Positions 1-64,000 of a stretch of 64,000 bases of DNA are shown piece after piece. Each line of letters starts with the position of its first letter. Within the stretch, counting starts at the first letter, position 1. The stretch covers positions 620,001 to 684,000 of the forward strand of contig OZ287076.1 of the NCBI GenBank assembly GCA_965645245.1. The letters are read 5' to 3'. The notes under the pieces were generated by a model, which was not told the DNA's origin, made no database searches, and saw only the letters and a list, made by a program, of their open reading frames with translations. Source of the DNA: Massalongia carnosa (taxonomy: Eukaryota). The translations under genes and the position numbers were made by a program.

Positions 1-780
1 GAGAACTGCAACGAAATACCACATGGCTTGGTTGAGGATATACTGGATGAATTTAGCGCTGTACATTGGTTGAGGATCTCTATTTAGGTTGGGAAATTTC
101 GACTTTGTGGAACGACGAAGGTTGTGATAGCGTCATGGGTTTATGTTCGTGCTGGGTTTTTCTTTGGCTGTAGTTAGAAACTTCTTTCGGTATAAAATAT
201 TAGCTAGTAAAGGCTTCCGCAGTACGAAAAGGTAGAAAGTGAATGCATACAACCATGAGTTAACCATCTCACAACAAGTCGGGATCATATCCTGGAGTCT
301 GAGAGATCCGCAGCTCTCCTGGAAGAAAGCAACAATAAGCAATGTAACCAATTACACCGTAGACGTTGCTCTTGGGTTTGCCAGCTGGCTAGTTGGCAAT
401 AGTTAGCTGAAGGGCCTAAGTATTTCTCATGTTCAATGGTTCTGAGAGATAGCTCACGTTGAGTAAAAAACTCAAACGATAGCAGACACATCTCATCGTG
501 TTTTTTTCCCTCTTGCGTTGGAAATTTTCACAGTTTCGAATGGATGAGTTTCATACAAGATACGATACCGAGGAACTAGCTAGGTAAGTAAGTATTCAAC
601 AGAAACGGGGAAATACCGAAGCCCCATCTTTAGAGCATCGCGCAAGAAGATCTCGTGACTCAACCTACTACTTAACTAAATAACTAACAAACTCCCTCCC
701 CTCACTCCCCACCCCCCTCCGGCCTCCAGGGACCTACCCATCCTAAACCCATCAAATCACCACATCCCCTAACCCTAACC

Positions 781-1713
781 ATGACCGCCACCACCCCCCA
801 ACCCCAACTCCAACTCCCCGCCAACCTGCAAGAGGCGCTAATCCCCAATCTTCCGCCCTCGATGTACTACATCCCCGATTTCATCAGTCCCGCCGAGGAA
901 GCCCATCTCCTAGCTAAAGTCCGCTCCGCTCTGCCCCGCCCCTTTCTCTTCTCCCCTCATTTCTTTCATCCCACTTCCTTTCCTGGCACCGTATACTATC
1001 ACCCATCCAACCCAACCACCCACCAACCCCCAAGAAAGGAAGAATTACCATTCTAACCCTACCGCACCCCCATTTCCCCCCGGGGGCCGATGTAGATACA
1101 CGCATCCCCCCGCCCCCACTGGCACCGGCTCTCGCACCGGCGCCTGCAAGCACACCCCTCGCCGCTGACGCCCGGAACCAACACTCTTCTCGCCGCGCCG
1201 CTCCCGTCCTGGCTTGCGGACCCCATCGTGCCGCGGCTCCTGTCCGTTCCGTGTGCGGCGTCCACGGAGGACACGCACGCCTTCAGCGCCTCGCCGCACC
1301 GCGCGCCGAATCACTGCCTGGTGAATGAGTACGCGCCCGGGCAGGGGATCCTCGCGCATGAGGACGGCCCGGCGTACTGGCCCGTGGTGGCGACGGTGTC
1401 GTTGGGCGCGCCAATCGTGCTGGATGTGTACGCGAAGGGGGATGGGAGGGGGCGATCGCGGTGGCGGGTGCTGCAAGAGCGCAGGAGTTTACTGGTCACG
1501 GCCGAGCAGATGTATGGGGGGTGGTTGCATGGGATTGAGGAGGGGGTGGAAGTAGATGAGAGGTTGGGGGAGGTGGTGAATTGGGGGCTGCTGGGGAGGA
1601 AGGGGGACTTTGGGGAAGGGAAGAGTGTGAGGGGGACGAGGGTGAGTTTGACGTTTCGGGATGTGATCCGGGTGAAGAATTTAGGGAAGGGGTTGGGGTT
1701 TGTGGGGAGGTGA
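781..1713 (+). CDS. ALKBH6: AlkB-family Fe(II)/2OG dioxygenase, ALKBH6-like (exons 781-918, 1096-1713)
   Basis: Splicing GT(919)..AG(1095) gives YYIPDFISPAEE..LLAK|IHASPRPHWHRLSHRRLQ, then PNHCLVNEY.PGQGILAHEDG (HxD), WLHGI and RVSLTFR, the AlkB/ALKBH6 motifs. Confidence 0.85.
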
Positions 1714-1838
1714 ACGAGGGATACCCCGTGGTTGCAGCGAGAATGGGGGACTCGAGAGAATTGCAGGAGACATCGGTAAATTTTTCTAGGGAATGCCTCG
1801 AATTAAACGAGTATAGGCTAGGTAGGATATGGTCGATA

Positions 1839-2913
1839 CTAAAACATATAAGGGATCATTTTCCATCTCTGTTGCACCTGTTTTTCCCCAAATTTTCTGG
1901 CGTACCATCCCTTGGTAGCAGACGCTGTCACAGAGAGATTGACCGACACAAATATCAGCGCAGCAAAAATGGTCCTGTTGAAAAGACTTCCGGTGGGAGC
2001 GCCTATGAACGCGAGGCTGAGGTAGATGAGACATTCAGCTGTGTAGTGAGGACATATTACGAGTTGGAAAATCGGGTGCATTGGGAGGGTGTATTTCGGC
2101 AGCGATGCTAAGTACATGTGGCAGTCATGTTGGACTCCAGAAGCCAGCAGGAACAGCGGAATACCCAGCATTGATCGAAGGGAGGGTGCTTTCATTATGT
2201 GGTCCCGCACCGATGTTGTTGATATGAGCGATTCTTCACATTGAGCTGCCGTCAGTAGATGACCTACACCTTTTCATGAAACTGGATTGGGCAAGGGGAT
2301 CTTGTATATGTTTTCAAGTTTACTTACTTGCTCCTTCAATCCAAATGGCGACACCCATGGCCAAGTAGAAGGCTAACCCGAGAAGCCAATGCGCGAAGAA
2401 CATATTGGACTGGGAATGCTTCGCGCTCGCCTTGGATTCTAGCAGTCTACGGATTCCTTGCACACTGGCAAGGGACCAGACCAAAACGACCTGGTCAACT
2501 GACATGGTACTCTTCGAGTTCTGTAACTGGACATTCTCGGAAAGCTTTCTTAATAGAGATCCTCGCGTCAAGATCTGCACGCCCCAAAATGCGGATGAAA
2601 GCACTGATGCGATATAGAAGTGTAGGAACCATCCATGGGGAACTTGAATCGTTGCTATCTCATCGAATATTCGGCTCAACCAACCTTGAGACACATCTTT
2701 GAGCAATAGTTCTGGATTCTTGCCATCCGTGCCCGGTGTCGCTCTTGATCCATATACAACAAACCGAGATTTGACGGCAGGAATACTATTGAGAAATAGA
2801 ATCTAGGGCGATCAGGATCAATGGTGCTGCATCGCGAGTGACCACTATTGAGGCTCTACCGTAGAAGTGGCAATCAGAAAGGACAGCTGCAAGGCAAGCG
2901 ATGGATCTGGCAT
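1839..2913 (-). CDS. DFG10: Polyprenol reductase / steroid 5-alpha-reductase family (DFG10/SRD5A3), multi-exon
   Basis: ATG at 2913 (MPDPSLAL..), intron, then ..FVVYGSR, VPHGWFLHFY, RRLLES, QHDCH..LASL, CPHYTAECLIY and C-terminal WKMIPY, typical of DFG10/SRD5A3. Confidence 0.85.
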
Positions 2914-3712
2914 ATCTGGCGTTTTGAGGTTCTCGAACCAAGAACTCGACAGCTGACGGGAAGATTCAATAACGCTGCGGTGCGGAGAGGGTTCAGGCGG
3001 CACGGGATCGACAGTGCTTTAAAACACAGCCTTTTGGCAACAGTTCAGGTTGCCTACAGAGTACAGAGCCAGAGTACTTCGTAGTTAAGCCAGCCTGTGC
3101 AGACTGCAGTCACTGCACTGGACAACAATAGTTCACAAGAGGGGAAGATAAGCTGATGCCTGGGAGAGAGGAGGGGAAAGAAGGAAAGGGAGCAGGACGA
3201 AGGGAAGGATGATAAATTACCTCTGGAGCTGAAACTCTGATATGTGCCAATCAAAGAATCCTAGCCAGCCTCTTCCCCTCTCGCCCGCTTTGACTCAGCC
3301 AATCAAACTACAAGATAGGACTGGCTGTTACGTCTGGTACGGTACTCGGTACAGACTAAGCGGGAGTCGTGGAATGTTTAGTAATATCGGTAACAATACC
3401 AAGTTCTTGCTACGCTGATATGGGCATTACAGAGTACTCTGTACCTAACTTAATATTCTTGCGCCCGAGATCACTCAATCATCTTTGTATCATATTCCCC
3501 CATCCAGCCGAGAAAAGATAAATTCGTTGAAAAAAAGACCAAAGCGAATCGAACACTTGATCCATTTGCGCCATCATCAATCGTTCCACGAACCTTAAAG
3601 CCGAACACAAGGACTTCCGCGGTTCCTTGTCGGCCGAACCAAGGACAAGGTAGCAAGTTCACAGCAATCCAACAAAACGGCTCGTCATGATGGGGAAGAA
3701 GGAATCAGATCG

Positions 3713-6700
3713 ATGGAAACTGTTATGAGCGAGGACCGATCAGGCGTGACGAAATCAGGTAGAAACATAAACGGGAAACATGGGGGCGTTAAAGCCATCG
3801 GACACCCTCAGGATGTGGAGATTTCAAGTGGGCTGGTGAATGCTTCACCACCCTCGCTGAAAGTAGACCTGGCCAACGTGGGTAGAGCCAGCCATGGAGG
3901 AACTGCGAACGAAAAAAGCGACTCGGAAGCCGAGACGGTGGTGTTATCCGGAAAGGATGAAGCGTCGATAGACAAGGCTAGGAAGACTATCAAGCATGAG
4001 AGACTCGAGGATTCCGTGCAACAGGGCGATCCGAAAGGTGTCCGGCCTGATGATTCGGGCAGGAAGCAGGAGGAGAATGATATGGATAGCAGGCCATCAC
4101 TGAAGCGCAAAAGGGTAATACGTGAATATCTTATCGGGGAATCCACCGAAGCTGCCAACTCGAGCAATCTCAGCTCTACCATATCATCCCCAGCCCTCGA
4201 AGGGCAATCTTCAAGAAGAAGCGGGTCCGAATCCGACCGCTCTCGGTCATCACCCCCCTTCGACGAAGTTGCGCAACCCAAGGAAGGCCGGATTCGCAAA
4301 CNNNNNNNNNNNNNNNNNNNNNNNNNNNNNNNNNNNNNNNNNNNNNNNNNNNNNNNNNNNNNNNNNNNNNNNNNNNNNNNNNNNNNNNNNNNNNNNNNNN
4401 NNNNNNNNNNNNNNNNNNNNNNNNNNNNNNNNNNNNNNNNNNNNNNNNNNNNNNNNNNNNNNNNNNNNNNNNNNNNNNNNNNNNNNNNNNNNNNNNNNNN
4501 NAATAGCGCGATATCACCAGCGAAGATGTCGCATAAGAAGAACCGCGATAAGAATGGAAGAACCCTACTTGCCCGGGCTTGCGCATTGGATGAATCGGAA
4601 GCAGCGTTGAGACTGAAAGAAAGACCGCAAGACCTGGATATTCCGGATAATGCCGGTAATACTCCGCTGCAGATTGCCAGTCTCGAGGGCAAGTCGAAGA
4701 TCGTGCATTTGCTCTTGGATGCTGGATGTGACATAAACTGCAAGAACATCGACATGGAGACGCCATTGATTGATGCGGTCGAAAACGGGCATCTCGACGT
4801 TGTTAGAATGTTACTCAAGGCAGGACTTGACCCGCGGCAAAGTAACGCAAAAGGAGAAGAGCCTCTGGATCTGGTGAATCCCGAAATGGATCATTATGAT
4901 GAAATCCGGGCCGCACTCGTATCGGCTAAGGAGAAAGACAAACCGAGGAGGTCTTCGGAAGATCATAATGTTCATAGTGCCGGCCAACGAGACAACGACA
5001 CCTCCTCGGTAGGCGCTTCCGCTGCGAGTCCGACCGAATCACTTGCTATGCATAGTGCCCGAAGCCCTCCGCCTCCGCTGGGACCACGGAGAAGGACAGC
5101 AAGGAGTCAACCAACACAGGATAGCTTGTTGTGGATCAACGCAACCCCAGAAAGGCTTCGGGAAGCTGCTGGGATAGGGGATCTGACGATTGTTGACCAC
5201 ATCCTGAAAATGCGTCCCGATGCCGATAGCGAATCTGTTCTTGCAGCAGCGAAAGGGGGTCACGAAATCATTATTGAACTATTGATTGCAATCGGAAAGC
5301 CGGATCCGGATCCAGAACCCTTACGTTCTAGCGATTACAAACCTGAATACAGCACTCCTATGCTTGCAGCAATCGGCCGAGGAAATGTCAAGGTGATTAA
5401 GCTACTGTTGAACCAGCCAGGTTTTGATCCTACTCGTCGCTTGTACAAAGGTCTCGCTTACTACGAAATCGCGAAAGTGAGGCAGGGCTCTGAGTGGCAG
5501 GAAGAGTATAATGTCCTAAAAGAGGCGTTTGATAAACACATGCTACACAAACCCAAAAAGGCAAACCTTGGCTCGCCGCGAAAAACCCGGGTCAAACGAC
5601 CCGAATCGCACAAATCTAACTCCGAATCCTCATCACCTCTTTCTGCCAGTAAGTCGCAAAGTTTACAATCCACCGTCCTTGAGGAGTCCAAGGAAGGGAA
5701 TAAGTCCTCGACGCACAAAACAAATGTACATAGGCATCAGCTTATACCAGAGGTGGAGAACCGTGATTTTCCTGCCGTTGTGTCAGACCGCGAAACGGAA
5801 CCTTTAGGGCCTCCCAAATCACAGCCAAAAAGTGCTCGATCCACTAGCGACGTTGGGCACAGTGGGACAAAGCAAGGAGGCCCGCTCAAGCCAAGGCGGA
5901 AATTACTCTCCAGGAATGACCTGGACAGCGATGACACCAAAAGAAGAGCCAGTCTCGCTGAAGCATCATCTACATCAAGCCAGGGAACCCACAGACGAAA
6001 ATCCAGCGACTCCTCCAAGTCCACCACCAAAGTCGAGAAAGAAGCTGTTTTAGGGTTGCCAGGAGAACGAAGCGAGGCCGGAAAAAAGCGCCCGCGAATC
6101 AGTGTCAGTCCTCAAGCCAGCATTCGCGACTCTGACCAAATCCCAGAAATTATAAAGAAGAAGAAACGACGCCGTGTCGATTCTCAAGGCAATGCAATTA
6201 CCTATAATCACCAGCGCCCGTTACAACCAGGGCCTGCTATGGTGGCTAACATGATACCTAGCCCCGATCATACCGCCTCGCCAACCAATCCTCCTGGGGC
6301 TGCTCCAGTTGCCTTTATGGGTGCTTCGCCTGTCCTCACCTCTCCGACAGTCAGGTCCCCAACCCTCTCTTCCTCAGCAGTGAAGTCTTCAGATACCAAG
6401 TCTCCACTGCATAAACCCCCGACTATCAAGTCTCCAACCCAGCAATCTCTAACAGATACTCAAATGGGGATGGATACAAGCTCTTCCATCTCGGGCATTG
6501 ATCAAGCACTCCAGCAGACAATACAGCAACAAAACCAGCAAGAGCAGACGCAAGCTGAGACAAGTGTTTTGGTCAAGCAAGATTTGGAACACGATGGCAA
6601 TAAGAATACGCCTAGCAAGGAGGAATCCGAATTGACGCGCCAAGAATCCCAACGGCGGCAGAAGGCTGAGGCTGAGGCTGAAGCAAGGGCAGAAGCCGAG

Positions 6701-7707
6701 GCAGCACAGGCAGCACAAGCAGCACAAGCACTTAAAGCAGCGGAGGCAGCGGAGGCAGCCAAGGCGGCTCAAGCCGCCCAAGAGAAAACCGAAGAGAAGG
6801 CTAGGGTTGCCCGTGAAGAGGAAGAAGCCCGGCTGGAATCCCAACGTCAAGCTGAGGAAGCCGCGCGACAACTCCAGCTCGAGCGAGATGAGGAAGAAGT
6901 CCGAGCAGAGAAACGGAAGCGCGAAGAGGAGGTGCAAAGAAGGCGCGTTGAGCAGGAAAAACTGCGTAGGGAAGAACTAGAACGAAAGCGCACCGAGGCT
7001 GAAGAACGCGAGCGGTTACGCCAGATTCGAATTCAGGAGGAGGAAGAGCAACACCGGCGGGAGGCTTTGCCTAACGGCCTGCGACGCGCTGCGGAGTTGA
7101 GTCCGGAGGAAGCGAGGAGTTACAAGGAGATTGTCAAATGGCTTCCGTTGCATACCGCTACCACTCGCGAAATCGACCCTACGAGTGAGGATGCCGTTGC
7201 GGAAGAACGCTGGGTTGCAAACGTCCAGGTGGCCCCGATCCTAGCCATTACGGATCTAGATTTGTCACATTGTAAGTCGTATTTTGTTGAACAGCTTGCC
7301 CCGCACTTCCTACTTCCTTCTCTATCTAATGCTGACACCCCTCCCCAATAGACGCAACATGGCCCCGTCTCCCCACCACCCCTAACCAACGCATGTCCCT
7401 CTGGCGCCAATGCCGCAATCAGATGTCGCAAGCCCAACGCTCCCCGTTGCACGTGACCTGGACCAACGTGATCCCCCTCGACGCCGAGACCCGCCCCAAG
7501 TTCTTCGCGCTGCACAGTGTGTTCTGGATCAGGCTGGCGGATTTCTTGGAGGCCGCCCCGCGTTATCCGCATTTGGCGGCGGTGAGATTACGGACGAGAC
7601 CGATGCTTTTGCACGAGGATCCTTGGGGGAGGGGGAGTGAGAGGGGGAAGGAGGAGAGGCAGAAGAGGATGGACGAGGGCGCGGTGTTGGTGAATGGGTT
7701 TCGGTAG
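3713..7707 (+). CDS. HOS4: Ankyrin-repeat protein, Set3C subunit Hos4-like (intron 7272-7351)
   Basis: Ankyrin repeats (DKNGRTLLARAC, DNAGNTPLQIASLEG, ETPLIDAVENGH), long S/P/K low-complexity region and E/R coiled coil. GTAAGT..TAG intron joins DLSH-Y-ATWPR in frame with 7393-7707. Confidence 0.7.
4302..4501. other. Assembly gap (200 N) inside the ankyrin gene
   Basis: Run of N; the reading frame is consistent on both sides. Confidence 0.99.
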
Positions 7708-8307
7708 GTAGGGGGACCGCGAAAGCTTGAGGTGCAATGCAAAGGAAGGGAGGGGCGTGAGAGATCTAGAGGAACTTACTGTACCCAGATTTCTTTTCGA
7801 ACTCTTTTTGGGATGGGGGGTTTGTCTGGCCCACGCATTCCACGCTTGGGAACTGTGTGGGTTACGGGACTGCTTTTCCGCTCGTTTTGCATTCCTCGTT
7901 GGCTGGTTGGCTTCATGTATATGGGGTGGCTGTGTGTGGGTGTGGGTGTGGATGGGTTGCCTTTTTTAGGGGTGGGCCATCGCTGGTGAATAGCTAGATA
8001 TGCATGTATGTAGACAGGGAGCCTTTGCTATCTACATATCGATCTATCTATCTACATATATACCTACCATGCCTACTTATTTACTTGTTTATTCGCGTAC
8101 CTAAAATCTATTACCTGTTTACCTATCCATCCACTCCTCCATCCCTCCCCCATCTCCTTCTCTTCTCTCCGCTCTATTCTCCCTTCTCGCCACTTTCGCA
8201 GTTAGTTATGAAATAGACTCTTTCTCCATATACCTAACCTGCTAAGGAGGAGGATGCAGCTAACTACCTCTCTACGACTACTCTAGTTAGAGTACAGTCG
8301 TGCCCTA

Positions 8308-8737
8308 TCCCGATCCCGAAGAGAATAGCAGCCCGCTTTCCAATTTCCTATGCAACGTCGAGCTCGAACAGCGGTTGACCGATTGGTTGATTGATTGAAT
8401 AAAGTAGAATAGAGTAAAATTAAGCATATTTCGGAAGGAGAAGGGGAAGGGGAGGAGAGAGGAGGGAGGGAGAGAGAATGCAGAACTAAGAAAAAGAGTG
8501 AAGAAGAAGAGAAAGTGGGCGGTCCCGATCCCGAAGAGAATAGCAGCCCGCTTTCCAATTTCCCATGCAACGTCGAGCTCGAACAGCGGTTGACCGATTG
8601 GTTGATTGATTGAATAAAGTAGAATAGAATAAAATTAAGCATATTTCGGAAGGAGAAGGAGAAGGAGAGGACGGAGGAGGGAGGGAGAGAGAATGCAGAA
8701 CTAAGAAAAAGAGTGAGGAAGAAGAGAAAGTGGGCGG
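8308..8737. repeat. Tandem duplication, two diverged ~215-bp copies
   Basis: TCCCGATCCCGAAGAGAATAGCAGCCCGC... starts at 8308 and again at 8523; copies differ by several substitutions. Confidence 0.9.
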
Positions 8738-9103
8738 AGCCAAGAGAAGGACTGCGGGGAGTTGAGAGAGAGATGCATGGATGGATGGATGGATGGATGG
8801 ATGGATAGATAGATAGCGGATAAAGGGGGAGAGGAGGGGGATGTGTCTAGGTAGGTGGGTAGGTATTTATGTGTGGGAGAATCAGGGAAGGGTCTAGGTA
8901 TGTAAGTACGGACGCCCCCGATCCTCGACAATTAACTTCCTCAACAAAACCCACATCTCCCCAAGTCCTCCCTTCTCTTCCCATCCACCATTATAACCCC
9001 CTGCCACCCCTCACAACCTTTTCCCTCTCTCCCCTTTATCCAGGCTACCGCTCCTCTTCTCTCATCCCATTTTACAACCTTCAGAGAAAGAAGGGAGTCG
9101 GAT

Positions 9104-9711
9104 TTACTCTCCCGTCTGGAAATAATTGAGCAGGATGGAACGCTCCTGGGATTCTTCGCCCCAGTCGCGCACAACGACGCAGGAGCAGTTGACGACTTTT
9201 CGGGGGTTTCCTTCGCGGTCGAGAACGCCTTTTTCGAAGGGAGTGGTGTTAGCATTTGATATCCCAAAGAATGCAGAAATAAATAAAGAAACACTCACAC
9301 AACCCAGCCCACTCCCCCAAAAGCTTCCCATCCGGAACCTTGATCAACGGAATCGAATGCTCCGCGCACAATGCCACCACCAGTTTCTTGTAAGCCTCCT
9401 CCTCGCATCCCTCGTTCAGCACGCACATATGCGCCTGGCGCCGATCCAGCGCCTTACTGGCCTCGCGCAACCCGCGCGCCAAACCGTCGTGGATGAGCGC
9501 GAGCTTGAGTACGCCCTTGAGCGCGTCCAGGACGGTCATTTGCGAAGAGGTGCCGGCGGGGTTTGTGGTTGAGACTTCGATCTCGGGGGCGCCGTCGCCG
9601 GTGGCGGCTTCAGGAGGGGGGGAGTTGGGCTCTTCTCCGTCCGACTGTATTTAGAAGGGGGAAAGGTTAATGGGAGAGTGTATGGAGGAGGAGAATGAAA
9701 TGGCATACCAT
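9104..9711 (-). CDS. RPS12: 40S ribosomal protein S12 (eS12), 3 exons; the first coding exon is ATG only
   Basis: ATG|GTATGC intron; [74 protein letters not shown]. Confidence 0.95.
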
Positions 9712-9906
9712 TTTGAAGGCTGATTTTATTGTAAAACTGTCAAATGTCGGATTATCCTCAAAGAGCGAGTGTGGTGGTTTCTTTGAAAGATGGAATTTCG
9801 TGAAGGAGATATATTCAAAAGAATTCGCTTAACCGTTGTGCGATTTTTGCTTAGCTCGACTGGTCACTTGTTTGCACTAAAGTCGAATTAGTTAGACCCA
9901 GTTTTC

Positions 9907-9966
9907 ATCGTCGGCTAATCGCTCGCTTAATCTTCTCTTCTTGGAAGCGAGCGACTAGCCGAAGAT
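9907..9966. mobile_element. 60-bp TIR-only mini-element (MITE-like), same family as 12738-13789
   Basis: ATCGTCGGCTAATCGCTCGCTT...AAGCGAGCGACTAGCCGAAGAT|TA inverted repeat matching the TIRs of 12738-13789. Confidence 0.75.
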
Positions 9967-10187
9967 TAATGTTAATCTACAAATCCAATAAATGCGACTT
10001 ATTCTGCCTTCATTTCACTCACTTTATCTCTTAATGTTTTTGTCTACGTATCCAAGTCCGATACTGTGCGTTTCTCAATGCTGTTAAGACCATTTCATCT
10101 CATAAGCCTGCAGCGCTTTCTTGGCTATGATGTATTTGGTCGGATAGCAAGTACTCGAGCGCAAAATGTTCCTGATATCCATTGCCT

Positions 10188-10750
10188 CAGTACAATCAGA
10201 TCGGGTTATAAGAAACTCCAAAATCGTAGCACCTAGGTTTTTTATTAAGCGAGGTTTCTAATATCAAAATTCTTTGTATTTTCAAGACTATACCTATCGA
10301 CTACCTAATGGCAAAGAAATCCGTCATTACAACTTGCCTAGAGCTAATCGCCATTGAGGTCTTGATATCCCACTCTTTACGATTCAGACGACGTATCAAA
10401 TCATCGTCACCGACCTCTCGTTGCTCCTCATATAACCGTAACGTTTCAAGAGCTCGTAGAGCGTCCTTGTTTTGAACACGTGATACAATGACCTCCTCCT
10501 CCTCCGTCTCGTATTCTCTTTCATGGCCATCATATATAGCAACGATGTGATCCTCCAAATCCTCTTCGGTATCCTCTACCACCTCTTCAACAGGGTTCAG
10601 AAATTCGTCAATACGCATGACGCTTTGTATATGATCACGGTCTTTCAAACGCCGTATTGTAGCTTGTATCTGTAGTCGTTGCTCCGTTTCTTGCTCTTGC
10701 GTCCGAGTCTCATTGAGATAGTCATATTTCTCTGCCTCTTCTCGAGTCAT
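10188..10750 (-). mobile_element. 3' remnant of a pogo/CENP-B-like (Tigger-type) transposase with a probable terminal repeat
   Basis: ORF 10301-10750 has IDEFLNPVEE, an acidic tract, ALRALETLRLYEEQ and terminal Q..MTDFF, typical C-terminus of these transposases; CAGTA... end-like sequence at 10188. Confidence 0.55.
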
Positions 10751-10799
10751 TGGCCCATGTTTTGTCCCGATTACACGAGATTTCAGTCAACAATTAGAG

Positions 10800-12310
10800 A
10801 TAGTTAACTGAGTAACACCGTAATTAATCAATTTTCCGATCATGGGAGCAAACAAACTTGGCACGCTGAGCGTGAGGAATATCAATCCAGTCTCACTGTT
10901 TGTCCAGCGGAAGGTTTGCATCACGAACAGCGGAAGAATCTGGAAAATAATTAGAATTCGTACTTCATAGAAGTTTTAAGATATAGGCAGCGCTAACGAA
11001 GGAGTGAGTACTTATAGTCTCAAAAGCAGTAAACACAAATAGGTCAATCAATACAGCAAGCAAAGCGGTCAGAAAATGCGGATGAGAAAGTAAGCGGTAT
11101 ATTGGGTGTGTCTGGCAAGGTTTTCCAAACGCGACTTTTGAGCTTTCAAGCAGCGAAGAACGCTCGGTAGCTTTCAGTGCTTCAGAGGGATCCTTGCAAA
11201 TTTTTGGATTTGCTGCATTCGGGATGTCTTCGGTGTCGGGGTTGCTGTGATTGATGTTGCCGTCTCCCGTTTCAGTGTTTGGTCGCCACTGTTGGGCAAC
11301 TGCAAGGAAGTCAGCTGCCGCTTTCTTCGGGATATAGAGTCTGAGTTTACTCGTACTCTTTTTTTCAATCATCAAAGCTTGCAGGAAGACATCTATAAAA
11401 AGTAGCGCTATGGGTATGGAAAACGCGGCGTAATAACCTGCTTTAGCGTACCTAAAGTAAGTCATATCACCATACATGTGCCTCAGAGAAGTGTCATCGG
11501 TTCTTTCGCGTCAACGAGCTGATGGAAGAGGAAGCTTACATAATGCCTCCGAACATAGGCCCAAGCAGTATGCCCCATGTCAAGACAAGGGCGCTGTACT
11601 CCATCGGCTGTGCCAGGGCATCATTGCCAACTGTATCAATCATCAAACATAGCCCAACAACCCCCACTGCGGCACCCGACACACCCTGCAAAGCTCTCGC
11701 CGCAAGGAACATGTACGGAGAAGTGCTGGCAACGAAAAGAGCAGTGGAGCTTCCAATGGCTGCGAGGCCTAGGATGAAGGGTAGTTTGCGCGATTCGAGG
11801 CGATCGGCAAAGTAACCAAAAATAGCCGAGCAACACAATGGATCAGCCCCCCTTCTACGTTTGCGAAATACCCGATACTCACGAGAGCTTGCAAGAAGAG
11901 CAGCAGCGTATGCTGCAAGAAGGATTGAGATTCATTGTTGAACTTATAAATTTCGATTCATGTCGTTAATTAGCAAGCTCGTCTGATACGCGAGGGAATT
12001 CTGGCCTGGCAAGCTTTAACTACCGTCGTCCTCGGCCACTCCAGCACGATCAATAAGAGCCTGTGGCATAATGAGTACAATCTAAGACATGATTGGTAAA
12101 AGTTCTAGCGCTCTGCAAGCATACCTCACCATGCCATACATAAATGTATCTTCCTCGTTGTTAGCTCTTCCAGGTAGTCATCACGTCAGACCACCTATTG
12201 CGAATAACTAAGGCAACACAGATGATGAAAACCTTGGAAGACCGAAACTGGAGACCCCATGGTTTACTTGATAGGGTCAATTGAGAATGCCTTAAAGTTA
12301 TCGCCATCAT
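10800..12310 (-). pseudogene. MFS transporter (VMAT/DHA1-like) pseudogene, truncated at the 3' end
   Basis: Exons give FRSSKVFII, DTFMYGM|IVLIMPQALIDRAGV, FGYFADRLESRKLPF, ARALQG, GPMFGG. In-frame TGA at 11932-11934 (VQQ*ISILL); similarity is lost next to the pogo remnant. Confidence 0.7.
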
Positions 12311-12737
12311 GGATAGATGCTCCATGCAGTATTTGCAAGTCTTGATATGTTGGCAAGGCTCTTTCTTCAAGTACATGGCGCAACCGCTTATGATTTAAAG
12401 TAAAAGGTCTAGCTATGATATGATGAATGAAAATGCTTCCTTTTAACCCGCCGCTTTGGAACGAATATGCTTCCCTTATCTCCCGATGGTTTCGAAAATA
12501 GTGAAGACGAATCGTCGATGATGACAGATCTGCTTATGCCGCGAAAAGCTTTTCATCCACCAATCGGGTATTTCATGATTCCATTGTGTGATAAAATGTG
12601 GTTATGTAATGCCGAATAGGAGTGAGCCAAACTCATTTATGACCATAATAAAGTTCGGTTCCCGTTAGCGCTAGTCCAATGGTAGAGTGGCTTCTGGCAG
12701 CGCTAACACACTTGAGATTCCAGCCTTGCGGTCACTA

Positions 12738-13789
12738 ATCGTCGGCTAGTCGCTCACTTAATCCTCCCTCCAAGAAGCATCTCGCTCCATGAGGTGTACC
12801 CTGTCACCTTGTACCACCTCTAGTCAGGGAAAGCGGTCTCGTAGTTTCAATTTCAGAATTTGTCTAAATTCACCACCTATTTTGCAGGTTTTTGCAACAC
12901 TTCTCGACCGCAACCTACGATCGTTAGCTGTTATTATTCATATCATAGATAGATACCAACTGCACATCCTAACTGCTCATTTATCAACCGGGAACGCATT
13001 ATATTTTTTCCAATTTCACCAGTTTTATCACCTATTTACAACTCATTTGCGACGCCGTCTCATCATGATTTGCAACCTCCATTTGCTTTATTTTCAACCT
13101 CATTTGCAAATATTATTAATAAGTAAATATATATCAGTTGCGCGTTCTAATAGTAACTCCTAGTCTGACGATAGCCTCCTTGATAAAAGTTAAACTGCTC
13201 ATCCTCATCACCCTTATCATTCTCATTATTCTCAGTGTTGAACTCTGCAAGGACATCTTGGATAGCCTTACCATGCCAATGCTTATAGGGTTGAAATACG
13301 CCCACATCAAGGGGTTGCATACAATGAGTCAGATGTGGTATCAGGGGGAGAGGGTGAATGTGATTTTCATTGGCAAGCTTTATAAACTCAGGGGTGCAAT
13401 GAGTCCCATGATTATTCATGAGCATCAATTTCCACTGCTTTGTAGGCCCCGAGTTTGTATTCGCAATGAAATGCTTCAAAAATTCAATGACTATTTCATC
13501 GGTGATGAACCCACTTTCTGATACTTCAATCAGAGCCCCCGTGGGCTGCCCTTCTTGGAATCAGTTCTGCATTATTCTACGACCTTGCATGATTAAAACG
13601 GGAGGAGGTGGTTGATGATCGGCGGCGTTGATGCTTTCGATTATGATGAGAGATTTGCGATTTTCTGGACTGATTGAATAGAACTCCTTAATATCTGATG
13701 GAACTAGAATTTCATGACCCTTCATACACTCAACTCGAAATCCTACTTCATCAAAGTTCCAGATATCTTGTGAACGACTAGCCGACGAT
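12738..13789 (-). mobile_element. Internally deleted pogo/Fot1 DDE transposon, 20-bp TIRs, TA target duplication
   Basis: TA|ATCGTCGGCTAGTCGCTCAC ... GTGAACGACTAGCCGACGAT|TA (19/20 match); fragments QDIWNFDEVGFRV and HCMQPLDVGVFQPYKHWH; LDGH motif degraded to MNNH. Confidence 0.9.
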
Positions 13790-13986
13790 TAGACCACAAG
13801 CTTAGAAAAGGAGTTTCGAGTCATATGCGTTTGATTTACATTAAGGTGATTACCGAACATCTAAGATCTTAACGTAGTCATCTATCTGCTATATCAAAAG
13901 CTACAGTACCGGCAGTCCCCATAACTAGCGTCCACATCGGCTTCCCAGGAGGAATCTCATATTATAACGCCTTAATTACATGCGGC

Positions 13987-16108
13987 CTATTGAAATTCAT
14001 ACGCCGGAAATGTCCTCTTCTCTGGCATAAGAGAAAGGTGTTGATATGGAGTGCTTAAAGGATCGTAGTATAGACCCTCAACATGCCCATCTGATCTGCG
14101 CAGAGAAATGTAGTAAAAGCCGCTGATAGTAAGCGGTGATTGTGCGTTGGATGGGGTCACAAAACATTTCTCTGCAAGTCAATGTTAGCATGAAAAAAAA
14201 AGAAAACTATATCAAATCTAAAAACAAGATATTGTACCTTTCCATCTCATTAAGATCCAATTCCTCGACAGCTCCTCGGTGAACCATTTCTTACTGACCA
14301 AAGACCTTACGATCTCATCATCCGTAAGCCTCTTGAACGGCTCCAACTTCCGCCAGTATGTGCCGTCCGTACGGGTGTTTGCATTAAAGCTCTTGGTTTC
14401 CAGAGTGTGTTTGTTAAAGTCGATTATTTCGCCTTCGAGAAAAGTGGTGATGCTAGACTCATTAGTTGGGGACGTTTTATCAGGTACATTGAAGGCTTCC
14501 ATCGTGCCCGATAGAGTCATGCTGTCGTAATCAATGCTGTGGATAGTCACTTTGACAGGCCATCGCTCATCCCCATCCGGGTTCTCATGAGAAGCAGCAG
14601 TGTATGATGTTTGAGAACCTATCTCTCTGCGGGCAGGCTCGGTGTCTCGAGGACGTAGGCTTGCAGACGAGCGTTGCGATGGTCGGACAACATAGAATGG
14701 TTGCGCAGTGGTAGACTGAGAATGTGAAACAAATGGTGGCAAAGAAGAGCCGGTGGCCGCATGTTGAGAGCCAGAAAGAACACTACCAATCTTCAGCCAG
14801 GAGCTCTCTGGCGGCGGCTCGATAGTTGCAATGTCCAACACGAAATCACTGTTGGTGAACAGGTCATCTTGCACAAATCCACCAGCTTTGGCAGAGGAGA
14901 GACTATCCTGTACAGATTCGCAAAAGCGTAAACGTTCCAAGTATTTTATTGCATCATCCAACGACCTCGAAGCGATTGGAGGGCTAGCTGACGGATTTTC
15001 AAGATATCGTTGCCTGTAGGTCTCAACTGGAGCTCTTGAAGGCCGGGGTTGGTTTTCTTGGTCCTGTGCCTCCATCCATTCCCGTTGCATTACCAGCAGT
15101 TCGCGTCGTTGAGAGGCTCGCTCCTGAATTTGATGACGTTGTGGTTGTTGTTGCTGATGATGGTTAGTCGACTGCTGATGGATGGCTTGTTGCTGTTGCT
15201 GCTGAAGAACCTGTCGATGCCCTCGCGTACTTGAACCGAGTGAGCTCTGGCGTGCTAATCGCGATGAACCATGCCGATCTCGATCATCCGCATCATGACC
15301 CATTCTTTCCCTTTCGTGAAGGTAGTGCTGCAGGTGACTCCTCGCACGAGCGGAGAATGGTGAACTACGTCGTACAGACTGGAGCAGCGCAGCAGTGCGT
15401 AAAGATGGCTCTCCCGTCTCCGATGAATCATCACCCTCCAGGTCTCGAAAATGCGACCTCTCCGGGCTTGACGTTTGAGAAAGTTGTGGTATTCTTGAAT
15501 CTCTCATAGAGCCGCCTATCCTCCGTGATGATCTTCTCGTAGGAGGCCCGTGGTGAGATCCTGCCGAATGATACAAATTCAGCATGCTATTAGCAAAATC
15601 ATCCTCATATTCCGAACTTCCCGGCGCCCATCCATGGTATTGGGACCCCCCTGACGGTCCTTGGCTCGAATAGCCATTTTCATGGGAGTCTCCAAGCCCT
15701 TGCAGCTGCGCAGGCGTATATCGCATGTTCCCAGCTACAGCTTCAATCACCCTTCTTATTCTTCTGTGACTCTCAGTATTCTCACCGGTGAAATGCTCAC
15801 TCGACATTGTTGTTAACGGCGTCCAATTCTGAAGTCTTGATGAGCTTGTCACAGCACTTGGCTGTGTGCGAAGAAAATGTAAGTTTTCATCATCAGCGTC
15901 TTGTTCGGATCGTGTCATCAAGGTTGCGGCGAAGTCGGGTACCGGGCTGGCCAGCTCAGCAAGCTGTTCGAGGTAAGGACTGGCGGAATTGGTCGCCTCG
16001 CCTGGCATTTCCTGCATTTACCACTTGTTAGAAGTATAGGATCTAACAATAACTCCGAATGACCTAACCCGACGAAAAACGTACCGAAGGGGAGTTTGCT
16101 GGCGGCAT
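13987..16108 (-). CDS. GID4: Vid24/GID4-family substrate receptor of the GID ubiquitin ligase, long N-terminal extension, 3 exons
   Basis: SWLKIGSVLSGSQ, WPVKVTI, ITTFLEGEIIDF, YWRKLEPF, ILMRWK|EKCF..LTISGFYYISLRRSDGHVEGLYYDP..PYQHLSL. Confidence 0.85.
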
Positions 16109-17417
16109 CTTGGTTGCTTGTTCAAGTCGTCCGAGTCTGATCTGTCAAGGGCAGAAATGACTGTCGAAAATACTATGCTACTTCTGAACATAAGGCATCA
16201 TGACCAGCACGAGCATGTGAGGTTCTGGAGAGTCAATGCCGTTGAAGAGTCACCAGACAAAGGACAGACGATGCCCCAAAACGAACTAAGACAAGGATAT
16301 TTATTTGTTGCCAGGCAACAAAGAGACGGCCGATCACTTTGCTTTTACTAGATAAAAGGGAAGGCTATGACGGGTGTCGACTTCCTTCCAAAGTACCAAT
16401 TAATTAAAGAAAAGTATGTATGCTTCGAACGATTTGAGTGAATCATCTAAAGAATGGACGGGAAGCGACCCATGCCGATGCTTAGAGTAAGCGCACCAAG
16501 CGATTGTCTGGCATTTGATGCTCTGTACTCTGTACTCTGTGCTCTGTACTCTGTACAGAATTGTATGGTAATAAAATAGGATACATAACGGGATAATGAA
16601 GATTTGTACAGAGTACTTAAGTAACTATACAGAGTATTCTTCGAAGCTAAACCTTTTTGTGCTTGGTATCTTTCTGTATAGAGGTGTTGGTTAGACTCGT
16701 ATATCTTACTAAGATATCTACTAACGTTATACATTACTCTGTACAGAGTACACGGGACATACTCCGTTACTCTGTACTCTGATCCAGATAAGCAGTACTC
16801 CGTACGCCAGATACGAATATGATTGTCGCAACAAAGCGAACAACGAAGAGTCTTCCCCTAGTGGGATATTTTTCTATTCTTAACTATACCACCCTCGTCG
16901 GCAACCAGAAGCTTGTACTTTACGACATGACACTAAGGATGCAAATGCTGCAAGGACAGTTCCGACCCATCAACTACGAACATCGAGCCTTGCCTCCTTC
17001 CGACCCTGGAAATATTTAGTCCCCGTTGTCCTAAAAGACGATTCAAGACCACTTGTCGATCCCAGTAAGTGCGTGGGAATCCGTTGTCTGAAGCCTCTTC
17101 TTCTGCAACAGAAGCTGTCTTCTTTATCGAGATCGAGGAGAAATGTAAAGAAAAATGAAATCTCCGTCTTGCTTGTCCAAATCACTCAATCTTGCCCGAT
17201 CAAGCGGTCTAGATTATGTCTGCCTTCCGCCTAGCACACTCAATTCGTCACTCTTCATCCGATAGTGGATGGCCTCTACGTTGCCCTGCAGATAGGTTGC
17301 AGTAGTGAATTCAACATAAATATTCCTATCATCCTAAACTCATTGTTTTATGCTCGCTACAGCTTGCGTACGATACTAAATCCAAAGCTGGATTCTTTCA
17401 GCGTGGTCTTTCGTACT

Positions 17418-18634
17418 ATGATAATGGTCAAAATCAAGTCAATCGAATACTTCCGTGTGCTACCCCGCTGGCTATTTGTCAAGGTCCTTGACGAAAATGA
17501 CAACTTCGGCTGGGGCGAGTCTACCCTAGAAGGTCATACTCAAGCTGTCGAAGGCTGCCTTGACGCCCTGATCCAGCGCTTTCGGGGCTTTGAGGCGGAG
17601 TAACCCCGCCCGTATTCTCCTTTACCAGCTTTCTGTTAACGGTTTCCTGCATTAATAGCGACATCGAGCATCTTTGGCAGTGCGCCTACCGGTTAGGTTT
17701 CTACCGTGGTGGTCCGGTCCTCATGTCTGCCCTTTCTGGTATCGATATCGCTTTGTGGGATTTGAAAGCCCGCCGCCTGAAGATCCCTCTCCATAAACTG
17801 CTAGGCGGTGCTGTCCGACATAAAATTAGGGTATATGCATGGATCGGCGGTGATCGGCCCCGAGATGTCGAGAACGAAGCCAAAGTACGTATCAAGCAAG
17901 GCTTCAATGCGGTCAAGATGAATGCTACTGCAGATGTGGATTGGCTGGACTCACCACGGGCATTAGAAACGTCCGTGGAGCGTTTGAGGGTGGTCAAAGC
18001 ATTAGACATGGACGTTTGTTTAGACTTTCACGGTCGACTCCACAAGCCAATGGCCAAGCAGCTTGCCAAAGCCCTCGAGCCTCACTGCCCTTTATTCATT
18101 GAAGAGCCTTTGCTTTCTGAGCATGCCGAGGGTATCAAGCAGCTTTCAAAATTAACAACATGCCCTATCGCTCTTGGCGAACGTCTTTACAGCCGATGGG
18201 ACGTCAAGCGCTTCCTGGAAGACTCGTCCGTCGACGTCCTGCAGCCTGACATTTCGCATTGTGGCGGCATCTCCGAAATCCGAAAAATCGCTGCAATGGC
18301 CGAGGCCTATGATGTGGCGCTGGCGCCACACTGTCCGCTAGGACCTATTGCCCTAGCTGCATGCGTGCAGATCGCTCTGTGCACACCCAATTTTGTAATC
18401 CAGGAGATGTCTTTGGGGATTCATTACAACATTGAGGCGGGTGAGTATGATATCTTCAACTACATACGGGACAAGAGTGTTTGGGATGTCAAGGACGGTT
18501 ATATTGAAGGGTTAAAGGGGATTGGATTGGGGATTGACGTTGACGAGGTTGAAGTGAGAGAGGTATCGGCTAATGCGGTAGCATGGCAACCGAAAGGGTT
18601 CATGGGTCCCGATGGGAGTATACGGGAGTGGTAA
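17418..18634 (+). CDS. dgoD: D-galactonate dehydratase-like enolase-superfamily (mandelate racemase subgroup) enzyme, intron 17600-17658
   Basis: PRWLFVK, GWGESTLEG, FYRGGPVLMSALSGIDIALWD, DFHGR, FIEEP, GERL, QPDISHCGG, APHCPLGP and terminal DGSIREW. Confidence 0.85.
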
Positions 18635-19050
18635 CTATATGCATGGCAGGTAGAAAGGCCAGAGATGTGTCTCTGAACATTTGACGTGTAATTACATCTT
18701 GCGGATATCCTAGTATCAGCACATATAACCAAACCTAAAGCTTAGTAAAAGAGACTAGTCATGTCTGTTTCTTTACCGTTACATGGAGATTGTAGCTGAG
18801 ATGGTATTAGACAGCGATAGCCTATTATGTTTGGTTGTCATATTTCATAGGTTAGGTGTATCCCAAGCCATGAGTTTACTTTCTGATATACTATTATCCG
18901 CGCCTTAATCTAATCTGATATGATAAGATCTTCAATGCCCCATTGCATCATTCATCTTTTGAAAGCATTTTATCACTTCAATCTCCTTTACCTTTCCTCT
19001 TTGCGGACCTGATCAAGCGCTACCCATCCCCTAGATATCAACGACGCGTT

Positions 19051-19967
19051 ATGATCAGCTCCCTCATCCAACCTGCCGAGTATTCAAGCCCTGAAGCGGA
19101 AGATTTCTTCTCCTCCGCCTTGAGCGTAATATCCCCAGACGACGTGTCCGTCCTGCACGGGGACCCTGGCTCATCCGTAACCTACAAGTCCAAAAGATAC
19201 GGCGACTTAGAATTTCAATTGTCAGAACCGCAGGCAGAAGATGAACGGAAATTGTTCGCGCAATATCTGTGGAACGCAGGCGTGTTGCTTGCAGAATACG
19301 TTAGCGGGACAGCTGATGAGAAGCATGAAAAAGAATTTGATGTCAAAGGCAAAATTATCTTGGAGTTGGGTGCCGGTTTGTAAATCATGATGTACGAATA
19401 TTTTTGCGCTTGACCTGAGGCGCTGCAGGGACAGGGTTAGTGGGTATAGTCTGTACGCTTGCAGGAGCCAAGGAGGTTGCCATATCCGACTATCCGGCTT
19501 CGGCGCTGTTGGCAACGATTGAGGCCAACGTAAGGAAGAATCTTACGGCCCAGCTCGCATTAAATGTGAATGTCCAAGGCCATGAATGGGGTGTCATCTC
19601 CGATGAATTCTCCAAAGCTCATGCCGGTGAATTTACAAGAATCTTGAGTGCAGACTGCTTGTGGATGTCTGGACAACATCAATGTTTAGTCCAATCGATG
19701 CTTCACTTCCTCTCTTTTGACGGGCAGGCTCGCGTTTGGGTGGTCGCGGGATTCCATACCGGCCGGGCGAAAATTGCAGCGTTCTTCGAGGCGGGAAGAG
19801 AGGCTGGCTTGCAAGCGGAGAAAATATGGGAAAGAGACATTAATGGAAACGAACGAGAGTGGAGAACGGAACAAGACAGCATGACAGAGGATATCACCGA
19901 ACGGAAGAAATGGCTCGTCATCGCTATCTTGCAGCGAAAAGATTCCTTACCTTTCCCGAACCCATAG
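19051..19967 (+). CDS. EFM7: Methyltransf_16 protein N-terminal/lysine methyltransferase EFM7 (NNT1), intron 19376-19428
   Basis: LFAQYLWNAG, ILELGAG|TGL, ISDYP, GHEWG, ADCLW, AGFHTGR motifs. Confidence 0.8.
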
Positions 19968-20010
19968 ATTTCTCAAAAATCATTCCACACGTCCCTTCTC
20001 CTAAAATCAC

Positions 20011-20798
20011 TCAGCTCCCACCAACTCGCCGGAAACAGACAGTTGAAATCGTTTGTCCAGTTCCTCCCCCAAACCTGAATCTCGGGTACTCTACCCTCCC
20101 CTCGAATAACAGTTCCCCACCCTCAAACCACTCTTTCAGCTCTTGCTCCGTCCAGTTACAGCTTGTAACCAAAAGCACACCTCCCCGCCGCACCATCCCC
20201 TCCACCCGTTGCCTATAACCCTCACATAGTCTTCTCCCCCGCCCATCCTCCTCCCCGCTCAAACTCACCGCGTCGAACGTCCCTTTATCAAGCACCACAT
20301 CCCACTCCCCACCCTCCCACTTCTCCGCCCCCATAATATCCCACACCCGAAACTCCACCTTCCCCGCCCCTGGCTTCGCCGCCGCGATCCTCCGCGCCAG
20401 CTCCACGCCCGCGGCGGAATAATCCAGCCCCATCATGCGCCCCGCAAAACCACCCTCTTCGCGCAGCAGGAAGAGCATTTCCCCATTGCCAGTTCCGAGG
20501 TCCAGAAATGTAGTGGTAGCGCTGGGAAGCGCGAGGGTGGTGGAGGAGAGGTAGGCGAGCGTTTTGGGGGAGGCGAGCGCGTCGGAGAACCAGGTGATGC
20601 CGGTGTGGGAGGGGTTGAGGGCGTGCGTAGAGAGGTCGGCCGTGTAGGTGTTTTCCCAACTGGATTTGCAATGATTTTAGCGAATGAGGGGATGAGGGGT
20701 AGGGTGGAGTGGGAGAGGAGGAATTGCGGGGGGCGAACTGACTATTCTTTTGTGCCTAGTTGGCTGGGGGAGAGGTGGGGGGGTTTAGGAGTTGTCAT
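20011..20798 (-). CDS. EFM4: Protein-lysine N-methyltransferase EFM4 (SEE1), one intron
   Basis: PSQLGTKE|YWE..Y, WFSD, LDLGTGNG, GLDYS, VVLDKGTFDAVSLS, LVTSCNWT, YPRFRFGG. Confidence 0.9.
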
Positions 20799-21906
20799 GT
20801 TGGTGATGGCTCTGAGAGGGGGGTTGTTTCAGTCGGTTGTTGGCTCGCTACCCGGTGTTCATTAACCCTTAAATATCTCTCCCGGTAACGATTTCTCATG
20901 GAAGCCTGGATCCAAAGCCATGAGTTGGTTGTTGGACTTTGATTCTACTCCACGATAGATAGACGAAGTAATATTTCAAGAATGTTGGAATTATTGGCAG
21001 GTGGTGTTGAGGATAGATAGGGTGGGGAACACGGCTCCAGCTTTTTTTCAACTACATTTTTACCTAAGACAACAAGATGCAGCATATCCACCGTCATAAA
21101 AAAACCTTTGTTTCAGGTATATATCCTAGGAGTCTGGATCTGAAAGGGCCAATATTTAGACCAACAAAAAAAACTGCTCATCTGGATCTAGCAGGCATTA
21201 CATTTTATCATATTCGTTTACTGTTTGAAGCGATATTCAAGTTGACTGGCAGTTACTGTATAGGAGATCAAAGTGGATATGGATCGATTGGGAAGACATT
21301 TCATAGGTCTCAGCGATATTTTTCTTTGTTTACTCGCCTGATTCTCTGTCATTGGCAAAGTCCTGGAAAGCAAAAAGTGTGCCTCTTTCCAAAGAGAAAA
21401 TCTCCTATCATCTGGAAAACTAATATTATTCTTCGTTACAACAATGTGAGTAATCAGCACTTGTTTGAGCTAAGTATTGAGTGAGGGCCCAAGGTAGATT
21501 CATATTAATGCCATGGTCTGAGTCATGGCCTTTTCAGCTAGATGCATCTTAGCAAGAGTACTCTGTAGGCGATTTGTGATGTTCCTCTAAGTAGCATAGA
21601 TAGGAATGCTACTTGAGCAGAATAACGAGAAGCCTCAAAGGATGTACCACTTTTCCGGAGAAGATGTTACTTTTGGTGCTTGTTCGATGCTAGTATCCAG
21701 GAATCCAGTCAAGACCATTACTCTAGGTACGGAGTAGTTAAATACATTGCGTTCTGTTGAATTCTCATCTTTCGATTTATCGGTCGCTCTTTATTTTCTC
21801 CCTGTCTGCTTCAGGTATTAGATGAAGGTTGGAAGTATACTGTGTTCAATCGTAGAAATGATTGACTATAATAGTTAGAAGATTAAACTCATTTCTCTAA
21901 AGTCTA

Positions 21907-21977
21907 ATCGTGCGTGCGTGCCACACCAGTAATCGTTTTCGTTTACTCGAAAACGATTACTGGTGGTGTGGCACGAT
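21907..21977. mobile_element. ~70-bp TA-flanked hairpin mini-element (MITE-like)
   Basis: TA|ATCGTGC..CACACCAGTAATCGTTTTCG-TTTACT-CGAAAACGATTACTGGTG..GCACGAT|TA. Confidence 0.65.
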
Positions 21978-24900
21978 TATGACTAGTTAATGAGAGCCCG
22001 AATTGGAAACGCTGAGAGCCAATCCCCGTTTCCATAAAAAAACCCTTTTACTACATAGTACGTTCGGCTGTTCAATGGTCAAGACGATAACCGTAAAGTG
22101 GCGTAGCTGGAGATTAAATGTTCTAGTCTTTACTCGGCTGTTCACCAATAATGATGATAACCTTTAGGTGGTTTAGCGTTTTTGTTTGTTCGTGTCAACG
22201 TCAATGAAAACACGATCTTCTTCTGCAAAAAGTGTTCTGAAGGTGATCGGAGAAAACATCCTGTTCTTGCTCGTCCGCCTTGGTTTTGGAAAGCAAGAAT
22301 TCCGAATGAAGGATACAAGATATGCCTCCACATTCTCAGTTCTTATTGCCTGCTTTCCTACGTTCTCTTGGAATATTCGCTTAGCCTCCTTTGTCCAAAC
22401 CTAGCCTTACTGGCCGCCATTACTGCTCTCTAAAGCAGATTAATATAGAAAACTCTGGTGTGATTGAAAACATGTCCTTCAACCGCCAGCTCCTCATAAA
22501 GTTGCTGGGTCTTGTTCTAATTATATTATTTGAGATGCAATGCATTGCCCGTTCGCGTGGAGGGCGTTGCCGTCTGCACAAAATGTCTTACATGAACATA
22601 TCTTATCCTGTCAAATATTAAATGTAGCTGAACCTCGGACAGTCTTCCGTCTTAATCTTCTGTCGTATAATAGTGATGGCTGAATAACCTTTTAACAACA
22701 TGTCTAAGCCATGTTTGGATTTTTGAAGAGCTTCTTTGGAACGGTAGGACGAACACCAGTTGCTGGGCTGCTTTGCCAATTTTGGTATCTAGGCGACACC
22801 GATAAGTCCGAAAGACTCACAAACGCGTTCTTCATATATCTTCACCGGACTGGTACAATTGGTAGGATTATTAGCCGGATAAGTCTAGAAGCAAAACCAA
22901 ATCTTCTTTTAATGTCAGGAAATAAGTCTGATTTATTTCCGTTTGATCTTGCTTCATTGTTTTTTATCATCCCTTTTACCAACATTTTGTTCTCTAAATT
23001 CCTTTCCATCTCACTCTCCATCTTCCTGTTTTCTTCATGTCCTTGTCTCAGGAACTAAAAGATATAGACAGTAAGTTGCCTTAGTCTTGAACTCTCCCTA
23101 TCAAGCCAAAAGCCAGATCCCGAGGTTATAAACTTTAAGACTGATAATACTTAAGGAAAGAGTCTTGGTTTTACCTTAGTATATTTTTTCTCTCTCTCTC
23201 TAAGACGCTAGATCTGAAGAAAATGGTAAAGGAGATAAGTCGACAAACCAAAACCTCTTTGCGGAAGGCGAAAGACGACAGTCTATTCCTTGGCCCAACT
23301 CCCTGTTCGAGACCTGGGCTTCTCACTACCGCGCTGACGCACATACTGTTCTTGGTTAAGGGAAAGATGGCAAAAAGAACCGCTAGGGACGAAAGTGCGC
23401 CAGGTGATGGCGGCTTGTGGGGGGGTTAACGGAGAAAGTGTGCGCAATGATGAGGAAGAGGATGCTGATGAAAAATCTAGCGGATGAGCAAGTAGGGGGG
23501 TTCTAGGGGGCAATCGGTGTGTTAGGTGGTTTTTTGCAGCGGAGTTCTTCTTTGTGGGGAGACTGGGGATGGAGACGACGAAAAGAGAAAACCGATGCAG
23601 GAGGGAAAACTAAGACTGAAAAGGAACGGTGGTCTTTGTGTGAACCTTACGTTCATTCTTATTTTTAAATCAAATTCCATATATACCACCATCTCATGCT
23701 CTTCCCTTGCTCCCTCTCTTTGCTTAGGTATCACATATTTATTCATGCATGACGCATCTCCCATCAAATCAACGCAATATGCAGACAGAAAAACAGATAC
23801 CAAGAAATTAACTAAATACTGTCTATTCATCCGACAAAGCTCTTTGAGAAAAAGAAAGGAAGGTAGAGTGAGGAGAAAGATATTTGATGTAGTAAGTAGA
23901 TAATGGGGGAAATAAAGGAGAGGGAATGAAGACAGAAAGGGAAGTAAGAACGATAGGGTAGAGAAGGAGACGGTAGACAGGGAAAATTAATATAAAGGAA
24001 GGAGGGTACAGAACTGCATGAAAAATGCAATAGTTACCTATCTATCTATCTAGGGTGCTCGCTTGTTAGCTTATTTACTAGAACTGCGACTATTATTTCC
24101 CTCTTTCACCCCTTTTACCTTCTTTACCTCCCCCTCCATCTCATACCTACCCCCCAGCAGCTCCACTATCTATCGCGAAACCAGCAAGACCAACCCGAGG
24201 CTAAGAACGAGAGGAAGGGAGGGGTTAGAGAGAAGAGAAGAGATTAGATGTTAAAAATCAAACAGAAAAGAGACGAGGGATGAAAATGTTATGGATGGAG
24301 AGGGGTAGATACAATTATGTATACCTATGATCGAAATCCGATTGGTGAATAGCGAATAGCGAAACGAAGGAAAGGAAAGGAAAGGCAACGAGGAAATCAA
24401 CAAATGGATGGATGAATGAATGAATGAGCGAATTCCCATCTCTTCCGGCGCGCTACACACCATAAATCTTCCCCAGCCTCCTTGCGGGCGGAATTAAGGG
24501 CGGGGAGTAAATGAGGGATCAGAACGAGGATTGGGAATGAAAAGGGAGTGAAAAAAGGAGAAGTTGATGATTTTGTTATATCTAGAGATTATAAGGGGAG
24601 CGAGTGAAGAGAGGGAGGGTGGGGGGAAGAGACATAGAGACGATCAGACAAAAATAAAAATAGCTAAATTGGGGGAGGGGGGTTTCCTTTTTCGGGGTTC
24701 TCAGCTACAGTTGAAAGGGGGGGGGGGGAGCCCTACCCCATCGAACTGTTTTGCATTTGCCGTCTTTTTTCCCTCTGGAAATTGAGGAATCGTTAAGGTT
24801 GAAGATATTGATGAAACTAATCCCCGTCTCCCCCCACCCCCCACGCAAGACAAAGCTGCCCTATTCATGAAAACATGTTTTACTTTTAACTTTTCTCTAA

Positions 24901-25227
24901 CTCTCGGTTTCAAGTATTGTGGCCGGGAAGGGGGTAGAAGAATTAAAATCTGGAAAGAACTTTGGGGGGGAGGGGGAGGGGAAAGGGAAAATTCCTAAGG
25001 AAAAGGAGAAATAATTAGAGACAGCCCACCGCTTTGAGTCTCCCCCCTTTTTTCCTCAAGCACATTAACCTCCTTTCCTGAGTTTCGAAAATCGCTTAGA
25101 TTTTGCCACACTTGGATGTGGAACAATGGAACAAGGGCGAGAGGAACCCCAGAGCATCCTTGCCAGGAAAAACATCGGAAAGTGGTTCGAAAGTAGAGCG
25201 CTCGAGAAAGGCTCAAAAAGGGACGGG

Positions 25228-26768
25228 CTACGAGCTTTTCAAGCTTGGGAAGGCGTTCTCGTCCGCGACGTTGACGGAGCCGCCGTCACGCCCGCCACCG
25301 CCGCCACGACCGCCGCGGTAGTCGCCGCCACTACCACGATAACCACCACCACCGCGAAATTCGCCATCACCTCGGCCACGATATCCATCGCCACGACCTC
25401 TCCCTCCGCCTCGCCCTCGATCGCCGCCACGGTACTCGCCTCGGCCGCGTCCGCCTCTGCCACCACGATCTCCACCACCACGCCCGCCAGATGGCTCCAC
25501 GTACCGCAAATCAACGTCCAAACGGTTCTTCTCCTTTCGCTGACGTTCTCGTTTCTCCTTACCGCCTTTACCGGCGATGTATTCATCATCCTCATCATCT
25601 TTAGAAAAGGCTTTGGCCTCGGCCCATTTCTTGTCTTGCTTACTGCCTTCGTTCGGCTTCCGGGCTTCCTTAAGCCCTTCGCCCAGCTTAAGTTTCTTTT
25701 CAGCTTGCTCAGCGAGGTAATCAGCGTATGACCTGCTGTTGTCTTCGGGCTCGGGCTCTGCGGCCGGCTGCGTTGCGCCAGCGTCAGAGGTAGCTTCAGG
25801 CTTTGTCTCATCACCTTCTGGCATCGCGTTTGCAGAGCTGTCCCACGTGCCAGCTGCGGCGTTTTCTGTAGCATCCCATTGGCTTGCTCCAGCTGCTGTT
25901 CCAGTTGCATCCGTGTTGTCCCATCCCGCCGGCTCTGCTGCCTCTTCAGCTTTCGCAATGGCTTCGCCTGCCTTCTCGTCGTTCCATTCCGAAGTCCCCG
26001 TCGGAGCTCCCCAAGATTGATCGGCTTGCTTTATGTGATCACTAAGTAATGGGTGTTAGTGGCGTATAACCGAGGGGCGGAAAATACAAACTTCGGTAAA
26101 CCACGATTATGTCGGTCGCCCCGAGCTCCTCCTTTACCACCACGGCTTCCACGGCCACCACGGCCTCCACCTTCATAGCCAGAATTACGTCCTGTATGAT
26201 CGGGATGACGGTCTTGGCGAAGACCATCATCGGTAGGTTTGTTGCGATTATTCACTGATCCGGCTCCGCGATCATTGTACGCTTGATTTGTGTTAATAAT
26301 GATAGCAATATAAAAGCTTCAGATCTCGAGGCAAATGATGTACACAAGATAGATTGTCTGGGATAATGGGTGGCAGTGTACCTTCATCGTTGCCGGAATA
26401 TCCCCCGCGACGTCCACTACGTCCACTACGATCACCTCCGGCCCCTCCCCCACGAGATTCCCCTGGTGCGGTCTCTGGAGCATTTCGTTTACTTGTCCGC
26501 GGTAATGGCTTATCCACGACCTTGGGAGGAGGTTCAGGTTCCTTGTCCGAATCCTCGTCATGATCATTGCCTATTGCGGTCAGATATGCCAGATGAGCGG
26601 GTGAAGTTGATTCTTACCGAGCAGTTCGTAGAGGTTCTATTTGGGGTCAAGGATTAGCAATTACCAAGCTTACCATAGGTGGAAGTGTCATGTCCAAAGA
26701 TCGGGAATCTTTTATGTGGGCCATGACTTGTGGATGGCTTCTCGTACCTTTGATTTCACGTCCGTCAT
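25228..26768 (-). CDS. STM1: Stm1/SERBP1-like ribosome-preservation RGG protein, multi-exon
   Basis: MTDVKSK|NLYELL|GND N-terminus, DRH motifs, SWG, SYADYLAE, RKPNEG, RGG tail and terminal FPSL. Confidence 0.9.
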
Positions 26769-27012
26769 CACGACCAACCACCACTGCCCTCTTGCGAAGG
26801 CTTCCCTGATTATCGCAACACTGCGCGGTGAAGATTCAAATTCAGAGCGACTAGATCCTGCACGAGGATCTGGTCTCTCTCTTGAGGTTTGTCGCGATGC
26901 TGCGGTTCGTTAAGATAGAGATAGAAATTGAAGGAGTTCTTGAAATGTGCGCATTTCGGTTTAGCGAGAGCGGATACCGGGACGCGTATCTGGCAGCCGA
27001 CGCTAGGGAGTA

Positions 27013-28788
27013 ACGTAATTTACCCTCATTCGGGTCAGCCCCCCACCCCATTAAAATCTAGCGACCGAAAAAAATTCTATCCTGTTTATCCACCACCACC
27101 ATATATTTATCTATTAATTGTAGATAAAATGTCCATTAATATGCCTACAATTGACTCTGCTATTAGATTACAGTTGGCTATCGAAGAATTAGCCAAAAAT
27201 CCGGGCATTCGCAGCGGGAAATAGCGCGCCTTTACGGAGTTCCTCAGTCGACTTTACAGGCCCGGCTCAAAGGCAGCAAAACACTATCATCAAGTCGCCC
27301 AAAGGCTATCCGTCCACGAAGAACAGGCTCTGATTGATTGGATAGAGCGGATGACGTCATGGGGTTGGCCGCCTCGTATCCAACATTTGGAAGGCATGGC
27401 CAGAAGTCTCTTGAACGCCAAAGGGGACAAAAATCCGTTGGGTCGTCATTGGTATCAAAAGTTCCTGAAAAGGCATCCCGATTTCAAAATCAAATACAAT
27501 AGAAACCTCGATCAATCCAGAAAGGACGCTGGTAGTCCCGAAATTTTGCGTGATTGGTTCGAATTGTACACGACCACCTTGGTCAAATATGGGATTTCAG
27601 ATGAAGATACTTACAACATGGATGAAAAAGGCTTTGCTATGGGCATCGCAGACAGTTCGAAGGTCATAATCAAAGGAACAACAACACCATTCAATGTGCA
27701 TCCGGGAAATAGGGACTGGGTTTCTCTTATTGAGTGCATATCATCCCGCGGAACAGTTCTTCCGGCTTATATCATTTTCCAAGGTGCCCAAGTTCAACCT
27801 GCATGGTATGATGCCATGGAGACGAAGGCAGATACCGTTCGGGTCAGTCCCAATGGTTGGACGGATGCGGAGATAGGCCTTCATTGGTTGCAAACGGTGT
27901 TCAATAAGCATACAAAACCTGAACGAGGCATGTATAGGATGCTAATTGTAGATGGCCATGAGAGTCACGTCTCCATTCCTTTTATGGAGTTTTGTGCCCA
28001 AGAGAAAATCATACCCCTTTGTTTGCCACCACATTCAACTCATTTATTGCAGCCCCTGGATGTCGGTGTTTTTGGCCCTTTATCTAAGGCCTATAAACAA
28101 CTCGTTTCCAGCCAATCACGTTACGGGGCTGTGACTATTTCTAAGCTAGATTTTTTGCGCCTTATTCAGGTGGCTAGGAAACAGGCCATTACTACTACTA
28201 ACATCATGAGTGCATGGCGGGGGGCAGGCCTCATCCCATTTAATCCAGGGCATGTTCTAGGCAAGTTGCCTAGGCCTATCACACCTCCTACCTATCCAAA
28301 CACCGTCACCGATGCCCCCCAAACGGAGCAGCGAATCCAGGAAGTCAGCGATGCCCTTATATCCTGTATTAACTCCATCTCTTCGCGCGCATGTTGAGTT
28401 GCTTAAAACAACTGCTTTGAATGCCGTCGCTGATAGGGTTATTCTAAGACACACCAATCAAGAACTGATTGATAAAAAGGCTCAGGGACGTCAAAAAGCA
28501 TCCAGAAAGGGGGGTGTTAAAGCGAGGGTGCTGACTGTGGGTGAAGGGCAGGCGATTGCGGAGGAAAAACAAAGGAAGAAGCATTGGCCAAACAAAAGGA
28601 ACGGTACCATGCTTTAAATGGTAAAGTAAAGTTCGCAAAGGCCGTATGGAAGGAAATGCAGATGGATAGTGATGTTTTTAGTTAGTTTTGGGGATGGTGG
28701 AAGCAATGTAATATTTTTTTTTGGTGGGGTGACCCGATTGGGTGGCTGACCCGAATGGGGGGCTGACCCGAATGAGGGTAAATTACGT
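27013..28788 (+). mobile_element. Full-length pogo/Fot1 DNA transposon (1776 bp), perfect 33-bp TIRs, TA TSD, frameshifted transposase
   Basis: TA|ACGTAATTTACCCTCATTCGGGTCAGCCCCCCA at both ends; HTH region plus YNMDEKGF, NGWTD, IVDGHESH, LPPHSTHLLQPLDVGVF. Confidence 0.95.
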
Positions 28789-29249
28789 TAGCTTGCATAT
28801 CCAATACCGTATCATTTGTACTGTGTACCCAGTAAAGAGTATTCAGTACGGATACAGAGTATAGAGTCCAATGGCCGCCGCTCTCCCTTCCACTCCTCAC
28901 TCTTCAAATCCATGATCGTAGGAACGTACTGTGCTGCTCTGTACTCCGCACAAGAAACGCAATGAGATATCACAAAAAGTTTATTATAATTTGGTCGGCG
29001 AGACAGCAACGTCCTCGTGCAGCGACCATTGTTAAAATACAAGGTGCCAGCACCTAATTACCAAGTAAACCGTTCAAAGTCCTCCAAACCCCGAAGACAA
29101 GACCGATGACTTGGATATACCTTTTCGGTAGCCTTCACGTGACACCTCACTTTTCTGCAATGCCGCTCAAGCTAACCCCAGAGAATGTATAGATAATAGA
29201 AAGGAGGTATAATAAAGCCCTAGGCTCTCAGAATCGTCCGCTCTGAATC

Positions 29250-30661
29250 TCATCTTCTCATGGAACTTTCCTGAAAAGTGAATTGGGTGGGGAAATGCAT
29301 GCTTGCAGTGAGTCCGAATGGATCTGCATCTAGCATTGGGTCATAGGAATCATACATCTGGTTCACAGGGCTGTATGGAACCTGGTTAGGATCCAGGACG
29401 TGTGAATTCGGCGGCGGGTGCATTGGTCGCAACGGTTGCATTGGTGGTTGACCTGGCATGCCCGGCGGAAGCTGCTGGCCTGGAAGAAGGGAATGATTGT
29501 TGAACGACTGCGGATATGGTCCTGGGCCAACCGGTTGCTCGTTTGGATCGTGATCTTCAAGCATGTCCGCATGCGCATCGTATTCCTGTTCTAAAGCCAC
29601 GCGTTAATCCCAGGACGGACAAGGATAGAGCACACCAGGCCTTGGAGAATAAGGGGCGGGATAGCTTGCCAAGTTGCTCGATATGAGTTTGGAATGGAGA
29701 TGGGTAGTAGCTCGCCTGATTGCCACCAGTGTTGCCCATCTCGCTGCTTCTCCTTCCATCTCCGAGACGAGGAGTCATGGGTTGCATAGAAGGAATCGCT
29801 GTCGAGCTGGAATGCCTCGAATGGCCCCTGGATACCTGGCTTCGAGACTTGGACGACTGCTGTGATGACGCCTGAGCTTGGATGTCTAGGCATGGGGAAG
29901 CCAATCCGCCTGGCACAAGAGACACTGGAGATTTAGCCGACGCCGGTGAGAGAGTCTGCGGGCGAGACGATGTCTGTAGCTGGGGTGACTGTTTGGGATT
30001 TGTGCTTGATGAAGACGAAGACTTGAGAGCAATTTTTGCCATGGAACCTATCGTGGAGCGACGAACTTGGTTTGGCCGATTCAGGACGCTCCTCTGAAAG
30101 GGAAATGGTTGGTGGACTCCGGCGGAGGGGATACTGCGCGGTCCTGGGTGAGGCCCATCGGTCTTCGATTTTAACTCTGCTTGTACATCAATACCTGCAT
30201 CATCGTCAACCCTTAATTCTGTCTTCAGAACAGTCTAGCTTTACCCTTCTCCACCAAGATGCGTTCCAGAAGAGAATTTTTATATCGAAGCATCAAGCAC
30301 TCATCCGCAGCCGAGCGATGGCTCTGTTGAAGGTTTTGCAGAGTGTCTTCATGATGCTTTATGGTCGTTTCCAACTGTTTGATATACTCGGTCCGTCGCT
30401 CTCGAAATGCAGCTTGAGCCTGCCGATTCCTTTGCTTTCGTTCTTCCGATGTGGCATAGATCTGAAATGTACAAGTTAGTAGAGACTAGGTCTTCTCTCA
30501 CGCTCACGGCGTACTGGTTTTCGTCCGCCTTTGCGTTTCTGAACCTGCGCATGCTCTTGGATAAAGTTTCGTTCATCCGGTTCTGGGGAAGTCTCGGAGA
30601 ATGAAGCCTCATCGGAGTGCTCAGCCTTTGGAACTGTTACCAAATCCTCCACATTGGACAT
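29250..30661 (-). CDS. bZIP transcription factor (fungal AP-1/Fcr3-like basic region), 4 exons; N-terminus uncertain
   Basis: QKRKGGRKP|IYATSEERKQRNRQAQAAFRERRTEYIKQLE..ECLMLRYKNSLLERILLEK; C-terminal DADPFGLTASMHFPT; last intron is GC-AG. Confidence 0.85.
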
Positions 30662-33600
30662 GTCAGACTCAAGCGTGGCTGAACCACCACCCAGAATGTG
30701 TTTTGAGTGACCAACAACAGTCCCATTCAGGAAAGGCGCCAGGGTTCGATGCAGGTCAAGCCACGCGCTTGACAACTCTTCTGGATCTGGTCCAGATGCT
30801 GCTTAGCTACGTACGACCAGGCGTAGAAAGGAGTCAGTCAAGGCCGTCAAGAGTGATCCCAAAACGAAAGTCTTAGATAATGAAAATGAACAGCGTAGTT
30901 ATGGATAAAAAGATAGCAGCCAACTCCTAGTCTTGTGTTAGGTGGAGCGAATCCGGCACTCGGAGAGATTTGTAGGGCATGGCATCGGTTTGTGGGGTTG
31001 GATCGCCATCCATGGCACCCTCTGCATCAATACTGCAGATTGCAGGAATACGACGCAGGTCTGATCAGGGGGTTTGGCAGAATTTTTGGTCACTTGAGCA
31101 CGTCTCCACCAAATATTATTATACGGGTTTGAGGGACAAGCCCTCAAGGCCTTGGGAGGGGACTTACTAGTTGCAAGGACCTTTGGCGCAAGGATGGGTT
31201 CGCTTGTAGGCAAAGAGCTACGACGGGGGCGAGGCCATGAGTGGCCCAGTTAACTTCATCGTGTCTGGCATAGGATAAACTACCCTGATGCGTCGTAGTT
31301 TCACGCCGTTCTAGAAGGAGTGACGAAGTTTTTTTCCGCGCTTTTGATGTGCATCTCCTAGGAGAGGTGGGAATTGGAAAAGCCTCTTTTAATTCCGGGG
31401 CATTTGATTGATCGACCCTTTGGGCTGGCTGCTGAGAGCTGACTCTTTGGCACCAAGCGGAGCAGTTATTGCCGCCAACCTATGATCTTGTTTACACCAC
31501 TTTCTTGATGTTCATTGGTTCCATGGAACATCCCGAGCGAACCACCAGTCTTTGAGTTCGCGGCTGATCACTTGCTTTCTCTGCTGGGATTTCCTCCCTT
31601 CGACAACACCACTGTTGCTTTAGCCGTATTGGCAACGGCAAGATGAGTCCGTTCCCTTGGCTCACCCATTTTTTTTACTAGCCATTGGATGTCAGTACTT
31701 TTCCAGTCGAGCCTTGACCTGATTTGTGGTGGGGGGGATCGGACGAAATGTACCGTCTTACTTTCCTTTCGCAGATTTCGGGAGTGTTCTCTAACGGGTA
31801 GCCTGTAATATCATCAGAACGGAAGGATTTTCCATCCACAAAACGGTTGGGTCTGTCACATCTTCACGTAAGTCCTCTTTCAACAAGAGGCATGGGACAT
31901 ACGTAATGGTACAGTTCAGTGTACAGAATAATATCGGATGACTGAACAATGCCGAGAAGCCGAAAAGAGATAGACAGGTGTCGATGCAAGGTCTCTCATA
32001 GTCGATTTACCAAGACAATCCCGACAACCAGAATCGTCGATGATGGGGCGAGAGGCTGATCAGGGATCAGGCCCACTTACAAAGTCCAGACTAACTGAAT
32101 AGGTAAAGGGTACCGAGGCCTGGGCTAGGCTTTCTCCTAAACAGGCAAGCTTCGAGAATGAGTAAAGAAGCCAAATGGAAGTTCCGAGGAAGAACGCCAC
32201 GCGATGCCCCCCCAATGTGTTCCTCAATCCTTCGACCATGAACTTGAATTCCCCCACAATCCTCCCGCTTTGGACCATGATCTGCCTTGCGTCATGCCCA
32301 TGTGTCCTACATGTGGTTGCACCCACAAACCTTCCTTGTACATTCACACCATCCACCCGAAGTTTCAAGCGGGCGGATGGAAAGAATAAAGCGTCACGGC
32401 ACGACGGAAAGCAAAAGCAAAGAGCAATCTCCTACTAGCTATTAATCAGTGGAGTCCAGCTCGCCCAGCTCTCCCATTTCACCTATCCCTTCCTCCATGA
32501 ATCTTCCAAAGGATCCTTGTTCAAAAAGAAAACAAAAACGCCCTCGATGTAGAAGAGCTACTTGTTGAAACTGGTTATGGCGCTGACCTGCTCAACCAAC
32601 TATTGAAACTACTTCCATTCTTGCGCAATACGTCAAGGGCGCTTTCGATCTGTTTTAGCTCTGCCGCGTTGTGCGTCAGCCTAACAAGCTCCAAACCTTC
32701 AATCTGTTTCATCCCGTTGCACCGCATGTGGAAAACCTACCTGACTACAACGAACTCCTCCATACCTCCGAGACTCGCTCATACTCGATTCGCAAAGAAA
32801 GTCCATCGTCAGCCTCGCCATCGTATATAAGGTTGAAACTGCACAAGATGGAATTTACAGGCGATTTCGATTGCGGCAAGCTGCAAGACAACGCATAGCT
32901 TATGGTCACCAATCTCGCTGCATGGACGGGAACGGTAGACTTGTTCTGAGTTCGTCGAGCGTCCTGCAACCGAAGTTTTGAGATAAAGCTCCCCAAAATG
33001 AGCAAAGCGTCCAGATCTGCTGTCGCCTGCCTATGTAAAAAGATGATTGCCGCTCCAGCATCTCCCTCTCTTTGGCCGCATTTAGGCCCATTTCCTACTT
33101 ATGAATGAGGCTGAGGTTGTTGCTAGCATGATGCTCTCCGCCATACGGCCGTAGCGGAACACGTGGCTGAAGAATAGCGGTAAAGATGTCTAGACTACGG
33201 CGTATGTTGCATACCTCGTTGCTGCCACAGTGGAAATCAGCCAGATGAGACGACGTGCTGCAATTCAGCCCGAGCGCCAATCAGTCTGGCGTATTGCCCA
33301 GTTGACGCACTCGTATCTAGCATGGACCAATGCAGGTGGACAAAGTTCACTAGCTACATCGATCATAGGCATGCAAATGCAGAAAGAGGTCCCGTGGCTC
33401 TGTGTTCCGCTTCTGAATCGACAGGTGCCGGTGTAGTCACAGCAATTTTTTCCGCTCTCTTACCCCAGGTTTCGAACTGTCTATTCCCTCACCAAATCAG
33501 TTCGCCTACAGCCAGACACATCTCATCTCCATCAGCAAATAGAGGACCGTGCTATATGAATTTCAGTATTCTTAAGGATCCATTACTCAGGCATGCGACT

Positions 33601-36600
33601 AGTGCTAAGCGTTTATCTTAAACCTATTGGATATGTGGATGGTTTATACAAGTTCCGTTTCTTGATTTGCCAGCTCGGTTGCTAGGTACTGCCTGACCGA
33701 CAGACAGACATTTCGCTATCACGTAAAAGGCTTGCTGTTCTCGCAGCTTTGAGTGTTTCTACTACTGACGATTATTCAAGCTGGCTTTCACCCATTGCAG
33801 ACGATATATCTATCCATACTTAAGGGAGTTGCACAACGGCTGATCAGGAGAGTTGTTGACACTCAACCTCTTCTGTATATGAAAAATCCTCTTCCACTGC
33901 TGACCAACGAACCGTCTGACAGATTTTCGCTTCCAAGACTCTATTTGTTACTAGTTTACTGGCACTCTGCTTGGTTCTGCATGTAAAATTCCATGGCATA
34001 GCTTATAATCTACAGCCGCAGCTATTCCGGCCATGAAAACTCCGTTGCCGGACAGCAGATTGCCGCCTTTCTACCTGCTTGCGTGCGTTACAAGTATTTC
34101 TTCGCTAAAGGCAGTTTCTATAATTTCGATACAGCTTGCTCCAAATGTCATTTTACTCGGATGTCTATGCGGAAAACTATGTTGAACGCCGGGACCCCTC
34201 CATGAGCGAAATGCAACCTTCAAGCTAAAGCACCAAAGGCTATCAACAAGCTATGCTATGAGTTCGTTGTGACTTAATTTAGAGTATAAAGGACACTGGC
34301 TCCTGGCCGTCCACTGTCGTCGACTTCACGACTCCCCAAAACTGCTTCCAACACTTTCCCTCGTGTGAGCACTTTGATTTCTTGATGGTGTAACTGGTAG
34401 CGACGTTTCATGCAGGCCTTTCTACTTTAAGCAACTCAGAATTTCGGTTGTAAGTACGCGAAGAAAACTTATCTATATATCTCCATTCAGTCTTATCGAA
34501 CTTCTCTCCATCTGTCTACTTTTGTTTTCCCTCCACTCTCCTCATCATTCCTCCCTCAGCGTTTCTTTACCTAGCATCATAGTCCTAAACCCCCTTCTCC
34601 ATCCCCTTAAAACCCAGCTAACCACCACTCCCTCTTCTCCTGCAAATATCATCGTCCCCTATTCAAGTCAACGCATTCTAATCTCCAACTAAAGAATCAT
34701 CAAGTGGAAAACACATTACTGCAGAGCATAAGAGTATAAAATGATAAGATAAGACTGAAAAGGATACTCGAAAGGAGAAGAGGAAGGAGAAGGAGGAAAT
34801 ATTGGGCTTCACAACAACAACAACAAGAACCACCCACTCAATCCCCAGTCCTTCCCAAACTTCCTATTCGTTCATCCATTCATTGACTCTACTTTGCCCT
34901 ACTTACATTTCTACCTACCAAGGAGACGACCCTCACTCACCGCGGCAAGAAAGGAAAGGCATGGATTTTTAAAGATAAGAACTTTTGTAAGCTCAGTTGG
35001 AAAGGTGGAAGATATGGTTTTTGGTTCTGTTCGGAAGAAGATTGAGAGGCTGAGGTTTCGATAATTTGACTTCATCTTGATCTCCTAACTCTCGCACTGT
35101 TTCATCTCGCCCACTCTGTTATCCTCTCGTTTCCTTGACAGTGTTTGGTTTTAGGGCTGTATTGTTCGTTTGCGTTGCGCTGTCTGACTTTTCAGTAATT
35201 TCTTTCTATATATATATTTTCTGGTTTTTATTCGTCGGTTGTTTCTCTTATCTCTTTGACTTATGCAAAACTAATTGTAGTAAAAAGGGAGACGATCAGT
35301 TAATAAAATGATTTGGAGGAAGGAAAGAAAAGAGAGGAAATGAAGATGAATACGGACGAAATACAGAAACCGTTCAAGAAATTGAATAGATTCTGTTTCC
35401 TTCAGGTCATGGAGTGGGATGCGAGAGTAGTTGATAAGTAAAGCATGCGGATTTAAGGAAATTAGAGAGAAGAAACCGAACGCTTTGCTCCCATATCTTG
35501 AAACCCCCAAGATTTACTCTCATAGATATTACTCAGCTTCATTGTTTTTGTTATTGAGATTGGGAACTTTCTAGATTGGTAGACGATGATTGCTTTCAGC
35601 GCCTAATTTACTCGGATAGATAGGTAATACCTTAATTCCCCTCTCTTTCCTCTTCTGATTCATTCTTTCACTTCTTCCTCTTCCACCTTCTTAGAGTAAC
35701 CTCTATCAAGAAAAAGAAATAAAGCGGCGAAAAGCAGAGAACTCATAAAATGGACTGAGAAAGATATAGATATTTTTACAGAAATGATTGACATTCAACA
35801 TCTTTTGGTATCAGCCTCGAAATCAAAAATTGAAGAAGGGGACTGCGAGGATTATCTAGCCAGTGAGAAAGTATTTATGCAAGATAGACGAGGATGTAGA
35901 AAACCTTGCCGGGGGAGGAGAGTTGCGATTATGAATTTTCGGAATCTAGCTGTCAGAAAAACAAATAAGTAAGCAAGCATAAGAAGAAATGACTTTAACA
36001 ATAAAAAAAAGGAGAAAATCGTTAAACCTGCAGTTAGCTTGTTTCAACATCGAGCGCTAAAGTTCTTTCGGCTTTCTAGTTTCCTTGATGAAGCAAGAAG
36101 AAAAAGGTACGTGTTTGTGAATCTATGGGAGTTCCAAGAAGATCGTTAAGTCGACTGTCGTTTGTTTCTACGTTAACTTACCCTCTCCATTTCCCTTTCC
36201 GTTTCTCGTTCTCGTTTCCTCTCCCACTCTCATCTCATTTCTTTCAAAGACGTAAGAAATCATATATTCACATCATCATAACGCCCCCCCTCCGCCTTTT
36301 CTCTTACCAATCGGAACTGGTTCGCACAAAAACAAAGATCAGAACCAATGCATGTAGGTAGACTTCCCAGAGTCGAGGGTTTTGGGTTGGGGGGTGGTAC
36401 ATTTTGTACCAGGAAAGAGGATCAGAGGGGGGGGGTTTTAATTTTTTTTAGGAGATGAGTAGAAGGGAAGAAAGAAGAGCAGAAGGCTACCTAATGGGGG
36501 GTATGGAGGTAAAGGAGTGGGGAGTGGGATTGACAAGGTAGACAAAGGGGGATATAAAATAAGAAGAGAACGAACGCGAGGTGCGACACAAAGGGGTGAT

Positions 36601-36837
36601 GATATATGGAGGGAAGGAAAGAAATAGACAGGGGGGGTGGATTCTGGACATGAGATGGCTGGAGTGGGGGGGGGATGTGTAAGGGAGGAGGCGGGGGGGG
36701 TAAGGTAAAAGCTGGGATTTGAGAGGTATGAGAGTAAATTTTCGAGAGATGGAAAGTCGAACTTCTACCGGAAAAGTAGATACCCGAAATAATTCCAACG
36801 GCGCTTTCGCAGATATATCATACTACCCACCAAAGTC

Positions 36838-38635
36838 CTACACCGCCCTCCATCTTCCCACCACCTTATCCAACCACATACCGGCTCCTTGCGCGAATCG
36901 ATGCCCCCACCAGAAAAGCACATACGGCACCGGTGCATACCCCACTCCGCAGCACCCCAAGACTATCAGCGCCCAGCGGACGCCTAGCTTCCGCCACATG
37001 CACGGCGCCACCTCGACCATAATACCGGCAATAGCGTACCGCGTAAAGGTGTTGAAGCTCAGCGCGGGGCCGGCAAAGCTCCCATACGGGTGGATGATGT
37101 ATTCGCAGCCGGCCATGAACATGCCCAGCATACCGTAGTCTAGCAGCACCGATGCGGCGAGCGGGGACCAGGTATTGATGACCTGGGTGTCGGTCCAGGC
37201 CATCCAGAAGAGCGTGGCGGGCACGGCTAGGGCAGACACAAACGCATACTAGAGCCATGACTCGGGGTGGACGCTGTCGTAGCCTTGCTGGCAGGCCTTG
37301 TGGTGGTAGTATTGCACACGCAGGGTTATCATTGGTAGGGTCGCGGATGAGATGAGCAAGCTCAGCGCGATACCCGCAAAAAATAGTGCGGTCTTGCCCT
37401 CCGATGAATCGTGAATTGCGCCTAAGTGACCGAACATGTACTTGTACCCGCCGAGGAAGGTGAACATAATGACCCAGATCAGAGTGAGCCAGAGGATCAA
37501 CAAAATCAAGATAGGTTCCTTGACGGCGATTTGGAACGGGCGACACACCATTCCTTGGATGCGCACGCGAATGGGCGGGTGTAGAGACTGGCTTCGGTTT
37601 GGTAGCGGGCATCGCCTGTGACGGCGCGTAGGTGCCGGGTTTTCCACTGCAAAAGAATGGGGGGACGTCTCACGTTGGGAAAGCACAATAAGCAAGAGTA
37701 CAAGACCAGCGGCACCTAAATCGGTTCATTCTGTCCATCGCCAACTCTCACGTGTGTTTGCACTAATGAAGCCTCCGACAACAAAACCGATCGCAGGTCC
37801 CATGATACTAATAAAAGTCAGAGAGTGAAAGTATGGCAGCAGATCTCAATGAGTGGGTTTCTTACGCCGCGTTGGCAAAGATAGGAAACGCGTATATTCT
37901 TTCCATCGGAGAAAATAAGTCTGCTATCGAAGCACCGCCGCAAAGCCAACGGCGCTGATCCGAAGAAACTAGCGAGGAACTGGAAAGATCGTTGGAAGCC
38001 GATATTGGGCGATAAACTGGAAGCCATGATGCAGATCATATAGAGTCTAGCTGGTAACAAATAGGAAGTCGGCCGAAATTTTCCGACGGAGGGCCTACCA
38101 AGAGCGCACCGATACTAAATCCAATAAGAAACAAACCTGAAGTCCGTTAGCTATAGTTGGAGTAATGTTGACAATACCTACCAATGGTCAAAGACTCGGT
38201 TACCTCGCTGGAATCGAAGCCTCGGCGGACTCGGCTCAACGCCGCAGAGTCAATCGACGATGCGATACCGAGTATAGACCCGTGGAGGTAAATTAAGAAT
38301 CTTTGATGCGCATGCGTTAATGAGACTTGAGCAATCGGGATGAGAGGTTTACGAGTAGAACCTACATGGCCCATAGCCTAAGCGATTGTGTCTCGTTGTT
38401 GAGCCCAACTACATACATCCATATATCATTATCTTCTGCTGTTTACCAGGGTTATCTCTTGACTAATCGTAGACGCAGTGGGCGAGAGAGGCATATTTTT
38501 TGCTGTATTAGAAAACCGAATCGAACTACCGCCTCTATTACCCACGCTATTGATAAAAGAGACATTGCTGGCTCAGCTTGCCTGGTCGAAATCCCTCTTC
38601 TCAGCTTGGGGGCGTTCATTCCCTCCTGGTCTCAT
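36838..38635 (-). pseudogene. DHA1-family MFS drug/polyamine transporter pseudogene
   Basis: Fragments ILGIASSIDSA, SLTIG, FFGSAPL, GPAIGFVVGGF, RPFQIAVKEPI, PESWL, WMAWT, GYAPVPYVLFWWG lie in different frames with stops and frameshifts; start approximate. Confidence 0.75.
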
Positions 38636-39518
38636 ATATCTGCCTGAGTCATCCTTCAAGGTTTTGATATTGACGCAGCTTTGCATTTCTTTCACGACTG
38701 CGGAATTGAAGAACACATAGGAGGAGAGAGATGAACATAGTGACCCTTGCAGTTAATGTATCGAATAGATAAGAATCCGCCATGCTCGTCTACCGAGTAT
38801 CTACAAGACACCAAGAAAAAATGACAGTGGGCACAAACAGCGCCACGCAGATAGATGTGTACATTTCTTTAGCTCTCTGGACCGCTTCGAGGCATGGACT
38901 CTGATGAATATATCAAACTCAAGTATTGATCTACGTAATTCACGTCCTTGCTTCATCATGATACCATCACTGCGCACCAACTGCGCACAACTGGCGACAA
39001 ACTGCAACATTGCCGCACAATCATGCATCACTTTCCACTTTTATCGACGAAATCCGCTCTTGGAGAGAATGTGAGACTGCATAAAAGTAGTCAAGTGGCG
39101 AACTGAACGCATGACAAGACTCGATCTTATCTAATCGGGTTGTACAGATATATTCTGACATAGACTGATGCATGAGAACAGAGGAAGGTTAGGGAAGAAA
39201 AGTAAAATGTCGATATCTGCACGTGATCACTCAAGAGGAAAACGTGTCTCCTTATGAGATCGTCACGTTACTATCTCAGCCTTGGGCTTACTTGGGAGGA
39301 CCCGCAAATGGAGTTAATCCTAATCAGGAAAATTAAATATTTATCGCTCGGAAAGTAAACAAAGTGCAAACCCACATGTTGATAAACACGTCATAGCAGA
39401 TAGATCCCGCCCACTTTCAAAAAGTTCAAGTTTTCTCATCTTAAAGCCACATTGACTGGAGGCGCATGCAGTGAGGACTTCCAACTGAAAACATTCTGTA
39501 CAGCAAACCCTTGGCGCC

Positions 39519-41614
39519 ATGGCTAAATCCCACCGGCGCTCATCCCGCCTCCAAGGTGGAGCCCCAGTAGGTATCCCCCGCCCCAAAGGAACGAAGCAAC
39601 ACCGGTCCCTTTGGCCCATTCTCAAGCACACCGAGCTCCAACTAGTTTACTAATCTATTCATAAATTCAGACTCATCACAGTAACGTGCCTTTGCCGATG
39701 AAGCTTTCGTCCCTTCTCGAGCACAACGAATCTCCACCCAGTGTATCCCAAGCACAAACAGGTGCCCCCATGTCACCTCCAAGCGCACAACCAAATACTG
39801 CTATCTCGCAGCGCGCTTCTCACCTCCCACTATCAGCGATCAAAACTCCCAATACAACCTCTCGATTCTACCCAAGCCTTGAGGAGATGCATCCTAGTAA
39901 AGCGCATTTAAGTACCACGAAGATTGGGAAATCGGAGTCGCGCTTCCGCCTAGAAGTGCCTAAAGTATTAGGAAAGTTAGCTGGCCCGGAACAATCACCT
40001 TTCGCAGTCATACAAAGCACGCCAACCAAATTGAGAGACTCATTGCCCAGCCATATGTCGTCCCCCAATTTCGACTTTACTCTTGCGCGGCCAGAATCCC
40101 ACCTCAGTATGGAAGCACAGAAGATCATGAATAGTGTTCGCGAAGAAGCAGCCAAGATCAAAGCGCAAATGCAGGCGAAACGTGACGAGCAGGATCCCAA
40201 GGATGGAGAGGCAAACCAGCCGTACGCAGTGGAGGGCCGGAAAATCGCAAAGCCCAAAGGGAGAAGTGGCAGATATAGCGGTGTTCATATGCAGGAGTTC
40301 AAGAAGATGGATTCTATTGTGGGGCATGCGTCAACTTGGAAAACAAAGTTTCAAAATGTATCGTCGCTGAAGCCGAGCAAATCCAAACCCCGTCTTCAGG
40401 GCGGTGAGCCTGGCGGAGGTGCCCAGAGATCCAAGAACATCCGCTCCAACGATGAAGATCGCATCGAAAACAGTGCTCCGGGGAAACGAGCGAGAAAGAA
40501 TTACTCTGAAGATGCATCGGCTGCACGCCCGTCCTCAAGGGAAGCTGTGTCGGAGAATGTAACCACCCAATCGATCCCCTTAAAGGCATGGACTCGAACC
40601 GGATTGCCCAGCGCTGCTACCACTCCCACGAGAGCATCTCTGGCCCGCTCAGCTAGTGTTAAACATACCAAGACCTCTATGATACCATCGCTTAGCCGGA
40701 GCCACTCCACAAAAACCATAAAAAGCCCTATAGCTCCACGAACCGAAGGTGGCAACAAACATCTTTCGTCATTGGCTAGCCTCAGCAGCATGAAGTCCAT
40801 CCTGCATCGCCACCAACCGAACTTCTCAACCGATGTAGCCAAACCGGCAGAAGCCACTCATCTACCAACCTCAAGTAGACTGCCTAACCTAGATAAAGAG
40901 CTGCCAAGTCTTCCGAGCACGCCTCATCCTAGCCTGTTCCGCACCCCTACCGCCGTGAAACGTGTAGACTTTACTCCAAGCACAAAGTCGGTATATGATC
41001 TTGCAGCCGCCTCCCCTTCTCCCTCAAAGATCCCCGCGATGCATCATCCTTCAGAAAATACAGCCCCCGTGTCCGACGAGCCTATTCTCTACCCGTCTCT
41101 GACCAATTCCCCCAACATCACCACCCGCTTCGCCAAACCGCCACTTTCCAGGAACTCCACCCCTGGCGAATTCACCTTCCACGTCAACGAAACCCCCAAG
41201 TTTGACCCCACCGCCTTCTCCGGCAAAATCCCCTCGACAATCAGAAAAGTGCGTCCCAGCGGGATCACCACACCCATGGCCACCGCCTTCACCGCTCTCC
41301 AGCCCATCCCGCACGGGATGCCCAACAAGAAGCGGCGGCGGGCCGATTCTGACGACGAAGAACTCGGCGTGGAGAATCTCGCTCCTGCGGGAACCGCAGA
41401 GGACGGCGAAGACGGCCCGAGATCGAAGAAACCAAAGACTTTGCCGCAGAAAGATGCACCGCTTGTTTCCGGGGGAAAGAGAAATGTTTCGAGGAGTGGG
41501 GAAGGCGGCAGCGAAATTCCGAATTCCGGTGGTATTAGTAAGAGGCAAAAGGGAAGGGGCGTGTTGAGTTTGAGTCGGTTGCACATGCTCTCTCGGCCGA
41601 AAGGCAGGCGGTAA
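39519..41614 (+). CDS. Basic S/T/P-rich protein with a NuSAP-like motif (intron 39567-39670)
   Basis: MAKSHRRSSRLQGGAP|..; block RKIAKPKGRSGRYSGVHMQEFKKMDSIVGH; C-terminal LSLSRLHMLSRPKGRR. Confidence 0.7.
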
Positions 41615-42165
41615 ATAGCCGCTTCTGGCGCATACATTTAAACACGTAGGCTAGGAAAGTTTTTTTTCTTTCTTCATTTTTGGCGGATTCCCTCCCCTTT
41701 CCTCCTTGAACGACTGTCCGCGGGACGAAAGAAAGGAACGGGTAATGTGCGCGGGGAATTTCTCAAAAACGAAAGTCACGACAGGAAGATCCCCGAAGAA
41801 AGGAAGGGAAAGAAAATGGAGGGAGGGAGATATGATGATAATGATGATGGTGGCGCATGCATGCATGCTTAAGCATGGTCAGGAAGGTGACAGGTGGGTG
41901 GGTGGACGGGCGGGTGCCTTTTTTTTCCCTGGTGGTTCATTCCTGATCCCCATCCCCGGCTATCGATTGATGGGGATAGATAGGGGGGTTTATCCTTATT
42001 TTATGCGTGTATCATCAATATGAAGTGATGGCGGTTGGCGGTTAGCAGGTAAATAGACCGGAATGGAACGGAATTGTTGATGGGGGGATATTCCTCTCCT
42101 CTCCTCTCCTCTCCCATCCCTTGGGTACTTTTCCTGATCCCCCAAATCCCCTATATCCATTTCTT

Positions 42166-42203
42166 TTCTTCTTCTTCTTCTTCTTCTTCTTCTTCTTCTT
42201 CTT
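42166..42203. repeat. (CTT)n microsatellite
   Basis: Direct reading. Confidence 0.9.
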
Positions 42204-42984
42204 CCTCACTTCCCCAATTCCCCAACTCTAACCGAACATCTAGCTAAACGCAAACACAAAAAGCCCAATAACCCCCCATCCTGACCCTAACTAATCCTTG
42301 CATTATCTAGATTTTTTGGGGGGGGGGGGTTGTTTTCCAACCGATCGATCGATCGATTATTCGACGAGGATAGATATATATATACTATATATAACATATG
42401 AAGTAAAGTGAGGTGAAGTAAACGTTGGTTCTCTCTTTTCTGCTTCCTTCCTTCTCTCCCCTACTCCCTCCCTCGCTGCTCATTACCCGATTTCCCGATT
42501 TCCGATTTCGGGTGGAGTGATTGGACATGTAAGACCTACCTAAGGAATTTGTTATGTAGAGGGGCTATTAACTGGGTTAATGGATGAACGAGTTTTGGGA
42601 GGAGGGTGCGATTGTCTTTGCTCCGTAACCTACCTCCCTCCTTCCTTCTCTCTCTTCTCTTCTCTTCTCTTTCCATCTCCCGTGGCAGATACCAGGACAG
42701 ACAGACAGGCAAGTAGCAAGCAGGTCATTGGAATGAATGAATAACATGTAGGTAGGTAATGACCAAATATGTAGGTTACGTCGAAAAGGATAAGCCGAAA
42801 TTCGATTTCCCTTCGGATGTCCGCTCATAGAAAAATGCAAACCCACACGAGCCTCTCTGCAAGTACAAGTTCTCTGCAAAACTCGGAGCATGGTGCTGCT
42901 AGCTAACCCTGTACGTACACTTCTCCACTTCGATCCCCTCCGCTACTTAGCCTTTGCTCGTACCTTCCCTTCCCCTCTCCTCTC

Positions 42985-45900
42985 CTATACCTTCATCGTG
43001 GCCAAGAAGCTGTCAAGGTTGTACTCCTCTTCGTACGCCCGCTCGTCCCACAACTCGCTCAACCCGTCCAACCAACCTTTCTTACCCTTCTCCTTCACCT
43101 CGCCGTTCACGTCCACCATATCTTCTTCGCGCTCGCCGTTGGTTGCTCCTCCGCCGTTGGAACCGCCGCCAGCGGCGGAGTCGAAGGTGGCGGTTTCGCC
43201 GAGATTGAAGAGGTCAAGGATTTGGTCCGTTTCCATGGTGCCAAGGCCGGCGTTTTGCTGATTTACCACGGTGGAGGCGACATCAATTTTAAAGCGTTGG
43301 AGGCTGGGTAGGATAAAATGTTAGCAAGTTAGAAATAACTGGAAAAAAAATATGCTCGTTGAGTTGGCAAGGGAGTAGAATGCGTCTCAACGTGCAGGGG
43401 GAAATCAATTAACGAAAGAGAACAATGCCTACTTAAGAATCTTCTCCTCCAATGTTCCCCTTGTGATCAACCTGTACACATTGACCACTTTCTTCTGCCC
43501 GATTCGATGTGCACGATCCATGGCCTGCAAATCTTTTTGGGGATTCCAGTCATGCTCCACAAAAATCACAGTGTCCGCCCCCGTCAGATTAAGCCCCAGA
43601 CCACCCACGCTCGTTGTGAGGAGCAGGACGTCGTAGCTTGGATCGGTATTGAACTGGTTGACAATGCTCTGGCGCTTGTTGGCTTCAACGCTTCCGTCCA
43701 GCCGCAGGTATTGTACAGAGGGGAGCAATTTCCGAAGGACATCGTTCTGTACGATATCAAGCATTTCCTTCATTTGACAGAATATCAAAGCTCGGTGCTG
43801 GCTGACGTAATTGGTTTCCGATGCATCAGTGCCAATGCCGCAATCGACCAAGAGATCTCGCAGCGCCGTGAGTTTTGGCGCGTGCACGATATCTTTTAGA
43901 CTTGACTTTTGTTTTGCTAGCTGGGTTTGAATCGCATCGTACTGCTTGTGGCCCTCCTTCACCACCAGAGAGGGCGAATTGCAAAGTTTCCGCATATACT
44001 GCAATGCTTGAAAAATATGCTGTTTGGCTTCCTTGTCATCACTGCCCGCTTGTTCCGTTAGTGACTTTCGCTCCTTTTTGGCAAATGATTCGAAGAGAGT
44101 TTTCTGCAGGTCGCTGAGATCACAGTAGTAATTTTGCAAAATCTTTGGGGGCAAATCATCTAGCACCTCTTCCTTAAGTCGGCGTAGAAGGAACGGCAAA
44201 ACCTGCTTGTGCAATGCTTCAATGGCAAGTGCACCTGCTTCTTGTTCCTTTGAAGACGATTTGCTAAAGCGGCTGGCGGCGATTGGCTTCGCAAATCTAT
44301 CAAGAAACACCTTCTCCGTCCCCAAGAATCCAGGCATGAGAAAATCAAAAAGCGACCATAACTCCAGCACATTGTTTTGGATCGGTGTTCCCGAGAGAAT
44401 CAGTCGATGGTTGCTAATGATCCGTTTGACCGCTATCGTGGTCTTCGCTCTTGGATTTTTGATAAGATGGCCCTCATCTAGTACGCAATAATTCCAATTG
44501 AACGGTAGTAGTATATTGATGTCGTTTCTGCACACGTCGTAAGATGTAACGACCACGTCCGTTTTGCCGAGTTGACCCTGAAGTCTGCCCCTTTCTGAGG
44601 AAGGTCCCACATAAGCAAGACAAGTGAGGAAAGGTGCATAAGTCTGAATCTCTTGCTGCCAATGTCCGGAGAGCGTTGGAGGGCATATTATCAACGATGG
44701 GAGCCGGCGAACTTCAGGAGCCTGAGTCTTTTCAAACTCTTTTGCTCGAAGATGATGATCGCTTGCAACAATACACAAGGTTTGCAACGTCTTCCCAAGG
44801 CCCATGTCGTCACAGAGTATGCCATGGAGATGATAGCGGTTGAGAAACGCAAGCCAATTCACCCCTTCCTGCTGGTATGACCTCAATTCCGCTTTGATTG
44901 CAACCGGAACTTGAAATGGGTCGATTTTGTGAATGTCTAGCATTTGCGAAATGAATTTTCGTTCCCGGTCCCGACCCTGTAGCAGTGAGTCTGGGAATCC
45001 AGGAGGATCCGGTATACCAGCTTCCAAAGGCACAAGCTTGACCAAGGTCGCAAAAGTCGTGGTCGCAATCAATCGTATATCGTTGTCGGAGTCGCTCATT
45101 CGGCCAAGCACAGGGACGATCAGGAATATCACATAGGGAAGAATGCTGTCTTCCATGACGTGAATTAAATGATAAATAAGCTCCACCGCACCTTGCCGGG
45201 GATGCAGTTCGATGGAGTTGGTAAAAGGTAATACGGTCTCGACGAGCCTTGCCATGCCTTCGATTCGTAGGACGCTACAGATCGTAGCAAAACATTTGGC
45301 AGCAGCATACCGAAAGACCGAGAGTCTACTTTGTAGCGCTTTCACCACTAAAGGTATCATTTCGAGAATAAACCAATGGAGATCTGCATGCATGCCAGGC
45401 GTCAGGGCACGTAATATGGAAAGCCCGTCAACCACCTCTTGACCAAGCTCCTCGTCAGACTCGATGTTCGGAGGTAATTCACCGTCGAAGGCCCGATGTA
45501 GCGGCGTTTCTATTTTGGTCTTCAAGACTAAAACCTTATCTAAAAGCTGGTTACCAAAGGCTCTATTGAGGTGGTCAAGTGCTAATTTGGCGCCTCGTCG
45601 TGTAACTCTTGCAGCTTTGACTTCGTTTTCATATCTAATGGCATCAACCGGGTCTTTACGATCTTCTTCTTTGCGTAGCGATAGGACCGAGTTTTTCAAC
45701 GCCACATTCGGGGAAAACTCGGGCGTCTCGGAGGTATCCACGCAGTAAAATTTCATCAGATTGGATATGATTTTGTCGGCAGGGCCACGTTTGGCAACAA
45801 TAGCATAGTACCCCATCAACATGCTAATTGAGGCGGCAGAGCGTGTTTGCAACTCGACATTCTCCTCGGCCTTGATGCTATCCATCAACCCCTTGATCAT

Positions 45901-48900
45901 GAGGCTAGGTTTCTTAGGTATATCGCCAAATGCTACAATAGCTCCCGATGCAGCTGCTCGAATCCGTATATCCCTTTCGTTCTTCGCCCGTTTAGCCTCG
46001 TCGATTGCTGTCATGGCACTGGCTCGAGCATCGTTGAGCAATTGAAGAGACGTCACCCTTTGAGCAGGCGTTAACGATTTTTTCAGTCTTTCAAAGTCTT
46101 GCCCGACAACGGAATCCGCGTTGGCAATGGAGAAAGCAGAAGGACCGGAACCAAGCTCGCCCTGAACGACAATTGCAAGAACGGGGATTTTTGATGGTGG
46201 TACATGGCCATGATCTCGAAATGCATTCAACAAGGAGTGACATTGCGATCGTACGACTCGTAAGTAAGGGACAATATCATTATAGCCTTCCGGCCTGTCG
46301 TCCTCCAACACTGAACGTAAATCTCCCGCAAAAAGATCCACGTTCGTCAAGACAGCCGACAGAGAACGAGCATACTCTTCCATTATAACAGCGGCAAATA
46401 TCTGGGTCGTAGAGTACGATGAACGTAGGCTTGATAAGAGGTCTCTTAGCATTAGCTCTAAAGCTTTGCTTCCTTGGCATAGTTTCATGGCTCTACCCAG
46501 AGCTCTAGCAGCAAAAATTCTTGATCGGATTAACACTTCACCGCCTACTAGATCTACATCGCCTTGGATCATGTGGCCATCCACATTGTGAGCCGACGGA
46601 GGTGGTTCCTCTTTCTTCTCAGAACGCCTTCGTTTCTTCGTCGTTGGATCGGCCGGTTGGTATTCGAAAGGTTTACCGAAAGCGGACGATGGATACCTCG
46701 TCCCGGAGGGCCTCATCAAGCAGCTTGGATCAATTGGAATGGGATGACGAGACGTTCCAATGGGATGAAGCGCCAACGTAAAGATCTCATGCGAGTGTGG
46801 AAAAAACTCGGCCATGAAGTGACCGGGTCCTTGCTCCTGCAGCGCCGCTACGAGCGCATACCAAACATCCAACGATAAATTTAGGGTCACTTCATTTCGC
46901 TCGACCATCAAATTCTGGAAAACGAGCCGAAGTATCGTGCCGTTGACCCAATCTCTTGTGCCTTCGCCTCCAAGCTGTAGAAAGGTTTGAAGCGCACGGA
47001 GAACGGCAGACCGTACACTTGTGATGGTGTGACGCAGGAAAGGATACAGCCTTGGAACAAGCTGTGAGAATGCATGGTCTGGAGTTTTGGATGCGTTAAA
47101 CTTCATGGCATTCAGTACCTCCGGGAAGCTGCAGAGTTTGGCCAGAAGATCCATGACCGATCCGGTACTTGCACTCAAATCATCGCGCAGATCCGACAGA
47201 CAGTCCCAGACAATTCTCATCAAATCATCGAGAGCTCCAGGCCGAAGAGCAACGAATTCTTTCGCGATCGGAGTCAACGTAGCTGCGCTGACCGCCCGGA
47301 CATCGTCGTCCGCATCGGAAAGGCCTCGCATGACGGCTTCCACCACACCGTCCATCAAACCGTTATCCTTGACTAGCAGATCGCTGCGGATAGCTACAAG
47401 ATATCGAAGCCCGATCATCCCGCCATGGCATACCTCCCAGATGCGTGCTGGAATATTTAAATCGCTCTGCATCACCATCCGGTACAAGACACGATACACC
47501 AACGTTACCGACGAGGGCGGTAAGTGTGCCAAGAGTGCTCCCAGCGTTTGGCCAACAGTTTCGCGAATTGGAGCGACGACATTGTCAGATATGTAGTCGC
47601 CAAAGCGATCGAGCATGAAGACACAACAAAGACGGCAAGCTAAATCATCCAGCCATCGGTTATTGAGCGCGTCGTTGGCCTTTTTACTTCTGCCTTCTTC
47701 TCGCCCAGCACCAGCCCCATGCACTCGGATGACCTCGCGTAAACCCATGGCCGCACCATGTCGGATTTCCCAGTGATGGTCGAAAAGATCGACCATGAGG
47801 AGTTCGCACAACCGCTCATACGGCCATTCAAGCCCATCATCTTTGGTATCCGTCTGTATGGCGGATTTCTGAGGCAAAATCGCACCCTTGAAGTCCGAAA
47901 CGATTTTTGTACTCTCATCGATGTCGGTACGATCAAGAGAAAAGACATCATTACTACTATCATTCTCAAACTCCGACTTGATGTCGGTCTTCAAAGCAAA
48001 TGGCTCCGGCATCGTTGGGGTGATTGGGGTATCTGTGCTCGACCTACGAATGGACAAGTCGACGACACGTACTTTGTTCGCGTGGTTCTTGGCTGTCATT
48101 TTGTTCTTTCGCTTGAGTTGATTTAATTGGCGTTTACTCAAGCCCGCTTCATCGACCGGAGTTTGAGAAAAGGAGCCGCGACGTGATGCAGTGGTGAACG
48201 GAGATGGTGACTGCATGGCATCCTGGCCAAACAAGGTACCTAAGGACGTATCGACTCTGGGCTTTCCCGCCGGAACTTTGCTTCCATTCTTTTCATTGGA
48301 ATTGATGGTTTGGTCGGTGAAAATCTCGTCCTCGATGTATTCGCCTTCCAATCCAAGTCTTGCGTTGAGAGTATTTTTCTGGACTTCCAAACGTGCGGTG
48401 GGTTCCAGCGATGGCAGCGAATAGTCCTGCTCTTTTCCGGCGCTGCCCAAAAGTTTCTTCCCATAATTTAGGATGGAGGTTACATCTAGAGTCACCAGCT
48501 GCAATTGATCTCCCGCAGGCCGTAGATCTGTCAAATCGGACCCGTCTTCCTGTTCGTTAGGCTCGAACCTGCTGGCGTTTTCGACAATCCCCCCAATGGC
48601 CTTTGCCGCAGCGGTTCTTGTCTCCCATGATTTCGATCGTAAAAAGGGAATGACCCGAGTGAGAAGATTGAATAGCTCATCAGGGTGCTGTTTTTGAACA
48701 TCGCCCAACTGTTGCGCAGCGGTGTTTCTAATCAGCTGCGTGCTGCCAGTTTCCAATAGCCTACCCTTCTGTCAGTTTGCCGAATGAAGGAAAATGTGTA
48801 TCGTGATTGGATGTTTTAACATACGTGACTAAGCGGTCAAGCCTATCATGTGATCATAGTCAGCCAACGAACAATAACAAGGAATAAACGAGCCAATCCA

Positions 48901-48949
48901 ATCAGAAACCGTGCTCATTAATAGCGCGCGCGGCTTACCTAGAGGTCAT
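42985..48949 (-). CDS. MOT1: TBP-associated Snf2 ATPase Mot1 (BTAF1), 4 exons
   Basis: MTSR|LDRLVT|LLETGST N-terminus, HEAT region, GILCDDMGLGKTLQ, LDEGH, LSGTPIQN, DWNPQKDLQAMDRAHRIGQ, terminal ELWD..YEEEYNL. Confidence 0.97.
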
Positions 48950-50443
48950 AGCTTGACGTTTTATTACCGTAGGTCCTGACTGTAAACACCTTCTTTCCTT
49001 CTTCTTTTTCTTCCTTCATGCACTGTCGTGAAAACTTTCTGGACGCGTTTAACCAGGTCTTGTCGCTAGGCTGTCATTGGTTGCATCACATCAATTGAAG
49101 ATAAACATGCGCGAATGCAGTAACGGAGGACGGCATGCTTTCATTCTCAATCCGAGCGAGCGTGGAGTGCGACGTGGAGGCAGACAGAATGAAAAATGCT
49201 GCTTAGTAATTCGAATCAGACTTAGGACACTGAGGAAGAAGAAGCCATGTCACTTTGTTTGGGTTACTCTAGGAAAAAAATGATTAGCGACGGATATAAA
49301 GAGTGCGATGTTGCTAGTGGTATGTGTATAGAGTACTCGGTTCCTTGGTACCTCGGGAGTTTGTATTCTGTACAGAGTATTCTGTACGAAATATTGTAAT
49401 TTGCGTGTTAAAAATCGTATGGAATTTGAAGGTGGGGAGTTCTGGTTGTGGTAGTATGGTGATAAGGCTGGCGTGCATCACACTATCTATGGGTGGAGTG
49501 GACTTGGACTTCACTTTTTAGGAATTTTCAGCTCGAGGAAACGCTGGGGTGCTTATATGCCGGTCCACCGCCACCGACTACGTCGCGCTATTGATTTGCT
49601 CGCTTAGTCCGGGAAGGCGCAATCGTGTCATTTATTCCTCCTTTCGGGGGCTCATCGGCCAATCACAACAAACCAATAGAGAACAGCCAGTCAAAGGTCA
49701 TAGTCAACCACATCAACAAATACATGATCGTTCGGTGAGTGCTTTGAGTATTCTGTATAGAGTATCCTATCGTGACGATTCAAGCCGATCCTCTACGGAT
49801 TCCTAGACCAAGCGTGTATATGTTTCATCCTCCTTCGATCAATGGGTACGCCCATGTACAGAGTACAGAGCCTTCTGTAAAGTACAGCGTACTAGCTGCA
49901 GTGGGGATGTGATCATCTCATTCTCACCACAAATCAAACACGCGTGGTTGCCTGTCGCACCGTATCTGTACTCTGTATTCCGTAATCTATATTCGATCAT
50001 GCGCGAGGCTTGTTAGGCAGAATTCGCACCCTGGAGATCCTGGCCGTTCTCGCCTTGTTTTGTCAATGTTTCGTTCAGGTAGACCCAGACCAATTATACA
50101 GAGTACTCGGTGATGAAATGTGGGGTCCGCCAATGGGCATTCGACGATCAAGAAGGCACACACAAATGTCACCGCGTGTTAGAAAGCTATAGAACGTGTC
50201 AATGCTCTGCTCGTCATACTATCTTCCAAGGAATCTCGTTTGTGTAAGCAGGTATAGCAGCGTACAGGGTTTTTCAAATATTCCTTCAAGAGTAAAGCTT
50301 TCATGTCTAAGGCTAATGCATGCGTCTTCCACGAGGTTTCTTTTCTACAGCAGTGAATGACTGAGAATATAGAGGGCAGGGCGAGCCAGAAGCCACGAGG
50401 AGCCAGCTTCGCACGAGTATAATTGTCTTTCCTGCTCCCTCTA

Positions 50444-52178
50444 ACCGTGCGACCGAAATAAATCCGATGGACCGCATCCCGAGCTCCGCTCGGGGTGCGG
50501 CTCACCTCCATTATAAAAATTTCTATCATCTATCATCAACCATTTATTATTCAACCACATCATGTCTGATTCGTACAAGAAACGAGAGGCTAACATTGCA
50601 AAGGCCTTAGATGCATTTGCAAAGAACACATACAAATCAGCCGCAGCCTGTGCCAAAGAATTCGATATTTCACCTCGTCTATTTCAAAGAAGACTACATG
50701 GATATAGCAAGCGAAAAGCAGTCAATATGAGGCTGTCTGCTGCACTAGAACTAGCCCTGAAGGAGTATATTGAATTTTTTGATGATATTGAATTATCAAT
50801 AAGATTGTCATTGATTCGCGGTGCAGCTAATTATTTGTTGCAATTGCAACATCCTTCCTCGTCTTCAACTTCTCTCACCCGCGTAGGAAAATGCTGGACC
50901 GGACGATTCTTGAAAAGAAATCCCCAATTTTTCATGCAAAAAGGCAAGCCATTAGCAGCCGAAAGGAAAAACGCTCACAATGTTACGGATATTTAAACTT
51001 ATTTCTCTTCATTTCAATCGACTGTAGCCCTTCTTGGTATAACTCCAGATGATATATGGAATATGGATGAGACAGGCTTTCGAGTTGGCTGTGGGGTAAC
51101 CCATTTGGTGGTGACACTATCATCACATAAACGAATTATGATCGCTGATCCAGACAATCGAGAATATAACTTCGGTCGAATGCATCAATGGAGTTGGCGG
51201 AAGCGTTCCATCCTTTTTGATTTTGAAAGGGATCAACATACTTCACAAATGGGCCTTAGAGAATGATTTGAAAGATGATATCGTGTTGACTACAAGCGAT
51301 AGCGGCTATTCGAATGATTGTCTAGCATTAGAGTGGTTAAAGCATTTTAATGCTCATTCAAACAAGGTTCAAAAAGGAGCGTTTAGGCTTCTTTTGTTGG
51401 ATGGATATGGATCTCATCTAACGTATGAATTTTGGGAATATTCGAAAGAAAATAATATCTGTTTATTCAGATTACCCCCCCCCCCCCCATTCAACCCATT
51501 TGACGCAGCCATTGGACGTTGGTGTTTTTCAGCCAATGAAACATTATCATGCTGAAGCGGTTGACAACGCCATTCGGTTGGGTGACGTTGACTTCAATCG
51601 TCTGGATTTTCTGGCCGCATTCAATCAATTTGTACAAAGGCATTCAAATCATCTACTATCAAATCAGCCTGGGAAAAAACTGGGTTGATACCTTACAATC
51701 CGGAGGTAGTCTTGACCAAAATTCGTGCTTTAAATCCGGCCTTACTACCACTACCAATATCATCTTCGGAGACAATAATCCTACCTCATACCCCCAAAAA
51801 GCCCAAAGACGTTGCTAAGGAAGGGGAAAACATTATTCAGCGAATGAATAATAATAAAGAAATTACTCCAGAAAGAATGCGACGTTTTATCAAAGGGTCG
51901 GTCGTCAAAAGCGTGCTGAGACGGCTAGACAAAAGAAAATATTTCTCTATGGAAAAGCGATAGCTAAACGGTTTGGCTTGGTGGGTAAAAAGGCCGAAAG
52001 CTGGATAGATGAACGTCAGCCTTTGATTTTGAATAGCTTCATTTTGAAAGGGTCAATCAATGGATATAATGTAAATAGTTTGAGAAATGCGTCATGGAGA
52101 TGATAGCGTCATGGAGGTGAGCCGCATCTGGAGCGTAGCTCAGGGTGCGGTCCATCGGATTTACCTCGGTCGCACGGT
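50444..52178 (+). mobile_element. Degenerate pogo/Fot1 transposon, ~68-bp imperfect TIRs, TA TSD
   Basis: TA|ACCGTGCGACCGAAATAAATCCGATGGACCGCA.. and ..TGCGGTCCATCGGATTTACCTCGGTCGCACGGT|TA; WNMDETGFRVG, SGYSND, LLDGYGSH, HSTHLTQPLDVGVFQP split by a stop and frameshifts. Confidence 0.93.
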
Positions 52179-53651
52179 TAGTCCATATTTTGGCTTTCCT
52201 TAAACCTCGAAAACCCAATATGACTAATGCCTTATCGAAGCATTTTTCTTTTCACATCACCAAAGCGCTTTAGAGAAATTTCCATAGCTAGATGTTTTTG
52301 GCGACTAGATCCTCAAACACAACGCCTTTCATCCACCAACTTCTTTCTTCCCGATGCAGATGGACCAATGAACTTCGCGTCCCGTATTAAATCGAAGCCA
52401 TAATTACTGGATTGATAGGTGATTTCTGATATACTGCTCTGAACCTATGTGCTGGTACACCTAGGGTACCAACAGAATATCAATAAATACAATATGAACT
52501 TCAGAGTACCTTTGAAACGCAGTGAGTAGACCTGAAAGGATCTGAAAAAAGAAGAGAGTGGAACAGTTGATGTTATGCTGTGTTGTGCTATTAGGAAAAT
52601 CCTAACTCCAGATCAAAAATTGTATGAATAACGGCAAAACCGTACTTTCTCCTTCCGAGTAAATCAGGTATCATTGCCACCACAGGACCATAATACCGTT
52701 GCAAGAAACATTGTTATGGAAGCGATATATACCATGCGGGCTTTTATATGTCTCCCGTGGGTCGATAATGGCCATTAGGAGAACTATTTTGGTTGCCAAA
52801 AACTCAGCACTTCAGGCGTTATAAGACTGAGAGAAAGACACCGGGGCCAAAGAGATCCCACTTAAAGTACTTATTTGCTTTTTGTTTCATTGTTTCCATA
52901 AACCTTTGATTTGTTTTCTAAAGCCAATATCACTTACGCCAGCGCTGTCCAGTCAGATCTTCTAGATATAGTCATTCGTCGGTTTCTATTCGCCCTGAAG
53001 CGTGGCCAAACGAAGGTGAGTATGCCAAAGAAACCCTTAGTCTCTTACCGCACTCCTTGACCTTCGCCCAGCAGGTTTCTTATAGGGCTTGAAGAACCAT
53101 GAGCCTCTCTTAAGAACCTTAGTCTCTCAAGCCCAAAAACCAATTTTCGAGACAAGAAAGCTTCATTTTAAAGGCCCATGAATTCTAAAAACCACTTAAT
53201 AGGAGCAACTTCCTATCCTTCTCCGCAGAAAGCCGCCTCCTTGCGGAGATGGAGGGCTTTTTGAACATATAATTTTGAGCGGAACCCAGTCTCAAAGCCT
53301 GAAAGGATCATTTTAGACTCCATTCGCACTACCTTGAGAGGGACGGTTTTGCACTAGCGCTTTTCCGGGGGGGAGCCCTAGCTCTCTTTCCGCTGTAGAT
53401 AGGCAACAGCCATGTGATGCTTCCTCTATAAAACGCAGCAAATATACAAAACGTTCTGGTGAGGGTAGAACCATTAGAGTATTATCCCAGCATCCATATC
53501 ACATTTATCAACCTCCACATAAAAAAACTCCCGTTTAACCACTTAGCCCATTACCCTATCTATCGCACCCAATCCCACCAACTATTTTCTTTCTCTTCCC
53601 CTAATCCCCCGCCTCAAGTTCTTATTTCTAGCCCCCCCCCCCCAAACCCCT

Positions 53652-53667
53652 AAAAAAATACCAAAAA
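53652..53667 (-). terminator. Pol III oligo-T terminators downstream of tRNA-Gly
   Basis: T5 and T7 runs on the minus strand about 20-35 nt past the tRNA 3' end. Confidence 0.6.
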
Positions 53668-53686
53668 CATAACTTCAACCCTAAGA

Positions 53687-53817
53687 TGCGTCGGCCGGGA
53701 ATCGAACCCGGGGCCTGCCGATGGCAACGGCAGATTTTACCACTTGAGTTTCCAATCAGTCAATTGCAAATATTGATGTAGCGAAAGGGAACATTTTCGT
53801 ACCTAAACCACCAACGC
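53687..53817 (-). tRNA. tRNA-Gly(GCC), 71 nt, split by a 60-nt GT-AG intron in the D-loop (exons 53817-53803 and 53742-53687)
   Basis: Spliced sequence GCGTTGGTGGTTTAG|TGGTAAAATCTGCCGTTGCCATCGGCAGGCCCCGGGTTCGATTCCCGGCCGACGCA folds into a full cloverleaf (acceptor GCGTTGG/CCGACGC, anticodon stem TGCCG/CGGCA, T arm CCGGG-TTCGATT-CCCGG). Confidence 0.9.
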
Positions 53818-55394
53818 TTGATGACTTGAGGGGAATTATTGAGTAATTTATTTTATTGCCAACTTTTATTGGTTAACTGTTGCTTAACTAGCCAAGTGGT
53901 TTCGCGAGAGAGATTAACTAACTCTGGATTTTTATTAAAAAAATTAATATTTGGTTACTTTATGTGAGGAAAGGAAAAGGGTTGTCTTGAGGTATGTATA
54001 TTTTTGCTCGTTTTTCGATTGGAGGAGCAACGTGGATTGTATATGGGATGTATGTGGGGACGTAAACTGTTTGGATATCTGCTTGGGGAAGTTCGGGTTT
54101 TTATGTAGGTATATATCTATCGGCGTCTTTCTGGGTGATCTACTTTGGGTAGGTAGCGTCCAAAGGGGTGGGGGGGGGTTCTTTTTGGACTTTTTGTTGA
54201 AGGGGGGGGGTTTCCTTCTTGGGCTTTCCGCAGATAGATGGCAGGTAGGTAGGTATATCTAGGCCGCATGGGGTTATGTATATCTAAATATCTACCGAGT
54301 GTGTTTACTTACCTAGATACGTACTCGGGAGGCTATGACTGGCTACTATTATCACACTACGTCTTACGTATGTACAGAGTACATATCCTTGCTCTACTTA
54401 CGCCTTCCTGGCTCATGCCCCTTACTAACATATACCTATTCCCAAATACATTGGCTACCGTTATATATACAATCAATTCATCACCCAGACAGACTACACG
54501 CCATTGGCTCTGTATAGTGCGCCTTCTTTATTTCCTTACGGGTATCCTAACAAGAATAGGTAATGCCTTTGCCTGGTTTCCTGGAGCGGGATGGTGGGAT
54601 GGGATAGCAGGCAGATGATCGGGTTGGCAAGTAGGTAGGTACTCGTGGTACTCGTGGTTCTCTGACAATGAACAGCAACACAGAGACACATGGGTGGGTG
54701 GGATCGGCTTGATGAGTGAGGTAGGCGGAGGGAGGCCGTAATCTAGAAATAGCGAGCGCCCATGGAGGTAGGGGGCGAATCTTTTCGATGTTACTCCGTT
54801 TATGGATGCACATTGAGTCTGGGAGAGGACTGTCTCTGGGGGAGATGGGGGAAAGACTTGTTGGCTGGGACGTTGTTGGGAAGTAGGAAAGGTTGAAAAC
54901 CTTCGGCGACTTTTAGGTGGGCAACGCGATCTAGGCTGTTGGTCAGCGCCAATGTGAGTAAGGCTGGGAGATGTCGAGCTTTCTACTATGGATGCTTAAG
55001 ATCCAGCAACCCGAGCCCAAGGAACCAACGGGCCCAAGGATTGGAAACTGCTTATTCTGAATCATGGGCCTTGGAAATTAGAAGGACGTGAAGCTTCTTG
55101 GTGACATACTGATTGAAAATTCTCGCAGGCTCTCTGTACATAATAGCCACTTGCAGATTTGATGGCCGCAACAGTTGGTGAATCTTCGCTATGTTAGCTA
55201 CCAATATGCAAGTCTGCAAACTGATCAATCTCAGCCGCTAGTCCTGCTGCCCGGTTCTCATCGCTATATCTGCGCCTTGGGCAAGAATTGGCAGCTCACT
55301 TGGCAGGGGAACGAGTTGATCTGAATGAGGGGATGGCAGATTTTTATTATAGTCCTCAAATATCAGAACCACCTCACGTCTGCAACGAGAACGA

Positions 55395-55493
55395 GAAGAA
55401 GAAGAAGAAGAAGAAGAAGAAGAAGAAGAAGAAGAAGAAGAAGAAGAAGAAGAAGAAGAAGAAGAAGAAGAAGAAGAAGAAGAAGAAGAAGAA
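55395..55493. repeat. (GAA)33 microsatellite
   Basis: Uninterrupted GAA run. Confidence 0.95.
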
Positions 55494-56252
55494 AATCAAG
55501 AGGGGGAAAGAGAGGTGCTATTCTAGCTAGAAAAAAAGGCCACAAAGTCTGCTCTGACAGCGAGAAGAAGCGTAATAAGACGCGGAAAAGTCACGCTATT
55601 TCTAGCCACACTATTTCCAGCTGAGATGAAGTCTGCAGAGTCGGCTCTCCTAAGCTTGGTCTTTTGGGTTTAAGAACCAGAATCTAGTAAATATCTGGGG
55701 ACAGAGCCTCTTTATGAAGCTAGAGAGACGAGACACAACGGTATTTTGGCGGTCTCGCCTCCTGAACTATTTGTTGGCCACCAAATTTCTGTCTTTTAGC
55801 TATTGAAAACGATCGATTGTTTTTTCCCCCATAAACTGGCACTTTTTTCACTCTAGATAGCCCTAAGCTTAAGGGGAATCAATGAAGTCAATCTTCGGTA
55901 AAAGGTCCAATATAACTTCAGTTCTGCTCGGCCTGGATGGTATGATAGCTTTTTTGCAAGTGCTGTCAACACGTTGATACTATGAATGTAAGTATTAGCA
56001 CTGTCTAAGGAAGAACCACGGCAACCATTAACAACAAAATATCTGACAGTTGGTTTTATTTCCTGTCAGCCCCCTTCTGGCCTGATACCCGTCAGTTACA
56101 TAAGAAAAGATCTGGTTTCAAAAAGCGAAAGTGATTATCTCTCGGCCCGTTTTAGATACTACAGTCACAGGAGTTGAGTAGTTGACAGCTACCTCGTACG
56201 TCTCCTCCCCTTATTTCTCTTTTTGTATATTTTAATAAGTAAATATCGAACC

Positions 56253-56328
56253 CTCCAACCACCGGAGTTCGAACCGACGAAGGTGTGCATTTACGAAGCG
56301 AACGGGATTACCACTTAACTATACAGGA
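56253..56328 (-). pseudogene. Degenerate tRNA-like sequence (tRNA pseudogene or SINE head)
   Basis: TCCTGTA-TAGTTAAGTGGTAATC...GTCGGTTCGAACTCCGG: A-box and B-box at tRNA spacing, but acceptor and anticodon stems pair poorly. Confidence 0.55.
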
Positions 56329-57913
56329 TAGTATGTTGTTTAAGAGGAACATAAGTGAAGAATATTGTTGTGAGTTTGTTCTTTCGGAAAACCTTTGATA
56401 GCCCTAAGATGCGCTGGGCTAGGCCATCTAGTCTCCGATAGATAAATGTATTCCAAATATTGATGGACCTCTGGTTCCTAGGTCTCCAACGAAGTCTTCA
56501 ATAAATCTCGCTATTTCAAGCTCCAGCTCGTCCTGATACATAGACGGTTGTTATGCTTTGACAAGTAATTCGGCTTTGGGAAGCATATTTTGAAAAAAAT
56601 AACATTCGTATATTAAAACACCTGTCAAATAGTACATAAGGGAAACCCTAGGTTCGTGGGAACTGTGGGTATACGAGAAAAGACACTGAGTCGAAAATTC
56701 GTGGTTGCAGAAGCGGGGCCAGGAATGACTAGGCGGTTTGTTATTCAATATGTGAGCATGGAGTATATCATTTCGTTTATGTCCACCTACCTATTAGTAC
56801 AAAGGAATTTGCAATCAGCACACATCAGCATGCGCAGGCTCAGATACTAGTGAATTTAGCCGGTGGGATGAAACTTAGGGGGCGGTACGAAAAGGGGTCT
56901 ACCTTTACAGAGTACAGACTATTCGATCTGAGGTGGCGCACAGGATGCGCTTCCTTCAAACTTTCAAGGGACTTGAAAGACCGAAGTACTTTGTACCTTT
57001 GGTTCTTGAACTATTGAGTGAGCGTAGAGCGGCTGAAAAATGATTGCCATGTAGAACCAATGATAAGGCAAACCATGTTCTCTAAAAGCCAAATCAAGGA
57101 CACTGTGGTGAACATCTTCAAGATGAGATAAAATCTGTCGCCGTTACGTCAACATCCAGTAAAACTTGAGTCAACCATAGCCTCTGCTTCCTATACCTGA
57201 TCCTCGTTCTTGTTATTTTTCTTCTCAGATAGAACCTGCGCCCTACGCGTCCTCGCGTTATGCGCCTCGACTCTTCAGCCCTCAATGTGCACAAATTTCC
57301 CCCATGCCGACAGTACCGCACACGTGATATGTGGGGGATGTACGAGTTACAGATTGTAGCCTAAGACCAAATCCAGACGTGAGCGAGGTCCACGCGCATG
57401 CGAGGTGACGAGTAAGATACGGATGAATGGGGCGCATTCAATGTCAAGCAAAAATAAACACAGGGGAATGGTAGGTAGTTTGATGTAAAGGCTGCGGAAA
57501 TCAGATAGAGATCGGAGCGGATTGGAATTCTGGAGACAGAAGTTCTAGCGGAGGGAAGGGGTGTTAGTGTTTGAGGGTGGATATTGTATGAGTCATGATC
57601 AGACGTTAGGTATCATGTTCCTGGGATAAAGTTATTGCTTGATGCGCTAACGGGCGGCGAACCTAGATACATAGTTACCTAACTAGTGTCGATCCCGCCG
57701 TATTATATTTTTTGGTACGAACGAGTCCCCCATATCCATACAGAGCACAGAGGCATCAGTTCAATTATAGACGTTAGAAATGCTGCCTACCCTAGTTTAT
57801 GATCTGGCCTTTTGACTCTTGCAGTCCACTGACAATATTAAAACTTTGTCCTAAATGAATGCTTTGGTGGTGCTCATCCCAAACCTCTCGCCTTGATATA
57901 TTCAATATCCAAT

Positions 57914-60900
57914 ATGGCTACAGCCTTCACCCCCAGCTTAGCCCCTTCCAGCCGACAGCCAGCTCTTCATGCGCCGATAACGGTAGTTACAGCTCCTGTT
58001 GCACCCTCTGGCACGTTTGCCCCAGGCACCAAGGTCCAAGTCGGTGGTCATAGAGTGGTGATTGAGAAATATCTGTCGGAAGGAGGCTTTGCCCATGTAT
58101 ATCTAGTGAGGCTACCAAAAGCCATTAATGGGGATGATGGGGCAGTCTTGAAAAGAGTCGCGGTGCCGGACAAGGAAGCGCTTGCCAGCATGAGGACTGA
58201 GGTTGAGACTATGAAAAAGCTGAAGGGCCGGCGTCATATTGTTACCTACATGGATTCGCACGCATCGCAATTAAGGGGGGGAGGCTACGAAGTATTTCTA
58301 CTCATGGAGTACTGCAACGGCGGAGGCTTAATGGATTTCATGAACACACGTCTTCAAAACCGTCTTACAGAACCCGAGATTTTGTCGATATTCTCCGATG
58401 TTGCGCAAGGAGTTGCCAATATGCACTACCTTAAGCCACCGCTACTTCATAGGGATCTAAAAGTTGAAAACGTCCTGATCACCTCATCAGGAACTTCAAG
58501 ACGGTATAAGCTTTGTGACTTCGGGTCGGCCGCCGCTTCCACGCCGGCTGCGACAAATGTGGCCGAAGGAAGACTCATCGAGGAAGATGTACAAAAGCAC
58601 ACCACTCTCCAATATCGCAGTCCAGAAATGATCGACGTTTTCCGGAAGCAACCAATTGACGAGAAAAGCGATATTTGGGCTTTAGGGGTACTCTTATACA
58701 AGCTCTGTTATTATAAAACTCCATTTGAAGACCAAGGCCAAATGGCTATACTCAACGCACGCTTCAAATTTCCTGGGTATCCTTCGTTTTCGGATGACTT
58801 GAAGAAATTGATTGGTGGGTCTTCTCCCTATATACTGATTTAATGACTGATCATGTTCAGCATCAATGTTGCGAGAGGTTCCCCAGCTTCGGCCCAATAT
58901 TTATCAAGTGGTTCGCGAGGTTTGTCTAATGCGAAGGACCGATGTACCTATAAAAGATGTAAGGCTGTCCGTTACTACTTGGTGTATGATAATAACGAAA
59001 CCAGATATACTTCAGCCAGACTCCTTCCCAAGCCCGACAAGATCAACAACCCCTTTTACCTCAACCTCATATAGCTTCACCTCCGATGATTGGTGCATAC
59101 CAAGTTTCGCCAATGGAAGAGAAACAAACATTACCAGATATCGTCCCAATGAGGCGTGGTCGACCAATCAAGTCGGAACTAGAGAGTAAAGGTCCCAAAC
59201 CCCCACCTTCTCCGATTCGAGGTGCGGTTGGAGATCCATTTACGGCGCTGGACTCGACTTTGCCTTCTGTTCCTAATGGCGATCTTGTTGATGGTGTTTC
59301 ATGTAGATTCCCCCCCCTGGATGAATTTTCTATTCTGCATGACTCTGGGAGCAAATTTGCGTTTGATCTCAGTTCTGAACCAACCGCCAAAGCCCCAAAG
59401 GACATTAGGGCACGAGTAACCGATGCTTTGGCAGACGATGCCTTTGCTCAACCGTTGCCACCAGCCAAGGCTCTTCCAAACCCTGGGGTACCTACGCTTC
59501 ATCTGGATGCAAAGCTAACTGATGTTTCGGAATTATCCATATCGAAAGCCTCACAGCTTCCCACAAATCAACAGGATCTTTCTCAACGGCCGCAAATGGT
59601 CTCTACAGGCACAATGACATCCCCATCACCTCCATCTACCATCATCTCTACACGTTCACCTCGTCCAATCTTTCACTTCCCGCCTGCTGAGCACAGATCA
59701 TCAAGCCAGCCACGAAGACATGATGCGGACACGCTTGCAGCCTCAAATCTTAAACCTAACGCACTTGTCAACATACGACCGGGACTTCGTGACCAACGCT
59801 CAAAGTCTCAACTCTCGGCTCTTGACGTCGCTAAGTCCAGCACGTCCTCTCGTCCTTCATTAGAGGGCCCAAGGCCCTCAATGCTTGAGACACACAGCAC
59901 CATCAATAGGTCCAAATCAGCGAGTTCAAGGGCTAGGCCTTTTAATGTCAATGAGGACGGGACAAGGACCTCACAAAGTCGAGAAACAGCTCGAGGAGAA
60001 CGATATCGCACGGAGCCGCATCAGGAAACGTATAATCGCGAGTACATCCCATCTAGTCGAAATAGTGGGCCCAGCAATGGACTTGAAAGCAGTAATATAA
60101 CCTCTGACGTTGAATTTTTACGAGCTATAGAGGAACAAGACCCTACGAAGAGGAAAGTAAAACGATCAGGCAGCGGATCGAAGCATGCCAAACGATCAAG
60201 TATGCCGTCCTTGTCTCTTTCGGGAACGAAATCTCTCCTTGTAGGAAGGTTTGGAGATGCGTTTCGTCGATTTGAAACCAACTCCGGCGGACCCAGCCAA
60301 CGTGGTTCATCGCCCTCTCCGAAACGCGGCGATAGCGATCTGACCCCGATAGCTGGTTCCGAGGCGACGGATGGTAGAAGTGACGACGGCCATGCAATCG
60401 AGGAGACTGAGCCCATCCCTCCCGAAGTGCGCCGAGAACTTGAGCGGCGGCGGCTTTCTCAGGAAGAGAAACGCGTTGCGGATGCTGGGGCGGCTTATCG
60501 ACAAAAGTTTACTGAGAAGCCAGAGGGCCAAAACCCTTCCAGCGAGGGGCAGCGTAATAGTCGGGCAGCATCAATTCAAAGCAAAGTCAAATCTCTCCTG
60601 GACGAAAGCGGCAGAGCCTCTCCATTGAAGCCCGACCAAGACTATGGTCTCTACTCTTCTAATCCCCCGGTACCAAACCCCCAGGTACAGGACGAGCCCT
60701 TTTCCCGAACTATACCCAGCCAATCTCAAATTCAGAAGAAACCGCCGCCAAGTAATAACGCCCTTCACCCGTCCATGCGGTCAAACCCGCCACCATCCGA
60801 ACCTGCTCAAAACACCTACAAGCAACAAACCCCCGTCATCACCTCTTCCGTACCATCTACCACCGACCGTCCCTTCCCCCGGCCCAGTGCCCCACCGAAA

Positions 60901-61143
60901 CCGCATGCATTAAGATCCGGTAACGTTCGAGAAGATTTGCCACCCCCCAGTAAACCAACAACTTCTTCTCTCGTTGCGGGCAAAACACAACTTCCGTATT
61001 CCGTCTCCGATTCTACAGCCATTCCCCCCGTCGGGAGCGAGGATTGGGAAAAGAATTTCAGCAAGCGGTATCCTGCGCTCGCCGGGCTGGAGATGGTGGA
61101 GACAGAGATTGATAGTGGTGGGGGTGGAAGGAAAGAGAGTTGA
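57914..61143 (+). CDS. NAK-family (Ark1/Prk1-type) Ser/Thr kinase (introns 58815-58860, 58959-59004)
   Basis: LSEGGFAHVY, AVLKRV, YEVFLLMEYC, PPLLHRDLKVENVL, LCDFGS, TTLQYRSPEM, DIWALG; Pro-rich tail with DPF and FSKRYP.L. Confidence 0.92.
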
Positions 61144-61756
61144 GGTTTGTGAATCCTGGGAGAGGGGGGAAGACAGAGGGAAGAGGTAGGTATAAGTATG
61201 TAAAGGAGGAGAGCAAGGATGAAATTTTTGGATTTTGGTTTCGTCTCTTCTTTCCTTGCGCCCAACACGCGCATGTTTAAGGTTCATACGTAAACTTTAT
61301 GTTCATAGGCCCTGAGTATCTACAAATGAGAGAGTTATATTAAATTCATAATCATCCCTTAGTCTAGGTCTAGGAGAAGCGTCCCTGTCATCAACCTTTC
61401 TTGTTCCTTTCTCTCGCATGATTTTTAAAAGCTTGCCCCTCTCCCCCCCTCCCCCTCTTCTCCCCTCCGTGTATTTTTTCCCTCTTTGTCCCTCATCCTC
61501 CCTCAACTACTCATCGGCCCATGATCGGCACAGCGCTTGCCAGTCGAATGAACGAATGAAGTCGTGAATAGCTCCGTAGTTATTTGCCACTTTGGCTTTC
61601 ATCCGTGCCGGAGCCATCTCCGGAATCTATATTAATCCCCGACTCCTAATGAGAGGTTCAAGAAGAAGAAGAGGAAGAGGAAGAATAGTCTTCGTCCCCA
61701 TAGCCGCTGTCCGGCACGTCACAAAGGGAGTCGCAATCGCCGACCAGCCACTCCGA

Positions 61757-62644
61757 TCAAGGCTCTGTTTGCTCGCCTCTGATCCATTCAGGGACTTGCT
61801 CCACATCCATCCAGGTGGATATCCGCGACTTTTTCTCGCGGCCGGAGAGCTTCATGTATTCCACCCCGCGGATTCCCTTCGAAATGCCGACCCGGCCGCG
61901 CTGGCGGACCATAGTCGCCATCGCCCGGGTCACGTGTAAAGCCGCGTCGGTGTTGGGCATTCCGGGCAGCATGAGAGTTCGCAGTCCGCCTCCGCTGGTT
62001 CCGTCACTCTTCATGCTTGTCGACGCGGCCCGGGCGGAGCCAAAAAGACTCCGTATCGACTCCGAAATTGCCAGCTCGTCTTGTTTGCCTTCGCGGATTT
62101 TGCCAAAGTCCACCTGCAGCACTCGCAGGTTGGGAAACAGACTCAGGCAGTGGGCCGTTGTTGCCGCAATGCGTTCGAAGCATAACCGTGTTCTGTATAT
62201 AATCATGAGGTTAAGATTCTGGATCTGGGAGAACGTCCTGGGATAGCTTTTCTGAGCCTTGCAAATACTATGCGGACTGATGCAACGGGATGTCACAACG
62301 AAGGGCATGTAAAGGAACTGGTTGCCCTTGCAAAATATGCGGAGGCCCTCGCGGTAATAAATCTTGCAGGTAAATATAATTGCCGGGCTGATCTCCTCCT
62401 GGCCTCGCTTTTCCGACCAGAAGGGTCTCAGCCTGCTAGGTTCTCCGATATTCCTTATGGGATGATAGGATATTAGACATTGATGGAGAATCATAATCTG
62501 GAGTTCCATGGGCAGGCTTGTGATGAAAAACAATGAATGCTGGAGGGGAACCTTGGGGGTTTGAAGCAAGCCGTTCCCAACTGCACCTGCTGTTTGATTC
62601 ATTCCTGATACGATAACGAAAGGGGTGTTTGCTTTGAGCTTCAT
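61757..62644 (-). CDS. Hypothetical fungal protein with an F-box-like N-terminal motif
   Basis: 295-aa ORF with SLPMELQIMIL..CL and IIFTCKIYYREG..F...N.F, a pattern common in lineage-specific Pezizomycotina proteins. Confidence 0.6.
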   Translation of the reverse strand: MKLKANTPFVIVSGMNQTAGAVGNGLLQTPKVPLQHSLFFITSLPMELQIMILHQCLISYHPIRNIGEPSRLRPFWSEKRGQEEISPAIIFTCKIYYREGLRIFCKGNQFLYMPFVVTSRCISPHSICKAQKSYPRTFSQIQNLNLMIIYRTRLCFERIAATTAHCLSLFPNLRVLQVDFGKIREGKQDELAISESIRSLFGSARAASTSMKSDGTSGGGLRTLMLPGMPNTDAALHVTRAMATMVRQRGRVGISKGIRGVEYMKLSGREKKSRISTWMDVEQVPEWIRGEQTEP

Positions 62645-63326
62645 AATGATCGAATCGAATTCGCTAAAGTGAGTCCCAGATGCTATGCGATATTGTGTGA
62701 AAATAATGATTTAATGATTTGTTAACTGCACGATGTGTTAGACATCAGATCAAGCATCGAAGTCCTGGATTCTTTTGAATGGCCACCACTTACTGGTGCA
62801 ATTCGTAAGGTATCGATGACGGCAACGTTGATACAAGGTTAAAGCGGTCGATTATTTGGGAAATTTCTTTCCTTGCGTCGATTGTTAGGCAGTGTCTATC
62901 GGCTTGAATAGGAACGACCTAGAGATAGTTTTATATCACATGACATACTTACTTTCATCAGTTATCCATTGTGAACTAACACAGGGAACTTTCAGGCTCG
63001 AGAACTGCTAAATTTGCATTGACCTGACAACGCCAGCTGTATATCTCCCTGGCCAAATGATGTACACTTTTATTCTAGCCTGAGCGTCGATGCTGAAAAC
63101 TGCAGAGAAAAAGCCAACTGTACCCCATATGATGCAAAACGAAGACGGGAGAGTGTTTCCGACCTTTTATGTACTCTGTACATGGTATCAAGACAAATTG
63201 ATAGACAGCTCAACAAATTAATAAGTATAGAATCCCCCCAAAACTGGCAAAAAGCTCCCAGGTTGCGACCTGGCAATATAAGAATAAGAGTGGAACAGTA
63301 TGGGGAATGTTGATACATTTTCATAA

Positions 63327-64000
63327 TCATACACGACGCATTGGGGCGGTACGCTTCTTGGATACGGATTTCTTTGATGGTTCTCCAGCACCCTCAATAT
63401 ACTTCATCAGTTCATCGATACTTCGAGAATCGAAAGCTATGCTGCTTCGAGAGTCTCGACCGTTGACTAGATCGGTCGGAGATTGCCCCACCGCCGGCTG
63501 GGGACGAGTTGCCATCGTAACTTTTGGCGTGAGCAGAACCTTCCGCAACCGTCGCGCCTGCAGGTCCTTAGCATGTTTGGCGATCGACACGGCATTGTGT
63601 GTAAGCTGTTCAAGCCATGTCTCGGCCTCTCGAGTGTTTCGATCCTCCGGACCAAGCTTGGCGAGGAAAATGCTATAAGCGTCTCGCATGCATTGAACGG
63701 CAGCTTTGGGTTCGTGGTCCAAGGCCAGAGCTTGTGCTAACTGGAATGCAAGTGTGGCGGTGTTCACTGACTGCTTGCCGGATACGTCTTCGCTGATCGC
63801 GAGTGATATTTCGAACCACAGACGCGACTCATGGTAGAATTTCAAGGTCTGAAGCATTACCGCCGCATTATTGATGGTGGTGATAGAGTCTGGATGCTTC
63901 AGACCATAAATAATTTTCCAAAGCTCCAAGGCGTGTCTCATGCAGGATAAAGCGCCGTGCGTATTCCCATTTCCGTGCTCGAATAGGGCTAGATTGAGAT
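63327..64000 (-). CDS. CLU1: Clustered mitochondria protein CLU1/TIF31, 3' part (runs off the window)
   Basis: TPR-like region HALELWKIIYG..HPDSITTINNAAVMLQ, WLEQLTHNAV and DSRSIDELMKYIEG. Confidence 0.9.
   Translation of the reverse strand, partial: LNLALFEHGNGNTHGALSCMRHALELWKIIYGLKHPDSITTINNAAVMLQTLKFYHESRLWFEISLAISEDVSGKQSVNTATLAFQLAQALALDHEPKAAVQCMRDAYSIFLAKLGPEDRNTREAETWLEQLTHNAVSIAKHAKDLQARRLRKVLLTPKVTMATRPQPAVGQSPTDLVNGRDSRSSIAFDSRSIDELMKYIEGAGEPSKKSVSKKRTAPMRRV

Follow-up and report, generated by a model that had tools for sequence, protein, structure and literature searches.

Spliceosomal introns, tRNA introns and the XBP1 intron have been presented as three unrelated types, with the spliceosomal ones residing in Pol II transcripts (excerpts of PMC12530127, 2025). 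Textbooks likewise keep spliceosomal and tRNA introns apart, as distinct systems in different host RNAs. A tRNA-Gly(GCC) gene in the genome assembly of Massalongia carnosa raises the question of whether an intron of the mRNA type can also sit in a tRNA gene and be removed from its transcript. The gene lies on the minus strand at 53687-53817 of the window, by which we mean the whole stretch of 64,000 nt that was analysed (assembly GCA_965645245.1, contig OZ287076.1, positions 620,001 to 684,000). An insert of 60 nt divides it in the D-loop.

Our preferred reading, to which we assign a probability of about 0.45, is that a filamentous ascomycete associated with lichens has here a nuclear tRNA-Gly(GCC) gene whose nucleotides 15 and 16 are separated by a U2-type GT-AG intron of the spliceosomal type, and that removal of this intron by the spliceosome would restore a canonical tRNA. 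The organism is placed in this group because a lichen metagenome contains the locus and because its short introns and gene content are in the style of Pezizomycotina.

The interrupted gene and its surroundings

The features of the locus, all on the minus strand, are the following:

53803..53817, minus strand: tRNA-Gly(GCC) exon 1, 15 nt, nucleotides 1-15 (direct sequence and ARAGORN)
53743..53802, minus strand: insert, candidate spliceosomal-type GT-AG intron, 60 nt, GC 0.37
53687..53742, minus strand: tRNA-Gly(GCC) exon 2, 56 nt (direct sequence, ARAGORN and Rfam)
53797..53802, minus strand: candidate 5′ splice site GTACGA after exonic TAG; STM1 intron 1 has an identical donor hexamer
53755..53763, minus strand: overlapping candidate branch sites TTGAC and CTGAT (motif positions)
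53743..53745, minus strand: candidate 3′ splice site AAG, the first AG downstream of either branch candidate
53698..53708, minus strand: Pol III B box GGTTCGATTCC, an exact match to GGTTCRANTCC
53652..53667, minus strand: candidate Pol III terminators, T5 at 53667-53663 and T7 at 53658-53652 (direct reading)
53834..53858, minus strand: AT-rich stretch, conceivably a TATA-like element (direct reading)

Exon 1 holds the 5′ strand of the acceptor stem, U8, the 5′ strand of the D-stem, A14 and G15, and ends in TTTAG. The insert starts with GTACGA and ends with CTCAAG. Exon 2 supplies the remaining D-loop, the 3′ strand of the D-stem, the GCC anticodon arm, the T arm, the 3′ strand of the acceptor stem and the discriminator A. 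Once the insert is removed, the cloverleaf and the invariant nucleotides of a tRNA-Gly(GCC) are complete. The exons joined by script from the window sequence form a 71-nt molecule that ARAGORN accepts, with an acceptor stem of 7 bp (one of them G-U), a D-stem of 4 bp, an anticodon stem of 6 bp and a T-stem of 5 bp; direct reading finds U8, A14, G18G19, U33, the T-loop GTTCGA and the discriminator A in place. Since exon 1 and the insert both have AG as their last 2 nt, the cut could fall after nucleotide 13, 14 or 15. Only one of these three equivalent registers, with the cut after nucleotide 15, gives the insert GT and AG ends.

Standard annotation tools pass over this gene. ARAGORN, reading the locus as uninterrupted, reports no tRNA in the 64-kb window, and no Rfam match in the window reaches the gathering score. 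At a loose threshold Rfam returns only a partial tRNA match at 53695-53749 (20.1 bits against a gathering score of 29), and ARAGORN, when introns are permitted, wrongly reports a tRNA-Leu(caa) here. Because tRNA finders miss split genes of this kind, the counts of tRNA genes in lichen fungi may be too low. An earlier sequence-only reading of this DNA had predicted that scanners would overlook the gene, as ARAGORN and Rfam both do. Its exon and insert coordinates and its 71-nt tRNA-Gly(GCC) were reproduced by the script join and ARAGORN. Its placement of the insert after G15, away from the usual 37/38 site, also stands, at 15/16 or, in the equivalent registers, 13/14 or 14/15.

The signals expected of a Pol III gene are largely present. 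In addition to the B box, the T5 and T7 runs begin 20 nt past the 3′ end of the tRNA, and exon 1 is preceded, at a distance of 17-41 nt, by the AT-rich stretch. T runs inside the insert reach 3 at most, as the sequence-only reading had stated. The A box is interrupted: by what we take to be its consensus, 8 of its 11 positions (the first 8) fall in exon 1 and the AGTGG part is found 60 nt downstream. A second B-box match in the window, at 40590-40600, was discarded since its surroundings are not tRNA-like.

Around the gene, about 5.7 kb (52060-57917) contain no gene that Pfam recognises: 0 of 77 short ORFs match, and neither does any scanned ORF of at least 90 aa. The nearest recognisable features are a decayed Tc5/pogo transposase at 50517-51552 on the plus strand and a protein kinase from 57842.

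Splice signals and the identity of the insert

The insert was compared with mRNA introns from its own genomic environment. Enumeration of introns by ORF continuity produced 1373 and 207 candidates, mostly noise, and was dropped in favour of eight introns of the window delimited by hand from the coding frame across conserved genes. These are introns 1-2 of RPS12, introns 1-4 of STM1, one intron of a Methyltransf_16 gene and one at the 3′ end of an ankyrin-repeat gene.

The eight local introns are 47-111 nt long with a GC content of 0.36-0.47, and the insert, at 60 nt and 0.37, falls inside both ranges, bearing out the suggestion that its length is that of a local mRNA intron. Local donors are GTATGC, GTGAGT, GTACGA, GTAAGA, GTACAC, GTTTGT (twice) and GTAAGT, with G at +5 in six of the eight; the acceptors are TAG in four introns, CAG in two and AAG in two. 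GTACGA and AAG are not the commonest of these signals. Both are in local use, as the sequence-only reading had pointed out: GTACGA opens STM1 intron 1 (26747-26637) and AAG closes RPS12 intron 2 and STM1 intron 3. A YTRAY motif is found 9-22 nt from the 3′ end in the local introns (n=8). In the insert the TTGAC candidate would place the branch A at 53760, 17 nt from the 3′ end, and the CTGAT candidate at 53756, 13 nt from it; the latter is the branch A named in the sequence-only reading. In seven of the eight local introns the first AG past the branch motif is the acceptor, and the same applies to the insert.

This combination is rare by chance. Among 127,880 60-mers counted on both strands of the window, 450 run from GT to AG. 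Those that in addition carry G at +5, together with CTRAY at a distance of 8-35 nt from the 3′ end, number 6 (4.7e-5 of all 60-mers), and some of them may themselves be real introns. At such a frequency the insert is no random piece of DNA. Judged by these motifs, it is an insert with the full U2-type signature of the local introns, and it very probably belongs to the spliceosomal-intron kind.

Two minor observations concern the local introns. GTACGA occurs 24 times in the whole window against 15.0 expected (24 was reached in 1 of 100 shuffles), and one occurrence lies within the methyltransferase intron, at 19392. In STM1, a second exon of 19 nt stands between the 111-nt intron (26747-26637, minus strand) and a 47-nt intron (26617-26571, minus strand); the interior of intron 1 contains an in-frame-looking ATG followed by a GTAAGC donor, which would give an alternative intron of 37 nt.

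An intron of the tRNA splicing endonuclease type would be expected to show a bulge-helix-bulge (BHB) that places both cuts symmetrically. We went through every 4-bp central helix with a 3-nt bulge on either side, and with bulges of that size no BHB, strict or relaxed, has the correct spacing at the junctions. Three candidates lie close to the junctions; their flanking helices measure 0-2 bp on the outer side and 0-1 bp on the inner side, and they would excise 57, 59 or 63 nt where 60 is needed. The sequence-only reading, which saw no such motif, agrees with this enumeration. A 37/38 intron of the endonuclease type was rejected on this absence and on the position at 15/16 (or 13/14, 14/15).

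The insert does not resemble a mobile or self-splicing element either. It has no repeat copies in the window, where only chance words of at most 16 nt are shared, and contigs of two public runs (X1 and X4, compared over 53200-54300 at 80% likeness) contain no second copy. Across the contigs of all four runs considered below, the sole second locus at this likeness, a tRNA paralog, matches exon 2 and not the insert. The predicted fold is ordinary (MFE -8.6 kcal/mol, z-score -1.05), which makes the insert unlike a structured introner-like element or a self-splicing intron; with no further copies in the sequences compared, an introner-like element appears unlikely. The junction repeat is limited to the 2-nt AG, and no terminal inverted repeat was seen by eye. 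The proposal that the insert is of spliceosomal and not endonuclease type thus draws on signals that match local introns and are rare by chance, on the missing BHB, on the lack of repeat copies, and on persistence in a diverged relative (X4, below); on these grounds of sequence it appears sound.

Origin by internal tandem duplication was also rejected: local alignment of the insert with the exons, the permuted tRNA and the flanks gave no significant match (p = 0.12-0.40). A weak likeness exists between the insert's first 25 nt and the start of exon 2 (p = 0.02, in a positional comparison made post hoc). Separately, a structure that mimics a D-arm, with a GTTT/AAAT stem and an 8-nt loop, could arise from the GTTT of exon 1 (within 53803-53808) together with the insert's first 15 nt (53788-53802, minus strand; GTACGAAAAT...). 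The two features may reflect a trace of duplication, the retention of an A-box- or D-arm-like element, or chance.

Spliced gene or recent casualty

Contigs of four public runs from three studies (X1, X3, X4 and X5) were compared with positions 53200-54300 at 80% likeness. X1 and X3 come from one study, possibly the source of the window, and their contigs are identical over the insert. X5, from a third study, provides a contig that is free of differences across 53721-53967. The lichen metagenome X4, which belongs to a separate study, has the whole stretch including the insert on an 11.6-kb contig that has diverged by 19 substitutions and 4 indels per 1101 nt (1.84%). The insert contains two of its substitutions, at intron positions 36 and 40 (on the plus strand, 53767 C>A and 53763 A>G). 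They avoid the donor, CTGAT and the acceptor, and the change at 53763 converts TTGAC to CTGAC. None of the 71 exon positions has changed, which against the 1.84% background has P about 0.27, so that the absence of exon changes in X4 is uninformative alone. The sequence-only reading would have been refuted by splice signals lost in related loci while the exons decayed; in this relative, about 1.8% diverged, the signals are kept and the exons are unchanged.

A pattern search of metagenomes for the end of exon 1, 40-70 nt, and the D-arm, anticodon and B box of exon 2 returned three matches, all false. These (L001, L002 and, at 1551-1625, L003) are ordinary uninterrupted tRNA-Gly(GCC) genes that encode the terminal CCA and fitted the pattern through a chance upstream 9-mer. 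Split tRNA genes of this kind were seen at one locus, in close relatives.

An intronless copy of the gene exists, and the split copy can be told apart from it, two points that the sequence-only reading had raised as questions. In X1, X3 and X4 a second contig of up to 8.6 kb matches 53687-53744 with 4-6 differences, at a depth similar to that of the main contig. In tRNA orientation this second contig runs directly into a 5′ half starting GCATTGGTGGTTT, with no insert, and T runs after its 3′ end constitute its own terminators. This intronless tRNA-Gly(GCC) isodecoder has A at nucleotide 3 where the split copy has G3, and about 6 further differences lie in exon 2. With these distinguishing bases the split copy is trackable in RNA. 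Its nucleotide 3 pairs intactly with its own 3′ strand, which points to selection for structure at some time after the duplication, though perhaps not after the insertion. In X1 and X4 just two loci matched at 80% likeness, a threshold that more diverged copies would escape; the split gene may be one of just two for this isoacceptor at a likeness of at least 80%. The presence of an intronless paralog in the same genomes means that the split copy could be dispensable.

Spelled out as a pathway, the preferred reading describes a nuclear tRNA that depends on the spliceosome. Pol III would transcribe from upstream of exon 1, through the insert, to the T5 and T7 runs. In the resulting pre-tRNA-Gly(GCC), U1 would pair with UAG/GUACGA, U2 would pair at CUGAU or the overlapping UUGAC, and the first AG past the branch would serve as acceptor. 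The D-loop intron would leave as a lariat, and ligation of the exons would give an intact D-loop and a canonical 71-nt tRNA. We advance this complete pathway, ending in a working tRNA, tentatively, and below even odds. Pol III transcripts have no cap and no loading of splicing factors coupled to Pol II. Further points against a spliced tRNA are the 5′ exon of only 15 nt, the interrupted A box, the intronless paralog and the restriction to a single locus. As for origin, an excised mRNA intron would have been inserted immediately behind an AG. It may have entered the tRNA by reverse splicing, with reverse transcription and recombination as later steps, or have been captured in the repair of a DNA break with AG microhomology. 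The data fit both routes; reverse splicing could be the source, and we propose it by inference only.

The strongest competitor is a young pseudogene, in which a 60-nt piece that is intron-derived or intron-like has inactivated the tRNA-Gly(GCC) gene, is not productively spliced, and decay has not yet begun. Reverse splicing with retro-recombination could have brought such a piece in, or it could be filler DNA placed at a break where 2 nt of AG gave microhomology, and the AG repeated at the junction suits microhomology as well as it suits a protosplice site. The paralog at similar depth in the same genomes and the split A box speak for inactivation, the small divergence of X4 (about 1.8%) means that its intact exons weigh little, and the gene sits in about 5.7 kb devoid of Pfam-recognisable genes and adjoined by a decayed Tc5/pogo transposase. 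However, every stem and invariant position is intact, as are the B box and the terminators. The splicing signals are all kept in both lineages and the insert has no T run that would stop Pol III; a full signal set is rarely expected in random filler, and the nucleotide 3 difference from the paralog is matched by an intact pair on the 3′ strand. We consider a dead gene possible, on balance doubtful.

Far less probable is a non-canonical intron cut by the tRNA splicing endonuclease and sealed by ligase, with GT and AG ends by coincidence. D-loop introns are known in Cyanidioschyzon, cryptomonad nucleomorphs and Archaea, and some of those in the Guillardia nucleomorph reportedly have no defined BHB (excerpts of PMC3978253), so the missing motif alone does not decide against the endonuclease. 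The cut site, moreover, is ambiguous by 2 nt. Against this stand the absence of a BHB or relaxed form with correct spacing, the full spliceosomal signal set at a chance frequency of 4.7e-5, and a position other than 37/38, to which the ruler mechanism of the eukaryal enzyme is inapplicable (as cited in excerpts of PMC3978253). Our searches of the open-access literature turned up no ectopic tRNA intron in fungi.

Just as improbable, in our estimate, is that the tRNA-like exons are processed from a larger Pol II product, either a non-coding RNA or a UTR, with an ordinary Pol II intron in tRNA-derived sequence. This would account for access of the spliceosome, and the long flanks with no recognisable coding genes leave room for an unannotated non-coding transcript. 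No host gene was found, however, among the 77 short ORFs and the scanned ORFs of at least 90 aa in 52060-57917, and the locus is equipped with an exact B box and with T-run terminators spaced as expected of a Pol III gene. An assembly or sequencing artefact can practically be dismissed, as the insert is in contigs of four runs from three studies, one of them a diverged relative with its own substitutions in the insert.

Known systems and what a spliced tRNA would mean

The spliceosomally removed intron that we favour would have parallels in other non-coding RNA genes. Spliceosomal introns are listed in U1, U2, U5 and U6 snRNA genes and in rRNA genes in excerpts of a 2018 review of U6 (PMC5855946). 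U6 is a Pol III transcript, and S. pombe provided the first case of an intron in it (Tani and Ohshima 1989; see also Tani and Ohshima 1991; both as cited in PMC5855946). The same review calls it unclear what determines insertion into non-coding RNAs, and asks for validation of U6 intron splicing in other species. Like the insert described here, the S. pombe and other fungal U6 introns are short, have GT-AG ends and a branch site, and lie in the gene of a small structured Pol III non-coding RNA. Reverse splicing has been proposed as their origin, as we propose it for the insert (excerpts of PMC5855946).

The comparison with U6 has its limits. The U6 RNA is located at the catalytic centre of the spliceosome, which is the usual explanation for its gain of introns and does not extend to a tRNA. 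tRNA genes need internal A and B boxes, and the insert splits the A box, unlike the U6 case. Splicing of the S. pombe U6 intron is established, whereas that of the tRNA-Gly insert is a prediction from DNA sequence.

The rRNA genes of ascomycetes, many of them lichen-forming, provide the closest ecological parallel. Spliceosomal introns in ascomycete 18S genes were described by Cubero et al. 2000 and Bhattacharya et al. 2000 (as cited in excerpts of PMC11889510, 2025). They resemble the insert in being of spliceosomal type within a structured, abundant non-coding RNA that is not made by Pol II, and they lie in conserved regions with non-random flanking sequences, in the same ecological group of fungi (excerpts of PMC11889510 and PMC5855946). 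In contrast to the insert, which is at one locus of a Pol III tRNA in close relatives, they have a Pol I host and occupy many sites in many taxa.

Among tRNA introns the likeness is one of position. Eukaryotic ectopic tRNA introns are recorded in C. merolae and nucleomorphs, where BHB motifs mediate their removal (excerpts of PMC3978253). Those of Cyanidioschyzon merolae, the Guillardia theta nucleomorph and Archaea share with the insert a place in the D-loop, the failure of scanners to find the gene and the interruption of the internal promoter. They have a BHB or relaxed BHB and are cut by the endonuclease; the insert instead has GT, a branch site and AG (compared with excerpts of PMC3978253). 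Removal of canonical nuclear introns at 37/38 restores the cloverleaf, as removal of the insert would. The insert differs from them in its position at 15/16, its length and its end signals, and has no anticodon-intron helix.

Given its sequence, the insert is best filed as a spliceosomal intron in a non-mRNA gene, for the first time with a tRNA host. The sequence-only reading knew of no described case, and our search of the open-access literature likewise turned up no tRNA gene described as having a spliceosomal intron (subscription journals were outside the scope of the search).

If the insert really is spliced out, it would be the first mRNA-type intron seen in a tRNA. The spliceosomal introns of lichen-associated ascomycetes could then enter Pol I rRNA, Pol II mRNA and Pol III tRNA alike, and the three unrelated intron types would not be bound to their usual host RNAs. 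The list of non-coding hosts would extend to the most abundant Pol III product. The locus would offer a natural substrate for asking how the spliceosome finds an intron in an uncapped, structured Pol III transcript of 131 nt, what degree of A-box disruption TFIIIC tolerates, and whether reverse splicing into abundant RNAs makes introns. If the gene is dead, the locus is still a dated intron-like insertion into a non-coding gene.

Some minor features of the window complete the description. A Tc5/pogo-type transposase (HTH_Tnp_Tc5 and DDE_1) is present as an open ORF of 390 aa at 27225-28394 on the plus strand, and the frame-broken fragments of this type at 50517-51552 lie about 2 kb from the tRNA gene. 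A G-rich tract, GGGGTTTGGGGGGGGGGGG, occupies 53630-53649 on the minus strand just beyond the T-run terminators. The X5 contigs end at this tract, and X3 has a homopolymer loose end at 54212.
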